Part shown: positions 1 through 64,000 of the stretch, piece after piece
Numbering within the stretch: position 1 is the stretch's first letter
Layout: each line of letters starts with the position of its first letter
Sequence record: OL960577.1
DNA: 64,000 nucleotides
From: Escherichia phage vB_EcoM_SA35RD
Reading direction: 5' to 3' (one strand)
Program-made: the position numbers and the translations under genes
The notes under the pieces: model-generated
Told to the model about the DNA's origin: nothing
The model's database searches: none
Seen by the model: the letters and a program-made list of their open reading frames with translations, nothing else

Positions 1-2214
1 TTATTTGGCTGCTTCCACAGCCTTCATGAATTTAACGATTTGAGCGACTTGTTCTTTAGAAAGAGTACCACGTCGTCCCATGTAGTCTGACACAATATGA
101 TAATTGGTTTCGAATTCAATAACCATTTTATCATCATTATCGTAAGCATTATCTTTAAGCTTATCGAAAATTTTAGCACACAATTCTAACTTCTTATTCA
201 GGTCTGTATTAGTAGCACCTGCGAATCGATTCCATCCCCAACGATTATTTACTGTTGAGAGTTTTGCAAAGTCTTTACTGATTTCTTTGTTCTTAGAGCT
301 AAAATACTTACTAAGGAAGTTAAGCTCTTCATTACGAGTAATATGATTCAAATAAGGCTGTGCTCTACGACTTGGTGATACATACTCATCATAATCCACT
401 TTATCGATTAGCATAATATAGTCATTAATTGATTTTTCGAACAAGCATTCTACTTCACCAAGTTTACGAACTTTCTTAGCAATCTGTGGACGGACTACAG
501 TGAACTCTTTAATACCTGACAAATCAGCAATACGGGTCAAGAAATTGGAGTCATAGTTCAACCAACCTTTATCTGCGTCAAGACATTCAGCATTAGAACG
601 ATTACGAACTATAGCATAACCTTGGATTTCATCAGCTTCACTCGCTGGAATAAAGAGATCTTCTGATACCCAAACATCGTTTTCATTCTTAAAGAACCGA
701 TGAGCACTTGGGGATTTAGGACGAGGCCCATTAGAACGAGTCTTGACTTCAATCCATGGCTTAACGATTTGTAAAAGCTCTGAAGTCTTGTACATGTTAA
801 TGTTGTCGCCATCAAAGATAACTTTAAGGCGTTCAAGAAGTTTCATTGCATCTTCGTCTGTAGGGTCAACGAATAGTACGCTTTTACCAAAACCGCGTGG
901 AACTTTACCAGTTAATTTAACCTCGTCTTTAGACATTTCAATTGAATTAAGAGCTCGCATTAATGGAACGCGTCCCTTAACGTCGTCAATAACAATTTCA
1001 ACATTTTTAATGTTAATGCCAATCAGACTGTTAATTGAAATAGTTGCCGATGAGCTACCACTTTCACGAATACGACGAAGTCGTGGGTCTGAAACGATAT
1101 CATATACAACACCAAGGTTGCACCATTCGGGCCCCATTTTAAAACGTTTGTACAACTCGGAATAAGTTAGTTGTTCTTTAGAGTATTTCAGTGATTCAAT
1201 ATTAGACCCAGCCTTTTCCATGTATTTACGAGCGGTATAACCAAGAGAATCAATTTCACGGAATACATGACGTGGGTATTTACAATCAATCCATTTCTTA
1301 GAATCTTCAGCGAACAATTTAGCATCGATTTCTGCAACACGTTTATGGATATTTGCTACTGTACGTTTATCAAATGACAATGCTTCACGAGACGGGGCTA
1401 CATCTAGTTCACCCATAGGGAATTTAATATAAGCTGTAGTGCATCGCGTCATCATCCATGTTTGTTCTTTAATAACACTTCCGATTGGATATACAATACC
1501 ACCATAAACAGCCATGATATTACCACGTTCACCCCATGGAGCTTCCTTGGCCAAATATACATCGTCAAATTCAGGGAAGTATTTAATATCTTTAACACCA
1601 CGAACTTCTGCGATATCACCTAGAGGACGCATAACATATGCAATTTCGGATGCAAACTTTTCAAAATCTTCCGGGTTAACCGGCACAACTACTTCTACAC
1701 CCGTACGGTCATCAGGGCCCATCTTATCTACAAAGGTTGGCTTAATTTGTGGACCCGTGTCATCTTGGTAGATTACATAACCACGAACTTCGCCGTTGTG
1801 ATAAGACGTAAGGTTAAACGTATCGGTATACGCTAGTGGAGCTTTAGAACCGAGTCCGAATCCACCAATGAAATCGTTACTCGATGTTTTAGTTGAAGCA
1901 AAATATGAATTATAGATTCCTGGCTCTTCGTCATTACCTCGAATGGTGAAATCACTCATACCAGGACCAAAGTCTCGAACTACAAAACGTGGGTCTAAAC
2001 GACCTGGAGCCTGAACAATAAACTTATCAGTGCAACCATTAAGAATTTGACCATCGATACAGTTTGTGATTAATTCACGTACACAAGCCAATTCTTTGTT
2101 TGTATAAAGGTCATTAGACAAAATCTTATAAACTTTGCTATTGCCTTGAATAGTAAATGCTGTGCTCTTACCGCCTGAACCAATAATCGTTTCTTTAGCC
2201 GTTTCAATAATCAT
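1..2214 (-). CDS. rIIA: rIIA membrane-associated protein (GHKL ATPase-like N-terminus)
   Basis: 737 aa ORF; size, position at genome start and T4 synteny (rIIA, rIIA.1, topoisomerase); stop codon at window nt 1-3. Confidence 0.8.
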   Translation of the reverse strand: MIIETAKETIIGSGGKSTAFTIQGNSKVYKILSNDLYTNKELACVRELITNCIDGQILNGCTDKFIVQAPGRLDPRFVVRDFGPGMSDFTIRGNDEEPGIYNSYFASTKTSSNDFIGGFGLGSKAPLAYTDTFNLTSYHNGEVRGYVIYQDDTGPQIKPTFVDKMGPDDRTGVEVVVPVNPEDFEKFASEIAYVMRPLGDIAEVRGVKDIKYFPEFDDVYLAKEAPWGERGNIMAVYGGIVYPIGSVIKEQTWMMTRCTTAYIKFPMGELDVAPSREALSFDKRTVANIHKRVAEIDAKLFAEDSKKWIDCKYPRHVFREIDSLGYTARKYMEKAGSNIESLKYSKEQLTYSELYKRFKMGPEWCNLGVVYDIVSDPRLRRIRESGSSSATISINSLIGINIKNVEIVIDDVKGRVPLMRALNSIEMSKDEVKLTGKVPRGFGKSVLFVDPTDEDAMKLLERLKVIFDGDNINMYKTSELLQIVKPWIEVKTRSNGPRPKSPSAHRFFKNENDVWVSEDLFIPASEADEIQGYAIVRNRSNAECLDADKGWLNYDSNFLTRIADLSGIKEFTVVRPQIAKKVRKLGEVECLFEKSINDYIMLIDKVDYDEYVSPSRRAQPYLNHITRNEELNFLSKYFSSKNKEISKDFAKLSTVNNRWGWNRFAGATNTDLNKKLELCAKIFDKLKDNAYDNDDKMVIEFETNYHIVSDYMGRRGTLSKEQVAQIVKFMKAVEAAK

Positions 2215-2226
2215 ATTTTTCTCTCA

Positions 2227-2427
2227 TCACAAGTTACGTTTAAAAATTTCTGCTACTTCAAGAAGTTCTTCTTTAGTAGCTGTATCGGTTTGTATTTTAT
2301 ATCGAATTTCCTTAAAGCGTTCTTTAAAGGACTCTGCTGATTCGATATCAAAAAATCTTTGGATAAGCCGGAATTCCCGGAGCACCGCTTTATCAAAAAG
2401 TTCCAAGTCCACGTTATATGTTCTCAT
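2227..2427 (-). CDS. rIIA.1: small protein at rIIA.1 position
   Basis: 66 aa ORF immediately upstream of rIIA on same strand; synteny only. Confidence 0.45.
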   Translation of the reverse strand: MRTYNVDLELFDKAVLREFRLIQRFFDIESAESFKERFKEIRYKIQTDTATKEELLEVAEIFKRNL

Positions 2428-2519
2428 AATATTCTCTTCAGTAGATTCCTAGGGCACTATTACTAAAGACCATATAATCTATCATCTTATGTGTAATAGT
2501 GCCTCAGGCGATTCAGGAT

Positions 2520-3620
2520 TTACGCTGTGAAGATTTTATCCCACATCGCAACAACTGCATCTCGGTTATACTTCTTCCATACTGCTTCAGCACGTTTAAC
2601 TCGAGCTTCGTATGTGTCAGTGAATTCTAATACAGCTTTTGTGTAAAGCGCAACTACTTCTTTCTTAGGAGTAGAGGAATCAATTTCTACACGCACAGTA
2701 TCTGGGTCATATTCGAATGTCGCGTGCGGATAATCCTTAAAAACTAACTGAATCACAGGGACACCTTTAGAGATGGCTTCAATAGAACTATTCTCTACCG
2801 TACCCGTGTCAGGACACGTATTGATAAGTGCTTTAGCTGTTTTAAGACGTTCCATGATTTCACTGTGTGGAGCATCAATAATAACAGGATATTTAGCTGG
2901 TGGTGCCCATTTACTAGGACAGTATCCTGCACCATTTTCGCCTAGTGCTTTAATCGCTTCAAGAGCAACATCAGTACGACGCATTTTAGTGTCATAACGT
3001 TGTGCACTAATAATCAGATCAGTCGCCGGAAGAACTTCAGGTTTCTCATTCAAACAAATAACCGGATAATCTTCGGCTTCAAACAACGGATTTGCTCGCC
3101 AATAATCATAATCAATTTTGTCAGTCAGACCTGAAGTCATATAACAATATTTGCGTTCAAATTCACGGAAGGCTTTAGTAGGAGCATAACTCTTACCACC
3201 GTTCTTATGAATTTGAATAGTCTGGTCCCAAATTTGAACAATGCCACGAGATACCGGTTCAAATGGTGTTGCCATAAAATTCTTATGAACTTTAGAGAGA
3301 CCTGCGTCTTTAATTGCCTGAACGGTTAGTTTGGTCGGTTCCATAGTAACAACAAAATCGTATTCATGGATGCCGGCTAGTTCAACAATCTTACGAGCCA
3401 TAGTATAACTCATACCTAGACTGAATTTAGTCAGATGACCAACAGGATGATGATTAACCTTCCAGTCACCAAACGTGTCATTATCAAAGCCGATATAATC
3501 AATATCAGCACCGATGGACACAAGATATTTCAATACATTTAAATGTACTGCTTCAAGACCACCTTGTACACGTTCTGGGTTAAATGGGACTGCGCGAGAT
3601 GGGATAAACATAACTTTCAT
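2520..3620 (-). CDS. GT-B fold glycosyltransferase, candidate DNA hmC arabinosyltransferase
   Basis: 366 aa; N-terminal MKVMFIPS...GGLE and C-terminal GTVENSSIEAISKGVPVI resemble GT1/GT4 motifs; occupies the gene 60/mobA slot of T4. Confidence 0.55.
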   Translation of the reverse strand: MKVMFIPSRAVPFNPERVQGGLEAVHLNVLKYLVSIGADIDYIGFDNDTFGDWKVNHHPVGHLTKFSLGMSYTMARKIVELAGIHEYDFVVTMEPTKLTVQAIKDAGLSKVHKNFMATPFEPVSRGIVQIWDQTIQIHKNGGKSYAPTKAFREFERKYCYMTSGLTDKIDYDYWRANPLFEAEDYPVICLNEKPEVLPATDLIISAQRYDTKMRRTDVALEAIKALGENGAGYCPSKWAPPAKYPVIIDAPHSEIMERLKTAKALINTCPDTGTVENSSIEAISKGVPVIQLVFKDYPHATFEYDPDTVRVEIDSSTPKKEVVALYTKAVLEFTDTYEARVKRAEAVWKKYNRDAVVAMWDKIFTA

Positions 3621-3631
3621 AATTAAGCCTT

Positions 3632-3664
3632 ATTAAAATTAAAATGAAGCTCCCGAAGGAGCTT
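3632..3664 (-). terminator. stem-loop with UUCG tetraloop followed by U-rich tract
   Basis: Plus strand AAGCTCC-CGAA-GGAGCTT preceded by A-run, just after topoisomerase stop. Confidence 0.45.
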
Positions 3665-5480
3665 AGGACATCCATTCTTTACGAAGTTCTGAATCATCAC
3701 CCATCAGCATTTCAAAGAGTTCTTTCCAATTTTCAGGAAGTTTAACTACGTCGTACACAGGGTTCTGAATCATTTCACGATACTCTGACTTTTCAAGGGA
3801 GCCCAATCCCTTGATGTATCGAATACTATGCTTAGGCAGTGTATCTTTAACTTCTTCATACTCAGCTACAGTATAAAACCATTTTTGAGTTTTGCCAATT
3901 TGTGCAATAATTACAGGTGTTTTAACAAAGCGAATACGTCCTTGTTCAAACAATTCAGGCCAATTACTAAAGAAAGCAAGCAAAGCAGGATAAATACTTC
4001 CAAGGCCGTCATGATCGGCATCGGTCATAATTGCAATATTACGATAGTTCGTATTCTCTGCCTTTTCACCAAGAATAAGACCTGTGATAGCACAGATATC
4101 AAAGAGCTCTTTGTTCTTCATCATATCAGCATATGACATACCCCAGCTATTCATCACCTTACCACGTAACGGGAATCCGCCGTGTAGTTCACGGTCACGA
4201 ACATCAATGAGATATCCAATTGCCGAATCACCTTCTGTTAAAAACAATGTCGTATCTGCATCTTTACCACATTGGTTAGCTTTAATATGCTTATGAACCT
4301 TAGCTTTAGTTGCCTTTTTAGCTGCTTTAGTTTCTGCAGCCTTTTCTGCCGCCAATTTACGAGCTAATGCTGCTTCAACAATAGGCATAATCAAGGCTTC
4401 ATTTTTAAGAAGTGCCTGAGCAATTTTCTTAGCATCTAATTGGATATGATTACGAATATCACCATACGTTGACGTTAAACGTTCTTTAGTCTGAGAATCA
4501 AAACGCATGTTGCTCATGTCTCTAATAAACATCAACATTGTGAGACATTCTTTAACACGAGCTTTAGTGACTTCAATACCATTATATTTCTTTTTAATGC
4601 CGGGCAAAAGATGTTCGCAGATATCATCCATTACACATTCAACATGATGACCACCATTTTTAGTATGGATGTTATTCACATAAGTTAAATGACGGAAGCC
4701 GTCTGGTGATGTTGTGAATGCTATAGAGACTTTATCATTTTCTTGAATGATATTATCTTCACCAAATTGTTTAGCAAATCGTTTAAAATTACCATCAACC
4801 TTTTTACCATTAAATGTGAACTTGATATCAGGATAAACGACTGCCAATGTTTGAAGTCGGTCTAAAGTAATATCTAAATAAATTTGAGATAAATTATGCT
4901 CTTCAAATGAAGAGAAATCAGGAGTGAAGATTACTTTAGTGCCTTTACCTTTAGATTTCTTAGAAGACCATGATTTGTTTTCCATTCCGTTTGAACAGTT
5001 AACAGTGATTTCATTTTCGCCATCTGACGTGATGCCTGTAAACAACGTAGAGAAGATATTAGTTAAACTACTTCCGACGCCGTTCATACCACCAGTCTTG
5101 CGTTCAGAATCATCACCAAAGTTACCACCAGCCTTTGGAATAGTCCAGGCTGCTACAGGACCAGGAATTTGTTCACCTGTTTGGTCGGTAACTAAACCTT
5201 GAGGAATACCACGTCCGTTATCTTCCACCGAAACTTGGTTATTTTTAATTTGCACATCAATTTTATTTGCAAACTTAAATGATGTACGAATAGCTTCATC
5301 AACCGAGTTGTCAATAATCTCATCGATTAATTTAACCAGACCAGGAACATATTCAACTTGTTGATATTTACCAAACAAAAAACGCTCGTGGGCTTCTTTA
5401 GCAGAAGAACCAATATACATACCACTGCGTTTCTTAATATGTTCTACATCTGACAATACCTTAATTTCATTTTTAATCAT
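3663..5480 (-). CDS. 39: DNA topoisomerase II large subunit, fused gp60+gp39 (GyrB-like ATPase)
   Basis: 605 aa single ORF, longer than T4 gp39 (516 aa), consistent with gene 60 and 39 fused; synteny. Confidence 0.75.
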   Translation of the reverse strand: MIKNEIKVLSDVEHIKKRSGMYIGSSAKEAHERFLFGKYQQVEYVPGLVKLIDEIIDNSVDEAIRTSFKFANKIDVQIKNNQVSVEDNGRGIPQGLVTDQTGEQIPGPVAAWTIPKAGGNFGDDSERKTGGMNGVGSSLTNIFSTLFTGITSDGENEITVNCSNGMENKSWSSKKSKGKGTKVIFTPDFSSFEEHNLSQIYLDITLDRLQTLAVVYPDIKFTFNGKKVDGNFKRFAKQFGEDNIIQENDKVSIAFTTSPDGFRHLTYVNNIHTKNGGHHVECVMDDICEHLLPGIKKKYNGIEVTKARVKECLTMLMFIRDMSNMRFDSQTKERLTSTYGDIRNHIQLDAKKIAQALLKNEALIMPIVEAALARKLAAEKAAETKAAKKATKAKVHKHIKANQCGKDADTTLFLTEGDSAIGYLIDVRDRELHGGFPLRGKVMNSWGMSYADMMKNKELFDICAITGLILGEKAENTNYRNIAIMTDADHDGLGSIYPALLAFFSNWPELFEQGRIRFVKTPVIIAQIGKTQKWFYTVAEYEEVKDTLPKHSIRYIKGLGSLEKSEYREMIQNPVYDVVKLPENWKELFEMLMGDDSELRKEWMS

Positions 5481-5523
5481 GTTGTCTCCTCGTTATGAAG
5501 GTATTCTATCATCCGAAATCTAA

Positions 5524-5545
5524 AGCAAAAAGGGCCGAAGCCCTT
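5524..5545 (-). terminator. intrinsic terminator-like hairpin (UUCG loop)
   Basis: AAGGGC-CGAA-GCCCTT preceded by A5 on plus strand (U-run on minus RNA). Confidence 0.5.
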
Positions 5546-5969
5546 ATTTAAATTTAATTTTCTGAAGTGCATCAATTGCAGCCAAACGCCCTTGTTCACT
5601 TTTAACTGTAATGACCACATCGCCTGATACGATCACCGAACCATCAATAAATTCTATAGAGCCTTTTTTGAAATCGACAGCTGTATCTGGTTCCTGAACT
5701 TCTTCAAAGAATTTAAATTCTGCACCATAAAGCAGAATATCACCTTGCATACTATGAATAGTTCGGCCATAATCGCCTACGGCTTCTACAGCAATAACCG
5801 AAACACCGTAACCAATCATCTCTTCCACAATAAAATCTTTGGACAATAAAGTAGTATGCAGATTAGTATTAAGACGTTTACCAGTCGTATTAAGAATTCT
5901 CAAGAAATTATCTTCTTGACCTTTGATAATATGATATTTCTTACCAACTTCAAAACCTTTAAAAGCCAT
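5544..5969 (-). CDS. hypothetical protein at goF position
   Basis: 141 aa ORF, same length and position as T4 goF; no motif recognised. Confidence 0.4.
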   Translation of the reverse strand: MAFKGFEVGKKYHIIKGQEDNFLRILNTTGKRLNTNLHTTLLSKDFIVEEMIGYGVSVIAVEAVGDYGRTIHSMQGDILLYGAEFKFFEEVQEPDTAVDFKKGSIEFIDGSVIVSGDVVITVKSEQGRLAAIDALQKIKFK

Positions 5970-5971
5970 AA

Positions 5972-6151
5972 TTATCCCTTCTTAAGTAAGTCGTAAAAAC
6001 CACCGTTCACATGTTTAGGAGCAGAAACCAGACGAGTAGACAGACGATGACATTCAGGGCAAACATCGTTTTCTCGTTCAGAAATCCTTTTAATTTTTTC
6101 ATATTCATGACCACAATCTTCAGATTGACATTTATAGTCGTATAACGGCAT
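5972..6151 (-). CDS. small zinc-ribbon protein (FmdB-like, CxxC...CPEC)
   Basis: Hand translation MPLYDYKCQSEDCGHEYEKIKRISERENDVCPECHRLSTRLVSAPKHVNGGFYDLLKKG (59 aa, below ORF-track cutoff); abuts flanking genes. Confidence 0.4.
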   Translation of the reverse strand: MPLYDYKCQSEDCGHEYEKIKRISERENDVCPECHRLSTRLVSAPKHVNGGFYDLLKKG

Positions 6152-6153
6152 TA

Positions 6154-6582
6154 TTATTCCTTAAAATGTGCTTTCAACATTTGATACAAAGACCATGCCT
6201 GGTCGTTATTTTCGATAGTAATCGACATCACCGGAAATTCAGACAATTCACCAAGTTCACTAGAATCTTGCTCTTCGGACGCTTGATATGGATTTCCAAC
6301 TTCGTCAAAGAACTCTGCTTCATTCGTGGAGAGCCAGATAAAGTTTTCATCAAGGATATCACCACCTGTTGCGTATCCAACCATGCCAGTAGATGTCACA
6401 ATTTTAGTAGGACGACCAAGATGGTCAACATCTAATACTTTAAATGGTTCCATGCCAAGACGTCGTGCATAAATCCCATTATCGGTGTGGTCCTTAATAA
6501 ACTCTTCTTGGGCACGTTTATCTTTAAATTGGTACCACGAGTTAACGCGGAATTTATTAGCCATTAGTAAGTTTCCTTCCAA
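6154..6582 (-). CDS. hypothetical protein (motB region)
   Basis: 142 aa ORF in minus-strand gene array. Confidence 0.4.
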
Positions 6583-6791
6583 TAAGTTGTACCGTTTTCA
6601 GTGATTTCACGGAAGATACCGTAGATAGGCATTTCATCACCGAGTTTTTCGTAAACGTAAACCACTTCGGTGTAGCATAAAAATCCGGTCCAGTTTTTCT
6701 GTACAACAACTAAATCAGGATTAAACAGAACATCTTCAAACTCATCGATGTTTGAATCAGTAGTTACGTTTTTAATGATTTGACGTTTCAT
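6564..6791 (-). CDS. hypothetical protein
   Basis: Start moved to internal Met (MKRQIIK) preceded by AGAGGAGAA SD and upstream promoter motif. Confidence 0.4.
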
Positions 6792-6819
6792 AATATTCTC
6801 CTCTTGTTTTGATAGGTCT

Positions 6820-6847
6820 ATAGTATCATAGGCCATAGTTGTTGTAC
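6820..6847 (-). promoter_or_regulatory. T4-type early promoter-like element (GTACAA -35, TACTAT -10)
   Basis: Minus-strand GTACAA-16nt-TACTAT followed by AGACCTATC, SD and ATG. Confidence 0.4.
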
Positions 6848-6848
6848 A

Positions 6849-7373
6849 TCATTTTAGCAAAATAAAATCAACTTGTTCTGCCAATGAACGTCTAAACATT
6901 AATTGACAACTTCCGAGGATGAAATCAGGTGCTTCATAGACCGCGATGTAGTATCCTTTAGCTTTCAAGAGTTCAACATCCACCTGGTCATCAAACCATG
7001 CATAAACCGCGTCAACGCTTTCAAATCCAAAATAGAACCCTTGAGCCCAATCTTCACTCAATTCAAATGTGTACTCAATTCTATGGTATCTTAAGATATT
7101 TTGTTCAAGAAGTTTGTCTTCATTTACTGTAGGACGATTAGGGACATTATAGTTGTCGCCGTGATGGTAGAAGTTACCTGAGAGTATTCCATGCTTATCA
7201 AGGAACTCCCATGTTTCTTCAGAGTTGTCAGTGCCAGACCAACCGTAAGGTGAGCGAGGTTCTTTATTCCAAGAGGTTTCCCAAATTCTGACGGCTTTAC
7301 CGTCTTCGATAACAATTCCTGGTAATGATTCACGTTGAGTACAAAAACTACGTTCTACGCGGTAAACTAACAT
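6849..7373 (-). CDS. hypothetical protein
   Basis: 174 aa ORF; SD AGGAGA before ATG; promoter motif upstream. Confidence 0.45.
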   Translation of the reverse strand: MLVYRVERSFCTQRESLPGIVIEDGKAVRIWETSWNKEPRSPYGWSGTDNSEETWEFLDKHGILSGNFYHHGDNYNVPNRPTVNEDKLLEQNILRYHRIEYTFELSEDWAQGFYFGFESVDAVYAWFDDQVDVELLKAKGYYIAVYEAPDFILGSCQLMFRRSLAEQVDFILLK

Positions 7374-7398
7374 ATTATTCTCCTCTGGTTGATATGGT

Positions 7399-7427
7399 TA
7401 TAATATCAAAACCAGAGGAGAAGTAAA
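7399..7427 (-). promoter_or_regulatory. T4-type early promoter-like element
   Basis: GTTTAC-17nt-TATTAT; spacer is inverted repeat of downstream SD region. Confidence 0.45.
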
Positions 7428-7432
7428 CAACT

Positions 7433-7852
7433 TTATGCGAAAGCAGCTGGGCTATATTTTTTAATTTGGAATTCAGGAACTACCATGAACTGACCAGCGA
7501 AAACGATGTTATAAAGCTTAACACCATCTTCTACCCAACGGTCGCTAATAAATCCGGCGATTTGCTTAGTTTTCCATGGCGTTCCATCAGTTGCCGCAGC
7601 AATAGTGAATTCATGGTCTTTTTCAACAGAAACTGATCTGCATAGTCCCCATTTGAACGCTTTTTCTTCTGGCTCAATGAACTGGCTTGAGACGTAGCCA
7701 ATATTACCATTAGCATCACGAACTTTAACTTGGTTACGACCAAAAACCGGATCACTCACAGAAAGAACTTCAACCAACTTCCCGGCAACTTTAGAGCGAG
7801 AAGCAACAGATACATATACGTAATCACCTGTAGAGAGATTTACAATATTCAT
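7433..7852 (-). CDS. hypothetical protein, tandem paralog family member 1
   Basis: C-terminal motif SDRWVEDGVKLYNIVFAGQF shared with the two upstream ORFs. Confidence 0.5.
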   Translation of the reverse strand: MNIVNLSTGDYVYVSVASRSKVAGKLVEVLSVSDPVFGRNQVKVRDANGNIGYVSSQFIEPEEKAFKWGLCRSVSVEKDHEFTIAAATDGTPWKTKQIAGFISDRWVEDGVKLYNIVFAGQFMVVPEFQIKKYSPAAFA

Positions 7853-7861
7853 AATAATTCC

Positions 7862-8317
7862 TTAAGCTTTACGAGGAGACACATAGCGAGTGATTTCAGA
7901 TTCTTTAACAACTCGGAAGTCACCTAAGAATACGATATTGTATAACTTTTCACCATCTTCAACCCATTGGTCACTGATGAAGCCGCACATAATATCAGTT
8001 TTGTTTGGATAACCATATTCGTCGATGAAATCAAATTCTTTATCAGTCCGGAATTCAACGCCTTTGCAAAGGGCCCATTTGAACTGTACATTAGGTTCAG
8101 TAGAAGCAAAATGAGCGCTCACATGAGTTTCCAAGAATTTAGGACTTACGTAAGCGTACTGAGTTTCAGTTTTTCCAGAACTAGGAATGATTCGAACTTT
8201 AACTTCTTTAACACGTCCAGTGCCATTAGTACGAAGTCCTACCACTTCAACTAGACGACCTGCAGCTTTAGAACGAGATGCAGACGATACACGCTTAATT
8301 TCACCAATAGTAATCAT
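7862..8317 (-). CDS. hypothetical protein, tandem paralog family member 2
   Basis: Motif SDQWVEDGEKLYNIVFLGDFRVV; start moved to MITIGEIKR after SD, since longer ORF would start inside promoter. Confidence 0.5.
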   Translation of the reverse strand: MITIGEIKRVSSASRSKAAGRLVEVVGLRTNGTGRVKEVKVRIIPSSGKTETQYAYVSPKFLETHVSAHFASTEPNVQFKWALCKGVEFRTDKEFDFIDEYGYPNKTDIMCGFISDQWVEDGEKLYNIVFLGDFRVVKESEITRYVSPRKA

Positions 8318-8347
8318 AATTTCTCTCTCTTTGTTTAAATTGAATTC

Positions 8348-8377
8348 ATTATACTCCATCCATCCTTGGATGTACAA
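8348..8377 (-). promoter_or_regulatory. promoter cassette with internal palindrome (variant copy)
   Basis: TTGTAC ... CATCCA-TCCT-TGGATG ... TATAAT; both palindrome arms changed relative to other copies. Confidence 0.45.
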
Positions 8378-8379
8378 CA

Positions 8380-8874
8380 TTAATTAAGGATATTAACCAC
8401 AGCACTACGTGGAACTACACTAAAATCACCTGCATGAACAACGTTCAGAAGTTCAACACCGTCTTCAATCCACTGGTCAGTTACCCATCCATTTACTGGA
8501 CCTGCGAACGGACGTCGAATTGAAACATATTTACACAACAAATCAGTAGGCTCAATAGGCTTAATCAGGGTACCGTACATACAAGCGATATCCATATCAA
8601 TACAGATATCTTTAACGGGTTCTACTTCTTCAATCAACAGTTCAAAGTCGGTGCTTGGAAGGGCGGTAGTAGAAATTGTACCATATGAATTTTTAATTTC
8701 TAAGAATAACCAAGGGCCTTCAACTTGTTTGATGAAGTTAACAACAGTGAAACTATTACCTTGAGTGGCACCTAAAATTTCACAAAACTTTTCATAAGCT
8801 CGCACTGAAGCACCATACCAGTTGATTTGTTTTTCATCTTTCAGGATGTAAGTAGCCGTTGTATTGATATTCAT
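8380..8874 (-). CDS. hypothetical protein, tandem paralog family member 3
   Basis: Motif TDQWIEDGVELLNVVHAGDFSVVP; start moved to MNINTTAT after AGGAAA SD. Confidence 0.5.
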   Translation of the reverse strand: MNINTTATYILKDEKQINWYGASVRAYEKFCEILGATQGNSFTVVNFIKQVEGPWLFLEIKNSYGTISTTALPSTDFELLIEEVEPVKDICIDMDIACMYGTLIKPIEPTDLLCKYVSIRRPFAGPVNGWVTDQWIEDGVELLNVVHAGDFSVVPRSAVVNILN

Positions 8875-8904
8875 AATGTTTTCCTGTTTGGTTAAGATAG
8901 AAAG

Positions 8905-8934
8905 ATTATACTCCAACCATCCTTGGTTGTAAAC
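8905..8934 (-). promoter_or_regulatory. promoter cassette with internal palindrome
   Basis: GTTTAC-CAACCA-TCCT-TGGTTG-GAG-TATAAT; ~50 bp near-identical to copy at 50541-50590. Confidence 0.5.
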
Positions 8935-8939
8935 TGGTT

Positions 8940-9617
8940 TTATCGCTGTTTTACACTTAACGGGTCAGGATTCTCAGGGACATCTTCAAGGCCAAGCGCA
9001 TAACGCTGAGCATATTTTAACATCAAAATATCTTTAGCACAATCGTGAATACTATCATGGGCAACGAATCCTTTTAGCGTACCCATCGGTAATGGACACA
9101 TACTTAATCCTCGTGTCAACGAGTAAGCTTCGATTGCTGTACGAATATCACGTTGAGCCCAGAATTTAACCGGTTCTAATTTATCAGTATCAATATCTGG
9201 TTCAAGAACACCTTCATCACGATAGAGATCACGAATCAAATCTACCAAGATCGGGAAGTCAAAGCTCATACCACGGCACCACATCTGTGATTTCCATTGG
9301 TCAACTTTATTAGCTCGACAATAATATAAAAAGATTTTAATGCCTTCAAGCGTAGTGACATCGTCTTCAGACGGAGCCAGGTTTTTACGTGCTTCTGCTG
9401 ATTGTTCTTTCCACCATTTCATAGTGGATTTAGCGAAAACTCGCTTCCCTTTTTGAGAAGCTAAATTAAATTTAATTCGCTTACCTCGTTGAACAAGTTC
9501 TTCAAATGTTTCAACAACTTCAGGGTCCGAATTATATGCAATAACCGCAAGGTCAATAACAGCAGCTTTTGACGTATTGCCGAATGTTTCAAAATCTATA
9601 ATAACATCAGTGCTCAT
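8940..9617 (-). CDS. dexA: exonuclease A (DEDDh 3'-5' exonuclease)
   Basis: 225 aa, N-terminal IDFETFG motif; position before dda as in T4. Confidence 0.7.
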   Translation of the reverse strand: MSTDVIIDFETFGNTSKAAVIDLAVIAYNSDPEVVETFEELVQRGKRIKFNLASQKGKRVFAKSTMKWWKEQSAEARKNLAPSEDDVTTLEGIKIFLYYCRANKVDQWKSQMWCRGMSFDFPILVDLIRDLYRDEGVLEPDIDTDKLEPVKFWAQRDIRTAIEAYSLTRGLSMCPLPMGTLKGFVAHDSIHDCAKDILMLKYAQRYALGLEDVPENPDPLSVKQR

Positions 9618-9626
9618 AATTTTCTC

Positions 9627-10940
9627 TCAAATAAAATGGACGTCAAAACGACCACGAGTTGTGCCGACATACAATAACTGTTTAGCTAGTTCTGAATCGG
9701 CATAATGGATACACGGTGTATAAACAAAGGCCGTGTCAACAGACATACCCTGGGCCTTATGGAAGGTTGATACTGGTAGTGCCTTCACCTTAGTGAACAT
9801 GCGTTTAGCATCCCAGAATTCGCTCCATGGAGCTTTACCACCTTTATTCCAGAATTTGTATGTTTCTGCAGTCTTAGCCAAAAACAAATTGAATTTATAA
9901 AGCTCTTCTTCAGAAGAAATAACCTTTATATCTTCGCGGACGTATTCTTCATCATCGCCATATGTTTCTACTGTAAGATTCCAGTATCGTATCATATATT
10001 CGCCTGAAACACCACGTGCTTTAACAAATGTAGACGTTTCTACAGCATCTCGAATACGAACGAATTGCCCGTTATTGAAAAGCATTTCAGACATATTTTT
10101 GCCATCTAGCTTATACGTCTTGGTAAACGGCTCTTGTAGAACAATGACCTCGTCTTTAATAAATGGCTTTTCTGTTTCGAGAAGTTTTCGGCGAATAATT
10201 GAATTTAACTTGTCCACCGACTTATTTGTGAATGCCATCATTCGATTTTCGAAAAGGTCTTCAGGAGTTTTAACGACATTAAAATAGTTCATCATATACG
10301 ATTTAAGGTCTGTATATCCATGAACACCGTGTCCATCAACTACTTTATCGTAAATCCATTTGCCATTACGAATATCAGTCGCAACATCAATAATTGGTGC
10401 ATTGCTACGTTTAACTTCTGTAAGGTTGCATTGCACGAAGTCTTTGTGAGTGAAGAAAGGACTTAGATACGCAGTGGATTCGCCTGGGTCTACCGGTCGA
10501 ATTTGACATCGGTCGCCGATTCCAATTACTGTGCACCATTTAGGGATACTAGCTAACATTATTTTAAACAGAGAACGGTCACACATTGATGCTTCATCAA
10601 ATAACAATACACGGCACAAGGCTAAGTCGGGAACCTTTTTCTGTTCAAATAATACGTTTTCTTCGTATGTAGTTGGGTTGATTTTAAGAATGCTATGAAT
10701 AGTCGATGCTTCTTGACCTGCAAGTTTGCTTAGAACCTTTTTAGCAGCATGTGTAGGGGCTGCTAAAATAATACCTGATTCTCCAGAAGAAATAAGGGCT
10801 TCAACGATGAATCTAGTAAGGGTTGTTTTACCTGTACCAGCAGGTCCATTAATAGTTACGTGATGTTTCTTTTCTTTAATAGCTTTCATAACAACGTTGA
10901 AGGCGTTTTTCTGGCCTTCAGTCAAGTCATCAAATGTCAT
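9627..10940 (-). CDS. dda: Dda DNA helicase (SF1)
   Basis: 437 aa, Walker A GPAGTGKTT; T4 synteny. Confidence 0.85.
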   Translation of the reverse strand: MTFDDLTEGQKNAFNVVMKAIKEKKHHVTINGPAGTGKTTLTRFIVEALISSGESGIILAAPTHAAKKVLSKLAGQEASTIHSILKINPTTYEENVLFEQKKVPDLALCRVLLFDEASMCDRSLFKIMLASIPKWCTVIGIGDRCQIRPVDPGESTAYLSPFFTHKDFVQCNLTEVKRSNAPIIDVATDIRNGKWIYDKVVDGHGVHGYTDLKSYMMNYFNVVKTPEDLFENRMMAFTNKSVDKLNSIIRRKLLETEKPFIKDEVIVLQEPFTKTYKLDGKNMSEMLFNNGQFVRIRDAVETSTFVKARGVSGEYMIRYWNLTVETYGDDEEYVREDIKVISSEEELYKFNLFLAKTAETYKFWNKGGKAPWSEFWDAKRMFTKVKALPVSTFHKAQGMSVDTAFVYTPCIHYADSELAKQLLYVGTTRGRFDVHFI

Positions 10941-11248
10941 CGTAAAGTCCCTGCAATTGGAATACTAACAATACGGCCGGTATCTAGAATTCGTTGATAC
11001 AATCTTTGCGTCTCTGCATCTAGTTTAACGTGTTTCATTTCAAGCTTATTAAACCAGAACTTACGCGGAGTTTCGACCATTCTTAGAACTCCCATTTTTA
11101 AATCTGTTTTATACTGTGTTTTCAAAGTATCGAAAACTTTATCTGCAATATCCTTTCTAAAAAATACTGCAGGACGATGCTCATCAAGTGGAACTGGGAC
11201 AGTAAATCCTTCCATATCTCGATAAACTATTGCATATACATAAACCAT
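10937..11248 (-). CDS. hypothetical protein (dda.1 position)
   Basis: 103 aa ORF overlapping dda start by 4 nt. Confidence 0.45.
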   Translation of the reverse strand: MVYVYAIVYRDMEGFTVPVPLDEHRPAVFFRKDIADKVFDTLKTQYKTDLKMGVLRMVETPRKFWFNKLEMKHVKLDAETQRLYQRILDTGRIVSIPIAGTLR

Positions 11249-11250
11249 AA

Positions 11251-11997
11251 TTAACCTTTAATAAGTTGGAATAATGATGCGCTAAGTGGTAAGCCACGTT
11301 TCAATTTTAATTTACCAATGAAACCAATCTTTTCAAAACGTCGCAGACCTTGGATAACTTTATCATATGTATCGAAAAGCGATTCAGCATCAGTTAATTT
11401 AGTTTTAGTTTTCCAGTCAGAGCCTTTAAGAAGAACGTTGAGTTTAGTAAGTTCATGGCCTTCTGCTTGATGTGAGCCATTAATGCGTGCTTTCAAAGCA
11501 ACAATTCTAAGTTTAGATTCGTTAGATAAAGGTTGATTTTTCATCATGTTCGCCATATGCTTAACACGATTTTCACGTTTTGCTCGGATTTTTAAAATAG
11601 TACCATAAACCTTTTTAATTTGGGCCCATTTCTTCTCGTCGAGATTAAGTTTCTCTACTTTACGGGCAGAAGGATTAGCGATACGTCTTGCAATGGCATC
11701 ACGTTTCTCAATAAGTTCTTCTAATGTTAAATCAGAACGAGCCGTGTTATATTTTTTCTTAACTGGGATAACATTACCTTTAATGTAGCCTATATCGTTA
11801 TTAAAACGTTCTAAGGATAATTTCTCACCTTCAACAGAGTTATTGAAAGATTCACCTGAGTAAGCGCAGACCTTTTGATCAAGAATGTTTTTAAGGTAAT
11901 TAAAGTCTAAGTTAAAATCCTTAGAGCGTCTCTTCGCAGAAGCTCTGGTGTGGTCAAGACGACGATTGATTTTGTTAATTTTATTATTTGATAACAT
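11251..11997 (-). CDS. srd: Srd-like protein (sigma-70 region-like decoy)
   Basis: 248 aa, size and position between dda.1 and modA as T4 srd; no strong motif check. Confidence 0.45.
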   Translation of the reverse strand: MLSNNKINKINRRLDHTRASAKRRSKDFNLDFNYLKNILDQKVCAYSGESFNNSVEGEKLSLERFNNDIGYIKGNVIPVKKKYNTARSDLTLEELIEKRDAIARRIANPSARKVEKLNLDEKKWAQIKKVYGTILKIRAKRENRVKHMANMMKNQPLSNESKLRIVALKARINGSHQAEGHELTKLNVLLKGSDWKTKTKLTDAESLFDTYDKVIQGLRRFEKIGFIGKLKLKRGLPLSASLFQLIKG

Positions 11998-12047
11998 AAT
12001 ATTTTCCTCTGTCTTACGGACGTTAAGGTCATTTAGCTGATAAGTCT

Positions 12048-12076
12048 ATAATATCATGCCCTCAGGTAGTGTACAC
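12048..12076 (-). promoter_or_regulatory. T4-type early promoter-like element upstream of srd
   Basis: GTGTAC-17nt-TATTAT-AGACTTA. Confidence 0.4.
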
Positions 12077-12152
12077 TCTTTTTTTTCATAAAATGCTTTA
12101 ATTTTTTATGTGTTATAATGGTTCTGAGTTCCATCCGGTTATTCCAATTCAG

Positions 12153-12761
12153 TCAGTAACTGACAATAGACAGATTCCAGATTGTATAACGTCCATCCTG
12201 AATAATAGAATCTACACGCAGTGTAGTCCCTATAGGGAGCATAAATTCACATTCGTCAGATATAAGTCTAGCATTAGACCGTCTTGTCGCTTCAGGGAAA
12301 GCTCCATTGAACTCACAAGATGGCGCAGCCAGAATCATGTTAAGCATATGTTCACGGAAGTTGAAAGCAAATGGTGCATCTTTGATGCAGAACATATTAA
12401 ATGTTCCGTAAAAATTATACGAAGCAAAGTTACGTGCTACACCGAACACTGGGCTGAAGCTCATTACTCTGTCAAATTTAATAATACTACCAATACCTTT
12501 ATCATCGAGTGTGGCCATAGTTTTCTTAGAGATTCCACGATACATTGTCTCAGGAACAGAAGACGTCCAATTTCTACGAACGATTGAACTTAACTCCTGT
12601 TGAATACAGTCTGGCTTGTTTTCCATACACTGCCATAGTACACTTTGTTCAATGTCGCTGAATTGACTATCAATTTCGTACTGCAATACATCTTGATATT
12701 CGGGGTTTTGAGCACGACGAACCATTTCTTCAATTTCACACTCGTTATACGGCATAAACAT
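12153..12761 (-). CDS. modA: ADP-ribosyltransferase ModA-like
   Basis: 202 aa; paralogous to next ORF; R (YRGIS) and S-x-S style ART motifs; T4 synteny. Confidence 0.6.
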   Translation of the reverse strand: MFMPYNECEIEEMVRRAQNPEYQDVLQYEIDSQFSDIEQSVLWQCMENKPDCIQQELSSIVRRNWTSSVPETMYRGISKKTMATLDDKGIGSIIKFDRVMSFSPVFGVARNFASYNFYGTFNMFCIKDAPFAFNFREHMLNMILAAPSCEFNGAFPEATRRSNARLISDECEFMLPIGTTLRVDSIIQDGRYTIWNLSIVSY

Positions 12762-12789
12762 TTAGGTTTCTCCTGTGGTTGATAAAAGT

Positions 12790-12819
12790 ATAGTATCATC
12801 GTAGGTAGAGTTTGTAAAC
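12790..12819 (-). promoter_or_regulatory. T4-type early promoter-like element upstream of modA
   Basis: GTTTAC-18nt-TACTAT. Confidence 0.4.
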
Positions 12820-13400
12820 TAAAAATTCAACATCTTTAAGTGAATGATTTTGTATACTCGAGACAAAGGGTCATACTCTAACTCTTCGATTTCCACAATC
12901 TCAAATCTAGAGATACCTGAAACCATGTACTCTTGTTCAGATTCAATCATATCTAGGACGTCAACACGTGTTTCTTCCATAACATGCTTAGGGTTCTTTC
13001 CGGCGAGTACAATGTTAACCATGTTTTGGTAGTAATCAAAAATGAATGGAGCATTCCTGAGACTAAGAATAGTGTACGTCTGATATTCCCAACTCCCAGA
13101 GAATTGACGAGCTGTGCTGAAATCAGTTGTGAACGATGTTACTCGTCCAGGAGACCAATGGCATCCAACAGAAAGAAGGGAAAGACGTTCTACTTCTTCT
13201 GGAGTTACACCACGGTAGAGTTCTACTGGTACTGTAGAAGTCATATGCTTACGAACAAGATGGTCTAATTCATAGTGGAAATCCGGGTCTTCCTTAGAAT
13301 CGGTGCAAGCCCAGAGAATGTTTTGTTCTTGGCGGGTGAATTTGCTATCAATCAGATTTGTTAGGTATTCGCGTTCTTGAAGTTCAGATTGACATGTCAT
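12819..13400 (-). CDS. modB: ADP-ribosyltransferase ModB-like
   Basis: 193 aa; paralog of ModA-like ORF (YRGVT, FTTDFSTARQF); synteny. Confidence 0.6.
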   Translation of the reverse strand: MTCQSELQEREYLTNLIDSKFTRQEQNILWACTDSKEDPDFHYELDHLVRKHMTSTVPVELYRGVTPEEVERLSLLSVGCHWSPGRVTSFTTDFSTARQFSGSWEYQTYTILSLRNAPFIFDYYQNMVNIVLAGKNPKHVMEETRVDVLDMIESEQEYMVSGISRFEIVEIEELEYDPLSRVYKIIHLKMLNF

Positions 13401-13427
13401 GATAGACCTCCATTTAAAGATAAGTCT

Positions 13428-13456
13428 ATCATAACACGAGAGGAGGGAATGTAAAC
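13428..13456 (-). promoter_or_regulatory. T4-type early promoter-like element upstream of modB
   Basis: GTTTAC-17nt-TATGAT-AGACTTA. Confidence 0.4.
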
Positions 13457-13797
13457 TACTTTTTAAGCTTTCCTACTAAAGGTCCATCAGGGCCAGGTTG
13501 TTCTAACATGAATAAGGACGCTTTAAAAAGCAATGTCAACCCTTTCACCATTCGGTACCATGTCTCAAAGTCTTTTTCCTTGATTTCTAGTAAGAATTTC
13601 TCTTTAAATTTCTCTTTCATTTCCAAGGACTCCATGGTGGCGGGTCGTCATAATAAGATGCAAGGTCTTTCAGGGCTTCAACAGGTAAACTAAAGCCGTG
13701 TCGTTGTATAATACTATCTAGTTCATCAACAAGTTCACTACGATGCACTTTAGGAGCCTCAACTTCAGGCTCGTCAAACATACTCATAAGGTCCATA

Positions 13798-14262
13798 TTA
13801 TTCACCTAGATAAAAACTAGCCGGTTCAGAGAATGTTTCTAGTGCTACACCTTTTGTCTTAAAAAATTTCCAAATAGCTCGTTGCAAATGGACTAAATCT
13901 GCTAATGATGTAATAAAGTATTTTTTGGCAAAATACTTATGGTCTCGCTTTTCAAACAAGTCTAAACGCTTTTCAGGATTCACATAAACTGCATTTTCCG
14001 TAGATTCATAACCTAAGTCCTTTATGCCTTCTTCAAGACTAAACGGAGAATTTTTAGAACGAGTAATAGCTCCAACTCGCTCTACACGAATTTTGTAACC
14101 TTTAGGAATCTGCAATTTGCAGAATTCTTCTACGATATATTGCGGATTATTTAGACTTTTGTTAATGAGAATAGCTATTTCTAGTGGAGTCTTATCTTCC
14201 ACTGGTATATGTTTAAATGACTTGGCTTCAAGCAAATACATTTTAAATAGCATAGCATCCAT
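13798..14262 (-). CDS. hypothetical protein
   Basis: 154 aa ORF in gene array. Confidence 0.45.
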   Translation of the reverse strand: MDAMLFKMYLLEAKSFKHIPVEDKTPLEIAILINKSLNNPQYIVEEFCKLQIPKGYKIRVERVGAITRSKNSPFSLEEGIKDLGYESTENAVYVNPEKRLDLFEKRDHKYFAKKYFITSLADLVHLQRAIWKFFKTKGVALETFSEPASFYLGE

Positions 14263-14468
14263 TATAATTTCCTCGATGGTTCACCCATATAAAGTTTTAC
14301 AATACGTTCGCCTTCATCTTCGACGAGCTTTTCTTCATGTTTCTGGAATTCTTTAGCCATATTCTCTTCAAGAACATCCAGCCAATCTTCTGGACCGACA
14401 CCATCGTCCCAGCTTTTAAACCATTTAACTATCTTGTTCATTCGCAGCTCCCTGAGCTTGAACCACAA
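14262..14468 (-). CDS. hypothetical protein
   Basis: 68 aa ORF, start overlaps stop of upstream gene. Confidence 0.4.
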   Translation of the reverse strand: MWFKLRELRMNKIVKWFKSWDDGVGPEDWLDVLEENMAKEFQKHEEKLVEDEGERIVKLYMGEPSRKL

Positions 14469-14674
14469 TCAGAATAACTTGACCCAGAATCACCAGACCA
14501 AGACGATACGTATGAATGATTATAACTTGAAGAGTTTGAAGCAGACTTAGGACGAATAACTTCTTCCATCATGCCGTCACCAATGTATTCCCAAGCCTTT
14601 TCATGTGTATCAGGAATAGGCATCATACCTTCGCCTGGTTTAACAGCAAACAACTTCTTCAGTATCGTAAGCAT
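14438..14674 (-). CDS. hypothetical Ser/Gly-rich small protein
   Basis: Internal Met MLTILKK preceded by GAGGAA SD; overlaps neighbour, start uncertain. Confidence 0.3.
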   Translation of the reverse strand: MLTILKKLFAVKPGEGMMPIPDTHEKAWEYIGDGMMEEVIRPKSASNSSSYNHSYVSSWSGDSGSSYSDCGSSSGSCE

Positions 14675-14867
14675 TAATTGTTCCTCGAACAAAACGAACA
14701 CCGCCATCATCCCAACGGATTTCAGCATTAAATTTGACGTCTTCACCGTCCATCATGAAAGAATGTACCACAACATCATCATAGTATCCAAGACCGTACT
14801 TTAATGAAACTTCTTGAGCAATCAAAGCACCTAATGTGTTATTAGGTTTAATCCAACGATTTAACAT
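14640..14867 (-). CDS. hypothetical protein
   Basis: Start moved to MLNRWIKP after AGAGGAGAA SD; longer ORF would start within terminator/promoter. Confidence 0.4.
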   Translation of the reverse strand: MLNRWIKPNNTLGALIAQEVSLKYGLGYYDDVVVHSFMMDGEDVKFNAEIRWDDGGVRFVRGTINAYDTEEVVCC

Positions 14868-14895
14868 ATTGTTCTCCTCTTGAGTAAGTAGAGTA

Positions 14896-14925
14896 ATCAT
14901 ATCACAATCTAGAACCTTTGTAAAC
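14896..14925 (-). promoter_or_regulatory. T4-type early promoter-like element
   Basis: GTTTAC-18nt-TATGAT then AGAGGAGAA SD. Confidence 0.4.
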
Positions 14926-14933
14926 CACAGAAA

Positions 14934-14960
14934 CGAAAAAAGGAATCCCGAAGGATTCCT
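14934..14960 (-). terminator. intrinsic terminator downstream of soc (UUCG loop)
   Basis: AGGAATCC-CGAA-GGATTCCT preceded by A6 on plus strand. Confidence 0.55.
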
Positions 14961-14965
14961 CATAA

Positions 14966-15199
14966 TTAAACTACATCTGTTGGGGTGAACATTGCTTCGT
15001 TCTTAGTACGCCAGTCTTCTGCATCAGTCACCACCGTAGAGTACGCGGCTTCTTCAGACGGGAAAGTCTGATAATGGGCATTAGCAATTCGGTGCTCATT
15101 CGAATAAATCTCAAATGGAACTGAAACTTCAACGCCTTTAACTTCTTTACCTTCACCGGCCGGATGCGTAAAGGTTTTGATATTGACATAACCACCCAT
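14966..15199 (-). CDS. soc: small outer capsid protein Soc
   Basis: 77 aa; GYVNIKTF...AHYQTFPSEEAAYSTV matches remembered T4 Soc; late promoter upstream, terminator downstream. Confidence 0.8.
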   Translation of the reverse strand: MGGYVNIKTFTHPAGEGKEVKGVEVSVPFEIYSNEHRIANAHYQTFPSEEAAYSTVVTDAEDWRTKNEAMFTPTDVV

Positions 15200-15230
15200 A
15201 ATTAACTCCTTTGCTGTTTAATTACAGGTG

Positions 15231-15238
15231 TATTTATA
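15231..15238 (-). promoter_or_regulatory. T4 late promoter TATAAATA upstream of soc
   Basis: Exact TATAAATA on minus strand ~32 nt upstream of soc ATG. Confidence 0.5.
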
Positions 15239-15240
15239 AC

Positions 15241-15762
15241 TTAATACCCGTTGTCCTGGCGTTCGAAGTTATGTTTATTTTTCAAATAATACAGCTTAAA
15301 GATTTCTTCAGCAGAAAGACCCAGACCTTGGAACATGTTCAGAACGAAATGCAGAATATCAATCATTTCGAATTTAATTTCGAGCTGGTCTTCAGGAGAT
15401 AGTTCATCGATACGACGATTACGATATTCAGCATGTTGGGCCTTCCACGGTTTCCATACAGCAGATGCATCTTTTTCACCATTGCTCATACCACCAAGTG
15501 AAGTCAACAGTTCACGGAATTCATCATCAATATAATCTTTCTGATTACGCAGCCAATCAACAACATCACCAGCAGTAGCCAATTCATCAGGATGTTTGTT
15601 ATGTTCAGGCTTGTCATTTGCCAGACGAACCTGTAAAGATTTCTGCATATCAAGCATTACCTGCAGTGGGTCTTTATCTTCGTGAATCAGAGCATTAAAA
15701 TAAGCTTCTTCTGCTTTATCAACACCAGAAATAAGTTGTGAACATTCGTTAAAGTGTGCCAT
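15241..15762 (-). CDS. 56: dCTP pyrophosphatase gp56 (MazG-like)
   Basis: Start at MAHFNEC after AAGGAAAA SD; size and synteny. Confidence 0.65.
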   Translation of the reverse strand: MAHFNECSQLISGVDKAEEAYFNALIHEDKDPLQVMLDMQKSLQVRLANDKPEHNKHPDELATAGDVVDWLRNQKDYIDDEFRELLTSLGGMSNGEKDASAVWKPWKAQHAEYRNRRIDELSPEDQLEIKFEMIDILHFVLNMFQGLGLSAEEIFKLYYLKNKHNFERQDNGY

Positions 15763-15851
15763 TATTTTTCCTTTCAATTCAGTAATAAGTGAGTTAATTC
15801 TAACATTAATTTTATAAAGCGTAATAAATAATAGGTAACTAAGGAGATATT

Positions 15852-16049
15852 ATGTTTAAACTTCCATCGTTAATCAACGCTATTAAAGGCAATAAAAAGA
15901 AAACTGCTATCGCTGCAATAGTTGTAGGTGGCATTATTTCATGGAACTTCGGGATTGCACCATTGTTAGTTGCCCATGGTATTATAGTTCCTTCTGTTCC
16001 ATTGGATACTGTAGTTGATTTGGCCTTTGCTATTATAGGGCTTGTTTAA
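15852..16049 (+). CDS. hypothetical small membrane protein (plus strand)
   Basis: 65 aa hydrophobic ORF; strong SD AAGGAG 7 nt before ATG; AATAAATA late-promoter-like element upstream; convergent with gene 61. Confidence 0.4.
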   Translation: MFKLPSLINAIKGNKKKTAIAAIVVGGIISWNFGIAPLLVAHGIIVPSVPLDTVVDLAFAIIGLV

Positions 16050-17068
16050 ATCTTCGAATAACGAGATAATCTCATTTTAGCATGCAACCCACTTGAAATA
16101 TTCTGTTTCATATATTCTAAAATTTCTTGTGGTGTTGCATTTTCTTTCATTACCATATCATTCACATCCTTTGAACTCCATGGAGCTCTATCCCAGAACA
16201 TGACACGTTCGCCTGCATCAACTAATCGCTTCATGCGAGCTATAGTATCTGGATGCCTAGGTTCATTATCCATTACCCATACCCGACGTTCTTTAAATGG
16301 TACCACATCTAAATCTATTGAGCCGCCTGTAATAGCGATTGCATTGGGTATGAATAAACTATCAATAGGGCCTTCCATTACCCAGACGTCTCCTTCCTTA
16401 ACACGTTCAACACCATAAATTTTTGTTGCAGACTCAAACGCTTTAATAGTGATATATTTCTGAGGAGCGTCTTTACGAAGTGCACGTCCTTGGAATGACT
16501 CGGCCTTCCCGTCTTTATTAAAAATAGGAATCACTAAACGTGGCTCGGGAATCTCTTTCTTATACGTACCAGGTTGAATCTTGTTGACCAATTTAGGCCA
16601 TTCTAATGTGAACCATAATCTATTCCACGATTCTTTAGGAATACACCGAGACTTAACATATTTCACAATAGGATGCTCTTCAGGCAACTTGTCTAGACGA
16701 GAACAAGACGGCAAAGAATTTATAGTCTTTTTCTCCGGTTCTGGTTTATGTTCAGGAACCTTTTCAATCTTTGGTTCCATTCTAGCTTTTTCTTTACGAA
16801 CTTCCATTAGATATTCGCGATAAAGCTCTTCATCATACTCTTTTAAGTATCCTGAAATTGTATTGTGGTATTGACAGTTATAGCAATGTACATTACCAGG
16901 AGTACCGCCATAATACCATCCGCGAGCTTTCATTGCATCTGTCTGGGAGTCGCCACAAACTGGACATCGAAATGTTAATTTAAATGTACTTGAATTATTG
17001 ATTTGTCTAAAACGAGGTAGGTGAGAAAACGCACGATAAGCAAATTCATTATCTATCCATTCAGCCAT
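16046..17068 (-). CDS. 61: DNA primase gp61
   Basis: 340 aa, zinc finger CPVCGDS...CYNCQYH; T4 synteny. Confidence 0.85.
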   Translation of the reverse strand: MAEWIDNEFAYRAFSHLPRFRQINNSSTFKLTFRCPVCGDSQTDAMKARGWYYGGTPGNVHCYNCQYHNTISGYLKEYDEELYREYLMEVRKEKARMEPKIEKVPEHKPEPEKKTINSLPSCSRLDKLPEEHPIVKYVKSRCIPKESWNRLWFTLEWPKLVNKIQPGTYKKEIPEPRLVIPIFNKDGKAESFQGRALRKDAPQKYITIKAFESATKIYGVERVKEGDVWVMEGPIDSLFIPNAIAITGGSIDLDVVPFKERRVWVMDNEPRHPDTIARMKRLVDAGERVMFWDRAPWSSKDVNDMVMKENATPQEILEYMKQNISSGLHAKMRLSRYSKI

Positions 17069-17107
17069 AGTATTCTCCAGAGGCCTTAAATTAATAAGGC
17101 CATCTTA

Positions 17108-17602
17108 TCACAACTTATTAATATTTACTTTAATTCGCTTTCTTTTCTTGGAAGGAATTTGTTCTGGACCTTTATTTACGACTGCACCTGTAGTTGTTCC
17201 TGATGCAATAGCTTGAGGACTGCCGCCTGAATCACCAGCAACCATATCCTCAAATAAAGGGAGTTCTTTAAATATTTCTTTCTGTTGTTCTTCAGTAATG
17301 TTATAGCGTGAAGCTACAGCACTCCAGGCAGACATCATTGAGGCCATTCCATTAAGACCTGGAACAGTACTCATCATTCGCTTCATTGAACGAACTGAAG
17401 CATGAAAAGGTGTATAAGCCGCTTTCTCTTCGGGAGTAGAAGGACGTTTAAGAACACTTCCACGTTCGTCGATTATTTTGGCTTCGTACGCTTTCCATTC
17501 GGTAAAAGGTTTTTGCATTAGTCGAATAAACTTATATGCGTAAACAGAATCTATTGCAGTGTTAATAATACCCATAGGTACCTCCTGAGTATATTTAATC
17601 AA
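17108..17602 (-). CDS. hypothetical protein (61.1 position)
   Basis: 164 aa ORF. Confidence 0.5.
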   Translation of the reverse strand: MIKYTQEVPMGIINTAIDSVYAYKFIRLMQKPFTEWKAYEAKIIDERGSVLKRPSTPEEKAAYTPFHASVRSMKRMMSTVPGLNGMASMMSAWSAVASRYNITEEQQKEIFKELPLFEDMVAGDSGGSPQAIASGTTTGAVVNKGPEQIPSKKRKRIKVNINKL

Positions 17603-17792
17603 TCACAAAGATCGCTTTATCACCGTTCGCATCTGTGACTTCATATGTAGTGTCTTCATAGTGTGGAATATTCCAAATTACACCATCATTAGCTTTTACG
17701 CTAATATGGCATTGGTGTTTTGAAACAACTTCATAATCTTCAAAACTTGTAAAAACACTAATTTTAGAACCAGTGCAAATTGCAGTAGTCAT
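17595..17792 (-). CDS. hypothetical protein
   Basis: 65 aa ORF between neighbours. Confidence 0.4.
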   Translation of the reverse strand: MTTAICTGSKISVFTSFEDYEVVSKHQCHISVKANDGVIWNIPHYEDTTYEVTDANGDKAIFVID

Positions 17793-17793
17793 T

Positions 17794-18453
17794 TTAACCT
17801 CGATTCATAAATGCATTAAATATTTGGTCATCAACAGAAATTTCTAATTCGACTTCAATTGTTTCAGCCTTTTCTTCAGGTGGTAATTCGTATCCACACA
17901 CTACAATTTTTTCATCGATATCAAAATATACAGAAGCAATACGATTAATGTTACTTTCAGTTAAGTCTAAATCAACATCAACATCTTTTTGACCTACACT
18001 TAAAGGATAACTAATACGAGTTATTTTATTATCTTTAACAAAGAGTCCACCAACATACTCTGTACTACGTTTGAAGTTTACACGTTTCCGAATTGAAAGA
18101 TATGATACATCTTTACCGTGAGCTCGGCTCATAGGACATAATGAATAACTAGAATAAGAGATGTCAAATCCTACGCCTTCAACATGTGCTAGAGTATCAT
18201 GAGTAAACCAATTATAGTCGTATGCTAAATCCATTATATTGTAATATGTGAAAGGCACAGGATTAACATCATATGTTGTACCTTTAAAATCTGCCCAGGC
18301 AACGATTTCGTTATCTTTAACAATTACAAAAATTACACCAATATGGTACCCGTTATTATTTTCATTCGGCGTTATATTATAACATTGTGCATTAGGAAAT
18401 TTACCATATTTAAACGGCGCGTTTTTGTGCATATAATAAATCATATTATTCAC
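17794..18453 (-). CDS. hypothetical protein (61.2 position)
   Basis: 219 aa ORF. Confidence 0.5.
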   Translation of the reverse strand: MNNMIYYMHKNAPFKYGKFPNAQCYNITPNENNNGYHIGVIFVIVKDNEIVAWADFKGTTYDVNPVPFTYYNIMDLAYDYNWFTHDTLAHVEGVGFDISYSSYSLCPMSRAHGKDVSYLSIRKRVNFKRSTEYVGGLFVKDNKITRISYPLSVGQKDVDVDLDLTESNINRIASVYFDIDEKIVVCGYELPPEEKAETIEVELEISVDDQIFNAFMNRG

Positions 18454-18739
18454 CTGTGATTTCGGTTACGATATCTTTGTTATCGAAATTAGGGTCACAA
18501 TACAAAACATAGTTGTACTGCATGATACCACCAGACTTAAGTTGTTCAACAACTTTATTAACCATATTAGGACGGTCTCGTTTAGTGATGTTCATGATAT
18601 CAGAGAAGATTTGTTGTTCAACATCTTCTTGATTTGCAGTCATTGACCACTCACAGAGGTCTTTATCATAACCTGCCGTAACTGGAGCCGGTGCACATGA
18701 TACTGCAAGTAAGATTGCTGCCAATGATAACTTTTTCAT
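18446..18739 (-). CDS. sp: Spackle-like periplasmic protein
   Basis: 97 aa with N-terminal signal peptide MKKLSLAAILLAVSCAPA; same size and position as T4 sp. Confidence 0.5.
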   Translation of the reverse strand: MKKLSLAAILLAVSCAPAPVTAGYDKDLCEWSMTANQEDVEQQIFSDIMNITKRDRPNMVNKVVEQLKSGGIMQYNYVLYCDPNFDNKDIVTEITGE

Positions 18740-18802
18740 TTTAACTCCTTAGTTGATTTGATAGGACTACTATACTATAGTCCATCTATAATGTAAACAA
18801 AT

Positions 18803-19051
18803 TTATTCTTTTTCGCGAATAATAATTACTTGTTGAGGCTGCTGAGCCGATTTCTTTTCGGCAACGAAAGACCAAATTAAAGTTCCAATCCAACCAATCA
18901 TCGTCCAGTTAAAGAGTAAAGATACAAAGAAGATTGCTGTTGTGCTTTTTGTGCCACGAATAAGTGCGATTACCCAAGGCAACATGTAAATGATGATTGA
19001 ACCAATACCTGCGATTAAAACTGCTACTGAACTAGCTACGAATAATTCCAT
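18803..19051 (-). CDS. hypothetical membrane protein
   Basis: 82 aa, two hydrophobic segments. Confidence 0.45.
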   Translation of the reverse strand: MELFVASSVAVLIAGIGSIIIYMLPWVIALIRGTKSTTAIFFVSLLFNWTMIGWIGTLIWSFVAEKKSAQQPQQVIIIREKE

Positions 19052-19079
19052 GTTAATTTCCTCTTGATTTGTTATGTTT

Positions 19080-19109
19080 ATAGTATCTTGGTTTAACTTT
19101 AGTGTAAAC
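19080..19109 (-). promoter_or_regulatory. T4-type early promoter-like element
   Basis: GTTTAC-18nt-TACTAT. Confidence 0.4.
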
Positions 19110-19112
19110 CAA

Positions 19113-19481
19113 TTAATTAAATTTGTTTAAACGTTCAATACACTGGACGTAGTTATTTGCGATTTGTTTCTGGGTAGGCTCTTTACCAGTTGTTTCAACA
19201 TAGCGAATGAATGCGATTTCAGTAGCCTGTAAGCAATGTTCTTTAACGCGCTGTTCTTTTGACATAGCTACAGTATCAGAATCACGATAACGTTGAGCAT
19301 GAGCATCAGCTTGAATCATTCGATTACCTACAGTAACCGGGTCTTCCACTTCAACTTTAGGTTGTTCATATTGTTTAACATTCGGATTGTAAATCAGTTG
19401 GCCAACATTATTAGGAATAAAGCCATGGGCACCACATCCGGTTAATCCAAATACCATTGCTAAAGCGATTAATTTTTTCAT
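19113..19481 (-). CDS. putative lipoprotein
   Basis: 122 aa, lipobox LTGC after signal peptide. Confidence 0.5.
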   Translation of the reverse strand: MKKLIALAMVFGLTGCGAHGFIPNNVGQLIYNPNVKQYEQPKVEVEDPVTVGNRMIQADAHAQRYRDSDTVAMSKEQRVKEHCLQATEIAFIRYVETTGKEPTQKQIANNYVQCIERLNKFN

Positions 19482-19509
19482 TTCAATTTCCTCTGTAGTT
19501 GATAGAAAG

Positions 19510-19539
19510 ATAGTAACACAGTATGTGGTGCTTGTAAAC
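19510..19539 (-). promoter_or_regulatory. T4-type early promoter-like element
   Basis: GTTTAC-18nt-TACTAT. Confidence 0.4.
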
Positions 19540-19550
19540 AGTTTTTAAAA

Positions 19551-19739
19551 TTATCGAAAATCTGATTCGAAAACTTTCTCGTCATTAACAAATGCTTTAA
19601 CTAATGCGTTGTTCACTTCAGCAAGTTGTACCACAACCCACTCGATTTCTTCGCGATCACCTGATAACATGATATCTTTAGTGAACATCTCACCGCTTTT
19701 AAACCAACCGATAAAAGTAACTTTAGTTAATTTGCTCAT
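19551..19739 (-). CDS. dmd: Dmd-like antitoxin (discriminator of mRNA degradation)
   Basis: Start at MSKLTKVTFIGWFKSGEMFTKDI after GAGGAA SD; size (~62 aa) and position before gene 41 as T4 dmd. Confidence 0.5.
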   Translation of the reverse strand: MSKLTKVTFIGWFKSGEMFTKDIMLSGDREEIEWVVVQLAEVNNALVKAFVNDEKVFESDFR

Positions 19740-20053
19740 ATTTCCTCGCAAAATGCCCATTCAGCGTGATAAACTGTAGCGCCTTTAGTATCATTCATTT
19801 GAACTACATCTACCGGAGAAATTACTCGATAGAGACGTGGTTCACCTCCATAAGAGCGTGCTGCTCGTCCTGCATAAATCTTTGCTAAACCAATATCTTC
19901 AGTAAAGAATACACGATCCAAGTTTTTCTTACGTCCAGTTTCAGACAGAACTCCTGTTTCTTCAGGAGGACAAAGCATGTTTTCGATGTTAGCTGAACTA
20001 CTTGAACCGTGATAAAAAATCTTAAATTCTGCTTTACAATCGATGGTTTTCAT
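19736..20053 (-). CDS. small Arr/Tpt1-like protein (possible ADP-ribosyltransferase fold)
   Basis: 105 aa; FYHGSSS...VFFTED...YAG...YRVISPV pattern resembles Arr family; weak, by eye. Confidence 0.35.
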   Translation of the reverse strand: MKTIDCKAEFKIFYHGSSSSANIENMLCPPEETGVLSETGRKKNLDRVFFTEDIGLAKIYAGRAARSYGGEPRLYRVISPVDVVQMNDTKGATVYHAEWAFCEEI

Positions 20054-20079
20054 TTTGTTCTCCAGTAGTTGATAGGTCT

Positions 20080-20109
20080 ATAATAACACAACTACTGGAG
20101 AAGTAAACT
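20080..20109 (-). promoter_or_regulatory. T4-type early promoter-like element with RBS-pairing spacer
   Basis: GTTTAC-18nt-TATTAT-AGACCTATC; spacer AACTACTGGAG complementary to SD region CTCCAGTAGTT. Confidence 0.45.
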
Positions 20110-20483
20110 TAAAAACGTAATTTAGATACATCTGCGTTGATTTCGTTTTGGTTTGCGTCGTATGCAATTAAACGAACCGCTTTAGATGGGTCATTCAATG
20201 CATAGAAATGATGGAACATTGCTCGAACGATATCACCATTTACGAGTTCTACCTGGATAGGAGAACCTTTTTCGAGTTGGAAATGTTCATAAGCTTTGAT
20301 GGTTCGCAGATAATCAAGTTTTTGATTTCCGGCTCCAACGATTTGTACGATACGTTTGCCCATGTTTTCCATACGAGATACAATAGTTTTAGGAGCAAGA
20401 ATAACGTAGGTTGCCAGTGGAGAAACTACTTCAACAGTTGTGTTTTCGGTGATTGCAGTAAAAATTGCTTGAGACATATTCAT
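20109..20483 (-). CDS. hypothetical protein
   Basis: 124 aa ORF with upstream promoter motif. Confidence 0.45.
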   Translation of the reverse strand: MNMSQAIFTAITENTTVEVVSPLATYVILAPKTIVSRMENMGKRIVQIVGAGNQKLDYLRTIKAYEHFQLEKGSPIQVELVNGDIVRAMFHHFYALNDPSKAVRLIAYDANQNEINADVSKLRF

Positions 20484-20512
20484 AATGTTTTCCTCTTGGT
20501 TAGTGTAAGTAC

Positions 20513-20542
20513 ATCATATCATGCCTAGAGGAAGATGTAAAC
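20513..20542 (-). promoter_or_regulatory. T4-type early promoter-like element
   Basis: GTTTAC-18nt-TATGAT; spacer partially complementary to downstream SD region. Confidence 0.4.
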
Positions 20543-20549
20543 CCCGAAA

Positions 20550-20570
20550 GGAGACCGAAGTCTCCTTTTT
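20550..20570. terminator. hairpin with T-run on plus strand and A-run on minus, possible bidirectional terminator
   Basis: GGAGAC-CGAA-GTCTCC followed by TTTTT on plus strand, immediately after gp41 stop. Confidence 0.4.
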
Positions 20571-20571
20571 A

Positions 20572-22014
20572 TTAAAATTTTAACTCATTGGCTAAGCTAT
20601 CTAGGTCAGCACGTGTTGCTTTGGCTTTACCTACGCGTTCCGTACGATTCACCTCTGCCTGACGCATCTGAGCACCTGCGTTTTCATTTACTGTGTTAGG
20701 TGTGTTCATGCCTTCTTGCTCAATCTCAATCCATTTCTGGTTACCTTTACGTACACCCATCAGGAATTTATTCCACTTATTCTTATCACCATATCGTGAT
20801 TTGATTTGTTTGATAAGTTGTTGTTCAGCTTGTGCAAGTTCTTCGGTTTCAATTACAGCCAACATGAAATCTGCCGTTGCTGGTAAACCTGCTGATTCTG
20901 CAATATCACTCATGTTCATATCCGAAGCATCCCATGCTGCACGTCCTACTTGAGCTGCAGTCCATAGAACTGTTTCAGATTCTACTGCTAATGCACGAAG
21001 TTCTTCTGCGATAGCTTTAACTAATGTGTAGCTATTTTCAGTGTAAACTCTGATACGACAAGACCCACAAATACCTAAGTAATCAACCATGATTACAGAT
21101 GGCACAAAGTTCTTCTTAAGTTTTAACTCATTAAGCAATGCACGAAATGTATTAGCATTAGCTCCACCAGTAGGATACTGTTTAACTACTAAACGTCCTA
21201 ATGTGGATTTTGAACGCCATTTTTCCATCTTGGCTTTATATTCAGCATAAGATACGTTACCGTCATCAATATCATCAAGTGATACGTCAAGCATGTTTGC
21301 ATCTATACGCTTAGCGCAAACTTCTTCAGCCATTTCCATTGAAATATAAAGAACATTATGGCCTGTTTGAAGATAATCTGCAGCAAGTGAACAAAGGCCT
21401 AAAGATTTACCAACGTTAACACCAGCCATTAAAACATTCAGTGTACCGGTTTCAGCACCACCTTTAGTGATTTTATTCAGAATGTTTAATTTGAACGGGA
21501 CCTTACGTGCTTTGTTCAGATAAGAAAGCCAGCGTGCTTCATAGTCTTCCATCCAGTCATGCCCAACATAACTATCAAACGAAATTGAAAGTGCTTGACG
21601 CATAATATCAGGAATAGCTCCTACGTCAGGCATTTTCTTGTTACGTTGTTCTGGAGGTAGTTCAGCATTAGACTGAATCTCAATGATTTTGGATGTAGCA
21701 TTATACATCGCTTTTTGCTGGACATATTTCTCAGTTTCTTTAACCAACCATTCATGGTCTTCAGGAGTATCAGCCAATTTTTCAATTAGGTCTGAAGTTC
21801 CTTTATACTCTACTTCGGTTAAAGAACTGTTATCTAAAGCCACCTTTAACGCATTGATGGATGGCATTGCATTATATTCGTTAACGTGGTTCTTTATAAT
21901 TTTAAAGACATTTTTTGCCGGTCCACGCTCAAAGTATTCAGAATCCATATAAGGCCAGACCTTAGAAAAATAAGCCTGGTCGTATACTAGATGAGACAAA
22001 ATAATTTCTACCAC
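20572..22014 (-). CDS. 41: replicative DNA helicase gp41 (DnaB-like)
   Basis: 480 aa; Walker A GVNVGKS; T4 synteny. Confidence 0.85.
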   Translation of the reverse strand: MVEIILSHLVYDQAYFSKVWPYMDSEYFERGPAKNVFKIIKNHVNEYNAMPSINALKVALDNSSLTEVEYKGTSDLIEKLADTPEDHEWLVKETEKYVQQKAMYNATSKIIEIQSNAELPPEQRNKKMPDVGAIPDIMRQALSISFDSYVGHDWMEDYEARWLSYLNKARKVPFKLNILNKITKGGAETGTLNVLMAGVNVGKSLGLCSLAADYLQTGHNVLYISMEMAEEVCAKRIDANMLDVSLDDIDDGNVSYAEYKAKMEKWRSKSTLGRLVVKQYPTGGANANTFRALLNELKLKKNFVPSVIMVDYLGICGSCRIRVYTENSYTLVKAIAEELRALAVESETVLWTAAQVGRAAWDASDMNMSDIAESAGLPATADFMLAVIETEELAQAEQQLIKQIKSRYGDKNKWNKFLMGVRKGNQKWIEIEQEGMNTPNTVNENAGAQMRQAEVNRTERVGKAKATRADLDSLANELKF

Positions 22015-22023
22015 GATAACTCC

Positions 22024-22365
22024 TTAAAAGAATTTAAATTTTTTCTTGGTTCGTTCATTAAAAGCTTGTTGTACTTGCATTGTAACACATTTTTCAACGT
22101 GTGGTGCAAGTTCTGCTTTTCTGTCCTGGTCAAGAACTGCAAAGTCCATTACGATTTTACCATCAACCCAGTCTAGTTTTGTAATATAGACTATATGATG
22201 AGAACCATCTTCAAGTGTAATCAGAATCTCTTGAATGACGTTTTCCATTGCTGAACGGATAATTTTAAGAGATTCATTAAACACTCGTTCTTTGCGAATG
22301 TCTTCCCCTTCCGAAGAAGGGGATTCATCAACGATTTCTAGATTTAAATCATCGAGATTATTCAT
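22024..22365 (-). CDS. 40: gp40-like protein
   Basis: Start at MNNLDDLNLE after GGAAGA SD, 2 nt after uvsX stop; position as T4 gene 40. Confidence 0.4.
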   Translation of the reverse strand: MNNLDDLNLEIVDESPSSEGEDIRKERVFNESLKIIRSAMENVIQEILITLEDGSHHIVYITKLDWVDGKIVMDFAVLDQDRKAELAPHVEKCVTMQVQQAFNERTKKKFKFF

Positions 22366-23530
22366 CGAAATCTTCCATTTCGTCAAGGTCGTTTTCAATA
22401 TCTGCTGCAGACGGAGCATCAGAAGCTTTAACAGGAACTTTAGTTGTTGCTTTGCAATTAATAAGGTCGTTAACAGCGTCATCAACTTCTTTAATAGAAG
22501 AGATAGCACCTAGTTTATATTTAGTTTCAATTGCATCTCGGAAAGGTTTGTGTTTAAACAACGGTCCCCAGAATTCTACACAATCAGTAGCTTTAGCACG
22601 CCACGATTTCTCTTCACGAATCATTTCGCCTGTTTCTTCGTCAAGGAATTCACGAGCATACCAACCGGCTTTAGGCTTAACAACAAATCCAATTTCAGTT
22701 GCCATTTCTAACAAGCCACTGAATGGGTCGATACCACCATCAAAATTAACTGTGATTGGGAAAGTAGATTTTTCTTTAACTGTACGAGATTTTTCTGCTT
22801 TCAACGTGAAGTCATAACCGGTCAATTCTGTACCTTCTTTAACCTGACGTTTAGAGATAAAGAATACAGTGTTAGCAGAGTAAAGAATACCTGTACCACC
22901 ACCCATAATCTCTTTAGGATATAGTCCGCCGATTTCCATTGCTGTATGGTTGATTGCAACGCACGGAATATCTTTAATAGTCAGATAAGGAGTCACAATA
23001 CGGAACAGAGATTTAAGTGCCTTAGCACGAGACATATCACCTACGACTTTCTCGTTCAATGCATCTTCGGTTTCTTTCTTAGATGCAGTATTACCGATTG
23101 AATCGATAAAGATAATAACTTTATCACCGCGTTCAATAGCGTCAAGCTGATTAGTCATATCAACTTTAAGTTGTTCGACGGACTGAATTGGTGTGTGAAC
23201 TACACGGTCTAAATCAACACCCATTGAACGAAAATAAGATTCTGAAGCACCAAATTCTGAATCATAGAACAAACAAATTGCATCTTTATATTTCTTCATA
23301 TATGCTGCAACCATAGTTAGTCCAAACAACGTTTTAAAGTGTTTAGAAGGAGCAGCAAAAATAGTTAAGCCTGATTGCAACCCAGCATTCAGTGCACCAC
23401 CTAATGCAATATTCAACATCGGAATACGAGTAGGGACTTCATCACGATTATTAAACAGCTTAGACTTAGTCAAGTCTGCAGTCATTTTAGAAGTAGAAGC
23501 TTTAATCAGACGAGATTTTAAATCAGACAT
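22358..23530 (-). CDS. uvsX: UvsX recombinase (RecA-like)
   Basis: 390 aa; RecA-like core; T4 synteny. Confidence 0.85.
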   Translation of the reverse strand: MSDLKSRLIKASTSKMTADLTKSKLFNNRDEVPTRIPMLNIALGGALNAGLQSGLTIFAAPSKHFKTLFGLTMVAAYMKKYKDAICLFYDSEFGASESYFRSMGVDLDRVVHTPIQSVEQLKVDMTNQLDAIERGDKVIIFIDSIGNTASKKETEDALNEKVVGDMSRAKALKSLFRIVTPYLTIKDIPCVAINHTAMEIGGLYPKEIMGGGTGILYSANTVFFISKRQVKEGTELTGYDFTLKAEKSRTVKEKSTFPITVNFDGGIDPFSGLLEMATEIGFVVKPKAGWYAREFLDEETGEMIREEKSWRAKATDCVEFWGPLFKHKPFRDAIETKYKLGAISSIKEVDDAVNDLINCKATTKVPVKASDAPSAADIENDLDEMEDFDE

Positions 23531-23630
23531 TGTATTTTTCCATAGGCATCATTATATTTTACTCATGTTTAAAAGATAAGACGATTATATACTAAGGGTT
23601 ATACAGCATTTAAAAACTTTAAACAGGCTC

Positions 23631-24179
23631 TTAACGAGCCCATTTGATAATTTCTGTAATCAAATTATTACGTTCGCTTGCATTAAATCCTATAACTTTG
23701 TTAGCACCATCATGATTAAGTAATTGATACGTTTGGATTTCGTTATGAATTGCAAACTCTTCAAAATATGAAATGACTGTATTAAAACCGAATGAAGACA
23801 AAGTAATAAGGTCGTCTTCAAAACTTTCAGTCATTTCGTTACGTGTTAAAATAATTGTGAACACATCATGGTTTTGGCAAAGACGAACATAATCCTGTTC
23901 ATAAACGTCAAGAACCGAGTCCGCATCTTGTCGAATACGTCCATAAACCCAGTTACTAATATATCCACGGTCTAACAGATAAATCTTAGTAGGGTCTAAA
24001 TAATTCAACATCGTTTCGAAACAGCCAACTTCATTTCGAGACTTAACATCGAAACGTCCATCAACTGTTCGTTTAGGGAAATCAATCTTTACATATCTTT
24101 CACTAATTTCCATTATGTCATTAATGAAAGTTGTTTTACCAGCATTATCCGGGCCATCTACTAAAATAATTTTAGCCAT
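23631..24179 (-). CDS. P-loop kinase, thymidylate/dNMP kinase-like
   Basis: 182 aa; Walker A VDGPDNAGKTT and LLDRGYISNWVYG (DR-Y-like motif). Confidence 0.5.
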   Translation of the reverse strand: MAKIILVDGPDNAGKTTFINDIMEISERYVKIDFPKRTVDGRFDVKSRNEVGCFETMLNYLDPTKIYLLDRGYISNWVYGRIRQDADSVLDVYEQDYVRLCQNHDVFTIILTRNEMTESFEDDLITLSSFGFNTVISYFEEFAIHNEIQTYQLLNHDGANKVIGFNASERNNLITEIIKWAR

Positions 24180-24180
24180 T

Positions 24181-25080
24181 TTATTCCTCGATTACGACAT
24201 CTTCGTATTTAGGTATATTATACGGTGAAGAAATTAAAGCATTAAAGTAGATGAACTCACCAAGACCTGGATGGAATACTTCTTCAGGATTTTCGAAATA
24301 TTGAATCTTCGGACGTCCTTTAAGAATTTGATAGTACTCAGTTTTAGTTGGATTAAAAATTCGAATCAGCGCTTCTTCAGGATACTTATTTCTGTCGAAA
24401 CTATTATTTGGATCAGTTATATAAAGCGGTTGACCTAATTGAATTGCGCATTCAACCACTTGTTCAAAACGATAGCATGGGTCACTAATTCGAAATGGAT
24501 GAAAAATACCATCTAGATGAATAGGAGCCAAATCACCTACAAGACGCTGCATGACGGAAGGACGTATAACTTTCTGCGTTACGATAATCTTATTACCATC
24601 TGCACCTGCGTTAACCAGCACTTCTTTTTGACGTTCATTCAACACAGTAGTTTGAAGTGAACGATTAACAGACAACATGTCGGTTTTTAAGAATTCATCA
24701 ATATAAAAACGTGGTTTATTAGGGTCTGCAGTGATATTGAAATTGAATTCTACATCAAAAGCGCCGTCATATCCAGTGATATCTGTGATTAGAAAATCAC
24801 AATCATAATAAGCAATTAATGAATCAACCACAAATTCATTTTCAGACCAAAAATATTTACGAGTGTTATACGCGTTATCTTTATACCATAATGGAACAAA
24901 CTTAAATTCTGGGAAAAGACGTTCACATTCTTTAATATCAGATGCATTACGTGGATATGTAATCACATCACCCGGATTAGCACGGTGCAAATGAAGTTGG
25001 AAGTTGCCATCCTTAAGGATAGCATACTGTCCAGTTTCATAAGACCGCATACTCAAGATAGGTACGCGGAAAATAGCCAT
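24181..25080 (-). CDS. hypothetical protein in modification locus
   Basis: 299 aa ORF, no recognised motif. Confidence 0.45.
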   Translation of the reverse strand: MAIFRVPILSMRSYETGQYAILKDGNFQLHLHRANPGDVITYPRNASDIKECERLFPEFKFVPLWYKDNAYNTRKYFWSENEFVVDSLIAYYDCDFLITDITGYDGAFDVEFNFNITADPNKPRFYIDEFLKTDMLSVNRSLQTTVLNERQKEVLVNAGADGNKIIVTQKVIRPSVMQRLVGDLAPIHLDGIFHPFRISDPCYRFEQVVECAIQLGQPLYITDPNNSFDRNKYPEEALIRIFNPTKTEYYQILKGRPKIQYFENPEEVFHPGLGEFIYFNALISSPYNIPKYEDVVIEE

Positions 25081-25796
25081 TAGTCAAGGAATCCTTTAAC
25101 ATAATCAAAATCACGTTCAAACACATGGGCACTTACCATGGTATGAGTATAATCACCAACTTCTACACCACATTCGTTAGCGATATAATGAAGTAATTTT
25201 CCTTGGAGATAAAAATCCAACTGCATAACAACAGCACAGTTCTGGGAACGCATATGACAGTGGGTATAAAGCTTACCGTCACGAATATAATAAGTCACTG
25301 AGTCAGTACATGGATATTCAAGCGTTTCGTCCGAATCAAGCAAAGCCTGATCAGAACTTTCTAGAATTTGGAACACAACTCTTCGAGAGTTAGGTTTCTC
25401 TTTAAGTTCTTTTAGAAGAGCTGGTAATTGGGCCGCAATGCGAGGACCATAGAAAGTGTTGAAGTTCGCCGGCAAAGCGTCTGATTTAGGTTTAGAAATA
25501 AATTTAGCGACATTAGGATATGCCTTAAACGCTTCTTCTGCATCAGTACCACCAGAAATCATAAACTTCCAGAAGTCTTCGGCATATTCATAAGAGATGC
25601 GGTTAATACGTGGGTCGGTCATTTTGAATGATGATGGATTGTCAACAACTACTGTCATGGACCCGATTTCATTACAACGTCCAATACGAGAATCAGTTAC
25701 GAATTCAGGATTTTCTAAAATTTCACGATTGACTGCTTTAAATGCGGCTTGAAAATCTGCGGCTTTGATATATTTCATTGTGTTATGTTTTCCCAT
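25080..25796 (-). CDS. 42: dCMP hydroxymethylase gp42 (thymidylate synthase fold)
   Basis: 238 aa; EYPCTD segment and size; T4 synteny (42 upstream of 43). Confidence 0.7.
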   Translation of the reverse strand: MGKHNTMKYIKAADFQAAFKAVNREILENPEFVTDSRIGRCNEIGSMTVVVDNPSSFKMTDPRINRISYEYAEDFWKFMISGGTDAEEAFKAYPNVAKFISKPKSDALPANFNTFYGPRIAAQLPALLKELKEKPNSRRVVFQILESSDQALLDSDETLEYPCTDSVTYYIRDGKLYTHCHMRSQNCAVVMQLDFYLQGKLLHYIANECGVEVGDYTHTMVSAHVFERDFDYVKGFLD

Positions 25797-25838
25797 GTTT
25801 ACCTCAATACAATTTATTATATACTCAATTCGTAAAGC

Positions 25839-26078
25839 TTATTTGAATTTCTTGGCAATGTTGATATAACGTAAAGCTTCAGAATCTATACTTCCAAGAA
25901 CACTATGAAGGAATGCATCAGTGTAGTATTCCAATTGAACAGGTTCTTTAATCACTTTAGCCGCTTTGGTTTCAAACAGGCCCATAAGGGCCTTTTTAAG
26001 AATTTGTTCGTTAGTGTTCAGTTTTATAGTCAAAATCTCTTCATTAAGTTGGTGGTTAAAAGTTTTTCTAGAAATCAT
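25839..26078 (-). CDS. hypothetical protein
   Basis: 79 aa ORF. Confidence 0.35.
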   Translation of the reverse strand: MISRKTFNHQLNEEILTIKLNTNEQILKKALMGLFETKAAKVIKEPVQLEYYTDAFLHSVLGSIDSEALRYINIAKKFK

Positions 26079-27244
26079 TCCGGGTACCTCAAAGCGTCAT
26101 CAGAGTTAGTTATATCAATAATAGATATAGAGTTTTCTGATAACCCATTTTTAGATAACTGACGTTTATAATATCTTTCACAATATGTACACGTCGTCCC
26201 GCAGATTTCATTAGCACAATCGAAATCTGGATGTCTGAACCACCTTTTTTCTAAAAAACCGTCTAACAATGAGGTTTCAATATTTACTGTATGTGAAAAC
26301 TCAGTCTCATTTTCAAGAGTGAAAATAGTCTCTAAAGGCTTCCACAGTTCTAACAAATTACCTTCAAACTTTTCAGAAGCGTATGCTTCAAGAACTTTCA
26401 AAATGTAGTCTGTGCTACCTGTACGTCCTGAAACTTTGAATTGAGTGATACCAATATCATTATAAAGTTTCAAATCTTGAGGACGAACAAAACGAGTTCT
26501 CAACCAGTTAAATGGGTCTGTATCACGAGCTTTAATGCAGTGTTGCATTGGATACCCGTTTAAGGATTTAGCATCATCAGCTGTAACATCAGTACTATGG
26601 AAAATATAGCAAGAGTCACGATAGCTACAATGTGTTGTATACCCTTTACCAGCATTAGAACAGAACTCATTTACAAGAACTTCAAATATTATATTGTTCT
26701 TATTGCAAAACTCTGCTGCACGCTTCAGGAAAGAAACTGAACGGTTCTTATGAATTCCACAGCAGACCTTTTTGATATTGTATTGGTCATGTAAGTATTT
26801 TATTTGAGTTACAGCATCGACATGTAGAATTGTTGAAACTTCAATCTCAATGTCTTTATTGACTTCACGAACAATTTCCATAACAACAGGGTTAGCGATA
26901 GTAATACGCCATACGCCTATTGACCAAAGATACTGAACATAATCCTGAATAGCTTTCTTCTTCCACTCAACTAGTTCTCTTTTTGAACCAGGATTTATCG
27001 TGTTGAGTGTATAGTTAAAGCAAATACCTAATTCGTTACAACGTTTAACGTAATCTTCTAACATCTTTTTGTCAACGTCAGGAAGCCTAAAATCAGGTCT
27101 GGCTGCTACAAAAGCCATTTCTCTTGTAGAGCCGTATACTTCATTTATCAAGCTATTAGGATAAGTTTTATTGAGCTCTACGATTTTATCAAGAAGAGCT
27201 AAATCAAAATTCGTTCCGATTTTAAAAGTATTCATTTTTTGCAT
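26075..27244 (-). CDS. Cys-rich protein, possible Fe-S enzyme (U32-like?)
   Basis: 389 aa; Cys clusters EFCSNAGKGYTTHCSYRDSC and CANEICGTTCTYC (CxxxCxxC); family unresolved. Confidence 0.45.
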   Translation of the reverse strand: MQKMNTFKIGTNFDLALLDKIVELNKTYPNSLINEVYGSTREMAFVAARPDFRLPDVDKKMLEDYVKRCNELGICFNYTLNTINPGSKRELVEWKKKAIQDYVQYLWSIGVWRITIANPVVMEIVREVNKDIEIEVSTILHVDAVTQIKYLHDQYNIKKVCCGIHKNRSVSFLKRAAEFCNKNNIIFEVLVNEFCSNAGKGYTTHCSYRDSCYIFHSTDVTADDAKSLNGYPMQHCIKARDTDPFNWLRTRFVRPQDLKLYNDIGITQFKVSGRTGSTDYILKVLEAYASEKFEGNLLELWKPLETIFTLENETEFSHTVNIETSLLDGFLEKRWFRHPDFDCANEICGTTCTYCERYYKRQLSKNGLSENSISIIDITNSDDALRYPE

Positions 27245-27294
27245 CTCGCGTTAATTGATGCGATGGGTTTTTTTTGCAGGTCTTACTTAAATTA

Positions 27295-27696
27295 TTATAG
27301 ATTCGGTTTATACGATTTAAATGTTTCGAATTCGCCTTTATTCATAAGAGCTTTGAATTCGTCAGGACGCATAGCTTTGTCGTCGATAATCCAATCATAT
27401 ACTGGTTTATGTGTTAGCAAATTATGGTACTTCAAACCAATGTTTTCCAAGTTCTGAATCAGACTTGGGAGAATGTCAATTGCTATACGACCAGGACCTA
27501 CCGACTTCATACCACGAGCAGTGTAAAGCGTTATGGTATGCCCTGCATCATACAGGGCATTAATGGCGGTCACCATTTCGACGTCTGGTTTGAAGTTCAC
27601 ATAATCACGATTGTTATTCCACTCTGTTATACAATCATCGACATCAAAACAAAGATTAAGCATGTTTTCTACACGGTGCATTAGATTCGTTCCCAT
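27295..27696 (-). CDS. HAD-superfamily phosphatase
   Basis: 133 aa; DxD motif in FDVDDCIT near N-terminus. Confidence 0.55.
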   Translation of the reverse strand: MGTNLMHRVENMLNLCFDVDDCITEWNNNRDYVNFKPDVEMVTAINALYDAGHTITLYTARGMKSVGPGRIAIDILPSLIQNLENIGLKYHNLLTHKPVYDWIIDDKAMRPDEFKALMNKGEFETFKSYKPNL

Positions 27697-29366
27697 TGAT
27701 GAGTGATATCGCCACCGATTGGACGATAGGAAACACCAGTTTCTTTATCAGTTAGTACCCATTTACCAGGATTTTTTGTAATCAGAGTAGCCGTTACAGG
27801 TTCTGCTACGTCATAACTAATAGAGCCATCTTGAAGTACACGGCCCGTGTTACGTAATTGCTTAGTCAGAAGTTCCATACCTTTATAATATGCGGCTACC
27901 GCTTTAAGTGGATTATTCTTGAAATAACCACCTAATGCAATCCAGATAATTGCTACTGCCAAATGATGATACTCGTTAAACGAACTCATCTTTCCATATT
28001 TGTAAACTAATGGATTGATGTTAATAGTCACATTACAAGTTGTTTCATCAATAATAAACTGGCCCCAGGTCGGATTAGCGTTGAATTCATCATAACCTGA
28101 AACAGCATAAAGCACTTTAGCTTCATCATACAATTTTGGTCCGTAAATCTTGGTTTCACCAAAATATCCACGAGGGTCGATAAACTTGACTTCGCCGTTA
28201 TCAGTAATCATAGTATTACTGAAGTTCGGATCACCGTGAATAACAGAGTACTGTCCCTGAGAACGGTTATGATAACGAATAAGATGTTCTAAAGCTTGTT
28301 TCAACATTGGCTTCAGACGTCCAATCTTAGTGTAGTTCACGTGTGTGATTTTACCAAATGAATCAATCAATGGCTGAATGCTTTCACAACGATCAATAAC
28401 TTTCGTATAGAACTCTTTAGTGAAATCACGGCGAACAGTTTCAGGACTTACAAAATAAGTGTCTGTGCTGAATTTCAGTGCATCTAAAATTGCATCAACA
28501 ATTTGTGGACGAGCAAGACTTGATTTGGATTTAATATATTCAAATGCCGGCTTACCTTTAATACGTTCCATTTCAAAGTTATTTTCATTAACAGAAACTA
28601 ACTGAGGGACTGAATCTGATTTCACTTTCAAATACCATGAAATCTCATCTTTCTGAAGAGCTCGACCTTGTTCGGTTAACGCGAATTTAGTTACAGTTTC
28701 TTCGCCAATTTCAACTGCATTAAAACTACGATTAAGTTCACGAACTTCATGAGCTTTTTCAAGTTTAGGCATATCGCCAAGGTCGATGATATTCATAAGC
28801 TCTGATTTATTGAATGCGCCGCTGTAAAGGAATTCTACGAAATCACGTCCTTTGCAGTATTCATGAATTTCCTCATCAGTAGAACCCATATAGAATTCCC
28901 AGTCTTTGAACTGATAAATTCCTACAACATTACCACCTGTTGAACCTACGTTAGTGATATTTTCACCGTCGAAATTATATCGACATTCGTCACCCTTAAC
29001 ATAGATTGCGTTAACATTCCAAGACCATGAACCAAAATCAGGAATAATATCACACCAGTTAACAATTACATTATGGCCGTCTAAATCTTTGTGTAATTTA
29101 GCAAGAGCATAAGCAGAACCATACGCTTCGTCAACTGTACGAATAGTCACATTGAACCCTTCTTGCTCACAATAAGCTCGAACAGTTTCAGCAAATTTTG
29201 AATGAACTACTACAATAATTTCATCTGCGCCAAGGTCAGAATAAATTGTATACAAATTGCTCAGAATAGTGTCTTGTTTATAGTTCACAAGAACTTTTGG
29301 AATATGATGCGTTATTGGATACAAACGAGTTGCCAGTCCAGCACCAAGAATAACAGCTTTTTTCAT
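27681..29366 (-). CDS. bifunctional sugar-1-phosphate nucleotidyltransferase / sugar kinase
   Basis: 561 aa; N-terminal GAGLATRLYPITHHIPK (G-x-G-T-R...PK); C-terminal HGDPNFSNTM...IDPRG (APH/choline-kinase-like). Confidence 0.6.
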   Translation of the reverse strand: MKKAVILGAGLATRLYPITHHIPKVLVNYKQDTILSNLYTIYSDLGADEIIVVVHSKFAETVRAYCEQEGFNVTIRTVDEAYGSAYALAKLHKDLDGHNVIVNWCDIIPDFGSWSWNVNAIYVKGDECRYNFDGENITNVGSTGGNVVGIYQFKDWEFYMGSTDEEIHEYCKGRDFVEFLYSGAFNKSELMNIIDLGDMPKLEKAHEVRELNRSFNAVEIGEETVTKFALTEQGRALQKDEISWYLKVKSDSVPQLVSVNENNFEMERIKGKPAFEYIKSKSSLARPQIVDAILDALKFSTDTYFVSPETVRRDFTKEFYTKVIDRCESIQPLIDSFGKITHVNYTKIGRLKPMLKQALEHLIRYHNRSQGQYSVIHGDPNFSNTMITDNGEVKFIDPRGYFGETKIYGPKLYDEAKVLYAVSGYDEFNANPTWGQFIIDETTCNVTININPLVYKYGKMSSFNEYHHLAVAIIWIALGGYFKNNPLKAVAAYYKGMELLTKQLRNTGRVLQDGSISYDVAEPVTATLITKNPGKWVLTDKETGVSYRPIGGDITHQWERI

Positions 29367-29407
29367 GTTGAAGTCCTCATTGGTAAGTAGATGTATTGTA
29401 CACTATT

Positions 29408-29551
29408 CTAGTTAAAGCATTCATACTTTGCCTGTAGACCAATCATAATCCATCCAATTACAAGTGTTGGAATCATTACTGGAGCCGTTAAGCTCCAGTA
29501 GATAGTCATGACAAGCATTAATAGTAAAAGTCCTATTGTTATTGCTTTCAT
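29408..29551 (-). CDS. small hydrophobic peptide translationally coupled to isomerase gene
   Basis: Hand translation MKAITIGLLLLMLVMTIYWSLTAPVMIPTLVIGWIMIGLQAKYECFN; ATGA overlap with upstream stop. Confidence 0.3.
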   Translation of the reverse strand: MKAITIGLLLLMLVMTIYWSLTAPVMIPTLVIGWIMIGLQAKYECFN

Positions 29552-30183
29552 TGTTCGCCTCGTAACATGGCACCTAGTGCACCACCAGGGTGGAACTTAA
29601 GGAAGTCATTAGAGGTAAATCCGCGTTCAGACGAAAGGTTGATAGCAAACGTATCGATAAGCGCTAACAACAATGTGGTGGACATTGTCGGAGCTAAAGA
29701 GTTCTCGTCAACTTCTACCGCGATACCGGTACAGAACGTATAATCAAAAAGAGCTTCGTATTCTTGTGGAATGTCAGGGTTACAATGTAACAGAATCTGT
29801 TTAACCTGAGGACGAATCATACGAAGATGTTTAGCAACACCTATCATTTCTTCAGTCTTACCAGAACGACTAATATGAATCAACACATCATTAGGCGCAA
29901 TGAATCCTGCATCACCGTGAGAATAATGCCCGGTGTTCAAGTACATACTCGGGATACCGAGTGAAGCAAATGTCTCAGAAGCTTTAGTTGCAATATTAGC
30001 ATTCTTACCAACACCTGTAATAATTACTCGGCTTTCATAATTACTAAGTCCTGGGCGTCGAAGAGTTTCTAGAATAGCATTATAACGAGCAGGGTTTTGA
30101 CTAATTACTTTGGCCATAGCGGCCAAAGAAGAAGCTTGTTTTATGATTGCGTCAATAGCGATAGTAATAGGAGTAGTTTTCAT
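29548..30183 (-). CDS. SIS-domain sugar-phosphate isomerase, arabinose-5-phosphate isomerase-like
   Basis: 211 aa; GVGKNANIATKASETFASLGIPS...SHGD resembles KdsD/GutQ SIS domain. Confidence 0.6.
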   Translation of the reverse strand: MKTTPITIAIDAIIKQASSLAAMAKVISQNPARYNAILETLRRPGLSNYESRVIITGVGKNANIATKASETFASLGIPSMYLNTGHYSHGDAGFIAPNDVLIHISRSGKTEEMIGVAKHLRMIRPQVKQILLHCNPDIPQEYEALFDYTFCTGIAVEVDENSLAPTMSTTLLLALIDTFAINLSSERGFTSNDFLKFHPGGALGAMLRGEQ

Positions 30184-30223
30184 ATTTCTCTCATTTAATT
30201 AGTTTACCGTCCATGTCATTATA

Positions 30224-32935
30224 TCAAAAATCGAACATATCGAACAGAGATGCTTTCTTCTCGTAATCGAGTTTCGCTGCTGATGTGAATCCTTCAAGTG
30301 GTTTAATAAATGTCTTCTCAAGGAGAACAGTGTAGTCCATCCAATGAAGTACGTCGTCTTTAATTAAATCTGTTATTTCAGTGCCAGAAGGCCATGCGAT
30401 ACATTTATCACCGAATGGGTTTCCTTCACGTAAAGGCAGAACATATACTTTTTCACCTTCTACAACTTGTGGTGCATCGATATTACCTTTGATAGCCCGG
30501 TTATACGTCAGAATTCCACGAATATGGAACGGGCATTTAGGACCAGGGAATCCACCGACGTCATATTTAGCAATGTTATTCGCAGAAGATACCGACGCGA
30601 TGCTAATATAATTCAATTGACGGAATTCTTTTTCAAACTCTTTAAAATATTCTTGTAATGATTCTTCACCTTCTTGAAGCATACGACGAATACATTCTTT
30701 AAGAGCTTTCTGTACTGCTTTAGGGGTCGAAGATTTCTGAGTCTCTAGACCCATGATTTTGAGTTTAGGCTCAGCGTAACGAGTACCTTCCATATCCCAC
30801 ACGTTTAATGCATAACGTTTCTTACCAGTCCAAAATCCGCCAATACCTTTAGAACCAAGCGGAGGTCCAGCGATAGCTTCTCGGTCCATGAACATCAAAT
30901 GTTGCTTATTATTCATGTATTCGCACATTTCACGGAAACCTCTATCAATAGCAGGTTCCATACGTTCACGAGCGAACTTATCTAAGAAGTCTACCCAGTG
31001 GTTGGTATCACGGAATTTAGATTCACCAACCTTATCGATAATTTTATCAGCAGATACGTAAATAGAGTCTGTATCACCATAAAGAACGAAAGCTTCACCT
31101 TCTGTACCACAAACTTCATTCAGATATTCATTAACTTTACGTTCAATCCACTGTAAAGCCATTTGCCCGAATGTTGTGATTGCAGTAGCATTACGCAAAT
31201 CATAATAACGGAACCAAACGTTTCCAAGTGCACCATAAAGTGAGTTGATGAGCAATTTACGGTTAATTTGTGCAGTCATACCTGCAACTTCAGTACGTTG
31301 AGCTCTAAACAACATTTCATTAAGAGATTTAGCAGACAACTTTTTAATCTTTTCTTTAATCTCATCGCTGAAGTCGAAACGATAATCAACATCTAACGGT
31401 TCGTCAACAGAAAGATTAGGATTATGCAATGCCTCTTTAATTATTTCACCATTACGTTGAGCTGCAAGCATATAACCTTTATGTTCTTTACGTTGATTAA
31501 AGACCTTAGTGATTTCAGTTGGAACAACACCATCACGGTCTTTATAATACATCATGCCGTTAGGAGAGCAACTATACACATCTGAAGGACGTTCAGCGAT
31601 TGCGTTAATATAATCATGCAATGGAGCTACTTTAAACGTTCCTGCTATTGTTTCCGGGCTAATATTCACTTGGCGAATAATACTTGGATACAGAGATGTA
31701 AGGTCGAAACTCATTACATATTTGTATCGATTTGGAATAGGTTCCTTAACAAAAGCGCCAGGATAAGGTTGAACCGGGTGAGAACGACCTTGTGGAATCA
31801 CCTTGTTCTGCTCTTTAAGGCTATTAAAAATAATAGCATCCCATGTTTTAATTGGGCTAAACACAGATTGAATCTGTATCTTAGCATAATAACCCATGTC
31901 CAAGCTCAAGTTGATGAACTGTCGCTTAGCATCAATTTGCAATACACGATACACATCGATAATGTTATAAGAAATATATCGTTGGTGATTGCTTTCACGA
32001 AGCTTAGAAATAGGGCCGTCATATTTCAGTTTACCAACGTTCAATTCAAATTCTGAAATGTAATCCAGAGAATACGACGGTTGATTGGTAAAAGAGAATT
32101 TTTTGTAAAGGTCAATGTAATCAAGAACAGAGATACCGAACAATGTAATGATTTCACGAGAACCATACATGTTTTCGATAACTTTAACACGAGTTTTACG
32201 ATGTGGTGATAAACGTTTCGCAGTAGATTCGCCAAAAATATTCTTGATTCGGTTATACACATATGGAATATCAAATGACTCAACGTTCCATCCAGTCAAA
32301 ATGACAGGAGTTTTCTGTTGCCAGAAGTTGAGATATTCCATCAACAATTCTTTTTCGTTATCAAACGGCATATAAATGATTTTATCGATAATTTCGGATG
32401 GAACTTCATCACCACCTTGTTCTTGAAGCTTAGCCGCAATTTCGATAGACCATTCTTCTACATTACCGTATGGAGAATTCAATAGATCAAATACGTAGAA
32501 CCTGTCGTCAATTGAGTCATAATGGGTGATAGCATCAATCGGATGTTTTGCTTGTGACGGCTCAGGGAACCCATCCGGAGATGTTACTTCGATGTCGAAG
32601 TTAGCCACACGAATTTTTGTATGGTCGTATTTGATTTCATAGTTATAAGTGTCAGACAAATACGCCAATTTGAAATCGTCCATGCCAAGTGCTTCAAGTC
32701 CGATATCTTCCATGCGTTTAATCCATTGGGAGGCATCACGCATATTAGCGAACAACTTACGAGTACACGGCTTACCATAGATATCGAAATATTTCGTAGC
32801 CTGACTTTCCGGACAATGAGCAAACAGTGATGGTTTATATTCTACTTCACGAGTACGTTCACGGCCATTAGAATCGATGTAACGTTCAAAAATTGAATCA
32901 CCAATCTGTTCAACCGTTAAGTAAAATTCTTTCAT
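30224..32935 (-). CDS. 43: DNA polymerase gp43 (family B)
   Basis: 903 aa; N-terminus MKEFYLTVEQIGDSIFERYIDSNGRERTREVEYKPSLFAHCPE matches remembered RB69 gp43; YGDTDS motif. Confidence 0.95.
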   Translation of the reverse strand: MKEFYLTVEQIGDSIFERYIDSNGRERTREVEYKPSLFAHCPESQATKYFDIYGKPCTRKLFANMRDASQWIKRMEDIGLEALGMDDFKLAYLSDTYNYEIKYDHTKIRVANFDIEVTSPDGFPEPSQAKHPIDAITHYDSIDDRFYVFDLLNSPYGNVEEWSIEIAAKLQEQGGDEVPSEIIDKIIYMPFDNEKELLMEYLNFWQQKTPVILTGWNVESFDIPYVYNRIKNIFGESTAKRLSPHRKTRVKVIENMYGSREIITLFGISVLDYIDLYKKFSFTNQPSYSLDYISEFELNVGKLKYDGPISKLRESNHQRYISYNIIDVYRVLQIDAKRQFINLSLDMGYYAKIQIQSVFSPIKTWDAIIFNSLKEQNKVIPQGRSHPVQPYPGAFVKEPIPNRYKYVMSFDLTSLYPSIIRQVNISPETIAGTFKVAPLHDYINAIAERPSDVYSCSPNGMMYYKDRDGVVPTEITKVFNQRKEHKGYMLAAQRNGEIIKEALHNPNLSVDEPLDVDYRFDFSDEIKEKIKKLSAKSLNEMLFRAQRTEVAGMTAQINRKLLINSLYGALGNVWFRYYDLRNATAITTFGQMALQWIERKVNEYLNEVCGTEGEAFVLYGDTDSIYVSADKIIDKVGESKFRDTNHWVDFLDKFARERMEPAIDRGFREMCEYMNNKQHLMFMDREAIAGPPLGSKGIGGFWTGKKRYALNVWDMEGTRYAEPKLKIMGLETQKSSTPKAVQKALKECIRRMLQEGEESLQEYFKEFEKEFRQLNYISIASVSSANNIAKYDVGGFPGPKCPFHIRGILTYNRAIKGNIDAPQVVEGEKVYVLPLREGNPFGDKCIAWPSGTEITDLIKDDVLHWMDYTVLLEKTFIKPLEGFTSAAKLDYEKKASLFDMFDF

Positions 32936-32993
32936 TTAATTTCCTTTAGACGAGTTATTGTCTTTTGTTTGTTGATGAACTTATTATACTCCA

Positions 32994-33013
32994 AATGGGA
33001 CCGAAGTCCCATT
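32994..33013 (-). other. stable hairpin (UUCG loop) between regA stop and gene 43 5'UTR
   Basis: AATGGGAC-CGAA-GTCCCATT; followed on minus strand by GGAGTATAAT and gene 43 SD. Confidence 0.45.
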
Positions 33014-33016
33014 GCT

Positions 33017-33385
33017 TTAATTACCAATTGTATATTTTGCTTTCAAAGTCCAGTCATCTTTCTGTTTAAAAGAGATAACACGGAAGTTATTAGTAAGGCC
33101 AAACAGATCTTCACGAGCAGAGTCTTCAATAACAATCAAGCCCCAGTCTTCAAGCAACTGAGCAATCGAATCACGTCGCTGATAGTCTTCACCGTCAATA
33201 TCAACCTGACGTCCATCCATACGCAGCATTTCTTTAAAGTGGACGATGTAGTATTTACCTTGCTTTTGGAGGATATGACAGGACTGATAAAGGACTTTAT
33301 CCTTGTTATTAGCGATGCCCATACGGGTCAAAGTCTCTTTGACTTTAAGAAAATCTTCAGGGTTCTTCAATTTAATTTCAATCAT
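33017..33385 (-). CDS. regA: translational repressor RegA
   Basis: LKVKETLTRMGIANNKDKVLYQSCHILQK and NNFRVISFKQK match remembered T4 RegA; start at MIEIKL. Confidence 0.85.
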   Translation of the reverse strand: MIEIKLKNPEDFLKVKETLTRMGIANNKDKVLYQSCHILQKQGKYYIVHFKEMLRMDGRQVDIDGEDYQRRDSIAQLLEDWGLIVIEDSAREDLFGLTNNFRVISFKQKDDWTLKAKYTIGN

Positions 33386-33387
33386 TT

Positions 33388-33951
33388 TTACCATTCCAAT
33401 GCTAATTTTTTAAATTGTTTTTGTTCTTTCACATTTTTTGTAACTTCTTTGAGAAACTCATCAGTGACCATGGCCTTCAGTTCTTTAAGGACTATTGGCA
33501 GCTTGTTATTTTTTTCAAGGAGCCGCTTATACTCGGTAGCATCATTCATGTTGATTGTGTAATGTTTCATCAACAGTTTGATAACTAGTAACTCTGAAGT
33601 GTCTTCGACTAGTTTAGCCCATTTAGAGAATCGTCGGCCACGTGGAATTGCCGCCATCATATAGTTGAAGTGCGCTTCATCACTTAATTCAGAACCGACT
33701 AAGTTCATCATGTAAACGGCTGGCATACATTCTGGGAACTGGGATAATGAGTTCTCAACCATAAATTTTGAGTAGTCGACCTGAGCAATTGACATAGATT
33801 TCTTTTCATTAATAGCATTAATGATTTTAAAGAATTCATTCTCAGGTTTTTCTTTAAACATGTCAGCACATTTTTGAATCGCGTCAGCGTCGTTAGACTT
33901 CCATGCAATTTGGTGCTCGTTAAGTTGGACGTCATCATCAAATAAGTTCAT
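33388..33951 (-). CDS. 62: clamp loader subunit gp62
   Basis: 187 aa, same length as T4 gp62; synteny. Confidence 0.7.
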
Positions 33952-33952
33952 A

Positions 33953-34915
33953 TTATTTCCAAGTCAGTTCGCAGGTCAGTTGAAGAAGCATATACATAAC
34001 ATGTAATTCAATATTACTTGCTAATCCATGAAACTTATTATTTTCGCCTGCAATTTCATAAAGCGAAATAATACTTTTACCAGGTGCAACTTGGTCATAA
34101 CATTCTGAAACTAATTTATCGATGAACCATGAATAATCTGCGGCATATTTTGGAGCTAATGCACGAAGCTGTTTGATATCTTTGTTCTTCATTGCTTCGA
34201 TAACATCAGAGACTGTGCCACGGTCATTAGTTACGATAGACAAAATACCAGCATCAAGAACACCTTTAGACGAGTACTGGTCTAATTGACCAATTGTACG
34301 ACGAAAGTCCGGGAAGTTCTTTTTAACCAGAGCTGCAACAACTTTCATATCAGCGATTTCGATATTTTCATTCTTACAGATTTCAACCATACGATGAATC
34401 ATTTTCTTCATCATCGAGATTTTATCTTCTTCGGTTGGACGTCCGAATTCAATAACTCGACAACGACTACGTAATGGTTCAATAATTCCATCGATGTTGT
34501 TAGCAGTAATAACAATAGAGCAGTTACTAGAGAATTCTTCCATAAACGTACGAAGGTGACGTTGTGATTCGGCGAGACCACTACGGTCGAATTCATCAAT
34601 AACAATAACTTTAGGCTTGCCTTCCATTGAGACTGAACGAGCGAATGCAGTTAACGGACCACGCACAAAATCAATCTTACAATCAGAACCGTTGACGAAC
34701 ATCATTTCGGCATTGATATCATTACATAATGCTTTTGCTACGGTTGTTTTACCTGTACCAGGAGAAGGAGAGTGCAAAATAATATGAGGAAGTTTTCCTT
34801 TAGATACTAAAGACTTGAATGTTTCATGGTCATACGCAGGCAGAATACATTCGTCAATGGAAGAAGGACGATATTTCTGTTCTAGAATGTGTTCTTTGGA
34901 ATTGATAGTAATCAT
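33953..34915 (-). CDS. 44: clamp loader AAA+ subunit gp44
   Basis: 320 aa; Walker A SPGTGKTT; synteny. Confidence 0.85.
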
Positions 34916-34990
34916 GTAATTTTCCTCATTATCATTAAACTGGAGGATTTCTCCTCCATAATCGTATCACAATAAACGTAAAGCTTTGAC

Positions 34991-35677
34991 TTAGAAGTCG
35001 TGAGTAGAATCGGCTTCCATCGCAATAACATAACTTACTTGAGAGCTTTCAAACTTGGCTGCAACTTTATCACCGGCTCCCCACAACATTACTTTATAAT
35101 TACCTGGCTGGATTTTCATATTAGCCATATTGATTACGAAGTTAAAGTTGTTAGAACCATCATAATCGGTAAGAGTCAAAGAATACTTAGGACGAGTTAG
35201 TCCAGAATCTTCAACTTTATTATAGCCATTGATAACAATTTTACCATCTTTATTTGTAATAGCAATTGTATCAATCTGAAGACCACGTGAAACTCGAAGC
35301 AATTGTTGAAGGTCTTCAGCTTTAATTTCAGTAATCACAGAAGCCACTGGGAATTGAATTGGCTTATTAGGAAAAACAATGGTGCTCTTGTCAGCGGCAG
35401 GCCAATAAACCGTGGAGCGTGTGTCTGCAATTTTAATATTGCCATCAGTGTGCATTGAAATTTCAGCATCATCAGACACTAGACTCAAAATGCTTAAGAA
35501 GCTATTCAAATCATAAAGTGCTACGTCAAAATCAATTTCATCAGAGATATTTGCTTCCGCATAAGTGGTGCCATTAACTGCACGAGTCATAATAAATTTA
35601 CCTTGACTCAGCAGAATGCCGGAGTTAATAGAGGCAAAGTTTTTCAGAATAGCGATAGTATCTTTAGACAGTTTCAT
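34991..35677 (-). CDS. 45: sliding clamp gp45
   Basis: MKLSKDTIAILKNFASINSGI matches remembered T4 gp45 N-terminus. Confidence 0.85.
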   Translation of the reverse strand: MKLSKDTIAILKNFASINSGILLSQGKFIMTRAVNGTTYAEANISDEIDFDVALYDLNSFLSILSLVSDDAEISMHTDGNIKIADTRSTVYWPAADKSTIVFPNKPIQFPVASVITEIKAEDLQQLLRVSRGLQIDTIAITNKDGKIVINGYNKVEDSGLTRPKYSLTLTDYDGSNNFNFVINMANMKIQPGNYKVMLWGAGDKVAAKFESSQVSYVIAMEADSTHDF

Positions 35678-35719
35678 TTTATTTCCTTTCAAGACAATTC
35701 AAAGTTTATAACAAATTTA

Positions 35720-36136
35720 TTATGCAGCAACCATCTGCTTTTTAATAGCTTCAGGCAGTGATTCAATATATTCTGGAATTTTAGAGGCAACAATTTCGCC
35801 AGCTGCAATTAGTTGTTCGTCGGCATCAACACAGTAGAAATCTTCCAGACGCTCAGAACCGTCTTTATCAAGAACGATTTTTCCACCAGCTTCAATAGAA
35901 TCTTTATAGTGCTTACGCATCAGATGAATCCACATATCAGATACATCGTTATCAATAAAACCGTAAATCATAAAACGAGTTTCTTGTGGCAAAGATTGGA
36001 GTTTTTTAGCACTTGCGTCATCACAATGCAGGACCCATGCTTTACGAACACGATTATGGTTATGTGGGTTAGCGTCAGTACGGATAGAAGTAACTTTCAG
36101 ATCAGCAGCAGTGAAACCTTTAGCAGTAGTAAACAT
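35720..36136 (-). CDS. rpbA: RNA polymerase-binding protein RpbA-like
   Basis: 138 aa ORF at rpbA position. Confidence 0.4.
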   Translation of the reverse strand: MFTTAKGFTAADLKVTSIRTDANPHNHNRVRKAWVLHCDDASAKKLQSLPQETRFMIYGFIDNDVSDMWIHLMRKHYKDSIEAGGKIVLDKDGSERLEDFYCVDADEQLIAAGEIVASKIPEYIESLPEAIKKQMVAA

Positions 36137-36148
36137 ATTATTTCTCTC

Positions 36149-36349
36149 TTATTCGTAGAAGTCGGTAACTGTCCATGCGGAATTGCGATTAGACATTATT
36201 TTATTATACTCATCTTTAAAAGCAGATTTGAGCATTTGTTCAGTAACAATATGTTCTTCACCTGAAAACGTATTGGTCAAAACATATTTTTTAATTTCAG
36301 GGACAACGAGAAGATGTTGGCCGGTTGAATACTCCATGTTGTTCTCCAT
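36149..36349 (-). CDS. hypothetical protein (45.2 position)
   Basis: 66 aa ORF. Confidence 0.4.
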   Translation of the reverse strand: MENNMEYSTGQHLLVVPEIKKYVLTNTFSGEEHIVTEQMLKSAFKDEYNKIMSNRNSAWTVTDFYE

Positions 36350-36391
36350 TTAATTTGATGTGGTCATTATAACCACATCGTGTTAAAGCGT

Positions 36392-38080
36392 TTATGAAAC
36401 AGTCATTACCGTAAATCGTCCAACTTTGCTCATTTGAAGATGTTGTCCATAAGCTTGTGGGTCATGGTCTCTGTGACTAATTATAAACACGTTTGCATCG
36501 GTTAGAGAGTTAAGAATTGTTGAAATAGCTTTAATACCTTCAGAATCAGTCGCGGAATCCATGACTTCGTCCATAATTAATGTATTGATTCTAACACCAG
36601 AGACCTTTTCAGCAATATCTCGCCATGTAAACAACAACGCGATATCGATACGCGCTTTTTCGCCTTGACTAAATGAAGCATAACTGAACTCTTCACGGCC
36701 ACGTGATTTTATAGATTCATTGAATTCTTCGTCAATAGAAAACACGTAATCGGCTTCCATGATTTTAAGATAATGGTTAATCTGCTTATTGAACAAAGGC
36801 ACGTATTTTTTAATGATAGCACCTTTAATACCAGAATCTTTTAACATATCTGTGATAATACCACGATGGTATTTTTCAAGAACGATATCTGATTTTGTTT
36901 TAATGATTTTATCAAGTTCTTTTTGAAGCAAAGCTATCTCATCGGCATGGTCGATAAATTCCGCTGAGGCTTGTTCTATTGCAGCTTTAACTTTCTTAGC
37001 TTTATCAATAGTGGCAATCATTGCTTGTTTCTTGGTACGAATATCAGATGCAAGGTCCTGTTTAGTCTTAACATTAGCTCTATATTCGTCCACTAGGACA
37101 CTCAGATTATCTCTGTGGCAGGTAAGTTGCTCGAATGAGTGATTACATTCATGAAGCTTATCGGTAATCTTAGAGACAATAGGGTCACCCTGGTGCAACT
37201 GTGATGCGCAAGTAGGACATGTACCGCCATCATGATACATCTTAATAACTTTGTTATATGAGTCAATTTTAGATTTAATCAAGAATGCTTCTTGTCCGAT
37301 CTTGTTGAATGCCTCAGTAGGGTCTTCGTCAAGAACGATATTAAGTAGACGCTCGTTAGCTTCTTCAATTTCTGCTTTTAATGAACGAGCTTCTTTGGCT
37401 AGGTCGTCATACATATTCTGTAGACGCGCTACATTATCGCCAGATAATTTCTTTTGACGTTCGATATTCTCGTTATAAATCTTAATTTGTTGGATAATAC
37501 CATCTTTCTTGGCATCGAGAACTTGTCCCTGGGAATTAAGTTCTCGAACTTGAGACTTATTGATTTTATCCATTTCGGCGAGTGTGCCGACTTCTAAAAG
37601 GTCTTCGACAAGTTTTCTACGAGCAGGGGTGCTAAGAGCCATGAAAGGGGTATACCCTGCCGTCCCAAGCACAACGATTTGTTTAAAAGACGCGTATGAC
37701 ATTCCGATGCTACGTTCAAATTCTTCTTGGAAGTCACGACTGCTGGCAGATTCATCAAGACGAACACCGTCAACGGAGATTTCGAAAATATTGGGCTTTT
37801 GGCCTCGTTTAATGAAGTATTTTTTACCATCGAATTCCATCCAAAGCTCAACTAAGAGCTCTTTCTTGTTCGTGCTATTAATGATTTGTCCTTTCTTAAC
37901 ATCACGAAATGGTTTACCGAAAAGTCCGAAAGTAATGGCTTCTAACATCGTAGATTTACCACCGCCATTTTTACCAGTGATTAATGTCTTTTGGACTTTA
38001 TCTAATTGGATATCAATAGGATTCCCACCTACCGACATGATGTTTTGATAACGAACACGATTTAATTTAAATGATTTCAT
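36392..38080 (-). CDS. 46: recombination nuclease subunit gp46 (Rad50/SbcC-like)
   Basis: 562 aa; Walker A GKNGGGKST, central coiled coil, zinc hook CPTC. Confidence 0.85.
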   Translation of the reverse strand: MKSFKLNRVRYQNIMSVGGNPIDIQLDKVQKTLITGKNGGGKSTMLEAITFGLFGKPFRDVKKGQIINSTNKKELLVELWMEFDGKKYFIKRGQKPNIFEISVDGVRLDESASSRDFQEEFERSIGMSYASFKQIVVLGTAGYTPFMALSTPARRKLVEDLLEVGTLAEMDKINKSQVRELNSQGQVLDAKKDGIIQQIKIYNENIERQKKLSGDNVARLQNMYDDLAKEARSLKAEIEEANERLLNIVLDEDPTEAFNKIGQEAFLIKSKIDSYNKVIKMYHDGGTCPTCASQLHQGDPIVSKITDKLHECNHSFEQLTCHRDNLSVLVDEYRANVKTKQDLASDIRTKKQAMIATIDKAKKVKAAIEQASAEFIDHADEIALLQKELDKIIKTKSDIVLEKYHRGIITDMLKDSGIKGAIIKKYVPLFNKQINHYLKIMEADYVFSIDEEFNESIKSRGREEFSYASFSQGEKARIDIALLFTWRDIAEKVSGVRINTLIMDEVMDSATDSEGIKAISTILNSLTDANVFIISHRDHDPQAYGQHLQMSKVGRFTVMTVS

Positions 38081-38325
38081 ATGTATTCTCTTCGAATGAA
38101 GTCCTCTACATATTTTAACATGTCATCTCTATCAGCAAAATATTCATCTAGTTCTGCATACATAACAACACCTGGGGCGTACTCACAGGTAACATACATT
38201 GTTCCAAAGAAACGAGGAGTTGATTCCTCGTAATTCTCAGTCCATTCAACGATACCAATATAACCGTCACCAATACTAAATTCGTGACGATGGATTTCAT
38301 AGTCAGTCTTCGTCATTATACGCAT
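38077..38325 (-). CDS. hypothetical protein
   Basis: 82 aa ORF. Confidence 0.4.
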   Translation of the reverse strand: MRIMTKTDYEIHRHEFSIGDGYIGIVEWTENYEESTPRFFGTMYVTCEYAPGVVMYAELDEYFADRDDMLKYVEDFIRREYI

Positions 38326-38560
38326 CCTCGATACATGCTTCAGCCATTTTAAGAATAGAGCCAGGAGTATCGTTGTCCATTATATTAAAGCTAAATTCAA
38401 TAGCCCAGTCAGTGCAGACATGAACTGCTTTAACTTCATTGCCTTCAACGCGTAATGGCTCAATCCAATACTTGATAGTGTTCTCGAATCCATCGTCATC
38501 TTTAACGTCCATTTCAACTTCAAGCCTGAGACCAGCATTGTTAAATTCATCTAAAGTCAT
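38303..38560 (-). CDS. hypothetical protein
   Basis: 85 aa ORF. Confidence 0.4.
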   Translation of the reverse strand: MTLDEFNNAGLRLEVEMDVKDDDGFENTIKYWIEPLRVEGNEVKAVHVCTDWAIEFSFNIMDNDTPGSILKMAEACIEDAYNDED

Positions 38561-39576
38561 TGTGTTGCCTCAATATAAAGTTCGTTGGAATATTTGACCA
38601 GCGCTTCTCTGTCTTCGTCTGAGATATCTGGAATCGCGTCAATATATTCTTTAATGATATCTTGAAGTGATTTAATCTCGATTTCCTGGTCGTCATCAGA
38701 TTCAACACTGTTATCAACTTTAGAAACCATACGAAGAGAGTGAACTACTTTTTCAAGTTCGGATTCAAACTTAGTCAACTCAGAATCAATTTCTGATACT
38801 ATAACACGTACGGCTAGATTAGTATAATCAGAATAATTGATTTTGCCTTTAAACGGATAAGTGATTCGTCGATGCCATGTTGTTTCATTAGGAATAAATT
38901 CCATACGTTCAACATCGGTGTCAAATACCCAGAATCCGCGCGGGTCGTTCTCATCACCTGCAGTAAGGGTCCATGGTGTCCCAATATATTTGACGTTAGC
39001 AGCTTCAGAGATTGTGTGGAAGTGGCCGGACCAGACTTGTTTATAAGTCTTTAAGAAATCAGGTTCAAGCCCATGAGACTTCATCCCTTTATAGAAATAA
39101 AAGCCATTCAGTTCCCAGTGCCCAACACAATACGCAGCAGAAGAAGTCTTGATGTGCTCTAAGATTTCACCTGTATTTTCTTCACACATCCATGGAACGA
39201 TATCAATCAGACATCCGTCAAAATCTACAGTAGTTGGATGCTCGTAAATAGTAAAGTTTTCAAATTGAGTTAACAATTCAGAAACAGTGTTAGGTGTTAT
39301 TGTATTCTTAAACGCCATGTCATGGTTTCCTATCGTGACATGAACGTGAATGCCTGCTTTAGAAATCATATCAACGATTTCACGATTGAATTCCATTGTA
39401 CGATGTGTTATTGCTTTACGGACGTCAAACCAATCACCGTACTGAATCCAAGTTTTAATCCCGTGTTTCTTAGAGTATTCAATTGCTTGACGAATACCAT
39501 CACGTTGAATATCTTGAACCCATGGGTCGTCTTGTTTGACTCCGATATGGAAGTCGCCTAAGTGCAAAATTTTCAT
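38557..39576 (-). CDS. 47: recombination nuclease subunit gp47 (Mre11/SbcD-like)
   Basis: 339 aa; phosphoesterase motifs HLGDFH, GNHD; synteny. Confidence 0.85.
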   Translation of the reverse strand: MKILHLGDFHIGVKQDDPWVQDIQRDGIRQAIEYSKKHGIKTWIQYGDWFDVRKAITHRTMEFNREIVDMISKAGIHVHVTIGNHDMAFKNTITPNTVSELLTQFENFTIYEHPTTVDFDGCLIDIVPWMCEENTGEILEHIKTSSAAYCVGHWELNGFYFYKGMKSHGLEPDFLKTYKQVWSGHFHTISEAANVKYIGTPWTLTAGDENDPRGFWVFDTDVERMEFIPNETTWHRRITYPFKGKINYSDYTNLAVRVIVSEIDSELTKFESELEKVVHSLRMVSKVDNSVESDDDQEIEIKSLQDIIKEYIDAIPDISDEDREALVKYSNELYIEATQ

Positions 39577-39622
39577 ATTATTTCCTCATTAGTTAATTCA
39601 TTCTATCATCCGTTTATAAAGC

Positions 39623-39648
39623 AAAAAAAGGAACTCCGAAGAGTTCCT
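39623..39648 (-). terminator. intrinsic terminator (UUCG loop + U7)
   Basis: AGGAACTC-CGAA-GAGTTCCT preceded by A7 on plus strand, upstream of gene 47. Confidence 0.55.
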
Positions 39649-39820
39649 ATCCACATAGTACACCGTACAGAGGCTCATTTGAACTTTTAAATCGAATGGG
39701 CTTGTATGTAATAGTTCCTTCGGCTTTAGCTTTATCATAAGACTCTTTAAAACGTCTCATTCTTTCTGCTTTGCCTTTACGGATTTTATCGAAATTTTCA
39801 GAAGTCGGGATGTTCGTCAT
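39647..39820 (-). CDS. small basic protein
   Basis: Hand translation MTNIPTSENFDKIRKGKAERMRRFKESYDKAKAEGTITYKPIRFKSSNEPLYGVLCG; followed by terminator hairpin. Confidence 0.3.
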   Translation of the reverse strand: MTNIPTSENFDKIRKGKAERMRRFKESYDKAKAEGTITYKPIRFKSSNEPLYGVLCG

Positions 39821-39859
39821 GCATAAGCACCTCTCAGAAAATGCCTAAATCAATTTCTC

Positions 39860-40081
39860 TCATCGTTTCCACCATTTCTTAACTTGAAATGAATCAACCC
39901 ACACGAGTTGTTTTGGGTCTGCCTTTACAATAGGCGGACAAATTTCTGTAATAGAACCGTCGTGATATTCCTTTTCAGAAATTTTAACACAAAGAGGACC
40001 TCCCAATTTAAGGGTGAACCCTGCGTTCAGCTTCAGACGTTTAAACTTTGTTTGAACTAGCGCCATTAATGATGTCCTCAA
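39860..40081 (-). CDS. hypothetical protein
   Basis: 73 aa ORF. Confidence 0.35.
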   Translation of the reverse strand: MRTSLMALVQTKFKRLKLNAGFTLKLGGPLCVKISEKEYHDGSITEICPPIVKADPKQLVWVDSFQVKKWWKR

Positions 40082-40364
40082 TAGCCTGACGAGTAGTAAC
40101 CCACTGGATTTTAATTAACTTGTCATTATATGGTTGTCGTAGAATATCCCGAGATTTCTTAATAGCATATTCGTAAGCTTCGAAGTTGTTTTGAATTGCT
40201 GCTTCTTGAGCATGAGCATAAAGACGGTTTAGTTCAAAACGATTCTTTTTAAGAATCTTTTCGGATTTTTTACGTGCTTCAGCTTCATTTTTCTTTTGGA
40301 TTTCTTGTAGCATTTTAGCTACTGCATCTTCTGCTTCTTTATTTTCAATAATCTCGGTAGTCAT
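40041..40364 (-). CDS. hypothetical protein
   Basis: 107 aa ORF. Confidence 0.4.
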   Translation of the reverse strand: MTTEIIENKEAEDAVAKMLQEIQKKNEAEARKKSEKILKKNRFELNRLYAHAQEAAIQNNFEAYEYAIKKSRDILRQPYNDKLIKIQWVTTRQAIEDIINGASSNKV

Positions 40365-40365
40365 A

Positions 40366-40575
40366 TTATCTCATTAAATTAAAATAAAAACGTCCATCCT
40401 CTTCAATACAGAACTCATATTCAACTGGAGTCCCGTTTATCGAAAATGACACGTCATGTGGGTTCAAAGGGTCGATGTCAAAATTAATTTTAAATTCACG
40501 ACCCAACAGTTTTACCAAATAAGGGATTGCTTCGTCAAAAGGTTCTTCTAAGTAGTTAGAGATGTCAATTGTCAT
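40366..40575 (-). CDS. hypothetical protein
   Basis: Start moved to internal Met near gp55 stop; start uncertain. Confidence 0.3.
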
Positions 40576-41140
40576 CCTCATATAAAAAATCCAAACTAGG
40601 CGAATCGCTAACAACTTCCTTCTTTTCAGCCCCAGGAGCTTTATAAGCGGATTCTTCATAATGCGTCATTTTATCGTAGATGTCTTGAATAAACGTTTCA
40701 TCTACCAACGCTACCATATCATCGTCATGGCTGTCGTAGACATTATGAACGAAGTAACTATATTTCTTTGCAACTTCCTTACGTTCTTTTTTGATACGTT
40801 GGACAAAAGCATTAAAACAAGCTCGAGTTATGTATGCATGTGGGTTATTGTACTTAGTTTCGTCGAAATTATGAAGTCCCTTAATAGAGGCTTCAATCCC
40901 ATCTGCAATCATCTCCTGCTTCCAAGACTGGGTATATCCTGAAAAGTTGAAACGTTTGGACAGGCCTTCGGCGATAAGCATAATTGCTAAACCGATGGTA
41001 TCATTCTGACGAATAATTTTGTTTGGGTCTTTATTATTTAAGAGCTCCTTTTTCCACTCGATTATAGCGGCGAGAAGCTCTTTATTATTCACATAGTTAT
41101 TTTTAGGTTTTTGTTCAGTCATAAGTACCTCTTGGCTCAA
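40565..41140 (-). CDS. 55: late-transcription sigma factor gp55
   Basis: 191 aa; size and position downstream of 47; no a-gt between 47 and 55. Confidence 0.7.
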
Positions 41141-41194
41141 TTCATAGGTCTATTATATCATAATATTTAGAGACCTATCTTAAAGCACGAGATA

Positions 41195-41464
41195 CTATCG
41201 GAGCAAACAATAAGCCTGAAACACTTTTTCCATTAAACGTTTGAACTCATGGATATCGATATAAAGCTCAGTAAGACCGGCATTATAAAGAAAATCTAAA
41301 AAGTTCTCATGTGTTTCGTTATAGTCGCCTTCGTTTAATTGAGATACATGAGTTTCCCAAAAACCAACACCTTTAACGAATGGAAAATACGTGACTTTCA
41401 TGTATTCGTCAACATAAAATTCGCCCAGCTTTTCTTCAGTTATACTGATTCGAGTTAATTTCAT
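41195..41464 (-). CDS. hypothetical protein
   Basis: 89 aa ORF. Confidence 0.4.
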   Translation of the reverse strand: MKLTRISITEEKLGEFYVDEYMKVTYFPFVKGVGFWETHVSQLNEGDYNETHENFLDFLYNAGLTELYIDIHEFKRLMEKVFQAYCLLR

Positions 41465-41688
41465 TCTAGTTCCTTTGCTGCTTCAAGAGCAGCATCCAGC
41501 GAATCAAATTGGTCAACGAAATCAATATTCAACGCATCGTCAACCGTAGCATATAACCACCATTGTTTGAATTCGTATTCTAGAATAAATCCAGGACCTT
41601 CAATCTGAGGAAGACCTAGACTATTTGTACCAACTTCGTAACCAGCTAGACGCAGGTCATTAATCAAAGTTTCTGTTAATACGCTCAT
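41461..41688 (-). CDS. hypothetical protein
   Basis: 75 aa ORF. Confidence 0.4.
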   Translation of the reverse strand: MSVLTETLINDLRLAGYEVGTNSLGLPQIEGPGFILEYEFKQWWLYATVDDALNIDFVDQFDSLDAALEAAKELE

Positions 41689-42065
41689 TTTACCGCCTTA
41701 ACAATTTTAAGGTCAACGAATTTTTTCTTACGTTGATTTTTCATACGACGGATAGTCTTTTCAGAGATTTCATGTTTCTGATAAGCTTTAGATTCAACAC
41801 CAAATGCAGCAACGTCAAATTCAGAAAGAATATATTGTACTAGAATTTCACGAATAGAATTACGTCCAATTTTCTGGTCGTGTTTTTGCATGATTTCATA
41901 AAGACGGAATTCCCACGCGTCAAGAACTTGAGGAGTAACAATATTGCCGGATTCCAGAAGAGCAACAACTTTATCGAAAGCGAAAGAATTAACTACGTTT
42001 TTGATTTTAGTAGACATATTATTTTCCTCGGTTATTTTATTATCCAACGAGAGAATTATACTCAT
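41685..42065 (-). CDS. hypothetical protein
   Basis: 126 aa ORF. Confidence 0.4.
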   Translation of the reverse strand: MSIILSLDNKITEENNMSTKIKNVVNSFAFDKVVALLESGNIVTPQVLDAWEFRLYEIMQKHDQKIGRNSIREILVQYILSEFDVAAFGVESKAYQKHEISEKTIRRMKNQRKKKFVDLKIVKAVK

Positions 42066-42083
42066 CTCTCAAGAGTTTGTATA

Positions 42084-42323
42084 TTATTTTTTAAGCATGA
42101 AAAGTAAGTAATTTGTATCACGTGGAGTAATATCAACACCCATATCAAAGACGCCTTTATAGATTGGGTATTTGTTTTCGGTTGTATCGAAGCTGAAACT
42201 ATTTCCATCACAACTAACAGTAATAACATCTGTTAAAATGTCATACTCAATCCTAACAATTGAATCCCCAATTTTAACGTCGAGGTGTTTTTTGAATTTG
42301 ATAAAATCTAATTCTTGGGCCAT
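42084..42323 (-). CDS. hypothetical protein
   Basis: 79 aa ORF with promoter-like element upstream. Confidence 0.4.
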   Translation of the reverse strand: MAQELDFIKFKKHLDVKIGDSIVRIEYDILTDVITVSCDGNSFSFDTTENKYPIYKGVFDMGVDITPRDTNYLLFMLKK

Positions 42324-42386
42324 GATATTTTACTCATTTTAAGACGATAGGAAGATAATAACATGTCTTCCTATCGTTGTACATTA

Positions 42387-42599
42387 TTAACCGAACTTTT
42401 TAGCGCCTTTCCAGCCTTCATACATAACTGCACAAGTCAATAGTACAGCGTGCTGGCATTCTTTGTATTTGTAAACCCAGAACCAGCGTAAGAAGTCTTC
42501 ATCCTCAACGCCGTTGAGTTTCATATTGGCAAAGAATTCTGCACGTTCTTCACGAAGCTTTTGCGATAACATAGATTCAGGATTCATTTTGTGTTCCAC
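42387..42599 (-). CDS. hypothetical protein
   Basis: 70 aa ORF. Confidence 0.4.
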   Translation of the reverse strand: MEHKMNPESMLSQKLREERAEFFANMKLNGVEDEDFLRWFWVYKYKECQHAVLLTCAVMYEGWKGAKKFG

Positions 42600-42718
42600 G
42601 CCCCATTTTCATCGATGAACTTAATCCAGTCATTTACAGACCATTTAGTTGTATCACCCTTTGGATTAACATTTAAAGTGTATAATCCCTGCTTAAAAAG
42701 CATTCGTTTGATATTCAT
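42584..42718 (-). CDS. hypothetical small protein
   Basis: Internal start MNIKRMLF; uncertain. Confidence 0.25.
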   Translation of the reverse strand: MNIKRMLFKQGLYTLNVNPKGDTTKWSVNDWIKFIDENGAWNTK

Positions 42719-42725
42719 AATTTCC

Positions 42726-43019
42726 TCAACTGTAACGATAACATTCGTTAGCTTTACGTTTGGCTTCAGTATGAGAAGTATTATAATCATAATCTTCTTT
42801 ACTGTAAACATCTTTTTTCAACTTACGAACTTCTTTGCGGAGTTGTCGATTCATTTCATTCTTGACTTCAGAATCAACGCCTTTCATACGTTTCCATTTA
42901 TCTGAGCGGAAGATGTTTTCAACCATGTCTTTGTGGCTAACACCATCAGGAGCTTTACGCTTACCAAAATAGTCATAATCACGAACTTTCAAATCTTTAC
43001 GACGATATGTTTTACCCAT
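42726..43019 (-). CDS. hypothetical basic protein
   Basis: Start at MGKTYRRKDLK; Lys/Arg-rich. Confidence 0.35.
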   Translation of the reverse strand: MGKTYRRKDLKVRDYDYFGKRKAPDGVSHKDMVENIFRSDKWKRMKGVDSEVKNEMNRQLRKEVRKLKKDVYSKEDYDYNTSHTEAKRKANECYRYS

Positions 43020-43026
43020 AAGTACC

Positions 43027-43275
43027 TCAGAGGTTGATCGATACAACGCGTTTGATAAAATTCACTTCACTTACTGAAAGGTCTTTAAGACCGATTGATT
43101 CTAAACGCTGAGTAAGCGTCAACATCGGGATATAATCCCATTGAGTTTTATTTGCTTGATAAGTACGAACGCCATTAGCAATTTCAACATGCAAATCGGA
43201 AATGGTAATGAATACCGGATGCTCGTCATTAACTTTAAGGGTTAGAACAACCTTCTTTGAATCTAAACTAATCAT
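43027..43275 (-). CDS. hypothetical protein
   Basis: 82 aa ORF. Confidence 0.4.
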   Translation of the reverse strand: MISLDSKKVVLTLKVNDEHPVFITISDLHVEIANGVRTYQANKTQWDYIPMLTLTQRLESIGLKDLSVSEVNFIKRVVSINL

Positions 43276-43454
43276 GGCTTAATTTCCTTCGCAATTGAAC
43301 AGAAGATACTACGGTCACAAAGCATTTCACCAATTTCTGGATATTTGATTGAACGGTACCAAACATCCAGGCTTGAAATTCTGGTTATCCGTACTGCATT
43401 ACCATTGACAGAATAATACCGGTCAACCTTAATTTCTTTATCTTCAATTGTCAT
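43272..43454 (-). CDS. hypothetical protein
   Basis: Start at MTIEDKEIK after GGAAAATAAA SD. Confidence 0.35.
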   Translation of the reverse strand: MTIEDKEIKVDRYYSVNGNAVRITRISSLDVWYRSIKYPEIGEMLCDRSIFCSIAKEIKP

Positions 43455-43584
43455 TTTATTTTCCTCTATAGTAGATGGTTTAATCTTAACACATTTATTG
43501 AGGATGTAAACTGTTTTATGAAAATATTTTTTGATTTGAGAGGGGCACAAGGAGATAGTGAAGTGAAGATTCCAATGGATTATA

Positions 43585-43622
43585 TTAGAAATGAGATAAA
43601 GAAGACCAGGCGGCACCTGGTC
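43585..43622 (-). terminator. terminator-like hairpin after glutaredoxin-like gene
   Basis: GACCAGG-CGGCA-CCTGGTC overlapping stop codon, followed by U-rich tract on minus RNA. Confidence 0.4.
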
Positions 43623-43944
43623 AATCTTCTATGATATCAGAGTCATATCCTAATGAAATCAAGGACTTTTTAAACTCTGCAATATTCTTTTGTTTCTTAT
43701 CATTTAAAAATATGACAGGATAACGAATATTAAGTGAAGTGAATCCTGCACGTTTAGCAAGAGATACAATTAAAGGACGGTCATATTCAATCTTACCATT
43801 ATTAGTGAGGACTTTATAAAATGTATAAGGAGCATTGAGCTCCTTTAAAAGTTTTGTAACAGTATAACATCCTGGACAACGTCCAACTTCTTCAGGGATG
43901 CCATAGATTTCAATCTTGTTCTTTAAGTTCGAGTTTTGTTCCAC
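43621..43944 (-). CDS. glutaredoxin-like protein (NrdH-like, CPGC active site)
   Basis: Motif GRCPGCYT; no in-frame ATG after upstream overlap, so GTG start with AAGGAA SD proposed. Confidence 0.45.
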   Translation of the reverse strand: MEQNSNLKNKIEIYGIPEEVGRCPGCYTVTKLLKELNAPYTFYKVLTNNGKIEYDRPLIVSLAKRAGFTSLNIRYPVIFLNDKKQKNIAEFKKSLISLGYDSDIIED

Positions 43945-44227
43945 GAGAAATAATTCCTTGGTAAGCCCAATAAGGAGGATTAACAGAATCCTCACCAGAG
44001 TTTTCTTCAGGAAAATAAACCTGGATAACAAATCCAGACTCATCAAAGGTAAAATAAACCGTAGGCAGTTCACCTAACAAATCGGCACGAGCGTTGATTT
44101 CTTCGAGGTCTTGTTCACGCCCAGCCCAAAAACTAGGATTTAGATTACATTCGTAAAAATAATAGTCATTACCGAACATATCAAACCCCTTCCAACTCTC
44201 TACCACATACCGCTCAAAACTAATCAT
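43910..44227 (-). CDS. hypothetical protein
   Basis: 105 aa ORF. Confidence 0.4.
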   Translation of the reverse strand: MISFERYVVESWKGFDMFGNDYYFYECNLNPSFWAGREQDLEEINARADLLGELPTVYFTFDESGFVIQVYFPEENSGEDSVNPPYWAYQGIISRGTKLELKEQD

Positions 44228-44229
44228 AA

Positions 44230-44445
44230 TTAAGCCTTTTTATCAAGAACAGAATTCAGTTTATTAGTAATTTTGTCCAAACGTTCATTGAATTCGCTGG
44301 AGGATAAACCCTTTTCCGGAGAAATTAAACTAATCACGAAAAATACACCAGTAAAAGGAATAAGAAAAATAGCTCCAACTGCCATAAACAAAAAGAACGT
44401 TACAGTTGTAAGAAAATCAGCTAAACCTTTACGAAATTTGTACAT
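44230..44445 (-). CDS. hypothetical membrane protein
   Basis: 71 aa, hydrophobic core. Confidence 0.4.
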   Translation of the reverse strand: MYKFRKGLADFLTTVTFFLFMAVGAIFLIPFTGVFFVISLISPEKGLSSSEFNERLDKITNKLNSVLDKKA

Positions 44446-44555
44446 ATTTACCCTTAATTAACTAAGCATTGATAATCATTAAACTATATTGCGAATAAAA
44501 TTCTGGACCAAAACGAAAAATCATATCATTTATAGTATCCATAATGTAATTCAAT

Positions 44556-45026
44556 TTAATCATGTTTCCACACCCCATCGGTATTTGACCAAAGTCGCTG
44601 ATTATCTGATCCTCGCCACAGCTTTTTGGTCGGAAGATTTTTCTCATACTTCCCATCAATAATAACATCAACATATTTAAGCATTTCTAGTTGTTTAATA
44701 TCTTCAAACTTATATCCTGTCCACAACCAAATGCTTTTACTGGGATAAAGATTTTTTACTGTTTGAACAATGCAATGAATAACATCTCGATTATCAGGAT
44801 AGAGAGGGTCTCCTCCAGTTATAGTTAATCCTTCTATATAATCATTATTCAAACATTCAATTAATTGTTCTAGTGTCTCTCCAGTGAATGGAACACCGTT
44901 TCTAGCATTCCATGTTGATTTATTATAACATCCTTCACATTTATGCAAACAACCTGTAACGAAAAGAACGACCCTGCAACCAGGGCCATTCACAAAATCG
45001 CAAGGATAAAATCTATCATAATTCAT
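44556..45026 (-). CDS. nrdG: anaerobic ribonucleotide reductase activating protein (radical SAM)
   Basis: 156 aa; CLHKCEGCYN cluster; directly downstream of nrdD. Confidence 0.8.
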   Translation of the reverse strand: MNYDRFYPCDFVNGPGCRVVLFVTGCLHKCEGCYNKSTWNARNGVPFTGETLEQLIECLNNDYIEGLTITGGDPLYPDNRDVIHCIVQTVKNLYPSKSIWLWTGYKFEDIKQLEMLKYVDVIIDGKYEKNLPTKKLWRGSDNQRLWSNTDGVWKHD

Positions 45027-46840
45027 TGGTGTTTAACCCTATGCATGATTTCTTTATTTTTGCCAAGATTAAATCCGCGTTCGTTCGGATTTCCCAAATA
45101 ACCACAAGTTCTTCTTATTGTGTTCATCTTTTTAGGGTCAGTTTCTCCGCAAACTGAACAAACAAATCCGTTTTCAGTAGGAGTCATTTCATGGGTACTT
45201 CCACATGTAAAACATTTATCTACTGGCATATTAACACCAAAATAATCTAAATGTTGTGCGGCATAATCCCATACAGCCTCAAGACCTTTTAAGTTATTTT
45301 TCATATCAGGAAGTTCAACATAAGAAATGTGTCCGCCAGTCGCAATGAAATGATATGGGGCTTCGCGAGAAATCTTTTCAAACGGAGTGATATTTTCTTC
45401 TACTGAAACATGGAAACTATTAGTGTACCAGCCTTTATCAGTAACATCCTTTACACTTCCATATTTTTCAGTATCAAGTTTACAGAAGCGATAACAAAGG
45501 TTTTCAGCAGGTGTAGAATACAAACTAAAAGCAAAACCGGTTCTTTCAGTCCACTGTTTAAGATGAGCATTCATTTTAGTTAAAATTTCTTGTCCAATAT
45601 CACGACCGACAAGAATATTCAATTCGTGAATACCAATGTATCCTAGGGACACTGAACTTCTACCGTTTTTAAATAACTCAATTATATCGTCATCAGGTTT
45701 AAGACGAACCCCGAATGCACCTTCTTGGTAAAGAATAGGAGCAACAGTCGCTTTAACTCCTTTTAAGGAACTAATTCTACACATCAAAGCTTCAAAACAC
45801 AAATCCATTCGTTCATTGAACAATTCGGCAAATTTCTGTTCATTGAATTGTGTTCCAATATAAGAATCTAACGCAATGCGAGGAAGATTCAGTGTTACAA
45901 CACCAAGATTATTGCGTCCATCAAGAATTTCATTACCAGTCGAATCTTTCCATACACTCAAGAAACTACGGCAACCCATTGGAGAAACTGGAACTGAAGA
46001 ACCAGTAATAGCTTTATTATTCTTAACCGAAATAATGTCAGGATACATTCTTTTGCTTGCACATTCTAACGCAAGTTGTTTAATATCATAGTTCGGATCA
46101 TCTTTATAAAGATTAACACCTTCTTCAACGAACATAACAAGCTTAGGGAAAATAGGAGTTATTCCATCACGACCAAGGCCTTTAATGCGGTTTTTAAGAA
46201 TTGCTTTCTGAATCATTCGTTCAGTCCAGTCGGTTCCTGTACCAAATGTAATTGTTACAAAAGGAGTCTGTCCGTTTGAACTAAAGAGAGTATTTACTTC
46301 ATATTCATAAGCTTGGAATGCATCGTATACGTCTTTTTCTGTTTTAGATTGAGCATAATTCAACGCATCAGCGATTTGCCATTTTTCTGCATCTTCAACA
46401 TGTTTAGCGTATGTACGTTTAACATAAGGAGAAAGAACTTTATCGACATTTGCAAATGTAGTTCCGCCATACTGATGTGAAGCAACTTGTGCAGTAATTT
46501 GTGCCATAATTGCAGTAGCAACACCAATCGATTTAGGCGTTTCAATTTGAGCATTGCCTAATTTAAATCCATTCTCAAGCATCCCCTTTAAATCGACTAA
46601 ACAGCAATTGGTAAACGGAAGAGCAGGAGAATAATCAATATCATGCATGTGGATAATTCCACTTTCATGCGCATTCATAATAAAAGACGGGACCGTATTT
46701 TTGGCAATGTGCTTAGACACAATACCAGCCATAAGGTCCCGTTGAGTTGGAAAAACACGAGAATCTTTATTAGCATTCTCGTTTAAAAGGTCTTTATTAG
46801 TTTTATGAATTAATCCTTCAATTTCTTTTTCAATTTTCAT
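45023..46840 (-). CDS. nrdD: anaerobic ribonucleoside-triphosphate reductase
   Basis: 605 aa, uninterrupted; C-terminal zinc ribbon CFTCGSTHE...CSVCG and glycyl radical region RRTCGYLG. Confidence 0.85.
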   Translation of the reverse strand: MKIEKEIEGLIHKTNKDLLNENANKDSRVFPTQRDLMAGIVSKHIAKNTVPSFIMNAHESGIIHMHDIDYSPALPFTNCCLVDLKGMLENGFKLGNAQIETPKSIGVATAIMAQITAQVASHQYGGTTFANVDKVLSPYVKRTYAKHVEDAEKWQIADALNYAQSKTEKDVYDAFQAYEYEVNTLFSSNGQTPFVTITFGTGTDWTERMIQKAILKNRIKGLGRDGITPIFPKLVMFVEEGVNLYKDDPNYDIKQLALECASKRMYPDIISVKNNKAITGSSVPVSPMGCRSFLSVWKDSTGNEILDGRNNLGVVTLNLPRIALDSYIGTQFNEQKFAELFNERMDLCFEALMCRISSLKGVKATVAPILYQEGAFGVRLKPDDDIIELFKNGRSSVSLGYIGIHELNILVGRDIGQEILTKMNAHLKQWTERTGFAFSLYSTPAENLCYRFCKLDTEKYGSVKDVTDKGWYTNSFHVSVEENITPFEKISREAPYHFIATGGHISYVELPDMKNNLKGLEAVWDYAAQHLDYFGVNMPVDKCFTCGSTHEMTPTENGFVCSVCGETDPKKMNTIRRTCGYLGNPNERGFNLGKNKEIMHRVKHQ

Positions 46841-47310
46841 TTTAAACTCTTTCTAAGCTGCTTTTTGAATGAAGCTATTAATTGTGTTTTAGTATCAGAT
46901 TCATTATATTCAAATCCTCTTTGAAGCATCTCGGACATCATTTCCTCTTTACCTAGTCTTGAGAACTCTTTAGTTTTGTCTGGAACAAAATTAGGATGGA
47001 TATTATTATCAGAATAATCTTGTTTCAAATAAGCAAGAAGAGATTCAAGCCATTCGAGGTAGTCGACATCACGACCTTTAAGACCAGAACGGTTGAACTT
47101 ATGCTTCATTTGGCCTTCTGCTGCGTTGCACAGATTACAGAGTAACCCACGAACTCTACCTGCTTTTGGCCCGTTTAATTCGTGGTCGTGGTCAAGATGG
47201 TTACCTTGAACATCAGGGTCTAATTCACGGTGGCAAATAGGACACTTACCGTTCTGTGCATCATAAAATTTTTGTTTTTCTTCTTTGTATAATTTGCCAG
47301 ATAATAACAT
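46837..47310 (-). CDS. 49: endonuclease VII gp49 (Holliday junction resolvase)
   Basis: 157 aa; CPICHRELD...HLDHDHE...CNLCN zinc/His motif; TATAAATA late promoter upstream. Confidence 0.75.
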   Translation of the reverse strand: MLLSGKLYKEEKQKFYDAQNGKCPICHRELDPDVQGNHLDHDHELNGPKAGRVRGLLCNLCNAAEGQMKHKFNRSGLKGRDVDYLEWLESLLAYLKQDYSDNNIHPNFVPDKTKEFSRLGKEEMMSEMLQRGFEYNESDTKTQLIASFKKQLRKSLK

Positions 47311-47339
47311 AATAAACCCTTACCATATATAGATAAGGG

Positions 47340-47347
47340 TATTTATA
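47340..47347 (-). promoter_or_regulatory. T4 late promoter TATAAATA upstream of gene 49
   Basis: Exact TATAAATA on minus strand ~30 nt upstream of gp49 ATG. Confidence 0.45.
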
Positions 47348-47349
47348 AT

Positions 47350-47529
47350 TTAGTAAACGTTATAAAAGTCTCGATGAAAACGTTTATACTGTCGAATCAT
47401 TCTTTTAGTAGGACGTGTTACCGAAATGATTGAAGTCCTCATGTTCGGATTGTTTGGAGCCCCAATCATAATAAATTTCCAGGATTTTTGGCCGTTTGTT
47501 CTTTCGCCATAAAATAGTTCAGTTTTCAT
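47350..47529 (-). CDS. small basic protein, paralog of 47954..48124
   Basis: Hand translation MKTELFYGERTNGQKSWKFIMIGAPNNPNMRTSIISVTRPTKRMIRQYKRFHRDFYNVY. Confidence 0.3.
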   Translation of the reverse strand: MKTELFYGERTNGQKSWKFIMIGAPNNPNMRTSIISVTRPTKRMIRQYKRFHRDFYNVY

Positions 47530-47538
47530 AATAAACCT

Positions 47539-47952
47539 TTAACTTAAACGTCTTTCTAAATATTCAATGTATTCCGCTGCGGCTTGCATCAGATTACCTT
47601 CATAACCGTCATTATTTTCTTGGGCGGCTAATTTAGCTAAAGCATAAGAAATACGTTCACCTTCGAATTCGCCAAGTCCACCATCACAAACTACTTGGTC
47701 AATTTCTTCGAGTTCATCTATTGAATGGGATTCCCAGAAGCACCAAAGAGAAGTATCACGGTCATAGATGCAAAGTTTCTCACCTGTGTTCAACATCACT
47801 TCAATAATGCCATGGTCGCCATAACCATCTTCGGTAGTAGTACCAATTACCTTGATGATCGTATCTTTCTTTAATTCAGGAAACTTGACTTGTAGTTCTT
47901 CATCTTCTTTAACAATCTTGAACCATTTACCGCGAGTTTCAGAAATATTCAT
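47539..47952 (-). CDS. hypothetical protein
   Basis: Start moved to MNISETRGKW; flanked by two small paralogous ORFs. Confidence 0.4.
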   Translation of the reverse strand: MNISETRGKWFKIVKEDEELQVKFPELKKDTIIKVIGTTTEDGYGDHGIIEVMLNTGEKLCIYDRDTSLWCFWESHSIDELEEIDQVVCDGGLGEFEGERISYALAKLAAQENNDGYEGNLMQAAAEYIEYLERRLS

Positions 47953-47953
47953 A

Positions 47954-48124
47954 TCAATATTCTCTATAAAAGTTACGATGAGAACGTTTAGCTTTGCGAA
48001 GCTGACGTTTAGTAGGACGAACTGTAAATGGTTGTCCAGAGAAAAAATTCGGATCGGTTTTAATAAGCAAATACCAATCATGCTTGCCATTTTTTAATAA
48101 ACGGTACAATAATTTAACTTGCAT
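47954..48124 (-). CDS. small basic protein, paralog of 47350..47529
   Basis: C-terminus TVRPTKRQLRKAKRSHRNFYREY resembles VTRPTKRMIRQYKRFHRDFYNVY. Confidence 0.3.
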   Translation of the reverse strand: MQVKLLYRLLKNGKHDWYLLIKTDPNFFSGQPFTVRPTKRQLRKAKRSHRNFYREY

Positions 48125-48252
48125 AATAATCTCTTCCCATCTCCATATCAATTAATTCATTTATTGAAGGTTCATCATAACACGTTTCTTCGTCGTTGTA
48201 AACTGTTTCGACGTCTGGCTCGACTGTCTCCCATCGAGCCGAATACCATGGC

Positions 48253-48609
48253 TTAACCCCGGAGTTTATTGAGCTCTTCATAATCAATCCAGGATTCTAG
48301 CCCTGACGGCAGGTCACATTCAATGTTCCACAGAAGCTCTTCAATGGCTTGCAGGCGATTATATTCTTCAACGGTAATGGTAACCATTGGTGCAACCGGT
48401 TCTGTCTTTTTAACCATCATGTCGTTCATCAGGACGTAAAGGTCATCACGAACGACAGTGTCGTTCCATCCCCATGATTTGGCTTCGTAAGCTAATGATG
48501 AAGGGAGCACATTTAAAACTTCAATAATAGTTGGAGCATCAGGACCAAGTTCATTGGCACAAACTTCGTATACATCTTGGAAATCTTTAAGATTTAATGA
48601 ATATGTCAT
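48253..48609 (-). CDS. hypothetical protein
   Basis: 118 aa ORF. Confidence 0.4.
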   Translation of the reverse strand: MTYSLNLKDFQDVYEVCANELGPDAPTIIEVLNVLPSSLAYEAKSWGWNDTVVRDDLYVLMNDMMVKKTEPVAPMVTITVEEYNRLQAIEELLWNIECDLPSGLESWIDYEELNKLRG

Positions 48610-48869
48610 TTAAAATATTCTCGTAGTTGGTCAAAGCCACCGATCGAAGTTCCATCAGGAGCAAACACTTGAGGCATAGTCAATCCGACTTGTGATTCAC
48701 GTCCAAGCTTAACCAGAAGCTCAGCAATTTTTTCTTCATCGAATACACCTTTTTCTGGCATAACATTAATGAATTCGAACGGCTGTTTCTTAACAGTCAG
48801 CAATCGTTTCGCATTATCACAATAAATGCATTTATGAATAATAGAGTCATACCCGTACACTTTAAACAT
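48606..48869 (-). CDS. nrdC: thioredoxin/glutaredoxin NrdC-like
   Basis: Active-site-like CIYCDNAKRL; size ~87 aa; start at MFKVYGYD. Confidence 0.6.
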   Translation of the reverse strand: MFKVYGYDSIIHKCIYCDNAKRLLTVKKQPFEFINVMPEKGVFDEEKIAELLVKLGRESQVGLTMPQVFAPDGTSIGGFDQLREYFK

Positions 48870-49275
48870 TATTTTTCCTTTCATCGATTAAATATGCAAT
48901 GCCAAATACAATACATGTAATAAAACCTGTTATACAGATAGAAACCAACAACACTGTACCAAAGAACCAAATCAAGTTATCTTTAGTAGTTTGTTTGATA
49001 TCCATCTCACGAATTTCTATAGCTATCGTATCACCTTTATTCAGAAGCGTATAAAACGAAGGTGATACACGCCTGTCAAAAACTCGTCCTTGCTCATCTT
49101 TATAGACTGCAATAAATTCTAATTTAGAATATTTTCCTGTAGATTGGCCTGAGATTAATTCCACTACCTCCACAGGAATTACTTTAGTTTCCATGTAAGT
49201 ATTCTGGCTGTTCCAAATGAATGGAATAATAGCAAAAACTAAAGCTGCGATAAAACAACGAAGGCTATATCTCAT
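48862..49275 (-). CDS. hypothetical membrane protein
   Basis: 137 aa; N- and C-terminal hydrophobic segments. Confidence 0.4.
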   Translation of the reverse strand: MRYSLRCFIAALVFAIIPFIWNSQNTYMETKVIPVEVVELISGQSTGKYSKLEFIAVYKDEQGRVFDRRVSPSFYTLLNKGDTIAIEIREMDIKQTTKDNLIWFFGTVLLVSICITGFITCIVFGIAYLIDERKNNV

Positions 49276-49580
49276 TATAATGTTCTCTCAAATTTGTGGA
49301 AGCATTTACGGCATTTCAATTTCAAGTTATCACTGGTCCAGTTAACCAGTTGGACTTGGATAGTTCCACATTCCGGACATGGATGTTTTGCTGCCGATTT
49401 GGCAGCATTTTCACGTCGTTCAACCATTTTCATTATTTCGTTCCATGCCGGAGGAACGAACTCTTCTTCACCATGAATTTTATCTCGCTGAACAAATTCA
49501 ATCTTTGAACTATCATCAATAAACTTAACTAAGCCATGATTAGTGCTCATATCAATATCCTCTAGAAGACGTAGGTTCAT
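49275..49580 (-). CDS. zinc-ribbon protein
   Basis: 101 aa; CPECG...CRKC. Confidence 0.4.
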   Translation of the reverse strand: MNLRLLEDIDMSTNHGLVKFIDDSSKIEFVQRDKIHGEEEFVPPAWNEIMKMVERRENAAKSAAKHPCPECGTIQVQLVNWTSDNLKLKCRKCFHKFERTL

Positions 49581-50527
49581 TATAACACCTCAATGGCATT
49601 TCGTAAACCATCCGCTTTCGCGTTCAGAGCTTTTAACGATTTAGTCTGTTCTTTAATCTGGGCTTCGACTTCTTTAAGACGAGATTTGAGATATTCACGT
49701 TCTTCGCTCAAGTTGTCAACTTTTTCTACTTTAGGTTCTTTAATAGTCTTAAGTTTATACTCGTTAGGGTTCTTCAACTTAATTTGAATGCGAGAACTGA
49801 ATAACATCGAACCGTTATCTTCGGTTTCGTCATACATTTCTACTACGTCCATGATTCTTAACATCATGCGAAGTTTATAAGACAGCGAACGAACGGTTTT
49901 ATTGTGCTTCTTAATTTCTTCAGCTTTCATGGTGCCGAGATTACGTGAGTAGTAATAAGGAACCTGGATATCAATTGACAATGATGCGTTACCATTACCT
50001 GTTGGTTTGAATACTGCAGTAACCCAATCTTTAACATGAACTTTATTTGTACGATCATCGCCACCAGTGAATAATTTACGAGAATGTTTAAAAAGCATAT
50101 TCACTTGGTTATTGAATTCACAAGCAAATTTATCAGCAAATTTAGTTTCAGGAATGGTAGATAACCAATCAGCCAAATGAGTCTTTTTAACATCATTAAC
50201 AATAGTGAATTCAACCAAATCGGTTTTAGATGTCACAGATTTAATAAAGCTCGGCTTCATAAAGTTTTTAATGTTATCGCGAGCTACAGTAGAAGATAAT
50301 AAACGAGAACGTTTGAACCATTGAAGCAGCGTCCCTAATGAATGAGAATATGCATTTTGAGTATCTTTACAGATATGATTTTCTTGGCCTGTGTATGTAA
50401 GAAAATCACGAAGAATACTATAAACCACACCTTTATGTGGAACATCAGTCCAAGCACCAGTAGCACGTTGAGCGTGAGCGTTAGCGATAAGACCGGCAAA
50501 GTATTCAATGTAATGTGAACGTGTCAT
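49580..50527 (-). CDS. hypothetical protein with C-terminal coiled coil
   Basis: 315 aa; heptad-rich C-terminus; palindrome-containing promoter cassette upstream. Confidence 0.5.
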   Translation of the reverse strand: MTRSHYIEYFAGLIANAHAQRATGAWTDVPHKGVVYSILRDFLTYTGQENHICKDTQNAYSHSLGTLLQWFKRSRLLSSTVARDNIKNFMKPSFIKSVTSKTDLVEFTIVNDVKKTHLADWLSTIPETKFADKFACEFNNQVNMLFKHSRKLFTGGDDRTNKVHVKDWVTAVFKPTGNGNASLSIDIQVPYYYSRNLGTMKAEEIKKHNKTVRSLSYKLRMMLRIMDVVEMYDETEDNGSMLFSSRIQIKLKNPNEYKLKTIKEPKVEKVDNLSEEREYLKSRLKEVEAQIKEQTKSLKALNAKADGLRNAIEVL

Positions 50528-50554
50528 AATATTTTCCTCTCGTTAAGATAGGTT

Positions 50555-50584
50555 CATTATACTCCAACCATCCTTGGTTGTAAA
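50555..50584 (-). promoter_or_regulatory. promoter cassette with internal palindrome
   Basis: GTTTAC-CAACCA-TCCT-TGGTTG-GAG-TATAAT. Confidence 0.5.
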
Positions 50585-50589
50585 CTGAT

Positions 50590-51549
50590 TTATGATTTTA
50601 ATGCATTCATTGCGTTAAAAAGTTTAGAGTACTGCAACTGGAGATTGGTCACCACCTGTTGAGCATCACGAAGCTTAGCTTGTGCTTTGTCAAGTTCAAC
50701 GGACAGTTGGTCTACAGTAGCCTTGATTTGGTTGTAATGATAATCTTCGGCCGGAAGAAGGTCATTAGAAACATTTAGTTTTACTGCCGACAGTTTGCAC
50801 ACATTTGGCAAACCTTTAAACATACCAGATTGTGCTGGAGAATATGCGCCTAGAACCTCTGCATTACCGACTGGTGTTGCTGTAATATTGCCTTCAAACA
50901 ATGCATTTTCCTTTTTAAGATTTTGATAGTATTCAGAGTCTTTGTGCCACCATGGCGCAGGAACCTTTTTACCAATAGATACACGAGCTTGGATAGCGAT
51001 ATGGCCCTTATTCTTGATAGGGTCGATAATATTAAGCTCACGAGAATAAATTGCTTTAATCTGGTGGATATTATCACCTAAAACTTCCAACGCTTGGTGA
51101 AATACACGAGCAACGTTATCATTCTTAGGTTTATACGTAAGAGTGAACTCATTCTCACTGATAACCATGATTTCCAACTTATCATAAGTATATTTCAAAT
51201 GTTTCATGTTAATTGCTTGAGGACGAATACGAGAAGCAATGGCCATCAGATTGTTAAGGTTATTCCGGAACTGCTTAGCGAAATATTGTCCTTCACCGCC
51301 AATACAAAAATTACGAAGTTTCTGTTTGGCCAATAAACGGCTGAACTCACCATTTTTAATGAACTCTTTAACGGGTGTGTTAGTAACACATTCAAATTGA
51401 GTAAACTTACGAGAATTAATCCCATAATACGAACAGATTTCCTCAATCTCTTCAGGAGTCTTTACAGGCATACGGATAGGATTAGGTCCTGGAGTATATG
51501 CGTTCGAGGTAAATTCTTTGATAAGTTCTCTACGTGTAATAAAAGCCAT
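50590..51549 (-). CDS. hypothetical protein with C-terminal coiled coil
   Basis: 319 aa; GAGGAA SD; palindrome promoter cassette upstream. Confidence 0.5.
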   Translation of the reverse strand: MAFITRRELIKEFTSNAYTPGPNPIRMPVKTPEEIEEICSYYGINSRKFTQFECVTNTPVKEFIKNGEFSRLLAKQKLRNFCIGGEGQYFAKQFRNNLNNLMAIASRIRPQAINMKHLKYTYDKLEIMVISENEFTLTYKPKNDNVARVFHQALEVLGDNIHQIKAIYSRELNIIDPIKNKGHIAIQARVSIGKKVPAPWWHKDSEYYQNLKKENALFEGNITATPVGNAEVLGAYSPAQSGMFKGLPNVCKLSAVKLNVSNDLLPAEDYHYNQIKATVDQLSVELDKAQAKLRDAQQVVTNLQLQYSKLFNAMNALKS

Positions 51550-51575
51550 TTTATATTCCTCATGTTGAAAAATTT

Positions 51576-51605
51576 ATTATACTCCAACCATCCTTGGTTG
51601 TACAT
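51576..51605 (-). promoter_or_regulatory. promoter cassette with internal palindrome
   Basis: GTACAA-CCAAGGATGGTTGG-AG-TATAAT. Confidence 0.5.
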
Positions 51606-52600
51606 CATTCCTTAAGAAGTTTTACTACCTGAATAAGATTAGCTCGTTCTGTTTTATTTTTACCATTTAAGCCTGCTAATCGTGAGATTTCATCGTCAGT
51701 CTGTTGAATAGTTACATTAAGTTCGTTAATCAAAGCTTCAAAGTATTTGATTTGCTCAGCATGTTTTGATTCAAATTTCTGAACCGGAATAACGTCTTGG
51801 TTTAGTTCATCAATAAGGTCTTTAAGAGCATCTTCTTGGTTGATATCATATTCAACTTCTTTTATTTCTTCAACGAGCTCGTCTTTATATCTAACGTCTT
51901 TTAGTCCTGGTGCTGGTCCTGAAATCTCTTCTTTAAGAGTACAAACATATCCAATACGGTATCCAATGCCGTCTCGCTTGATATCAACTTCGTCGATAAA
52001 TCCACAATGTTTAAGCCCGGAGCCGATTATGTCAAAATATCCTTGACGTCGTCCTTCAAACGTTACACGAACTACTAAGACAGTTTTACCTGCAACCTTT
52101 TGAAGCTCACATTTATAAAAGTCAGTTGAACCTGAATAACGTGGATGAGTTTTAAAGTTCATCTGACGATCTAGGCCCATTTGTAAGCGTGCTGTTACGG
52201 CCATAAAACGTGTTTGGTTCTCGTTAAGATGAGCAACAATCCATTTCAAAGGCATTTTACACTGTTCACGGCCGAACAAATCGGTACGTCCTAAATTACG
52301 CAGGATATTGTTAGAGTTAATCATCGACAGAACGTTAAGTTTATTCAGCGCGCTGAAGATTCCATCAGCCATTGATTTTCCATAACCTTTACACGCTTTA
52401 ATAAGTGCTCGCGGCAGATTAGTATAGATTTCAGACGGCATATGAAAATCAAATTTACTAACCAGTAATTGATGAACTTGGATAGCAATTTGTTCATAAT
52501 TAAGTGCTCTGCGATCGTTATGGTCTTTAAACCACACTTTAATCTGTGAAGCACATAAACCGTTAATTTCATGTTTTACCGCATCAGATGTAATGCTCAT
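51605..52600 (-). CDS. hypothetical protein with C-terminal coiled coil
   Basis: 331 aa. Confidence 0.5.
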   Translation of the reverse strand: MSITSDAVKHEINGLCASQIKVWFKDHNDRRALNYEQIAIQVHQLLVSKFDFHMPSEIYTNLPRALIKACKGYGKSMADGIFSALNKLNVLSMINSNNILRNLGRTDLFGREQCKMPLKWIVAHLNENQTRFMAVTARLQMGLDRQMNFKTHPRYSGSTDFYKCELQKVAGKTVLVVRVTFEGRRQGYFDIIGSGLKHCGFIDEVDIKRDGIGYRIGYVCTLKEEISGPAPGLKDVRYKDELVEEIKEVEYDINQEDALKDLIDELNQDVIPVQKFESKHAEQIKYFEALINELNVTIQQTDDEISRLAGLNGKNKTERANLIQVVKLLKE

Positions 52601-52662
52601 AACTATTTCCTCAGATTGAATTGGAACTCAAAACCATTATAACCCGTCCTTGGGTAAAGCGT

Positions 52663-53190
52663 TTATGCGTGAACCGTCTTTAAACGTTCTTCAAATTTCC
52701 GAAGAGTACTAATACGTTCTGCTTTCTGTTTTGTATAGTTTGCAATACGTTCTGAAGTGAGAGCGTATCGTTCGTTTACTGTTTCTTTCATGAAGTCAGG
52801 GATTTCACGAGAAGCTTTAATTTCATCAAACTTATCGAGTACTGCCTGGTCTTCAGCGATTAAATTTTCGTACATCTCGATATCTTTCTTGATAAACTCG
52901 ATATCTTCCTGGGTTACTTTGGATAAACGAGATGCTTTATCCTTTTTGTACTGCTCGTTAGTTTCACGAGACCAGAATAATGTACGTTTTTTGTTGGTGT
53001 TTTTGTAGACTTCCACAATTCCAACTGAATCGATGATAACGATCCAATTCCAGCGAGATTTGAAAATCTGTCCTCCGTCCACGGTAATCTCGTTACCATA
53101 AGCAATGTCATTAAAGAACTTACTTTGTGCTTCAGATTTAAATTTACCGTCGTTATAATTTACCAGGTTGAAAATATCTTTAGCGTTCAT
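52663..53190 (-). CDS. hypothetical protein
   Basis: 175 aa; promoter cassette upstream. Confidence 0.45.
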   Translation of the reverse strand: MNAKDIFNLVNYNDGKFKSEAQSKFFNDIAYGNEITVDGGQIFKSRWNWIVIIDSVGIVEVYKNTNKKRTLFWSRETNEQYKKDKASRLSKVTQEDIEFIKKDIEMYENLIAEDQAVLDKFDEIKASREIPDFMKETVNERYALTSERIANYTKQKAERISTLRKFEERLKTVHA

Positions 53191-53217
53191 GTTTTACCTC
53201 CAGTAGTTGATAGGTCT

Positions 53218-53246
53218 ATAATAACATAACTATAGACCTTGTAAAC
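53218..53246 (-). promoter_or_regulatory. T4-type early promoter-like element
   Basis: GTTTAC-17nt-TATTAT-AGACCTATC; ~30 bp identical to locus at 20060-20090. Confidence 0.45.
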
Positions 53247-53248
53247 AA

Positions 53249-53536
53249 CTAAAAGAAACTTTTTTCGGTATTTTTTCCACTGAACCAAACAGACTTCGGG
53301 ATTTTTTGTAATTTTTCAGATTTAAGTTTCTCTTCCTGTTCTTTCTTATATACACCCTTGTCGTACTGGAGCGTCTCTATGGCATTCTTTTGCAAACGAT
53401 CTAAGGTAATTAAGGCTTTAGTTTTTCCTTTCAAGGAAGAGTCCTGGCGAACCTCCTCACTATATTGCATCGTAGAACTAACCATACGATGAGCATACAG
53501 TTCGACTGCGGCTTTAATTTTTTGCATAAAATCCAT
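53249..53536 (-). CDS. hypothetical protein
   Basis: 95 aa ORF. Confidence 0.4.
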   Translation of the reverse strand: MDFMQKIKAAVELYAHRMVSSTMQYSEEVRQDSSLKGKTKALITLDRLQKNAIETLQYDKGVYKKEQEEKLKSEKLQKIPKSVWFSGKNTEKSFF

Positions 53537-53673
53537 AACATATCCTCTTTGATTTGTACATCATTATTTTAAATATTTCTATGCCCTCAGTAGGTTCCTG
53601 GTGTCCTTCTTTGAGGTAAGCCATATGATTATTCATCTTTATGGCTTTTGTTACCTCAGAACTTCCTATAAGC

Positions 53674-54675
53674 TTATTTCAGTAAAGTTACTTCAGAGAT
53701 TTCCTCCCAACCATCTTTATCAGTTGAAATAAAATCTGCTACATAAAGAGCGGTACGTAATGATACATTGCGAAGACGAGATACATTAGCCTTCATCCAG
53801 GACAATGCTTTATACGTTTCTGCATCAGTCAGACCACGTTTCTGCATCATGTCAGTAGATAATATTACATCTTCAACTCGAACCATAATCTCTTCATTAG
53901 AGTGTACTCCAAGGTCGAGATACACTGAGCGAGATACTAAAGCTTGAAGGTGTGGAGCAAGTTTCGAACCGCGTTCTAACTCTTTATCGATATCAACGTT
54001 TGTAATGAAAACGATAGTACCTTCAAACTCAAATTCTTTATCAATACCCTTATCATCGAGATAAGATGACGCAGTGCTCCAACAAACTTTGCGTTTATCA
54101 CCGGTATCTAATGCTGCTTTAAGAAGGTTCAGGATGTCCATATCTGAGAATACGTCAACGTCATCGATTAAGAGAACGCTGTCTGCATCACGGTTGAGCC
54201 AAAGTTGTTCGTAAAGGCCAATACCAGAGATTTTACCATTAATGCTTTTGTATTTGATGAAACCATTATCATTAGCATTATTAAGTGCTTTATCCAGAGA
54301 ATACGTCTTACCAATACCGGCTGCACCTGAAATAATGAGTGAACGAATTTTGCCATCGATAATGCCATTCGTCATCATGTTCATTACTTTAAAGCGTTTG
54401 TTGATACGAGTTTTCATATCTTCAGTGCTTTCAACAACTGCAACTGGTGATGTCTCAACTCCTTCCATTACGATGTCTGATTTGAAGACCCATACTCCAC
54501 GTTCAGAACCATCAATCATAACGAAAATTTTACCGTCACCTAAGTGGGAACATTCAGGATTAAGCTTTGCTGGGAACCAGGTCTTTGTGGCAACATAAGA
54601 ACCAGAGATTTCGTTATTACGATAGATACCTTTTTTGATTTGAACGTTGAACATTTTATTCTCCAATTTACTCAT
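53674..54675 (-). CDS. P-loop ATPase (Walker A/B)
   Basis: 333 aa; Walker A GAAGIGKT, Walker B LLIDDVD. Confidence 0.5.
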   Translation of the reverse strand: MSKLENKMFNVQIKKGIYRNNEISGSYVATKTWFPAKLNPECSHLGDGKIFVMIDGSERGVWVFKSDIVMEGVETSPVAVVESTEDMKTRINKRFKVMNMMTNGIIDGKIRSLIISGAAGIGKTYSLDKALNNANDNGFIKYKSINGKISGIGLYEQLWLNRDADSVLLIDDVDVFSDMDILNLLKAALDTGDKRKVCWSTASSYLDDKGIDKEFEFEGTIVFITNVDIDKELERGSKLAPHLQALVSRSVYLDLGVHSNEEIMVRVEDVILSTDMMQKRGLTDAETYKALSWMKANVSRLRNVSLRTALYVADFISTDKDGWEEISEVTLLK

Positions 54676-54692
54676 TTCGTTTCGATAGGTCT

Positions 54693-54721
54693 ATAATAAC
54701 ATATCCTAAAAGCATGTACAC
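54693..54721 (-). promoter_or_regulatory. T4-type early promoter-like element
   Basis: GTGTAC-17nt-TATTAT-AGACCTATC. Confidence 0.4.
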
Positions 54722-54739
54722 TACTTTTTAAAAATATTT

Positions 54740-54767
54740 TAACCCCCTAAAGGGACCCGAAGGTCCC
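54740..54767 (-). terminator. hairpin with UUCG loop downstream of secreted-protein gene
   Basis: GGGACC-CGAA-GGTCCC; moderately U-rich after on minus RNA. Confidence 0.35.
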
Positions 54768-54772
54768 CACAT

Positions 54773-55054
54773 TTACTTATCACACTTAGCAACATAATTA
54801 GGCATATCACAGAATACGGAGCGAGTAACTACTCGACCCTTTGACCATGCTTCAGTTGCTTGTCCGGCCGTGCTATTAATATAGCTTGATTTAATGTTCT
54901 CAATACCCTGAGAATGTGATGCATTTACCGAACCATTGGAAGGCCCAGAAGACTGGTTACCACCAGCTCCTGCACTACCGCTGGCTGCACCCGTGGTAGC
55001 ACCAACAGAGAATGCCATCATTACTGCGAATAAACCAATTGCTAATTTTTTCAT
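54773..55054 (-). CDS. secreted Gly/Ser-rich small protein
   Basis: 93 aa; signal peptide then GATTGAASGSAGAGG. Confidence 0.4.
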   Translation of the reverse strand: MKKLAIGLFAVMMAFSVGATTGAASGSAGAGGNQSSGPSNGSVNASHSQGIENIKSSYINSTAGQATEAWSKGRVVTRSVFCDMPNYVAKCDK

Positions 55055-55085
55055 ATTTACCTCAAGTTAAGGGTTATTTATCTAC

Positions 55086-56075
55086 TTATTTATAGTAAGA
55101 ATTATGATTTTCGAGATAGACTTGCTCAAGGAAATCATCCCAGAAACTCATATCTACTTTTTGTTGCATACCATTCTTGGCAGCTTGTTCTGACGCATGT
55201 TCAACTTGGTCAACGATATCTTCTAGGAATTCTTGTACAGTTTTAAACGTATGTTTACCAAGCTTAACATCGAGAATAAATGGAGCATCCTGAAGTGGGT
55301 AAACCAGGTCGCCGGTTTTGTAAATTTCCAATAATTGAAGTCCACCACGACACGCATGACTCAATGCTTTCCAGTCAATACCTTCGTTAGCTTCTGCCTT
55401 ACGAGCACGTTCACCATAGTTCTCTTCCAGTTTAACCAAGATGGCATTGAACTCTTTATTGGTTAACGTGTCTTGGAATTTACGGTCTAACAGATTATAG
55501 AATGTTTGCTTACCTGTTTTCTCGTTTTCGGTTTCAACCCACGAAGCAAATTCACCTATAGGCAGAACATTCTTCATATGTGATAAACGAATTACTGCAC
55601 CGTTATCAAAGTATTGTCCCCATTCATTAGAACGTTTAAGGGCTTGACGAAGAACAGCCAGTCGAGAACCCTTGACACCATATTTAGAAGCTTGCTTACG
55701 GACGTACCCTAAATAAGATTTCATGTTAGTGGTATAGAAACGAGACCTGTTATCTTGAATATACTTCCATACATCAGGCAAATCAGATTTAACTACTAAA
55801 CTTTGTGGAGTGTGAAGCATATCTAATGCGACAGTTTCACCGTCCGCAGCTAGTTTAAAGAAATATTTGAGACTATACAACTCATGGTCCACGTCGTCTT
55901 TTGTGTTCTTAGAAGATGTGTTATTCGTGTTCTTGCTCATATGTTCTTTAACGTTACCGGTCAAGATATCACGAGCATGAGGGACATAAATTTCTTTAAA
56001 ATCAACGTCAGATTCTGGGGTAGACGTTCCATAAAGGTGGCTACCAAAGTAGCCTTTCATAATTGTTTTCATCAT
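55086..56075 (-). CDS. Pol-beta superfamily nucleotidyltransferase
   Basis: 329 aa; GSHLYGTSTPESDVDF fits G[SG]-x(9-13)-D-x-[DE]; further acidic residues DVDHE/ALDML. Confidence 0.45.
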   Translation of the reverse strand: MMKTIMKGYFGSHLYGTSTPESDVDFKEIYVPHARDILTGNVKEHMSKNTNNTSSKNTKDDVDHELYSLKYFFKLAADGETVALDMLHTPQSLVVKSDLPDVWKYIQDNRSRFYTTNMKSYLGYVRKQASKYGVKGSRLAVLRQALKRSNEWGQYFDNGAVIRLSHMKNVLPIGEFASWVETENEKTGKQTFYNLLDRKFQDTLTNKEFNAILVKLEENYGERARKAEANEGIDWKALSHACRGGLQLLEIYKTGDLVYPLQDAPFILDVKLGKHTFKTVQEFLEDIVDQVEHASEQAAKNGMQQKVDMSFWDDFLEQVYLENHNSYYK

Positions 56076-56545
56076 TTAGCCTTATATTCAAGAGTAGGAC
56101 AGACTTTTTCTTTACGAGCTTTAAGGTATTCACCTATTAATGATTTCTTACGTTCAATAGGCTCAAGTCCATTTTTAATTCGTTCTTGGTTTTGCGCAAT
56201 GAGCTCAATTTCTTTATAATATTTTCTGTCGTTATATTTGTCTAACAACCAAGACGGACCAATTACCAACCCGGTAGCAATAAAAGCCATGACTGCTACC
56301 ATTAAAATGCCTACACCAATTGAAGCCGGAACTAATGTCCATAGACTGCTAAAAACAAAGAATTTAGTTAAAATTTCCTGGCCAATGATTGTGACTGCTG
56401 CTAAAATCGCAAATCCAATAATTGAAACAGCCAATACCGGGATTAACGTTTTCCAAAAATAAGCACACAACGTTTTCGGACGATTCCATGTACTATTGAA
56501 CGCGGCATAAAGTTTAAAGTGCCAAGAGTTTTCATTGATAATCAT
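56072..56545 (-). CDS. hypothetical membrane protein
   Basis: 157 aa; multiple hydrophobic segments. Confidence 0.45.
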   Translation of the reverse strand: MIINENSWHFKLYAAFNSTWNRPKTLCAYFWKTLIPVLAVSIIGFAILAAVTIIGQEILTKFFVFSSLWTLVPASIGVGILMVAVMAFIATGLVIGPSWLLDKYNDRKYYKEIELIAQNQERIKNGLEPIERKKSLIGEYLKARKEKVCPTLEYKAK

Positions 56546-56554
56546 AATAATTCC

Positions 56555-57085
56555 TTATTTCAAAGTTGGGATAATAGAATCGAGATAAGCTTTAAGAGCA
56601 ACTGCTTCATCTTTGTCTAATGTAATGATATGTTGACGAAGGTCATCAATTTGACGAATAACTACGACATCACCATCTTCATAAGAAGGATTAACGCCTA
56701 GGACTGTTGTATAGTCAGGGCGGTCCTGATTTGTAATAAAAGCATTACGGCATTTAGCCCATTGAAGTTTGGCCTTTTTAGCTGTTTCAGATTCCACGAA
56801 TTCTTTCACCTTAGTGACGAATGTTTTCCAATTATTAATAGAAAAACATTCGTCTTCAGTTTCGATATTAACCCCACTATAAAGTCCATGATAAAAACGA
56901 ACTTGAAGGTCTTCGTCAATGTTAATTACAGATGCATGGCCCGGTGGATTGAGTTTCAAAATCTTGTCCAGTTCCATAGGAAGAATAGTAGCAGCATCAT
57001 CTTCTTGTGTCAGAACATACACATAACCACGTTTTTCGATACATAAATCACCAAACAACTCGGTTGTTTCAATTACAGTTTTCAT
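56555..57085 (-). CDS. hypothetical protein
   Basis: 176 aa ORF. Confidence 0.45.
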   Translation of the reverse strand: MKTVIETTELFGDLCIEKRGYVYVLTQEDDAATILPMELDKILKLNPPGHASVINIDEDLQVRFYHGLYSGVNIETEDECFSINNWKTFVTKVKEFVESETAKKAKLQWAKCRNAFITNQDRPDYTTVLGVNPSYEDGDVVVIRQIDDLRQHIITLDKDEAVALKAYLDSIIPTLK

Positions 57086-57265
57086 TTATTCACCAATTAA
57101 AGTTTCAACAAAATTCACCAAAGCATTCTGGCAAGCATCAACCTGATTTTCGTAAAAGTCTCCGCTATCATTTACCGCATGATAAGCTACATCATTCAAA
57201 TCTGAATCGGCTTCACGTAAGTCACGGATAAGGTCCATCAATTTATTAGCTTGTTCACGGGTCAT
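57086..57265 (-). CDS. hypothetical small acidic protein
   Basis: Hand translation MTREQANKLMDLIRDLREADSDLNDVAYHAVNDSGDFYENQVDACQNALVNFVETLIGE; TAAATG junction with downstream gene. Confidence 0.3.
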   Translation of the reverse strand: MTREQANKLMDLIRDLREADSDLNDVAYHAVNDSGDFYENQVDACQNALVNFVETLIGE

Positions 57266-57429
57266 TTTACCATACTCGTTTCAATAAGATTCACTATGCC
57301 GTTTACCATGTTATAAGTAAACATCGGATAATTGTATTGTACTACAACATAAGCGATAAGCAAAAGTTTCATTTTGTTCTCCATTTGTTTTGGTAGGATT
57401 ACTATATCATAGTCCTACCAAGACGTAAA

Positions 57430-57645
57430 CTACCGATTGTGTTTTAAATGTTGATAAAGCTCTTCAACTTGTTTAGGGTCCAGGTAAATAACATCATCAT
57501 CTTGCTCAATGGAAATTCCGCCAGTATTACCTTCAACGAAATTACATTCGCATACTTCAACGGTGCGATATACATCACCAACTGGATGCCCAGGCTCCAG
57601 AACAATCACACCATCTTCAGAACAACCGCTTGGGTCATATAACAT
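57430..57645 (-). CDS. hypothetical small protein, tandem paralog A
   Basis: Start MLYDPSGCSEDGVIVLEPGHP after AGGAAA SD; paralog of next ORF. Confidence 0.4.
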   Translation of the reverse strand: MLYDPSGCSEDGVIVLEPGHPVGDVYRTVEVCECNFVEGNTGGISIEQDDDVIYLDPKQVEELYQHLKHNR

Positions 57646-57736
57646 TACAGTTTCCTCGCTAACCATGAAAAGAATAAACCAATTAAAACAGGTCCTACAG
57701 TCATTGTTAACCAAGCCCAAGGTTCAAGATAATAAA

Positions 57737-57901
57737 TCATCTCATGCTCCTGTGCCAACAGTTTCTTGGTTCACGTTTAAAAATTTCATCATGCATTGAT
57801 TGACAACCAACACAATATATCACCACCATATCATCTTCAGCGCTTTCAGGTAAAAGTTCAAGTACACCGTCTTCAGATTTTCCAGTATAATCGTAAAGCA
57901 T
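57737..57901 (-). CDS. hypothetical small protein, tandem paralog B
   Basis: Start MLYDYTGKSEDGVLELLPESA; similar N-terminus to 57430..57645. Confidence 0.4.
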   Translation of the reverse strand: MLYDYTGKSEDGVLELLPESAEDDMVVIYCVGCQSMHDEIFKREPRNCWHRSMR

Positions 57902-57908
57902 AATATCC

Positions 57909-58088
57909 TCACATAATCTCGTTAACATACATTTGCAATTCGGTGTGGGCTTCGGCCATCTTTTTCATAGCTCTGTTAATGTCGATGTCTCCATCTTCGC
58001 AACCATGAGCATTTTCCCAATCAGATACCGCATTAGCGTACTCTTCAATCAAAAACATTAACTTAGAAATTTTTTCTTTACGTGTCAT
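57909..58088 (-). CDS. hypothetical protein
   Basis: Start MTRKEKISKL after GAGGAGAA SD, downstream of promoter motif. Confidence 0.4.
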   Translation of the reverse strand: MTRKEKISKLMFLIEEYANAVSDWENAHGCEDGDIDINRAMKKMAEAHTELQMYVNEIM

Positions 58089-58115
58089 AATGTTCTCCTC
58101 TAGTAAGTAAGGACT

Positions 58116-58144
58116 ACTATAACACAACCTGAGGAGAAGTAAAC
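58116..58144 (-). promoter_or_regulatory. T4-type early promoter-like element with RBS-pairing spacer
   Basis: GTTTAC-17nt-TATAGT; spacer GAGGAGAA inverted with SD region TTCTCCTC. Confidence 0.4.
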
Positions 58145-58189
58145 TGATAGATGCCAAAAAGCCCCAACCATAAGGAAGGGGCTAGTAAA

Positions 58190-58492
58190 TTAGATAGATG
58201 TAGGCTCTAATTTTATTTTCATGAACTCGGCAAATTGTCTGGCAGTTTTTATGCCTTGTTCATGGCATTCAAATGCATCATCACAGGGGCTATTTTTGTA
58301 ATGCTTTGCCATATACTTATAGAATTTTTCAGAATTCTCGACATTTTGAATTTCAAACAAAGTATATACGTTTTTAATCCCTGATTCCATAAAGTTATCA
58401 AAATATGGGTCGGTGTACGCAGTACCAACGATAGGAGTTGTTGCTGCAAAAAACCCCAGCATCGCCATGACAGCTATCGCTCTTAAGGCCAT
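58190..58492 (-). CDS. rI: rI-like lysis-inhibition protein
   Basis: 100 aa, signal-anchor N-terminus, position just upstream of tk as T4 rI; sequence similarity not verified. Confidence 0.4.
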   Translation of the reverse strand: MALRAIAVMAMLGFFAATTPIVGTAYTDPYFDNFMESGIKNVYTLFEIQNVENSEKFYKYMAKHYKNSPCDDAFECHEQGIKTARQFAEFMKIKLEPTSI

Positions 58493-58504
58493 ATAGGCCT
58501 CCTG

Positions 58505-58717
58505 TTAATTTTGACCAGTATTTATTTTTCGCCTTTGGACGGCCTTAACATCTGTGAGGTATTTTTCCAGCTTGCGCTTGCGTGTATAATCAGCTTTAGA
58601 ACCAGTTTGACGGATATCCTCGTTTAAATGAGAAATAGAATGTCCTAATTCTCTTCGGATTTCATCCAATTGGGTTACAGTAAGATTACGAAGTTGTCTT
58701 TCGTTTAATTGCTGCAT
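58505..58717 (-). CDS. hypothetical protein
   Basis: 70 aa ORF. Confidence 0.4.
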
Positions 58718-58744
58718 ATATACCTCTTGGTTAGATATTAGTAT

Positions 58745-59326
58745 TTATAACAACCCTGTCAAATCATTCCAATGCTTCCGGCATAATGACACGTATCTAT
58801 CGGTATCACCAATTTCAATTTGACTGCCATCTGTAATTGGAAGTCCGTCTTCCGTGACTCTAGCTACCATTGTGGCCTTTTTACCACAATGACAGACACC
58901 TTTAAGTTCAACAAGCTTATCGGCAATAGCCATTAATGCTTGAGAACCTTCAAATAGATTACCTTTAAAATCTGTTCGTAGTCCATATGCCATTACCGGC
59001 ACATTGTATACGTCAACAATACGACTAAGTTGATACACCTTTTCAGTAGTTAAGAACTGAGCTTCGTCAACAAATACACAATGAATATCCTTTTGTGCTG
59101 CAGCCCATTTATAGAATTCAAAGATATCCATGTCTTTTGTAATTATATTGGCATCCTGACGAATACCAATACGAGAGACTATTTCACCTTTTGAATCGCG
59201 AGTATCAATAGCCGGTTTAAGAACTAATACACCCATGCCACGTTCTTTATAGTTGTGTGCGGCAGTAAGTAATGAAGCAGACTTACCAGCGTTCATAGCG
59301 GCATATGTAAAAATTAAACTAGCCAT
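58745..59326 (-). CDS. tk: thymidine kinase
   Basis: 193 aa; P-loop AAMNAGKS and C-terminal zinc motif CHCGKKA; T4 synteny. Confidence 0.85.
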   Translation of the reverse strand: MASLIFTYAAMNAGKSASLLTAAHNYKERGMGVLVLKPAIDTRDSKGEIVSRIGIRQDANIITKDMDIFEFYKWAAAQKDIHCVFVDEAQFLTTEKVYQLSRIVDVYNVPVMAYGLRTDFKGNLFEGSQALMAIADKLVELKGVCHCGKKATMVARVTEDGLPITDGSQIEIGDTDRYVSLCRKHWNDLTGLL

Positions 59327-59335
59327 AAGAGTCCC

Positions 59336-59518
59336 TTATAGTGAATTCACGTAGTCAATGAGTTCTTGTTCTTTCCTGTCAAATGATTCCATCAATGCGT
59401 GATATTCTTCATCTGTTAAAGGAGCATATTCATCGTACGCATTGGTGGCTGCTTGTTCATCCAATAGGTCATGGATAAGTTCGAACAGTTTAGCTTTCTC
59501 TTCTTTAGTTAATTTCAT
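59336..59518 (-). CDS. hypothetical protein
   Basis: 60 aa ORF. Confidence 0.35.
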   Translation of the reverse strand: MKLTKEEKAKLFELIHDLLDEQAATNAYDEYAPLTDEEYHALMESFDRKEQELIDYVNSL

Positions 59519-59742
59519 TTAGGTTCACCTTCTTTAACGAAATCTGGGTAAGGGTAAAATCCTGAGTAAAACCCTTCACCTTTATGATTGCTACAACCTT
59601 TGTTCGAACAGTAACACCAATAATCAAAATCACAAGCCATTTCGTCATTGCATAAAGCAAAAACTACAGGCCATTCGCATTTTTCGCATTTAGCACCTGT
59701 AAGAATTTTTGTTTGACTCATAGCCATGTCACCTTTAAGCAA
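59515..59742 (-). CDS. Cys-rich small protein
   Basis: 75 aa; CEKCEW...CNDEMACDFDYWCYCSNKGCSNH. Confidence 0.4.
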   Translation of the reverse strand: MLKGDMAMSQTKILTGAKCEKCEWPVVFALCNDEMACDFDYWCYCSNKGCSNHKGEGFYSGFYPYPDFVKEGEPK

Positions 59743-59945
59743 TATTCTTCTACATGTTGTTTACGGCCTTTCTTATCAATAAAGGTATATTCAACGAATG
59801 TTCCGATGTAGTCTTTATCTACATCATGTGGACTATTAATTGGGCATTTGGTACGACAAATGCGTTCCCATTGACGAATAATTACTGCCTTATTCTTTGG
59901 GTCATATGGATGTGGATAATGTATATTCATAATAACGGTTCCCAA
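59718..59945 (-). CDS. hypothetical protein
   Basis: 75 aa ORF. Confidence 0.35.
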   Translation of the reverse strand: MGTVIMNIHYPHPYDPKNKAVIIRQWERICRTKCPINSPHDVDKDYIGTFVEYTFIDKKGRKQHVEEYCLKVTWL

Positions 59946-60424
59946 TCAACAATCACAATTTCTAGTTTAGTAGAATACGTATCTAAAATCTCTTCGATGA
60001 CATCCCAGTTTCCACCACCAATACCTGCACCAATTCTTGGCATATAAATTACAGGCTTTATTATCTTATTCTTTCCGAATTCATTTAATTCTATTATACA
60101 ATTCATTAAAGCATAGTACTCAAAATTAGGTCCCGGCTCAAACTGTGTATAAAGATTAAAGCAATAAGCTTTATGGGTCTTAAAATATTTTTCATAAACC
60201 GAATAAGTCCCGAGTTTAGACTCGTCTCCGAATTCGGTTTGAAGTTTATCGGCTTCCAGAATTTTTGGATAAGCCTTTGCTAATTGTCCTGCCACACCGG
60301 CGCCCATTGTATGAAAACAATTACACCCATGAGCAATATTATTACCTTTAGAAAACAGGGCGACAATATCGCCCTTGATGTAGTTTTTAATCACTTGCTG
60401 CAAGTCCTCTATTATAAGAGTCAA
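59927..60424 (-). CDS. macro domain protein (ADP-ribose binding/processing)
   Basis: 165 aa; GCNCFHTMGAGVAGQ and RIGAGIGGGNW motifs typical of macro domains. Confidence 0.55.
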   Translation of the reverse strand: MTLIIEDLQQVIKNYIKGDIVALFSKGNNIAHGCNCFHTMGAGVAGQLAKAYPKILEADKLQTEFGDESKLGTYSVYEKYFKTHKAYCFNLYTQFEPGPNFEYYALMNCIIELNEFGKNKIIKPVIYMPRIGAGIGGGNWDVIEEILDTYSTKLEIVIVDWEPLL

Positions 60425-60734
60425 CTAGACGGTCCACCATAGAATTGCATGCTGCCTTATCTTTAGGTTCCGCCACCGAGCATTCTAATATTTGCCATTT
60501 TTTATAGTATCTTTTAATTAAGGTAGACGCCTTGAACCTACTAGACGCCCCATCTTTTTCTCCGTCTTTATACGCGTATAACAATTTTTGTGAAAAATCT
60601 ACTTTACACTCTTGACTTTTACCACAATAATCAGACGCCGTTCTGTTTGTATACTCCGTTACATCAGTATATGTAGTATTAGCAAGAGCGTTAAATGAAA
60701 CCAAGCTAACTATTAAAGCCAACATTTTGGTCAT
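60387..60734 (-). CDS. vs: Vs-like protein, secreted
   Basis: 115 aa, same length and position as T4 vs; N-terminal signal peptide. Confidence 0.4.
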   Translation of the reverse strand: MTKMLALIVSLVSFNALANTTYTDVTEYTNRTASDYCGKSQECKVDFSQKLLYAYKDGEKDGASSRFKASTLIKRYYKKWQILECSVAEPKDKAACNSMVDRLVDSYNRGLAASD

Positions 60735-61273
60735 TCTTTTATTTCCAGTAGTTTATTTGATTTAAGGTAATTAGCCTTTTCTAGGACTTCAGAAGCATAT
60801 TTACTTCCAGCACTTGTCTTCCATCCCGCATTATATGAGGATATAGCTTTTCTTATATCCCCGTTATGTATATTTAACCAATAAGAAAATTCGATATAAG
60901 CCCATCTGGCTGAATTAGACCGCTTAGATAGCATTTTCTTAATTTGGGCATCAGTCATATTATAACCAAGCTGGTTAATTCTTGCCCTCATTGTTGGTAG
61001 ATAATTTTGGAACATTCCATACGCATGGTGACCTTTCTTATCTTTAAGATTAATACCGGCAGATGATTCTTGCCATAGTATTGCGGCCATTATGTATCCA
61101 AGTCCTTTCTTATGCATATTTTCATGCGTTTTAAATTTTCCGTCCTTAGAAAACTGTTCCCCAAACTGATAAGCATAATTCAAGTTATCGAGTTGGACAT
61201 TACTAAAAGTATGCTCGGAGCTATGTGCTGATAATGAAAGAGCAAATAGACCAGCGAGTAGTGCTTTTCTCAT
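60731..61273 (-). CDS. lytic transglycosylase-like periplasmic protein
   Basis: 180 aa; signal peptide; LWQESSAG...YGMFQ...SYNAG resembles Slt catalytic motifs. Confidence 0.55.
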   Translation of the reverse strand: MRKALLAGLFALSLSAHSSEHTFSNVQLDNLNYAYQFGEQFSKDGKFKTHENMHKKGLGYIMAAILWQESSAGINLKDKKGHHAYGMFQNYLPTMRARINQLGYNMTDAQIKKMLSKRSNSARWAYIEFSYWLNIHNGDIRKAISSYNAGWKTSAGSKYASEVLEKANYLKSNKLLEIKE

Positions 61274-61281
61274 GTTTACCT

Positions 61282-61740
61282 CTAGATTTTAATCACTGCT
61301 TTAGAAGCTTTTCCTGGTAGTCGTTTACTGTTAATAATAGCCATTCTACATTGAAGAGTCTTCATTTTGAATGTCGGATTTTCGCGACAAACTGTAAGTC
61401 CTAACCAAAGATTTCCGTCAGTTATTTCTAAACGGCCTGGACGATACTCGACACCTTCGACAAAATCTTCATCAACATCTGGACGTGCCGGCATTGATAA
61501 AAATTCTGCAACTTCTTTAACGTGATTTTTTACTTTATGAAATAATTCAAAAACGTAATTCTCATCTATTTCTCTCTGGATGGCACGATCTAAGAGATGT
61601 TGAGAATACTTGATATGAAAGCCTGGTAGTCCAAGAGACTTTGCAGCATCTTTTATACCGGCATTTATTTTGCGGAACTCCGTTTCAAAGATTCGACGGA
61701 GTTTATTACGACGGATAAAAACGTCTGAATTGATAGTCAT
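61282..61740 (-). CDS. regB: RegB site-specific endoribonuclease
   Basis: 152 aa; KYSQHLLDRAIQREIDE...RPGRLEITDGNLWLG matches remembered T4 RegB; synteny. Confidence 0.7.
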   Translation of the reverse strand: MTINSDVFIRRNKLRRIFETEFRKINAGIKDAAKSLGLPGFHIKYSQHLLDRAIQREIDENYVFELFHKVKNHVKEVAEFLSMPARPDVDEDFVEGVEYRPGRLEITDGNLWLGLTVCRENPTFKMKTLQCRMAIINSKRLPGKASKAVIKI

Positions 61741-61768
61741 TTTGATTTCTCCTCTAGTTGACAGGTCT

Positions 61769-61797
61769 ATAGTAACACAACTAGAGGAGAAGTAAAC
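61769..61797 (-). promoter_or_regulatory. T4-type early promoter-like element upstream of regB with RBS-pairing spacer
   Basis: GTTTAC-17nt-TACTAT; 14-bp inverted repeat TTCTCCTCTAGTTG / CAACTAGAGGAGAA spans promoter and SD. Confidence 0.45.
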
Positions 61798-61801
61798 TAC
61801 T

Positions 61802-62059
61802 TTATTGATAAAATGGAGTTAAAGCCCAAGATTCTTTAGATACTATATTGGCGAAATGCCTCATCTCTTCGATTTGGCGACGACGTTGGTCAGCATAGTC
61901 TTCTTCGCCTTCTTCCTTACAATCTTCAAGGTCTTCTTCAAGATACTTTAAGTATTCACTACAAATTTTGTTGACCTTTTCTTGGAAGTCCAATAACCCA
62001 GTAATAGTAGAAGCCATTAGTATTTTTCCTCGGGTCGAAATACTGCACGACATGCCCAC
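61802..62059 (-). CDS. hypothetical protein
   Basis: 85 aa ORF. Confidence 0.4.
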   Translation of the reverse strand: MGMSCSISTRGKILMASTITGLLDFQEKVNKICSEYLKYLEEDLEDCKEEGEEDYADQRRRQIEEMRHFANIVSKESWALTPFYQ

Positions 62060-62283
62060 ATGCTGGCTTCTTTTAGATGTTGCTTAGCATACTTAAGAGC
62101 CTGCACTGCATCCATATCTTCTTTGGTTTGTTGCTCTGTTTCATTTTCTTTCAAGATATATGCTTCTTCAATCAGAGCATCAAACATCAATCCAAGACGG
62201 ACTTCTGCATCTTTAATAGCGTTCACTTTACTGATTTTATCATCGGTATGCGGTTTGTAGCCTTTGATGTCTTCAATCGACAT
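62017..62283 (-). CDS. hypothetical protein
   Basis: Start moved to MSIEDIKGYK; longer ORF would overlap upstream gene. Confidence 0.35.
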   Translation of the reverse strand: MSIEDIKGYKPHTDDKISKVNAIKDAEVRLGLMFDALIEEAYILKENETEQQTKEDMDAVQALKYAKQHLKEASMWACRAVFRPEEKY

Positions 62284-62497
62284 AAGGAATTTCCTCATCG
62301 GTGGCAAGGTCATATTCGACCAATTGGATAGGCTCATTAATACCATATCCACGTACAGTGATATCAGTTGTCGGATAGTTTCCAGTAATATCACCCATTC
62401 TAAATGCTTCAGTGAATGATTGCTCGCCTGAGCAACTAAACCAGGCGGCAAAACATTTTAAAACATCTTCAGACCCGTCTATAATCAATTTAGCCAT
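62273..62497 (-). CDS. hypothetical protein
   Basis: 74 aa ORF. Confidence 0.4.
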   Translation of the reverse strand: MAKLIIDGSEDVLKCFAAWFSCSGEQSFTEAFRMGDITGNYPTTDITVRGYGINEPIQLVEYDLATDEEIPYVD

Positions 62498-62859
62498 TAT
62501 AGACTCTCAGTAAAGGTACGAGCGATAACGTCGCGCTGCTGTTCTGGAGTCAGAGAGTTAAAGCGAACTGCATAACCGGATACACGAATGGTCAGCTGAG
62601 GATATTTTTCCGGATGCTTAACTGCATCTTCCAGAGTTTCACGACGCAGAACGTTAACGTTCAGGTGTTGACCACCTTCAATTTTAACTTTAGGTTGATG
62701 TTCAATTTCAATTTCACGGGCGTTAAGACCGTAGAAAATTTCCGGGTCTACAATAGCGTCTTCTTTAAAAGTCTTAGAGACAATAATCCGGGCTTGAGTA
62801 CAGTCTTCAAAATAAATAGTGCCTTTGTGTGTGCCTTCAAGAATTTGATATGCTTTCAT
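62497..62859 (-). CDS. autonomous glycyl radical cofactor (GrcA/YfiD-like)
   Basis: 120 aa; [26 protein letters not shown] glycyl-radical signature. Confidence 0.6.
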
Positions 62860-62865
62860 ATAACC

Positions 62866-63174
62866 TCAATTAGAAAATAAATTTATCCAAGTTTTTTCTT
62901 TAATCAAAAATGGGTCGGAATTAAACGCCATTAAACTTTGAGTGATTAATCCCTTAAATGGCCCATCAATAAATTCCATTTTGAAATGCGGAATACTAGT
63001 CATCAACCGTGCATTAGGAGCAGTACAAAGAACCTGCTGCCCTGCGAACGGACCTTTAGTCAAACGATATCGTTTAGGTTTAAAATGGTAAATCTCGTAA
63101 TTTTCTACAAGGGCCCTTTTATTGCATACTGGACTGTTATAACAATACTCAAAAACTTCAATAGTGGTCATCAT
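62866..63174 (-). CDS. hypothetical protein
   Basis: 102 aa ORF. Confidence 0.4.
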   Translation of the reverse strand: MMTTIEVFEYCYNSPVCNKRALVENYEIYHFKPKRYRLTKGPFAGQQVLCTAPNARLMTSIPHFKMEFIDGPFKGLITQSLMAFNSDPFLIKEKTWINLFSN

Positions 63175-63710
63175 TGCATTCCAATCACAAAAAATTGAGG
63201 ACGAGCATTACTGCCGATGCAATATTTGCTTTTGCAGCAGTGCTGTACTGTTTTAATGTGGACATTGTAAATCTTATCCATATCAGGAGCTTTAATAGGC
63301 TCGTCAATTATATACAGAATACGAGAAAGCGTTAATCCACGGAATTTAGAACCTTCATTGCCAATAAAACTACGAACAGAATCAGTAAATAAACGGAATC
63401 GAATATCGTCGCTAGAATAACGAGAAAATTCTTTTTCAATGTTGCCAGCAGAAATTTTAGCATAAGCTGAAGTATTAGAAAGAACAATAACCGTTCCACC
63501 ATCATACAGCCAATTAGCAGCAAAGTTAGTCACAGCAATTGATTTACCTGATTGTCGGCCGCCGTCTAAACGAAGTGTACAGTACTGCTTGAGTACGTCT
63601 TCAAATGGTGGGGCATAACCGTTCTTACAAATTTCTTCTACTCTAGCATCAGAATGGTGTGTAAAAGCATTCATCAGGGATAGATAAGGTCCAGTTAAAA
63701 ATGTTCTCAT
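63171..63710 (-). CDS. hypothetical protein, possible P-loop NTPase
   Basis: 179 aa; GGRQSGKS and ILYIIDEP resemble Walker A/B. Confidence 0.4.
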   Translation of the reverse strand: MRTFLTGPYLSLMNAFTHHSDARVEEICKNGYAPPFEDVLKQYCTLRLDGGRQSGKSIAVTNFAANWLYDGGTVIVLSNTSAYAKISAGNIEKEFSRYSSDDIRFRLFTDSVRSFIGNEGSKFRGLTLSRILYIIDEPIKAPDMDKIYNVHIKTVQHCCKSKYCIGSNARPQFFVIGMQ

Positions 63711-63823
63711 TTAGTTTCTCTTTTAGGTTGGGCCATTCCGTGGCGCATGAATTGTCCATTTCTGTATTTACCCCTCCAAGTAATTATGAATATACTATCA
63801 CAATTCTAGGAGAAAGTAAACTG

Positions 63824-64000
63824 TTATTTACCTTTAATTACTTTAGCTGCTTCGATAGCCGCTTGCTGAAGGTCATCCATAGACATACCGAATTTAGAAG
63901 CAAAGTTATCAATTTTCTTTTCGACAGCATTCAAAGGCTTGGCCTGTTTACCTTCATTAGCGCCAGGAAGAGCGAGAATACGCTCTTTGTCAATATAAAG
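63824..64000 (-). CDS. hypothetical protein, 5' end beyond window (C-terminal fragment)
   Basis: Hand translation of minus frame ending ...FGMSMDDLQQAAIEAAKVIKGK then stop; open to window edge. Confidence 0.3.
   Translation of the reverse strand, partial: LYIDKERILALPGANEGKQAKPLNAVEKKIDNFASKFGMSMDDLQQAAIEAAKVIKGK

Follow-up and report, generated by a model that had tools for sequence, protein, structure and literature searches.

Three consecutive genes in the nrdC region of Escherichia phage vB_EcoM_SA35RD code for proteins of similar length with no obvious resemblance to one another, and this raises the question of whether they have a common origin and a common role. The original prediction had described them as ORFs of 315, 319 and 331 amino acids in the variable nrdC-to-rI region. 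In the window (the whole stretch of 64 000 nucleotides analysed, sequence record OL960577.1), these lengths are exact, the coordinates match and all three ORFs are on the minus strand; nrdC is at 48606–48884 and tk at 58745–59326.

The three genes and their T4 counterparts

The genes, designated here by their lengths, are the following.

49580..50527, minus strand: A315, NrdC.3 orthologue, 315 amino acids (ORF; BLASTP with T4 NrdC.3; phrog_1435)
50590..51549, minus strand: B319, NrdC.5-type protein with DUF7235, 319 amino acids (ORF; Pfam; BLASTP with T4 NrdC.5)
51605..52600, minus strand: C331, NrdC.6-like member of the proposed superfamily, 331 amino acids (ORF; BLASTP with T4 NrdC.6; phrog_2257)

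By sequence, A315, B319 and C331 correspond in Mosigvirus to NrdC.3, NrdC.5 and NrdC.6 of T4. The genes and the hyperplastic region in which they lie are already known, which the original prediction had not recognized. A315 is 56% identical to T4 NrdC.3 over its full length of 315 amino acids (BLASTP, E = 5e-118) and belongs to phrog_1435 (E = 4e-103); its homologues carry PF26897. The next gene is nrdC.2, with a stop/start overlap, and the position upstream of nrdC.2 is that of the NrdC.3 family. B319 matches the Pfam profile DUF7235 with 399.1 bits (E = 1.9e-119; gathering score 30 bits) over profile positions 1–307 of 307, as does T4 NrdC.5 with 420.6 bits (E = 5e-126); neither A315 nor C331 matches this profile. 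The RB69 homologue of B319 bears the name NrdC.5. B319 also shares with T4 NrdC.5 the slot, the size and the C-terminal motif L..A.NAL. However, the two proteins are only 24.5% identical over 302 amino acids (BLASTP), and several long insertions of the T4 protein are absent from B319. C331 is 29% identical to T4 NrdC.6 over 269 amino acids (BLASTP, E = 2.6e-18; tblastn, E = 3e-17), with a tail 56 residues longer than that of the T4 protein, and belongs to phrog_2257 (E = 1.5e-127); its homologues carry PF26899.

The gene order NrdC.6, NrdC.5, (NrdC.4), NrdC.3 is common to T4 and SA35RD, and the genes for NrdC.4 and NrdC.1 are absent from the 64-kb window. Of the T4 proteins, NrdC.3, NrdC.4 and NrdC.6 are conserved hypothetical early proteins, and functional data within the family concern NrdC.5, not these three. 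No functional study of nrdC.3, nrdC.4 or nrdC.6 was found in the literature, where nrdC.4 is named once in passing, in a genome announcement; no papers were found on DUF7235, PF26897 or PF26899. Searches of the globular parts against Pfam, PHROGs, NCBIfam and PADLOC returned only DUF7235 and phrogs without function.

Remote homology and the C-terminal tails

The original prediction had seen no obvious similarity among the three proteins by eye. This agrees with BLASTP, which gives a best E-value of 2.6 among them, and is contradicted by profile methods. Profile–profile comparison and iterative HMM searches over about 55 T4-like loci led to a superfamily that joins A315, B319, C331, NrdC.4 and the single gene of 290–390 amino acids found at the same position in other genera. 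The NrdC.3/4, NrdC.5 and single-copy families are linked by hhalign probabilities of 85–97.5%. The NrdC.3/4 family (C34) matches the NrdC.5 family (C5) with 85% (E = 6e-6), and still with 84% when the last 65 amino acids are removed; its match to family C350 reaches 97.5%. When 33 clusters were compared with one another, 24 pairs reached a probability of at least 20%; every one of them falls within the clusters of the locus, and none involves the 12 control clusters, which include coiled-coil-containing and similar-sized proteins. An iterative HMM search started from NrdC.3 and run on tail-less sequences also picks up the families of NrdC.5 and NrdC.6; it converges at 12 clusters with 77 sequences, while the control families show no expansion. 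In the alignment (A8), motifs are colinear across the families; F-A-x-x-F-x-N-N-x-N-x-L...R-L and L..AL..MD.V occur in the same order.

The link to the NrdC.6 family is the weakest. Compared directly with other families, it gives hhalign probabilities of only 18–23%. The merged profile matches it with 92% (E = 6e-7) over 147 globular columns, and a second connection runs through cluster 18 (88.8%). The assignment depends on intermediate families, and drift is a risk of iterative searching. A profile of the NrdC.3 family searched against 1.84 billion representatives gave five matches, all from the same family or NrdC.4-like, a search that is uninformative because the family is too narrow, and a scan of IMG/VR with the DUF7235 alignment returned only four loci. 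We propose that NrdC.3, NrdC.4, NrdC.5, NrdC.6 and their single-copy counterparts form one superfamily restricted to the Straboviridae. This link, a modest one, is not mentioned in the papers reached by full-text searches.

At least one member of the superfamily occupies the slot in 46 of the about 55 loci sampled. Most genera have one copy, Mosigvirus and Dhakavirus three and T4 four. Across genera, ORF length and motif order are conserved at only about 15–20% identity. Divergence is uneven at close range as well: compared with phage HX01, NrdC.10 is 100% identical, the homologue of B319 90% and that of A315 84%. There are hypervariable patches inside the genes, with drops of identity to HX01 and NBG1 within both B319 and A315.

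The coiled-coil tails that had been predicted were recovered with an ad hoc heptad score of our own, the threshold of which is the 99th percentile of 300 shuffles.

49583..49726, minus strand: heptad/coiled-coil tail of A315, residues 268–315 (heptad score; AF2 helix 274–314)
50593..50745, minus strand: heptad/coiled-coil tail of B319, residues 269–319 (heptad score; AF2 helix 267–318)
51674..51760, minus strand: heptad-rich tail segment of C331, residues 281–309 (heptad score; aligns with the tails of the other families in A8)

All three C-termini are heptad-rich, with a periodicity that extends over at least four heptads, and none of the 300 shuffles matches the maximum of any of the three; the neighbours NrdC.8 and NrdC.10 stay below the threshold. 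The threshold is passed by 40 of 75 superfamily members, in every case (40/40) at the C-terminus, and by 9 of 306 other ORFs. A heptad-rich tail of about 45 residues is common to the superfamily. Family and superfamily profiles have no match among PDB sequences outside coiled coils; the superfamily profile retrieves coiled coils only (Lpp, HA2, DotF and GCN4), at profile positions of about 250–314.

The original prediction had also hinted that the three proteins form a related set. It is sequence profiles, not structures, that uphold this, and a common fold is at most putative, as the AF2 models are poor: pLDDT is 45.4 for A315 (family alignment of 18 sequences) and 39.5 for B319 (three-family alignment of 22 sequences), both below 46. 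The two low-confidence models are similar only in the order of their secondary-structure elements, and each ends in one long C-terminal helix. A Foldseek search of the A315 model against BFVD was discarded, as it gave TM scores of at most 0.32, including 0.32 to an orthologue that is 55% identical.

Promoter-like hairpin cassettes

The original prediction had set each gene behind a near-identical cassette and two of them directly downstream of palindromes. This is exact for A315 and B319; C331 follows a cassette that is only related and has a different spacing. Two further copies precede other genes of the window.

50556..50584, minus strand: cassette upstream of A315; TTTACA, 17 nt, TATAAT; hairpin CAACCA-AGGA-TGGTTG with arms at 50565–50570 and 50575–50580
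51576..51604, minus strand: cassette upstream of B319; TGTACA, 17 nt, TATAAT; same hairpin with arms at 51585–51590 and 51595–51600
52636..52658, minus strand: cassette upstream of C331; TTTACC-CAAGGACGGGT-TATAAT, stem ACCC/GGGT, 11-nt spacing
8905..8933, minus strand: third exact copy, before a dexA-downstream paralogue
8348..8376, minus strand: fourth copy with two mismatches, before another dexA-downstream paralogue

The 27-nt sequence TACAACCAAGGATGGTTGGAGTATAAT is exact at 50556–50582, 51576–51602 and 8905–8931 and has two mismatches at 8348–8374; shuffled sequences give an expectation of 0.00 for these four copies. The cassettes of A315 and B319 match the sigma-70 consensus at 10–11 of 12 positions (11 of 12 for A315), and the NBG1 record has an annotated promoter at the place equivalent to the A315 cassette. 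On this consensus match, the cassettes are putative promoters. Promoter-like sites as such are not in excess in the 10-kb region (36, against 33.5 in shuffles).

The palindrome CAACCA/TGGTTG lies in the spacer between the −35 and −10 elements and forms a 6-bp stem with an AGGA loop (−5.3 kcal/mol); the RNA fold of the hairpin before C331 has −4.4 kcal/mol. In the fourth copy, both arms are changed (CATCCA/TGGATG) and pairing is kept. The stems also covary between T4 and SA35RD. In the T4/PST pair, the sigma-70-like promoter reads TTTACW, N17, TAYWAT, and the C331 cassette is orthologous to the T4 cassette that precedes nrdC.7. The hairpin is unlikely to act as a terminator, given its weak stem and the lack of a U-tract. 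Rfam gave no match in the 64-kb window at gathering thresholds.

The known elements that come closest are the PeSL cassettes, the promoter-early stem-loops of T4-type phages (Arbiol 2010, PMC2839356; Comeau 2014, PMC4122927). Like them, the modules described here are short intergenic repeats, composed of a sigma-70-like promoter, a stem-loop, SD and ATG, and are located in hyperplastic regions beside variable genes. They differ in that the stem-loop is within the −35/−10 spacer, whereas that of PeSLs is just upstream of the promoter and acts as a terminator or attenuator (PMC2839356, PMC4122927), and in that the stem-loops are short (5–8 bp, −4 to −6.5 kcal/mol), lack a U-tract and have an AGGA loop that is conserved. 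We found no mention of a promoter-embedded hairpin of this kind in full-text literature searches; this observation is likewise modest. A further trait of PeSL cassettes is recombination between copies, with indels and mini-circles, for which any parallel here would be tentative.

Differences in gene content from T4 are found at the cassettes. In T4, two cassettes flank nrdC.4; in SA35RD, nrdC.4 is missing between the two cassette sites and a single cassette is left. Likewise, no nrdC.7 follows the nrdC.8 cassette. The cassettes were also considered as mosaic boundaries with HX01 and NBG1 and rejected in this capacity: the breakpoints of identity are inside genes, not at cassettes.

Proposed role and alternative explanations

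The reading that we prefer, with a probability of about one half, is that the three genes arose as tandem paralogues within a single superfamily, have since diverged, and code for early, dispensable, fast-evolving and oligomeric anti-defence proteins. The anti-defence part is suggested because T4 NrdC.5 overcomes Dsr1 and neighbouring genes counter OLD and Septu. Dsr1 is a SIR2-type defence of E. coli ECOR17, and nrdC.5 supplied in trans restores plating of the T4 deletion mutant on dsr1-carrying cells (PMC9391042); no other function has been shown for a DUF7235 protein. The protein gp49.2 inhibits OLD (PMC13096335), NrdC.1 inhibits Septu (bioRxiv 10.1101/2025.11.20.689424), and T4 nrdC.1–6 can be deleted as a block (PMC9825161).

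According to this reading, each protein would begin with about 250 globular residues, basic and fast-evolving, continue with a linker that contains proline, and end in a conserved coiled coil of some 45 residues, through which it would most likely form a dimer or trimer. The genes would be transcribed early from sigma-70-type promoters, be dispensable on laboratory hosts and all three act as host-range or anti-defence factors, each paralogue neutralizing a different host immunity protein. Through the coiled coil, the proteins might bind oligomeric targets directly and multivalently. B319 would be the counterpart of NrdC.5, the protein that overcomes Dsr1; the same target cannot be assumed for it, because it is only 24.5% identical to T4 NrdC.5. 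With its own promoter and hairpin, each gene would be an independent unit of expression, and the cassettes may serve as short identical repeats for gene loss, gain and duplication. A phage inhibitor of DSR2, DSAD1, is reported to neutralize this SIR2-type NADase defence by direct binding; the analogy with NrdC.5 is functional only, and no sequence relationship between the two was found.

It is very unlikely that the three proteins have separate origins, with nothing in common but their size and a coiled-coil tail acquired by convergence, and that the links between profiles are artefacts of low-complexity helices. The poor BLASTP scores would fit such a case, as would the separate families assigned by PHROGs and Pfam and the shallow family profiles, which reach hhalign probabilities of only 0.3–8.7% and give significant links only once diverse loci are added. 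However, the links survive the removal of the last 65–70 residues and span 115–250 colinear globular columns, the control clusters never link, and all members share the genomic slot and the order of motifs. A common origin would also be compatible with action on nucleic acid, by basic DNA- or RNA-binding proteins that dimerize through the coiled coil and either remodel nucleic acid of the host or the phage or conceal a trigger, with an indirect anti-defence effect. The pI of 9.3–9.5 calculated for A315, B319 and T4 NrdC.3, NrdC.5 and NrdC.6 would fit nucleic-acid binding; moreover, PMC9391042 gives no mechanism for NrdC.5 against Dsr1, and the trigger of Dsr1 was not found in the literature searched. 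We consider this explanation unlikely, since Pfam, NCBIfam, PADLOC and PDB searches detected no DNA- or RNA-binding domain, C331 and NrdC.4 of T4 have a pI close to neutral (7.5–7.6), and rapid, patchy divergence is more in keeping with an arms race between proteins than with a nucleic-acid target that is conserved. The proteins being basic or neutral, the idea of DNA mimics was rejected.

The genes might instead be near-neutral passengers that ride on mobile, PeSL-like promoter cassettes without specific benefit to the phage. Dispensability in T4 (PMC9825161), a hyperplastic region with repeated cassettes and a variable copy number, with NrdC.4 and NrdC.1 lost here, would be expected of passengers. 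Intact ORFs that keep length and motif order at such low identity, a slot filled in most loci sampled and the demonstrated host-range phenotype of NrdC.5 make this highly improbable.

A wider form of the anti-defence reading is tentative and rather doubtful: most T4-like genera sampled would keep at least one member of a single hypervariable, coiled-coil-anchored superfamily of inhibitors, expanded in the E. coli-infecting genera to an array of three to four paralogues. Each of these would be adapted to its own oligomeric defence protein of the host, Dsr1 being the first such target known, and the promoter-embedded CCAAGGATGG hairpin cassette would allow duplication, movement and exchange of the modules.

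An anti-defence island is taking shape in the nrdC region of T-even phages, where gp49.2 counters OLD, NrdC.1 counters Septu and NrdC.5 counters Dsr1; the present locus is an informative, if ordinary, part of it and leaves established concepts unchanged. If NrdC.3–6 are one family, NrdC.5 as its single characterized member can guide the study of four to five uncharacterized T4 genes and their counterparts, whose common architecture would be a conserved oligomerizing stalk that carries a variable recognition domain. This would provide a concrete list of candidates for screening against defence systems, and may be of practical interest for host-range prediction and the engineering of T4-like therapeutic phages. 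The reach would be the T4-like loci sampled and, by extension, many related phage genomes. The Mosigvirus gene of the B319 type is itself found by tblastn in 131 records, all of them of Mosigvirus type.

The nrdC locus and its three genes

Many Escherichia and Shigella Mosigvirus genomes (e.g. 348Ecol098PP, NBG1 and PhAPEC2) match the region 49200-53300 at 96-98% identity, and all genes of this region lie on the minus strand. The NBG1 counterpart is flanked by nrdC, the thioredoxin gene, and by a gene for a putative nucleotidyltransferase; the equivalent block in the T4 record contains nrdC and nrdC.1 through nrdC.11. The original prediction of three consecutive ORFs of about 320 aa is real and mostly accurate; the ORFs are:

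A315: 49580-50527, minus strand, ORF of 315 aa
B319: 50590-51549, minus strand, ORF of 319 aa
C331: 51605-52600, minus strand, ORF of 331 aa

These are known T-even ORFs in a region known to be hyperplastic and rich in anti-defence genes. By BLASTP, A315 matches T4 NrdC.3 (56% identity, full length), B319 matches NrdC.5 (24.5%, 302 residues) and C331 matches NrdC.6 (29%, 269 residues); the genes adjoining C331 encode NrdC.8 (84% identity to T4), NrdC.9 and NrdC.10 (77.5%). Both B319 and T4 NrdC.5 are full-length members of Pfam DUF7235, beyond which no recognisable domain was found in A315, B319 or C331. Database homologues carry PF26897 (A315), PF23882 (B319) and PF26899 (C331), and PHROGs places the three proteins in three distinct groups of unknown function. 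All 131 phage records with the B319 type are Mosigvirus-like, and searching 1.84 billion representatives with the NrdC.3-family profile yielded just five proteins; judged by their sequences, the three families are narrow and fast-diverging.

A tblastn search of the 64,000-nt window found no NrdC.4 gene and no detectable homologue of nrdC.1, which in T4 encodes the Septu inhibitor. An nrdC.7-like membrane protein gene (48862-49275, 41% identity to T4 NrdC.7) is located between nrdC.2 and nrdC in the window and between nrdC.8 and nrdC.6 in T4.

Remote homology and C-terminal tails

The three proteins had been described as having no obvious mutual similarity. This holds for direct comparison, since BLASTP among them gave no matches; hhalign with shallow family profiles likewise found no significant link among the three. 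Profile-profile comparison over a wider sample does, however, link the families. Diverse loci (11 annotated and 47 from IMG/VR, the first ATG being taken as ORF start in unannotated ones) were retrieved through the conserved neighbour NrdC.10, present in 1310 phage records. ORF clustering showed that the same slot holds at least one gene of 290-390 aa in nearly all T4-like phages sampled, and that these genes fall into many sequence clusters.

With E-values computed against small local databases, hhalign linked NrdC.3/4 to single-copy genes from Gelderlandvirus, Karamvirus, one Klebsiella phage and Acinetobacter phages (97.5%, E 6e-12) and to the NrdC.5 family (85%, E 6e-6, 200 columns; still 84% without the last 65 residues). 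NrdC.5 matched the single-copy genes at 91%. NrdC.3/4 reached NrdC.6 at 23% only, and the NrdC.6 family matched the merged profile at 92% (E 6e-7, 147 columns of the globular part). When 33 clusters, 12 of them controls, were compared all against all, the 24 pairs scoring at least 20% were all among locus clusters and none involved a control; cluster 18 forms a bridge, matching NrdC.5 at 94% and NrdC.6 at 89%. An iterative HMM search, a procedure in which drift is possible, was seeded with NrdC.3 and used proteins without their last 70 residues. It recruited NrdC.4 first and clusters 40 and 18 next, went on to the families of NrdC.5 and NrdC.6, and converged at 12 clusters with 77 sequences in all; searches from control seeds did not expand. 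In a 23-sequence alignment, the motif order is identical in all branches:

Motif 1, helix: K-x-S-R-x-L-S...A...L..F
Motif 2, helix: N...L(L/M)..(A/G)-x-R-L..G-x-D (FAKQFRNNLNNLMAIASRI in B319, FACEFNNQVNMLFKHSRKL in A315, IVAHLNENQTRFMAVTARL in C331)
Motif 3, helix: L..AL..MD.V
Motif 4: proline linker
Motif 5, tail: ends L..A(L/I)..L

We estimate a probability of about 0.85 that A315 and B319 are remote paralogues, and C331 is quite likely to be another. New here is the evidence that NrdC.3, NrdC.4, NrdC.5 and NrdC.6 constitute one coiled-coil-tailed superfamily. Most genera carry one copy per locus, Dhakavirus and this Mosigvirus three, and T4-type phages four; multiple copies are always in tandem and in constant order.

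The coiled-coil C-termini expected for all three proteins were confirmed with a simple heptad score written for this analysis. Significant C-terminal segments cover residues 268-315 of A315, 269-319 of B319 and 281-309 of C331, and in each protein the maximum was higher than in any of 300 control shuffles; NrdC.8 and NrdC.10, the neighbours, are below the threshold. It is passed by 40 of the 75 distinct superfamily members, at the C-terminus in all 40, and by 9 of 306 other ORFs of the same loci. Matches of the profiles to PDB sequences were to coiled coils only (Lpp, HA2, DotF and GCN4 chimeras), at tail positions. AlphaFold2 models were too poor for use (pLDDT 45.4 for A315 and 39.5 for B319), the long terminal helix alone reaching 60-80. 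The low-confidence models of A315 and B319 have a common order of elements (N-terminal helices, long helix, three strands, helices, strand(s), linker, long helix), which weakly suggests likeness. A Foldseek search of BFVD was disregarded because the low-confidence A315 model gave a TM of only 0.32 even to a 55%-identical orthologue.

Predicted promoter-hairpin cassettes

The original prediction was headed as putting a near-identical promoter cassette before each of the three genes, while its text named two. The text is right and the heading overstates: A315 and B319 both have an identical 27-mer, TACAACCAAGGATGGTTGGAGTATAAT, in the intergenic stretch ahead of the gene, but C331 is preceded only by a related element, TTTACC-CAAGGACGGGT-TATAAT, with just 11 nt between the -35-like hexamer and the -10. 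Extra copies of the 27-mer occur at 8905 and, with two mismatches, at 8348; shuffles contained none. It reads as a -35 (TTTACA or TGTACA), a 17-nt spacer enclosing the palindrome CAACCA/TGGTTG around AGGA, and TATAAT. A GGAG is found where the stem ends on its 3' side, or just past that point, both in the copies of the window and upstream of T4 nrdC.3 (1 nt after the stem).

T4-like loci, about 2 Mb (both strands), were scanned for stems of at least 5 bp closed on an AGGA loop. Of the 33 sites found, 31 lie on the coding strand; five stem types next to a -10-like element (TTATACCA/TGGTATAA, CCACA/TGTGG, AGCCA/TGGCT, CATCCA/TGGATG and CAACCA/TGGTTG) account for 27 of these. Both arms co-vary (in the window, in the stem at 8357-8372), which argues that the pairing is under selection. 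The modules are otherwise similar to the promoter-early stem-loop (PeSL) cassettes of T4-type phages, defined by a terminator stem-loop upstream of the promoter (PMC2839356, PMC4122927). However, the present stems have little stability (-4.4 to -6.5 kcal/mol) and no U-tract, and their place is within the spacer of the promoter or across the -10; they are thus not the upstream terminators by which PeSLs are defined. The analysis also contributes an account of a hairpin that covaries within a repeated, predicted early-promoter cassette.

In T4, such cassettes precede nrdC.7, nrdC.4 and nrdC.3. The nrdC.4 gene, between two cassettes in T4, is missing in the window, where one cassette is left; the cassette that follows nrdC.8 stands before nrdC.7 in T4 and before the NrdC.6-type gene in the window. 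This comparison would fit cassette-mediated gene gain and loss. However, mosaic breakpoints against the close relatives HX01 and NBG1 are not at cassettes.

Other repeats were observed in the window:

7433-8874, minus strand: second tandem array, downstream of dexA, with three paralogous small genes of 139, about 151 and about 164 aa (43% identity or a C-terminal motif shared at E 1e-10)
8348-8376 and 8905-8933: cassettes of this array
53198-53265, 20060-20127, 61749-61816, 7380-7443 and 54684-54740: a different family of predicted early-promoter cassettes, GTTTAC...TATAGACCTATC
47350-47529 and 47954-48151: ORFs of 59 and 65 aa flanking a pin-like gene

The A315/B319 type of cassette precedes two of the three dexA-downstream paralogues and is thus again tied to tandem gene families. 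In the GTTTAC cassettes, the -10 is bracketed or overlapped by long inverted repeats; two examples are AGGTCTATA/TATAGACCT, found ahead of nrdC.8, and CTCCAGTAGTTG/CAACTACTGGAG, which takes in the SD. A 55-nt repeat (76% identity) and the C-terminal motif RPTKR..R..KR.HR.FY are common to the 59- and 65-aa ORFs, which look like a small paralogue pair.

Possible function and divergence

Srikant et al. reported a T4 clone which, carrying compensatory deletions, had lost plating on E. coli ECOR17 and regained it when dsr1, encoding a SIR2-type defence, was disrupted; on MG1655 with dsr1, plating was rescued by nrdC.5 expressed in trans (PMC9391042). The nrdC.1-6 block can be lost (PMC9825161), and two genes lying a few hundred bases away have products that act against defence systems: gp49.2 counters OLD (PMC13096335) and NrdC.1 counters Septu (bioRxiv 10.1101/2025.11.20.689424). 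On the basis of this literature, we take the A315, B319 and C331 genes to be putative early, accessory anti-defence or host-range factors, B319 being a candidate for a SIR2-type target. The main alternative is a nucleic-acid-directed activity, with which the basic pI of A315 and B319 is consistent. Under an anti-defence role, the conserved coiled coil might oligomerise a variable recognition domain, which would allow multivalent binding to oligomeric defence proteins.

The A315 and B319 genes diverge faster than their neighbour NrdC.10: identity to phage HX01 is 84% for A315, 90% for B319 and 100% for NrdC.10. Sharp drops, alike in HX01 and NBG1, affect residues about 217-250 of B319 (linker; window 50800-50900) and about 10-43 of A315 (N-terminus; window 50400-50500), where identity to close relatives is 53-79%, compared with 97-100% around; this suggests localised diversifying selection or patch recombination. 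The base composition of the genes is that of the phage. NrdC.10 (53674-54675), a P-loop/AAA-like protein of unknown function preceded by a MotA-box-like TGCTT motif, is highly conserved (40-100% identity across Straboviridae and about 35-41% in large-genome phages such as RaK2), in strong contrast to the fast-evolving adjoining genes.

Follow-up and report, generated by a model that had tools for sequence, protein, structure and literature searches.

The tk-vs region of Escherichia phage vB_EcoM_SA35RD (sequence record OL960577.1) raises the question of what a phage does with a small macrodomain protein. In the 64,000-nucleotide stretch of this genome analyzed here (the window), a minus-strand open reading frame at 59927..60424, which encodes 165 amino acids when counted from a TTG codon, contains both GCNCFHTMGAGVAGQ and RIGAGIGGGNW. 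An earlier note, made from the sequence alone, took these motifs as signs of a macro domain protein that binds or hydrolyzes ADP-ribose and proposed that it could tune or reverse the phage's own ADP-ribosylation of host proteins or process ADP-ribose-derived signals. We asked where the gene begins, what family its product belongs to, how its active site is built, and which of several possible roles the evidence favors.

The reading frame and both motifs were borne out, but the span of 59927-60424 given in that note is 30 nt too long at the 5' end. The gene most likely occupies 59927..60394 on the minus strand, with a GTG start at 60394 and a TGA stop, and would encode a protein of 155 amino acids with a single macrodomain and no extra domain. 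We favor this placement because the TTG is not conserved, because the GTG falls exactly in register with the ATG that opens T4 tk.4 and serves as the annotated start in JK45 and other close relatives, because a Shine-Dalgarno-like GAGGA (60405..60409, minus strand) lies 10 nt upstream of the GTG and is conserved in T4 and JK45 (sequence reading and alignment), and because more distant homologs align in tblastn searches only from residue 11 of the 165-amino-acid frame. The TTG start at 60424 was rejected, as T4 has GTA at this position and the in-frame extension that it would initiate (60395..60424, minus strand) falls in the 3'-terminal part of vs. This extension is probably not translated as part of the tk.4 protein.

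Both ends of the gene overlap its neighbors. At the 5' end, the sequence GTGATTAA (60387..60394, minus strand) places the tk.4 start over the stop codon of vs (TAA, 60387-60389). At the 3' end, an ATGA overlap (59927..59930, minus strand) sets the tk.4 stop (TGA, 59927-59929) over the start of tk.3 (ATG, 59928-59930), as read from the sequence and the mapped JK45 annotation. The overlap with the vs stop is thus 8 nt for the window gene, which begins with GTG, and 4 nt for T4 tk.4, which begins with ATG. The overlapping start and stop codons suggest that vs and tk.4 may be translationally coupled, as may genes along the operon. The upstream neighbor, vs (valyl-tRNA synthetase modifier; 60387-60734, minus strand), is reported to be the T4 gene with the strongest depletion when the HIDEN-SEQ screen was run in minimal medium (bioRxiv 10.1101/2025.11.20.689424).

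The surrounding 3.6 kb is 98.5 to 99% identical to many Tequatrovirus genomes, including vB_EcoM-pEB20, APCEc01, and JK45, and the window is from a Tequatrovirus. The gene order, tk-tk.1-tk.2-tk.3-tk.4-vs-vs.1-regB, is that of T4 and JK45. T4 Tk.4 (NP_049723) and the window protein align over their full length without gaps, with 131 of 155 residues identical (85%). Judged by this full-length identity and by its place between vs and tk.3, the gene belongs to the T4 Tk.4 orthologous group and is the syntenic ortholog of T4 tk.4, also named adfM (anti-DarT factor macrodomain). Each consists of one macrodomain and carries every family-invariant residue, and the two differ by 24 substitutions, for example G127 in the window protein and K127 in T4. 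The family is large, since tblastn returned 2,792 phage records with a match to it, from many hosts. Annotation of the family varies. T4 Tk.4 is labeled "phosphatase; contains A1pp phosphatase motif" in RefSeq, and orthologs in other records are called "macro domain protein" or "Poa1p-like family protein." Several other labels in public records appear to be slips: JK45 lists vs.1 as an "endoribonuclease," and in the T4 RefSeq record tk.3 bears the label "Tk.2 conserved hypothetical protein," mobD.4 is described as a molybdopterin biosynthesis protein, and vs.6 goes under the name GrcA.

Profile searches and structure prediction agree that the tk.4 product is a genuine macrodomain. The Pfam Macro profile (PF01661) scores 27.6 bits against a gathering cutoff of 22 (E = 3.1e-6), with residues 32-146 of the frame (165-amino-acid numbering) matched to profile positions 2-117, so that 116 of 118 positions are covered. 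PHROG 335 matches with an E value of 8e-66. Searched against the PDB as a single sequence, the protein matches BT1257 (2e-10), Poa1p, SCO6735, DarG, and TARG1; a profile built from 64 family members matches BT1257 (5e-18), TARG1 (1e-15), SCO6735 (5.5e-15), and the DarG of Mycobacterium tuberculosis (6e-13). An AlphaFold2 model (pLDDT 95.7, pTM 0.91) has, together with the alignment, the three-layer alpha/beta/alpha macrodomain fold with two Gly-rich ADP-ribose-binding loops, in which the MGAG and IGAGxGG sequences are conserved across the family. Among PDB structures, Foldseek ranks TARG1, Poa1p, DarG, BT1257, and SCO6735 highest (probability 1.00, TM 0.69 to 0.81). There were 139 PDB matches with an E value of at most 0.001, and each of the matches listed is either a macrodomain or a serine hydrolase that was designed on the scaffold of one. 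SCO6735, DarG, and TARG1 have been placed in the ALC1-like macrodomain class (PMC9411070), and the tk.4 product is a stand-alone, 155-amino-acid macrodomain of this class. The earlier note, in reading the motifs as a macrodomain for binding or hydrolyzing ADP-ribose, is thus supported by profile, fold, and conserved residues alike; the HMM confirmation that the note suggested came out above the Pfam cutoff, and every family-conserved residue is present in the window protein.

Among 64 homologs, G23, N25, C26, G33, A35, D49, G62, N80, Y82, T83, and Q84 are invariant, as are P119, I121, G122, G124, and W130 in the C-terminal part, and H22, C24, F27, M30, G31, G127, and G128 are nearly so. Most of these positions remain near-invariant when 36 viral and 72 bacterial homologs are aligned as a separate set, and the window protein carries all the invariant and near-invariant family residues. 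The first motif, G23-CNCFHTMGAGVAG-Q37 with H22 just before it (60284..60328, minus strand), is the predicted phosphate- and ribose-binding loop. Within it, N25 aligns with N23 of PhiKZ AdfM, where an N23A mutation lowers activity (PMC13309987). The second, R120-IGAGIGGGN-W130 (60005..60037, minus strand), is the second Gly-rich loop, predicted to bind diphosphate.

Between these loops lies the motif N80-L-Y-T-Q84 (60143..60157, minus strand), which puts Q84 at the position of the catalytic lysine in TARG1 (K84), DarG (K80), and PhiKZ AdfM (K77). Alignment of Q84 with TARG1 K84 was obtained with hhalign, with profile-PDB alignments, and with MAFFT L-INS-i; the TARG1 comparison sequence matches the PDB at 334.8 bits over residues 2-152. 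In the profile-PDB alignment, Q84 also falls on the Gln of the BT1257 sequence NMIGQ. Glutamine occupies position 84 in 35 of 36 viral and 72 of 72 bacterial homologs (107 of 108 overall; MAFFT L-INS-i). An hhalign comparison of the family with PhiKZ gp104 places Q84 one column off the PhiKZ lysine, whereas a MAFFT L-INS-i alignment of 110 sequences puts it in line with both PhiKZ K77 and TARG1 K84, and we prefer the latter because the flanking Thr aligns as well. At the position of the catalytic D125 of TARG1, the tk.4 family has Gly or Ala (G126 here, in alignments to TARG1, BT1257, and SCO6735), so the K84/D125 dyad of TARG1 becomes Q84/G126.

A precedent for this arrangement exists in SCO6735, in which Gln85 replaces the DarG/TARG1 lysine and Q85A and Q85E mutants are inactive (PMC9411070). 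Q84 would be the equivalent of this residue by a transitive route, through the alignments to TARG1 and BT1257 and the published structural alignment (PMC9411070); a truncated-query PDB search for a direct alignment of the Gln segment to SCO6735 aligned the C-terminal loop alone. With Gln in place of the lysine of DarG K80 and TARG1 K84, and with no TARG1-type Asp, the active site is predicted to be Gln-type, like those of SCO6735 and BT1257, and not the Lys-type of DarG, TARG1, and PhiKZ AdfM.

Like tk.4, SCO6735 (Streptomyces coelicolor, PDB 5E3B) and BT1257 (Bacteroides, PDB 2FG1/2AFC) are stand-alone proteins, of roughly 150 to 180 amino acids, and they have in common with it the Gln at the Lys position, the lack of a TARG1-type Asp, a PRIGxGLAGGxW loop, and an H-x-x-N motif. 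They differ in being cellular rather than phage proteins, with only about 21 to 27% identity to tk.4, and SCO6735 has in addition a longer mobile loop with Lys89 and Lys94 and is induced by DNA damage. The top fold matches of the model, TARG1/OARD1 (human, PDB 4J5S) and Poa1p (yeast, PDB 6LFR), lack this glutamine. In Poa1p, a characterized ADP-ribose-1''-phosphate phosphatase, the residue opposite Q84 is Ser. Structural work on Poa1p has probed H23, S30, and F152; the His aligns with H22 and the Ser with T29, and the C-terminal segment aligns weakly.

The comparison with DarG, the antitoxin macrodomain that opposes DarT2, bears on where the family came from. DarG was the only match in scans with PADLOC and NCBIfam models, and the window protein scores 34.7 bits (PADLOC) and 31.9 bits (NCBIfam NF048014, cutoff 250), as against 132.9 and 137.8 bits for PhiKZ AdfM on the same models. 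The NF048014 match is limited to positions 4-146 of 338. DarG (Thermus aquaticus, 5M31/5M3E; M. tuberculosis, 5M3I) has the same fold class (TM ~0.75), but it carries a catalytic Lys (K80 in T. aquaticus), has a C-terminal DarT-binding domain, and adjoins darT, whereas the tk.4 protein scores below the cutoff, has Gln and one domain, and is flanked by vs and tk.3 rather than by darT. It therefore falls outside DarG, yet plausibly works like the DarG macrodomain. Because an invariant Gln replaces the Lys and because the DarG models give only 32 to 35 bits as against 133 to 138 for PhiKZ AdfM, T4-type Tk.4 looks like a separate Gln-type lineage and not an orphan DarG.

The surroundings of cellular relatives point the same way. 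Bacterial proteins with 35 to 46% identity occur in many phyla, nearly all of them stand-alone and about 150 amino acids long. A tblastn search of 120 homolog loci with one query, the DarT2 of Pseudomonas aeruginosa 505, returned no match with E < 1, and no DarT was detectable with this query within 4 kb of the bacterial relatives. In five bacterial loci, the neighbors were unrelated (rpoC, tuf, an integrase, and metabolic genes). An origin as an orphan DarG left over from a DarTG operon is thus not supported by this single-query search, and the pattern suggests instead that stand-alone Gln-type macrodomains were recruited. In sequence, the family lies nearest to BT1257 and Poa1p. Since the bacterial homologs stand alone, with varied neighbors and no DarT found nearby, the ancestral role of the family may differ from DarT antagonism.

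Tk.4 relatives are far longer in Acinetobacter phage 133 (tk.4, 245 amino acids) and in Escherichia phage SUSP2 and Erwinia phage vB_Eam-MM7 (260 amino acids), and a Marseillevirus relative of 302 amino acids is annotated as SNF2 subfamily (BFVD matches to the model), which suggests fusions of a Tk.4-type macrodomain with other modules. In Vibrio aestuarianus (locus 2900-4462), a Tk.4-like macrodomain gene lies directly downstream of a gene resembling a tyrosine-recombinase-type integrase (translation read by eye), which suggests carriage on a mobile element.

Evidence for the role of the gene comes from T4. In a HIDEN-SEQ transposon screen under DarTG2, tk.4 alone emerged as a significant hit, a clean knockout became DarTG2 sensitive, and the gene was named adfM; on plain E. 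coli K-12 it was dispensable, its importance being confined to hosts with DarTG2 (bioRxiv 10.1101/2025.11.20.689424). The same preprint proposes removal of ADP-ribose from DNA and says of enzymatic removal that it "seems likely" (bioRxiv 10.1101/2025.11.20.689424). The LeRoux lab had reported that T-even phages resist DarTG2 through a factor other than AdfA and AdfN (PMC11257639). The proposed chemistry has precedents in SCO6735, DarG, TARG1, and PhiKZ AdfM, each of which cleaves ADP-ribose from thymidine in DNA (PMC9411070, PMC12879935, PMC13309987). SCO6735 is very efficient on this substrate and rescues cells from DarT (PMC9411070; PMC12879935), TARG1 also removes it (PMC12879935), and PhiKZ gp104 (AdfM) in vitro frees a TNTC oligonucleotide of the ADP-ribose that DarT2 has added to it (PMC13309987).

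Given the T4 genetics, the 85% identity, the synteny, and the intact residue set, we consider it likely that tk.4 of this phage is a counter-defense gene whose product hydrolyzes DarT2-made thymidine-ADP-ribose on phage single-stranded DNA. The host DarT2 toxin of a DarTG2 system ADP-ribosylates thymidine (at N3) in TNTC motifs of phage single-stranded DNA and thereby blocks replication; in the mechanism that we propose, the phage macrodomain would then bind the ADP-ribose and hydrolyze the N-glycosidic bond, restoring unmodified DNA. Because the active site appears to be of the Gln type and not the Lys type, catalysis would be expected to be water mediated, with Gln positioning the distal ribose. 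The functional support is a single preprint that concerns T4 rather than the phage analyzed here: the DarTG2 function was demonstrated for T4 Tk.4 alone, what is shown for the window protein is its macrodomain identity, fold, orthology, and conserved residue set, and we infer that protection is enzymatic, that thymidine-linked ADP-ribose on DNA is the substrate, and that the T4 result carries over to the SA35RD phage. The window also encodes a homolog of T4 gp61.2 (64% identity; 17797-18444, minus strand), which is AdfA, the anti-DarTG1 factor in RB69 and T4 (PMC11257639). With this homolog in addition to tk.4, it carries at least two putative anti-DarT loci.

Other roles for a phage macrodomain have to be weighed against this one. 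The earlier note had the domain right; its suggestion that the protein tunes or reverses the phage's own ADP-ribosylation, or processes signals, is not the reading best supported in the light of the T4 tk.4-DarTG2 genetics. Its premise that the phage carries ADP-ribosyltransferases holds, as two adjacent Mod-like genes are present in the window (~12162-12755 and ~12888-13343, minus strand), and a macrodomain could in principle erase or tune the ADP-ribosylation, or RNAylation, that such Alt/ModA/ModB-type enzymes install. SCO6735 and TARG1, moreover, act also on Glu/Asp-linked ADP-ribose on protein (PMC9411070). Against such self-regulation, the family spans 2,792 phage records over many hosts, tk.4 lies unlinked to the mod genes, ~47 kb away in the window, and in T4 it matters only where DarTG2 is present. 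The chemistry also fits poorly: Alt, ModA, and ModB are arginine specific, the removal of ADP-ribose from Arg is normally the task of ARH/DraG-type enzymes and not of macrodomains, and macrodomains are not known to cleave Arg-ADP-ribose. We therefore regard self-regulation as highly improbable, and counter-defense is probably the likelier role than regulation of protein ADP-ribosylation by the phage's own Alt/Mod enzymes. The Mod-like proteins themselves are only 30 to 38% identical to T4 ModA/ModB, as against 85% for Tk.4, and by this measure the mod locus is far more divergent from T4 than the tk-regB region.

Hydrolysis of soluble molecules rather than DNA adducts, whether ADP-ribose-1''-phosphate, O-acetyl-ADP-ribose, or TIR/Thoeris-type signals, is what the long-standing labels (A1pp phosphatase motif, phosphatase, Poa1p-like) would imply. 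Poa1p and BT1257 indeed rank among the best matches by sequence and by fold, the Poa1p His that the depositors of entry 6lfs mutated (H23A) lines up with H22, and phage Macro domains have been argued to target mostly low-molecular-weight ADP-ribose derivatives (Iyer et al. 2022). The T4 genetics, however, connect tk.4 with DarTG2 in particular, a system that produces a DNA adduct; Poa1p has Ser and not Gln at the Q84 position (LFTSSFGG versus LYTQFEPG); and SCO6735, a relative of the Gln type, removes ADP-ribose from DNA efficiently (PMC9411070). A Thoeris or other phenotype for tk.4 has not been reported, and in a 2026 preprint on Thoeris and His-ADPR the macrodomain mentions refer to the host ThsA effector, not to phage proteins. 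A small-molecule substrate thus seems improbable. The remaining alternative keeps DarT2 as the target and has the protein protect mainly by binding and blocking the toxin ("interaction-inhibition"), with hydrolysis secondary or absent. Catalytically dead SCO6735 Q85A, DarG K80A, and TARG1 K84A do still inhibit DarT in vitro, and SCO6735 is the strongest inhibitor of the three (PMC9411070). The tk.4 protein, however, is without the C-terminal DarT-binding domain of DarG (155 amino acids, as against 329 to 338 positions in the DarG models), and the predicted ADP-ribose-binding and catalytic residues are all near-invariant in 108 phage and bacterial homologs, including those of bacteria with no DarT found nearby. 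Such strict conservation argues for selection on enzymatic activity and makes protection chiefly by blockade quite improbable.

The 5' part of the gene may also carry a regulatory signal. A terminator-like hairpin, AGGGCGAT-ATT-GTCGCCCT followed by GTTTTCT (60348..60375, minus strand), lies at nt +20 to +47 of the tk.4 coding sequence, the hairpin itself at 60357-60375 (+20 to +38), and the 96-nt stretch around it folds with a z score of -2.2 relative to shuffled sequences. The hairpin is identical in T4, and its stem is kept in two distant viral homologs (41 to 45% amino acid identity), in which both of its sides are altered (GGGAGAT/ATCTCCC and GGGCGAT/ATCGCCC). A group of homologs with 51 to 59% identity lacks the hairpin. 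It may act as an attenuator downstream of vs, or it may simply follow from the G-D-x-x-A/S-L codons. In the record of Yersinia phage fPS-65, a "terminator" is annotated under the tk.4 gene. A promoter scan of 58400-63500 found no excess of promoter-like sites (15, versus 17.3 +/- 3.2 in shuffled sequences).

A broader joint reading would make T4-type AdfM an independent, Gln-type answer to DarT2, recruited from SCO6735/BT1257-like cellular macrodomains and working by a lysine-free, water-mediated mechanism. Like SCO6735, the protein might then have a second activity, either on protein Glu/Asp-ADP-ribose or ADP-ribosylated RNA, which would cross the phage's own Mod/Alt chemistry, or through direct binding of DarT2, and the 5' hairpin may meter expression downstream of vs. 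Taken as a whole, this combination is speculative, and we think it unlikely that all of its parts hold.

The gene and its anti-DarTG2 role are already known: the macrodomain/A1pp annotation dates from the T4 genome annotation, and the DarTG2 role has been reported. Our modest addition is the assignment of T4-type AdfM to a predicted Gln type, SCO6735-like and distinct from the DarG-like AdfM of PhiKZ. PhiKZ gp104 (Cell Rep 2026, PMC13309987) resembles tk.4 in being a phage-encoded, stand-alone macrodomain that counters DarTG2, with the conserved Asn and an MGAG loop, but it is DarG-like, has a P-T-K motif with the Lys, and is imported into the phage nucleus (PMC13309987). An hhalign comparison of it with the Tk.4 family gives 96% probability and 20% identity, and the two proteins named AdfM, in T4 and in PhiKZ, look like separate recruitments. 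For annotation, the window gene can be labeled adfM/tk.4, with its GTG start at 60394, and a Gln-type site predicts that Q84A and N25A would abolish protection. Because T4-type AdfM matches the Gln type of SCO6735 and the PhiKZ "AdfM" is DarG-like, the comparison suggests that this one defense has been countered in two unrelated phage groups by recruiting different lineages of macrodomain.

What the first reader, a model, noticed from the sequence alone, without database searches (positions are those of the whole stretch)
61748..61797. Inverted repeats pairing promoter spacers with downstream ribosome-binding sites
At several genes the promoter spacer is the reverse complement of the Shine-Dalgarno region just downstream: regB (TTCTCCTCTAGTTG at 61748-61761 with CAACTAGAGGAGAA at 61778-61791), 7381-7417 (CCTCTGG / CCAGAGG), 20058-20103 (CTCCAGTAG / CTACTGGAG) and 58093-58138 (TTCTCCTC / GAGGAGAA). 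Read-through transcripts from upstream would fold the SD into a hairpin, while transcripts starting at the internal promoter would leave it free. This matches the arrangement I recall being described for T4 gene e, soc and 49, here apparently applied to early genes.
Basis: partly seen in the sequence, partly recalled or inferred. Interest (0 to 1): 0.5.

Follow-up and report, generated by a model that had tools for sequence, protein, structure and literature searches.

The report
Early-promoter hairpins that mask ribosome-binding sites
In this T4-like phage, three early genes (regB, the motB.2 homologue and a 105-aa gene) have a promoter whose spacer base-pairs with the gene's own ribosome-binding site, so RNA arriving from upstream should be untranslatable there while RNA started at that promoter stays open; this is a known T4 trick so far described only for late genes.

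Summary
The inverted repeats are real. Genes lie on the minus strand, laid out as GTTTAC(-35), 17-nt spacer, -10, leader, SD, ATG. Three sites (regB 61747-61791; 20058-20102; 7378-7422) have perfect 13-14 bp stems. They are the only perfect inverted repeats of 13 bp or more in the window (0.07 expected). The fourth site (58093-58138) has only 8 bp, is not the predicted fold, and follows a terminator-like hairpin.

Read-through RNA buries the SD (P unpaired about 0.01), whereas promoter-initiated RNA leaves it about 50% open. Predicted stabilities (-18 to -23 kcal/mol) exceed those of the validated T4 e, 49 and I-TevI hairpins.

The pairing is conserved with compensatory changes at regB (at least 10 different arm sequences across T4-like lineages) and at motB.2. 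T4 itself has it at 7 of 33 early-promoter units.

The most likely function is a translational insulator that ties translation to the gene's own immediate-early promoter. Open reviews list only late genes for this mechanism, and the PeSL papers read early-promoter stem-loops as terminators. I rate it a new variant of a known kind. The function remains untested experimentally.

The parts
61792..61797 (-). regB early promoter, -35 hexamer GTTTAC
   Evidence: matches the T4-type early consensus TTTACW-N17-TAYWAT quoted; it starts 4 nt after the upstream ORF's stop codon (61802-61804)
61778..61791 (-). regB 5' arm TTCTCCTCTAGTTG, the first 14 nt of the 17-nt promoter spacer; present only in RNA that starts upstream
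61769..61774 (-). regB promoter -10 hexamer TACTAT, which lies in the hairpin loop
61747..61760 (-). regB 3' arm CAACTAGAGGAGAA, containing the Shine-Dalgarno sequence and RegB target GGAG
61282..61740 (-). regB coding sequence (152 aa; 77% identical to T4 RegB)
20058..20108 (-). Second unit: -35 at 20103-20108, 5' arm 20089-20102 (TTCTCCAGTAGTTG), -10 at 20080-20085, 3' arm/SD 20058-20071 (CAACTACTGGAGAA). ATG at 20053 starts a 105-aa gene (19736-20053). The upstream ORF's stop codon is 20109-20111.
   Evidence: (z = -4.23)
7378..7428 (-). Third unit: -35 at 7423-7428, 5' arm 7410-7422 (TTCTCCTCTGGTT), -10 at 7400-7405, 3' arm/SD 7378-7390 (AACCAGAGGAGAA). ATG at 7373 starts a 174-aa motB.2 homologue (6849-7373). 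The upstream ORF's stop codon is 7433-7435.
   Evidence: (z = -4.10)
58093..58144 (-). Fourth, weak unit: -35 at 58139-58144, 8-nt 5' arm 58131-58138, -10 at 58116-58121, 8-nt SD arm 58093-58100. ATG at 58088 starts a 59-aa ORF. The stem is not in the predicted minimum-energy fold.
   Evidence: z = 0.18; -15.0; -12.6
58156..58183 (-). Terminator-like hairpin AGCCCCTTCC-TTAT-GGTTGGGGCT followed by a T-run, between the upstream ORF (ends 58190) and the weak fourth promoter
   Evidence: dG -13.9 followed by TTTTT; missed by the tool's scan, which did not list it
20490..20542 (-). Intermediate unit: -35 at 20537-20542, spacer TTCCTCT (20527-20533) complementary to SD AGAGGAA (20490-20496), 7+2 bp. 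ATG at 20483 starts a 124-aa gene.
   Evidence: -12.8; no clear accessibility difference, 0.48 vs 0.51

Best explanation
These are RNA-level translational insulators built into immediate-early promoters. The 5' arm of the hairpin is the promoter spacer, just downstream of the -35. The loop holds the -10 and the transcription start. The 3' arm is the gene's Shine-Dalgarno region.

Any transcript that enters from the upstream gene contains both arms and folds, burying the SD and, where present, the RegB target GGAG. That copy of the gene is then not translated. A transcript started at the embedded early promoter begins inside the loop, lacks the 5' arm, and has a free SD.

The protein is therefore made only from its own promoter, which in T4 is shut off 2-3 min after infection. 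Longer early or middle transcripts that read through would not prolong its synthesis. For regB, long transcripts should also resist RegB cutting at this site.

Shown here: the sequence anatomy, the thermodynamic prediction, the conservation and the covariation. Inferred: the transcription start position in this phage, the existence of read-through RNA, folding in vivo, and the effect on translation.
For: 1. Anatomy and chance.

2. Folding: read-through RNAs form the SD-burying hairpin while short RNAs are unstructured (for the window; for T4 regB, z = -2.86, and T4 motB.2, z = -7.16).

3. Accessibility: in the 10 strong units (3 window, 7 T4), P(SD unpaired) is 0.012 in read-through RNA and 0.50 in promoter-initiated RNA. 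In the 43 other early units it is 0.40 and 0.52.

4. Calibration: the validated T4 e hairpin gives 0.00 versus 0.65-0.91 with the same method. The early hairpins are -18 to -23 kcal/mol, against -11.6 to -13.3 for e, I-TevI and 49. The e hairpin is reported to lower lysozyme synthesis 100-fold.

5. Covariation at regB: at least 10 different arm sequences occur across T4-like lineages. Cognate duplexes average -16.4 versus -10.2 kcal/mol for non-cognate pairs, and 0 of 100,000 permutations matched this. 72.6% of cells are paired versus 61.4% shuffled (0/500) and 42-47% slid, and 11 of 14 pairs change on both sides.

6. The motB.2 orthologues (33% protein identity to T4) have three different complementary arm pairs.

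7. The 3' arm includes the SD core in every stem-bearing regB and motB.2 lineage, even though the inner stem sequence varies freely.

8. The promoter abuts the upstream stop codon with no terminator at all three strong sites. The T4 regB promoter is a documented early promoter that turns off at 2-3 min, and RegB is tightly regulated. RegB is inhibited by RNA secondary structure.
Against: There are no experimental data for these sites: no mapped 5' ends, no structure probing, no reporter fusions.

Only 3 of 20 early units in the window and 7 of 33 in T4 have the feature, and some regB and motB.2 lineages lack it (L083/L120, L125/126, L141/142/154). It is therefore dispensable.

A second class of early-promoter hairpins also encloses the -10 but does not include the SD. 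A function common to both classes, such as attenuating read-through transcription, could be primary, with SD masking as a side effect.

The excess of G.U over A.C mismatches that would point to sense-strand RNA is only 10:4 (p = 0.18).

The trade-off between terminator and hairpin goes in the predicted direction but is not significant within window plus T4 (0/10 vs 8/43, p = 0.33).

The regB covariation alignment was anchored on the SD core and its complement, which favours the structure at those four pairs.
Confidence: 0.6

Rival explanations
1. The stem-loops are PeSL-type elements. Their selected roles would be to attenuate or terminate transcription arriving from upstream, insulating the cassette, and to serve as conserved linkers for recombination that shuffles genes. 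Overlap with the SD would be incidental.
For: Arbiol 2010 and Comeau 2014 describe early promoter plus stem-loop plus SD plus ATG cassettes in T4-like phages. One such stem-loop reduced downstream lacZ expression about as much as the rrnB T1 terminator.

The four window copies share GTTTACTTCTCC and near-identical loops. Identical promoter cassettes also occur at 50585 and 8934.

A class of hairpins that enclose the -10 without touching the SD exists in both the window and T4. Cassette halves look recombined in orthologues of the 105-aa gene.
Against: There is no U-tract after the 3' arm (GGAGAAAUCAAAAUG). The stems are AU-rich with 17-19 nt loops, unlike intrinsic terminators and unlike the G(n)/C(n) stems of RB49 and phi1.

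The stem-loops described for the PST/T4 pair lie upstream of the promoter, not across it.

A terminator would not need its 3' arm to be the SD, yet that is what is conserved through arm turnover at regB and motB.2. regB and motB.2 also keep stable syntenic positions from T4 to this phage.
Confidence: 0.17
2. The hairpin enforces translational coupling. On polycistronic RNA the SD would be opened only when a ribosome finishes the upstream gene, whose stop codon lies a few bases before the stem. The downstream gene would then be translated in proportion to the upstream one rather than silenced.
For: At all three strong sites the upstream stop codon lies 0-4 nt before the -35, which is 6-10 nt before the first paired base. 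T4 regB has the same layout, TAAct then GTTTAC.
Against: From established knowledge of ribosome footprints, a terminating ribosome reaches roughly 9-12 nt beyond the stop codon. It would therefore melt at most 0-3 of the 13-14 pairs, leaving a stem still stronger than the validated e hairpin. This is an inference and was not tested here.
Confidence: 0.1
3. The inverted repeat acts in DNA. It could be a cruciform or single-strand hairpin at the promoter, or a binding site for a dimeric protein, that modulates promoter opening, replication or recombination.
For: The repeat is centred on the -10. Four of the five strongest inverted repeats in the window enclose an early-promoter -10. Covariation alone cannot tell an RNA stem from a DNA stem.
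Against: Loops of 17-19 nt disfavour cruciform extrusion (established knowledge). The arm sequences change freely between lineages, so no fixed protein-binding sequence is conserved. Stems tolerate G.U-type mismatches on the sense strand more often than A.C (10 vs 4; T4 regB has 2). The 3' arm tracks the SD rather than keeping a fixed distance from the -10.
Confidence: 0.08
4. The match is a by-product of consensus sequences. T4-type early promoters tend to be pyrimidine-rich just after the -35 (GTTTACtt.tcc), and SDs are purine-rich (GGAGAA), so some complementarity arises without selection.
For: Non-cognate spacer/SD duplexes among regB orthologues already average -10 kcal/mol. The 8-bp match at 58144 and the 5-7 bp matches elsewhere look like this.
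Against: The pairing extends 6-9 bp beyond the CTCC/GGAG core into positions that vary and covary. Perfect repeats of 13 bp or more are about 40-fold over expectation. Each of the three spacers pairs best with its own SD among all 20.
Confidence: 0.03

Closest known systems
T4 late-gene hairpins at e (lysozyme), soc, 49 and I-TevI, where the ribosome-binding site is sequestered in long transcripts and a promoter inside the hairpin yields translatable short transcripts
   Same: The logic and geometry are the same. The 5' arm lies upstream of an internal promoter's start site and the 3' arm is the SD or AUG. Predicted masking is equal or stronger: P(SD unpaired) about 0.00 in long RNA versus 0.5-0.9 in short RNA.
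   Different: Here the internal promoter is a sigma-70-type immediate-early promoter (GTTTAC-N17-TAnnAT), not a late TATAAATA box. The 5' arm is the promoter spacer itself and the -10 sits in a larger loop of 17-19 nt. The temporal logic is reversed: translation is restricted to the earliest transcripts rather than delayed until late. A 2010 review states that the known cases 'are all late genes'.
PeSLs (promoter-early stem-loops) of RB49/phi1, PST/T4 and nt-1/KVP40 (Arbiol et al. 2010; Comeau et al. 2014)
   Same: Both are compact intergenic cassettes with an AT-rich upstream region, an early promoter, a stem-loop, an SD and a start codon, repeated around the genome. In some PeSL subclasses the stem-loops sit between or over the -35 and -10.
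   Different: PeSL stems are described as short G/C-rich stems (RB49, phi1) or as lying just upstream of the promoter (PST/T4). They are interpreted as terminators and recombination linkers. Pairing of the spacer with the SD, and transcript-specific translation, are not described.
Stem-loops noted ahead of T4 ipIII, ipII, denV and orf61.9 (= regB) by Valerie et al. 1986 (Nucleic Acids Res 14:8637; recalled from memory, not readable here), and IP-locus early-promoter stem-loops of Repoila et al. 1994 as cited
   Same: These are the same loci in T4. My scan finds spacer-to-SD stems at denV and regB and hairpins enclosing the -10 at ipII and ipIII.
   Different: As far as I recall, those reports noted potential structures. 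They did not report the promoter-in-loop and SD-masking logic, the covariation, or the cross-phage survey.
RegB autoregulation (cleavage of GGAG in the regB SD)
   Same: It concerns the same SD sequence. RegB is blocked by secondary structure.
   Different: RegB control acts on the accessible (short) transcript. The hairpin would make long transcripts both untranslatable at regB and resistant to RegB at this site. Not all hairpin-bearing genes have GGAG: T4 motB.2, alt.-3 and alc use GAGG.

Membership tests
T4-type promoter-in-hairpin RBS sequestration (e/soc/49/I-TevI kind) | The SD and/or AUG is base-paired in a stable helix in transcripts initiated upstream | tested here: met
   stems of 13-14 bp at -20.5 to -23.2 kcal/mol, with P(SD unpaired) 0.00-0.01 at three sites. 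Not met at the fourth site (58144).
T4-type promoter-in-hairpin RBS sequestration (e/soc/49/I-TevI kind) | A promoter lies within the hairpin, so its transcripts lack the 5' arm and have a free SD | tested here: met
   By sequence only. GTTTAC-N17-TAnnAT has its -10 in the loop, and short RNAs are unstructured. The T4 regB promoter is documented as an early promoter. Start sites in this phage are not mapped.
T4-type promoter-in-hairpin RBS sequestration (e/soc/49/I-TevI kind) | The internal promoter is a late promoter and the gene is a late gene | tested here: not met
   The promoters are sigma-70-type early promoters with no TATAAATA box. A review says all known members are late genes. I therefore call this a variant, not a member.
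T4-type promoter-in-hairpin RBS sequestration (e/soc/49/I-TevI kind) | Upstream transcription actually reads into the element | tested here: inconclusive
   No terminator is present and the gap to the upstream stop codon is 0-4 nt at the three strong sites. No transcript data are available.
T4-type promoter-in-hairpin RBS sequestration (e/soc/49/I-TevI kind) | Long and short transcripts are translated differently | not testable with these tools
   This needs reporter fusions or ribosome profiling.
PeSL (promoter-early stem-loop) cassettes | A compact cassette of early promoter, stem-loop, SD and start codon, repeated in the genome | tested here: met
PeSL (promoter-early stem-loop) cassettes | The stem-loop is a transcription terminator or attenuator (G/C-rich stem; terminator activity) | tested here: not met
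   By sequence, the stems are AU-rich with 17-19 nt loops and have no U-tract. Terminator activity itself cannot be tested here.
PeSL (promoter-early stem-loop) cassettes | The cassettes flank indels or ORFans in hyperplastic regions and mediate recombination | tested here: inconclusive
   regB and motB.2 keep stable syntenic positions. The cassette ahead of the 105-aa gene differs between lineages and looks recombined.
Intrinsic (Rho-independent) terminator | A G/C-rich hairpin immediately followed by a U-run | tested here: not met
   Only the separate hairpin at 58156-58183 fits this description.
Curated RNA families (Rfam 15) | A match at or above the gathering score | tested here: not met
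   no match anywhere in the window.

The most novel reading that the evidence does not exclude
T4-like phages may carry a conserved, previously unrecognised class of translational insulators embedded in early promoters. They would make a subset of immediate-early genes (regB, motB.2, denV, alc, alt.-3, nrdC.8, ndd.4 in T4) translatable only from their own promoter. They would also hide the GGAG/SD from RegB on read-through RNA. That would help explain why the same intergenic GGAG is cut in early transcripts but resistant in middle and late transcripts, and why a 2-3 min promoter shut-off is enough to end synthesis of these proteins. An upstream terminator would be the alternative way to achieve the same insulation.
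Probability: 0.35. Interest if true: 0.65.

Novelty: new variant of a known kind. Interest (0 to 1): 0.55.

Why it matters
T4 is the reference system for temporal gene control in virulent phages, and reviews treat hairpin masking of ribosome-binding sites as a device for late genes only. If the early-promoter version works as predicted, about a fifth of T4-type early promoters carry a built-in rule that only their own transcripts are translated. That would give a simple post-transcriptional explanation for the sharp immediate-early expression of regulators such as RegB. It would link transcript origin to RegB sensitivity, and it would reinterpret part of what has been called PeSL terminators. 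It can be tested directly in T4 with standard genetics. The covarying stems are also a useful annotation signal for early promoters and true start codons in the many unannotated T4-like genomes.

Tried and rejected
1. A plain MAFFT alignment of the regB leaders (A2) put the 3' arms out of register. I replaced it with register-free duplex permutation and with an anchored pseudo-alignment, whose bias I state.

2. The G.U versus A.C asymmetry test, meant to separate sense RNA from DNA or antisense, gave 10:4 (p = 0.18). It is suggestive only.

3. The anticorrelation between upstream terminator and hairpin was 0/10 versus 8/43 (Fisher p = 0.33). It is not significant and is supported only anecdotally by orthologues. 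My first terminator finder gave doubtful calls and I replaced it.

4. The tool's terminator scan did not list the hairpin at 58156-58183.

5. Rfam gave no match.

6. Five further literature searches for a prior description of early-promoter/SD hairpins found none. Piesiniene 2004 (regB of 35 phages) and Miller 2003 (T4 genome review) are not held, so prior description in closed literature cannot be excluded.

7. I considered reading the hairpins as intrinsic terminators and rejected it because there is no U-tract.

8. I considered RegB protection as the universal purpose and rejected it because T4 motB.2, alt.-3 and alc hairpins lack GGAG.

Full report
SOURCE AND ORIENTATION

The window is from a T4-like myovirus, about 98% identical to Escherichia phages JM10, AV115 and G2469. 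G2469 is classified as Mosigvirus. The window is roughly colinear with T4 map positions 5-64 kb. All genes at the four sites are on the minus strand.

Read on that strand, each site is GTTTAC (-35), a 17-nt spacer, TAnnAT (-10), a leader (often AGACCTATCAAC), the SD and the ATG. This matches the T4-type early promoter consensus TTTACW-N17-TAYWAT quoted by Comeau et al. 2014.

The downstream genes are:
- regB (152 aa, 77% identical to T4 RegB);
- a 174-aa homologue of T4 motB.2 (33% identity);
- a 105-aa gene with no T4 homologue in the loci I examined;
- a 59-aa ORF.

CHECK OF THE OBSERVATION

All four repeats exist.
- At regB the right arm 61778-61791 is exact.
- The fourth site is only 8 bp (58093-58100/58131-58138) with a 30-nt loop.

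In the whole window there are five perfect inverted repeats of 12 bp or more with a 3-40 nt loop, against 0.29 expected. There are three of 13 bp or more against 0.07 expected, with a maximum of 1 in 200 dinucleotide shuffles. Those three are exactly the promoter/SD sites.

A scan found 20 early promoter, SD, ATG units on the minus strand. Only these three have strong spacer/SD complementarity (duplex -22.5 to -23.4 kcal/mol), and each spacer pairs best with its own SD among all 20. Site 58144 (-15.0) and a further unit at 20542 (-12.8) are intermediate. The rest are weaker than -11 kcal/mol. The permutation p-value is 1e-4. The feature is therefore real, far beyond chance, and limited to a subset of early promoters.

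FOLDING

Read-through RNA, from about 35 nt upstream of the -35 to +15, forms the SD-burying hairpin at regB (z = -2.5), at 20108 (z = -4.2) and at 7428 (z = -4.1). RNA that begins about 7 nt after the -10 is essentially unstructured.

At 58144 the spacer/SD stem is not in the minimum-energy or centroid fold (z = 0.18).

I also computed partition functions with 33 nt of coding sequence included.
- The 10 strong units (3 in the window, 7 in T4) have mean P(SD unpaired) of 0.012 in read-through RNA and 0.50 in promoter-initiated RNA.
- The 43 other early units give 0.40 and 0.52.

As a calibration, the experimentally validated T4 gene e hairpin gives 0.00 versus 0.65-0.91 with the same method. 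The isolated early hairpins are -18 to -23 kcal/mol, against -11.6 to -13.3 for e, I-TevI and 49. The e hairpin is reported to lower lysozyme synthesis 100-fold.

CONTEXT

At the three strong sites the -35 begins 0-4 nt after the stop codon of the preceding same-strand ORF. The stops are at 61802-61804, 20109-20111 and 7433-7435. No terminator-like hairpin is present. Transcripts of the upstream gene should therefore run into the element.

At the weak site there is a 45-nt gap holding a terminator-like hairpin with a T-run (58156-58183, -13.9 kcal/mol).

CONSERVATION AND COVARIATION

T4 itself has the arrangement at regB: GTTTAC-ttttcctcttgactgtgg-TATAAT-ttttctatcagttaagaggagaataac-ATG. This gives 15 pairs including two G.U.

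I collected regB loci from viral and metagenome contigs and found at least 10 different arm pairs. All of them place the 3' arm on the SD. Examples are TTCTCCTCTAGTTG, TTTTCCTCTTGACTG, ATCTCCTTTTAGT, ATCCTCATTTG, ATCCTCTCTG, TTTCTCCTCTTTATG, TCTCCTGTAAG, ATCTCCTGTAG, CCTCCTTT and CTCCTCTTG.

Among 16 lineage representatives, cognate spacer/SD duplexes average -16.4 kcal/mol against -10.2 for non-cognate pairs. None of 100,000 permutations matched this.

I then built a gapless pseudo-alignment anchored on the -35 and on the SD tetramer. The anchoring favours the four core pairs only.
- 72.6% of cells pair, against 61.4% in shuffles (0/500) and 42-47% when the partner columns are slid.
- 11 of 14 pairs change on both sides.
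- The covariation score is 0.325 against 0.145.

A few lineages lack the stem (L083/L120, L125/126). Distant regB genes at about 40% identity, which have a terminator upstream, also lack it.

The motB.2 orthologues show three unrelated complementary arm pairs:
- window: TTCTCCTCTGGTT/AACCAGAGGAGAA;
- a second clade: TTCTCCTCATG/CATGAGGAGAA;
- T4: TTCCTCGGTTAGTTGTGG/CCATAGCTACTGAGGA.

Within the window, the regB cassette and the 20108 cassette differ by a double compensatory change: CTCTAG/CTAGAG versus CCAGTAG/CTACTGG.

T4-WIDE VIEW

I scanned the early regions of T4 and found 33 early-promoter units.

Class 1: seven units have spacer/SD stems of -17.8 kcal/mol or stronger. They precede motB.2, nrdC.8, regB, denV, alt.-3, alc and the ndd.4 region.

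Class 2: about eight units pair the spacer with the first transcribed bases, giving a tight hairpin with the -10 in the loop and the SD left out. They precede dmd, mobD.2, ipII, ipIII, ipI, trna.4, 30.7 and one near e.8.

The window also has class-2 examples at 42344-42377, 57387-57424 and 53212-53239. Four of the five strongest inverted repeats in the window therefore enclose an early-promoter -10.

WHAT IS KNOWN

Reviews describe RBS-sequestering hairpins with an internal late promoter for e, soc, 49 and I-TevI. One review states that genes regulated this way "are all late genes".

The regB promoter is described as a typical early promoter that turns off at 2-3 min. RegB cuts its own SD, and RegB is inhibited by RNA secondary structure.

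The PeSL papers describe early promoter plus stem-loop cassettes. They interpret the stems as terminators and recombination linkers, and they do not mention SD pairing.

From memory only, Valerie et al. 1986 noted possible stem-loops before ipIII, ipII, denV and orf61.9 (= regB). That agrees with my scan.

Searches found no description of the early-promoter/SD logic. Key closed-access papers could not be read. No Rfam family matches the window.

INTERPRETATION

The best-supported mechanism is transcript-specific translation. Read-through RNA masks the SD, and RNA from the embedded immediate-early promoter does not. Synthesis of the protein is therefore tied to the brief activity of its own promoter. 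For GGAG-type SDs there is a corollary: long transcripts would be shielded from RegB at that site.

The strongest argument that SD masking is itself the selected trait is this: through repeated turnover of the arm sequence at two orthologous loci, the 3' arm stays on the SD.

Rivals that remain open:
- a PeSL-like role in attenuating read-through transcription or in recombination, made more plausible by the class-2 hairpins;
- translational coupling, suggested by the adjacent stop codon, although a terminating ribosome should melt only the bottom 0-3 pairs (inference);
- a DNA-level role.

Two discriminating tests were inconclusive. The G.U to A.C count was 10:4 (p = 0.18). Upstream terminators were found at 0 of 10 strong units versus 8 of 43 others (p = 0.33). 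Every strong hairpin found lacks an upstream terminator. For the 105-aa gene, eight terminator-bearing lineages have only weak stems of -5 to -11 kcal/mol.

VERDICT

It works like the e/soc/49 hairpins but is not a member of that late-gene group, and it overlaps the PeSL concept without fitting the terminator interpretation of PeSLs. I rate it a new variant of a known kind, of moderate interest, and directly testable in T4.

Noticed in passing
window 42344-42377 (minus strand; promoter TGTACA-17-TATTAT around 42360-42385): A perfect 12-bp inverted repeat, ACGATAGGAAGA/TCTTCCTATCGT, with a 10-nt loop that holds an early-type -10. The 3' arm is the first transcribed bases, not the SD. This is a second class of promoter hairpin, also seen in T4 ahead of ipI, ipII, ipIII, dmd, mobD.2 and 30.7. 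Its function is unexplained.
   Followed up: partly
window 57387-57424 and 53212-53239 (minus strand): Two more hairpins with the -10 in the loop, at the early promoters whose -35 is at 57430 and 53246. The spacer pairs with the +1 region (TTGGTAGGA/TCCTACCAA and AGGTCTATA/TATAGACCT). The SD is left unpaired.
   Followed up: partly
window 50585 and 8934 (-35 positions, minus strand): Two early promoters about 41 kb apart share an identical -35-to-(-10) block, GTTTACaaccaaggatggttggagTATAAT, with an internal AACC..GGTT mini-repeat. They look like duplicated or exchanged promoter cassettes.
   Followed up: no
window 56816-56854: A perfect 12-bp inverted repeat, GACGAATGTTTT/AAAACATTCGTC, with a 15-nt loop. 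It appears to lie inside coding sequence and is not associated with a recognisable promoter.
   Followed up: no
window 58156-58183 (minus strand): A terminator-like hairpin with an internal loop and a T-run, between the ORF ending at 58190 and the weak fourth promoter. The tool's consensus terminator scan did not list it.
   Followed up: yes
loci L021-L026 (orthologues of the 105-aa gene), about 60 nt upstream of the ATG: These promoters carry the 5' half ATCTCCTGTAGG, which is also found in the T4 denV cassette and in some regB cassettes. Their 3' arm does not match it (CAACTTGGAGAA), and a terminator lies upstream. It looks as if cassette halves are reassorted between loci.
   Followed up: partly
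many minus-strand early units in the window, e.g. 61768-61757, 20079-20068, 53217-53206: The leader AGACCT(A/G)TCAAC immediately after the -10 is conserved across many early promoters, whether or not they have the hairpin. The initial transcribed sequence therefore seems to be under its own constraint.
   Followed up: no
T4 AF158101, units with -35 at 13186, 55384 and 130310 (loci L135-L137): Some T4 early units without spacer/SD pairing still show a very low predicted SD accessibility in read-through RNA (0.00-0.04, versus 0.69-0.93 in short RNA). This is apparently through pairing with other upstream segments such as CTCC-containing terminator stems.
   Followed up: no
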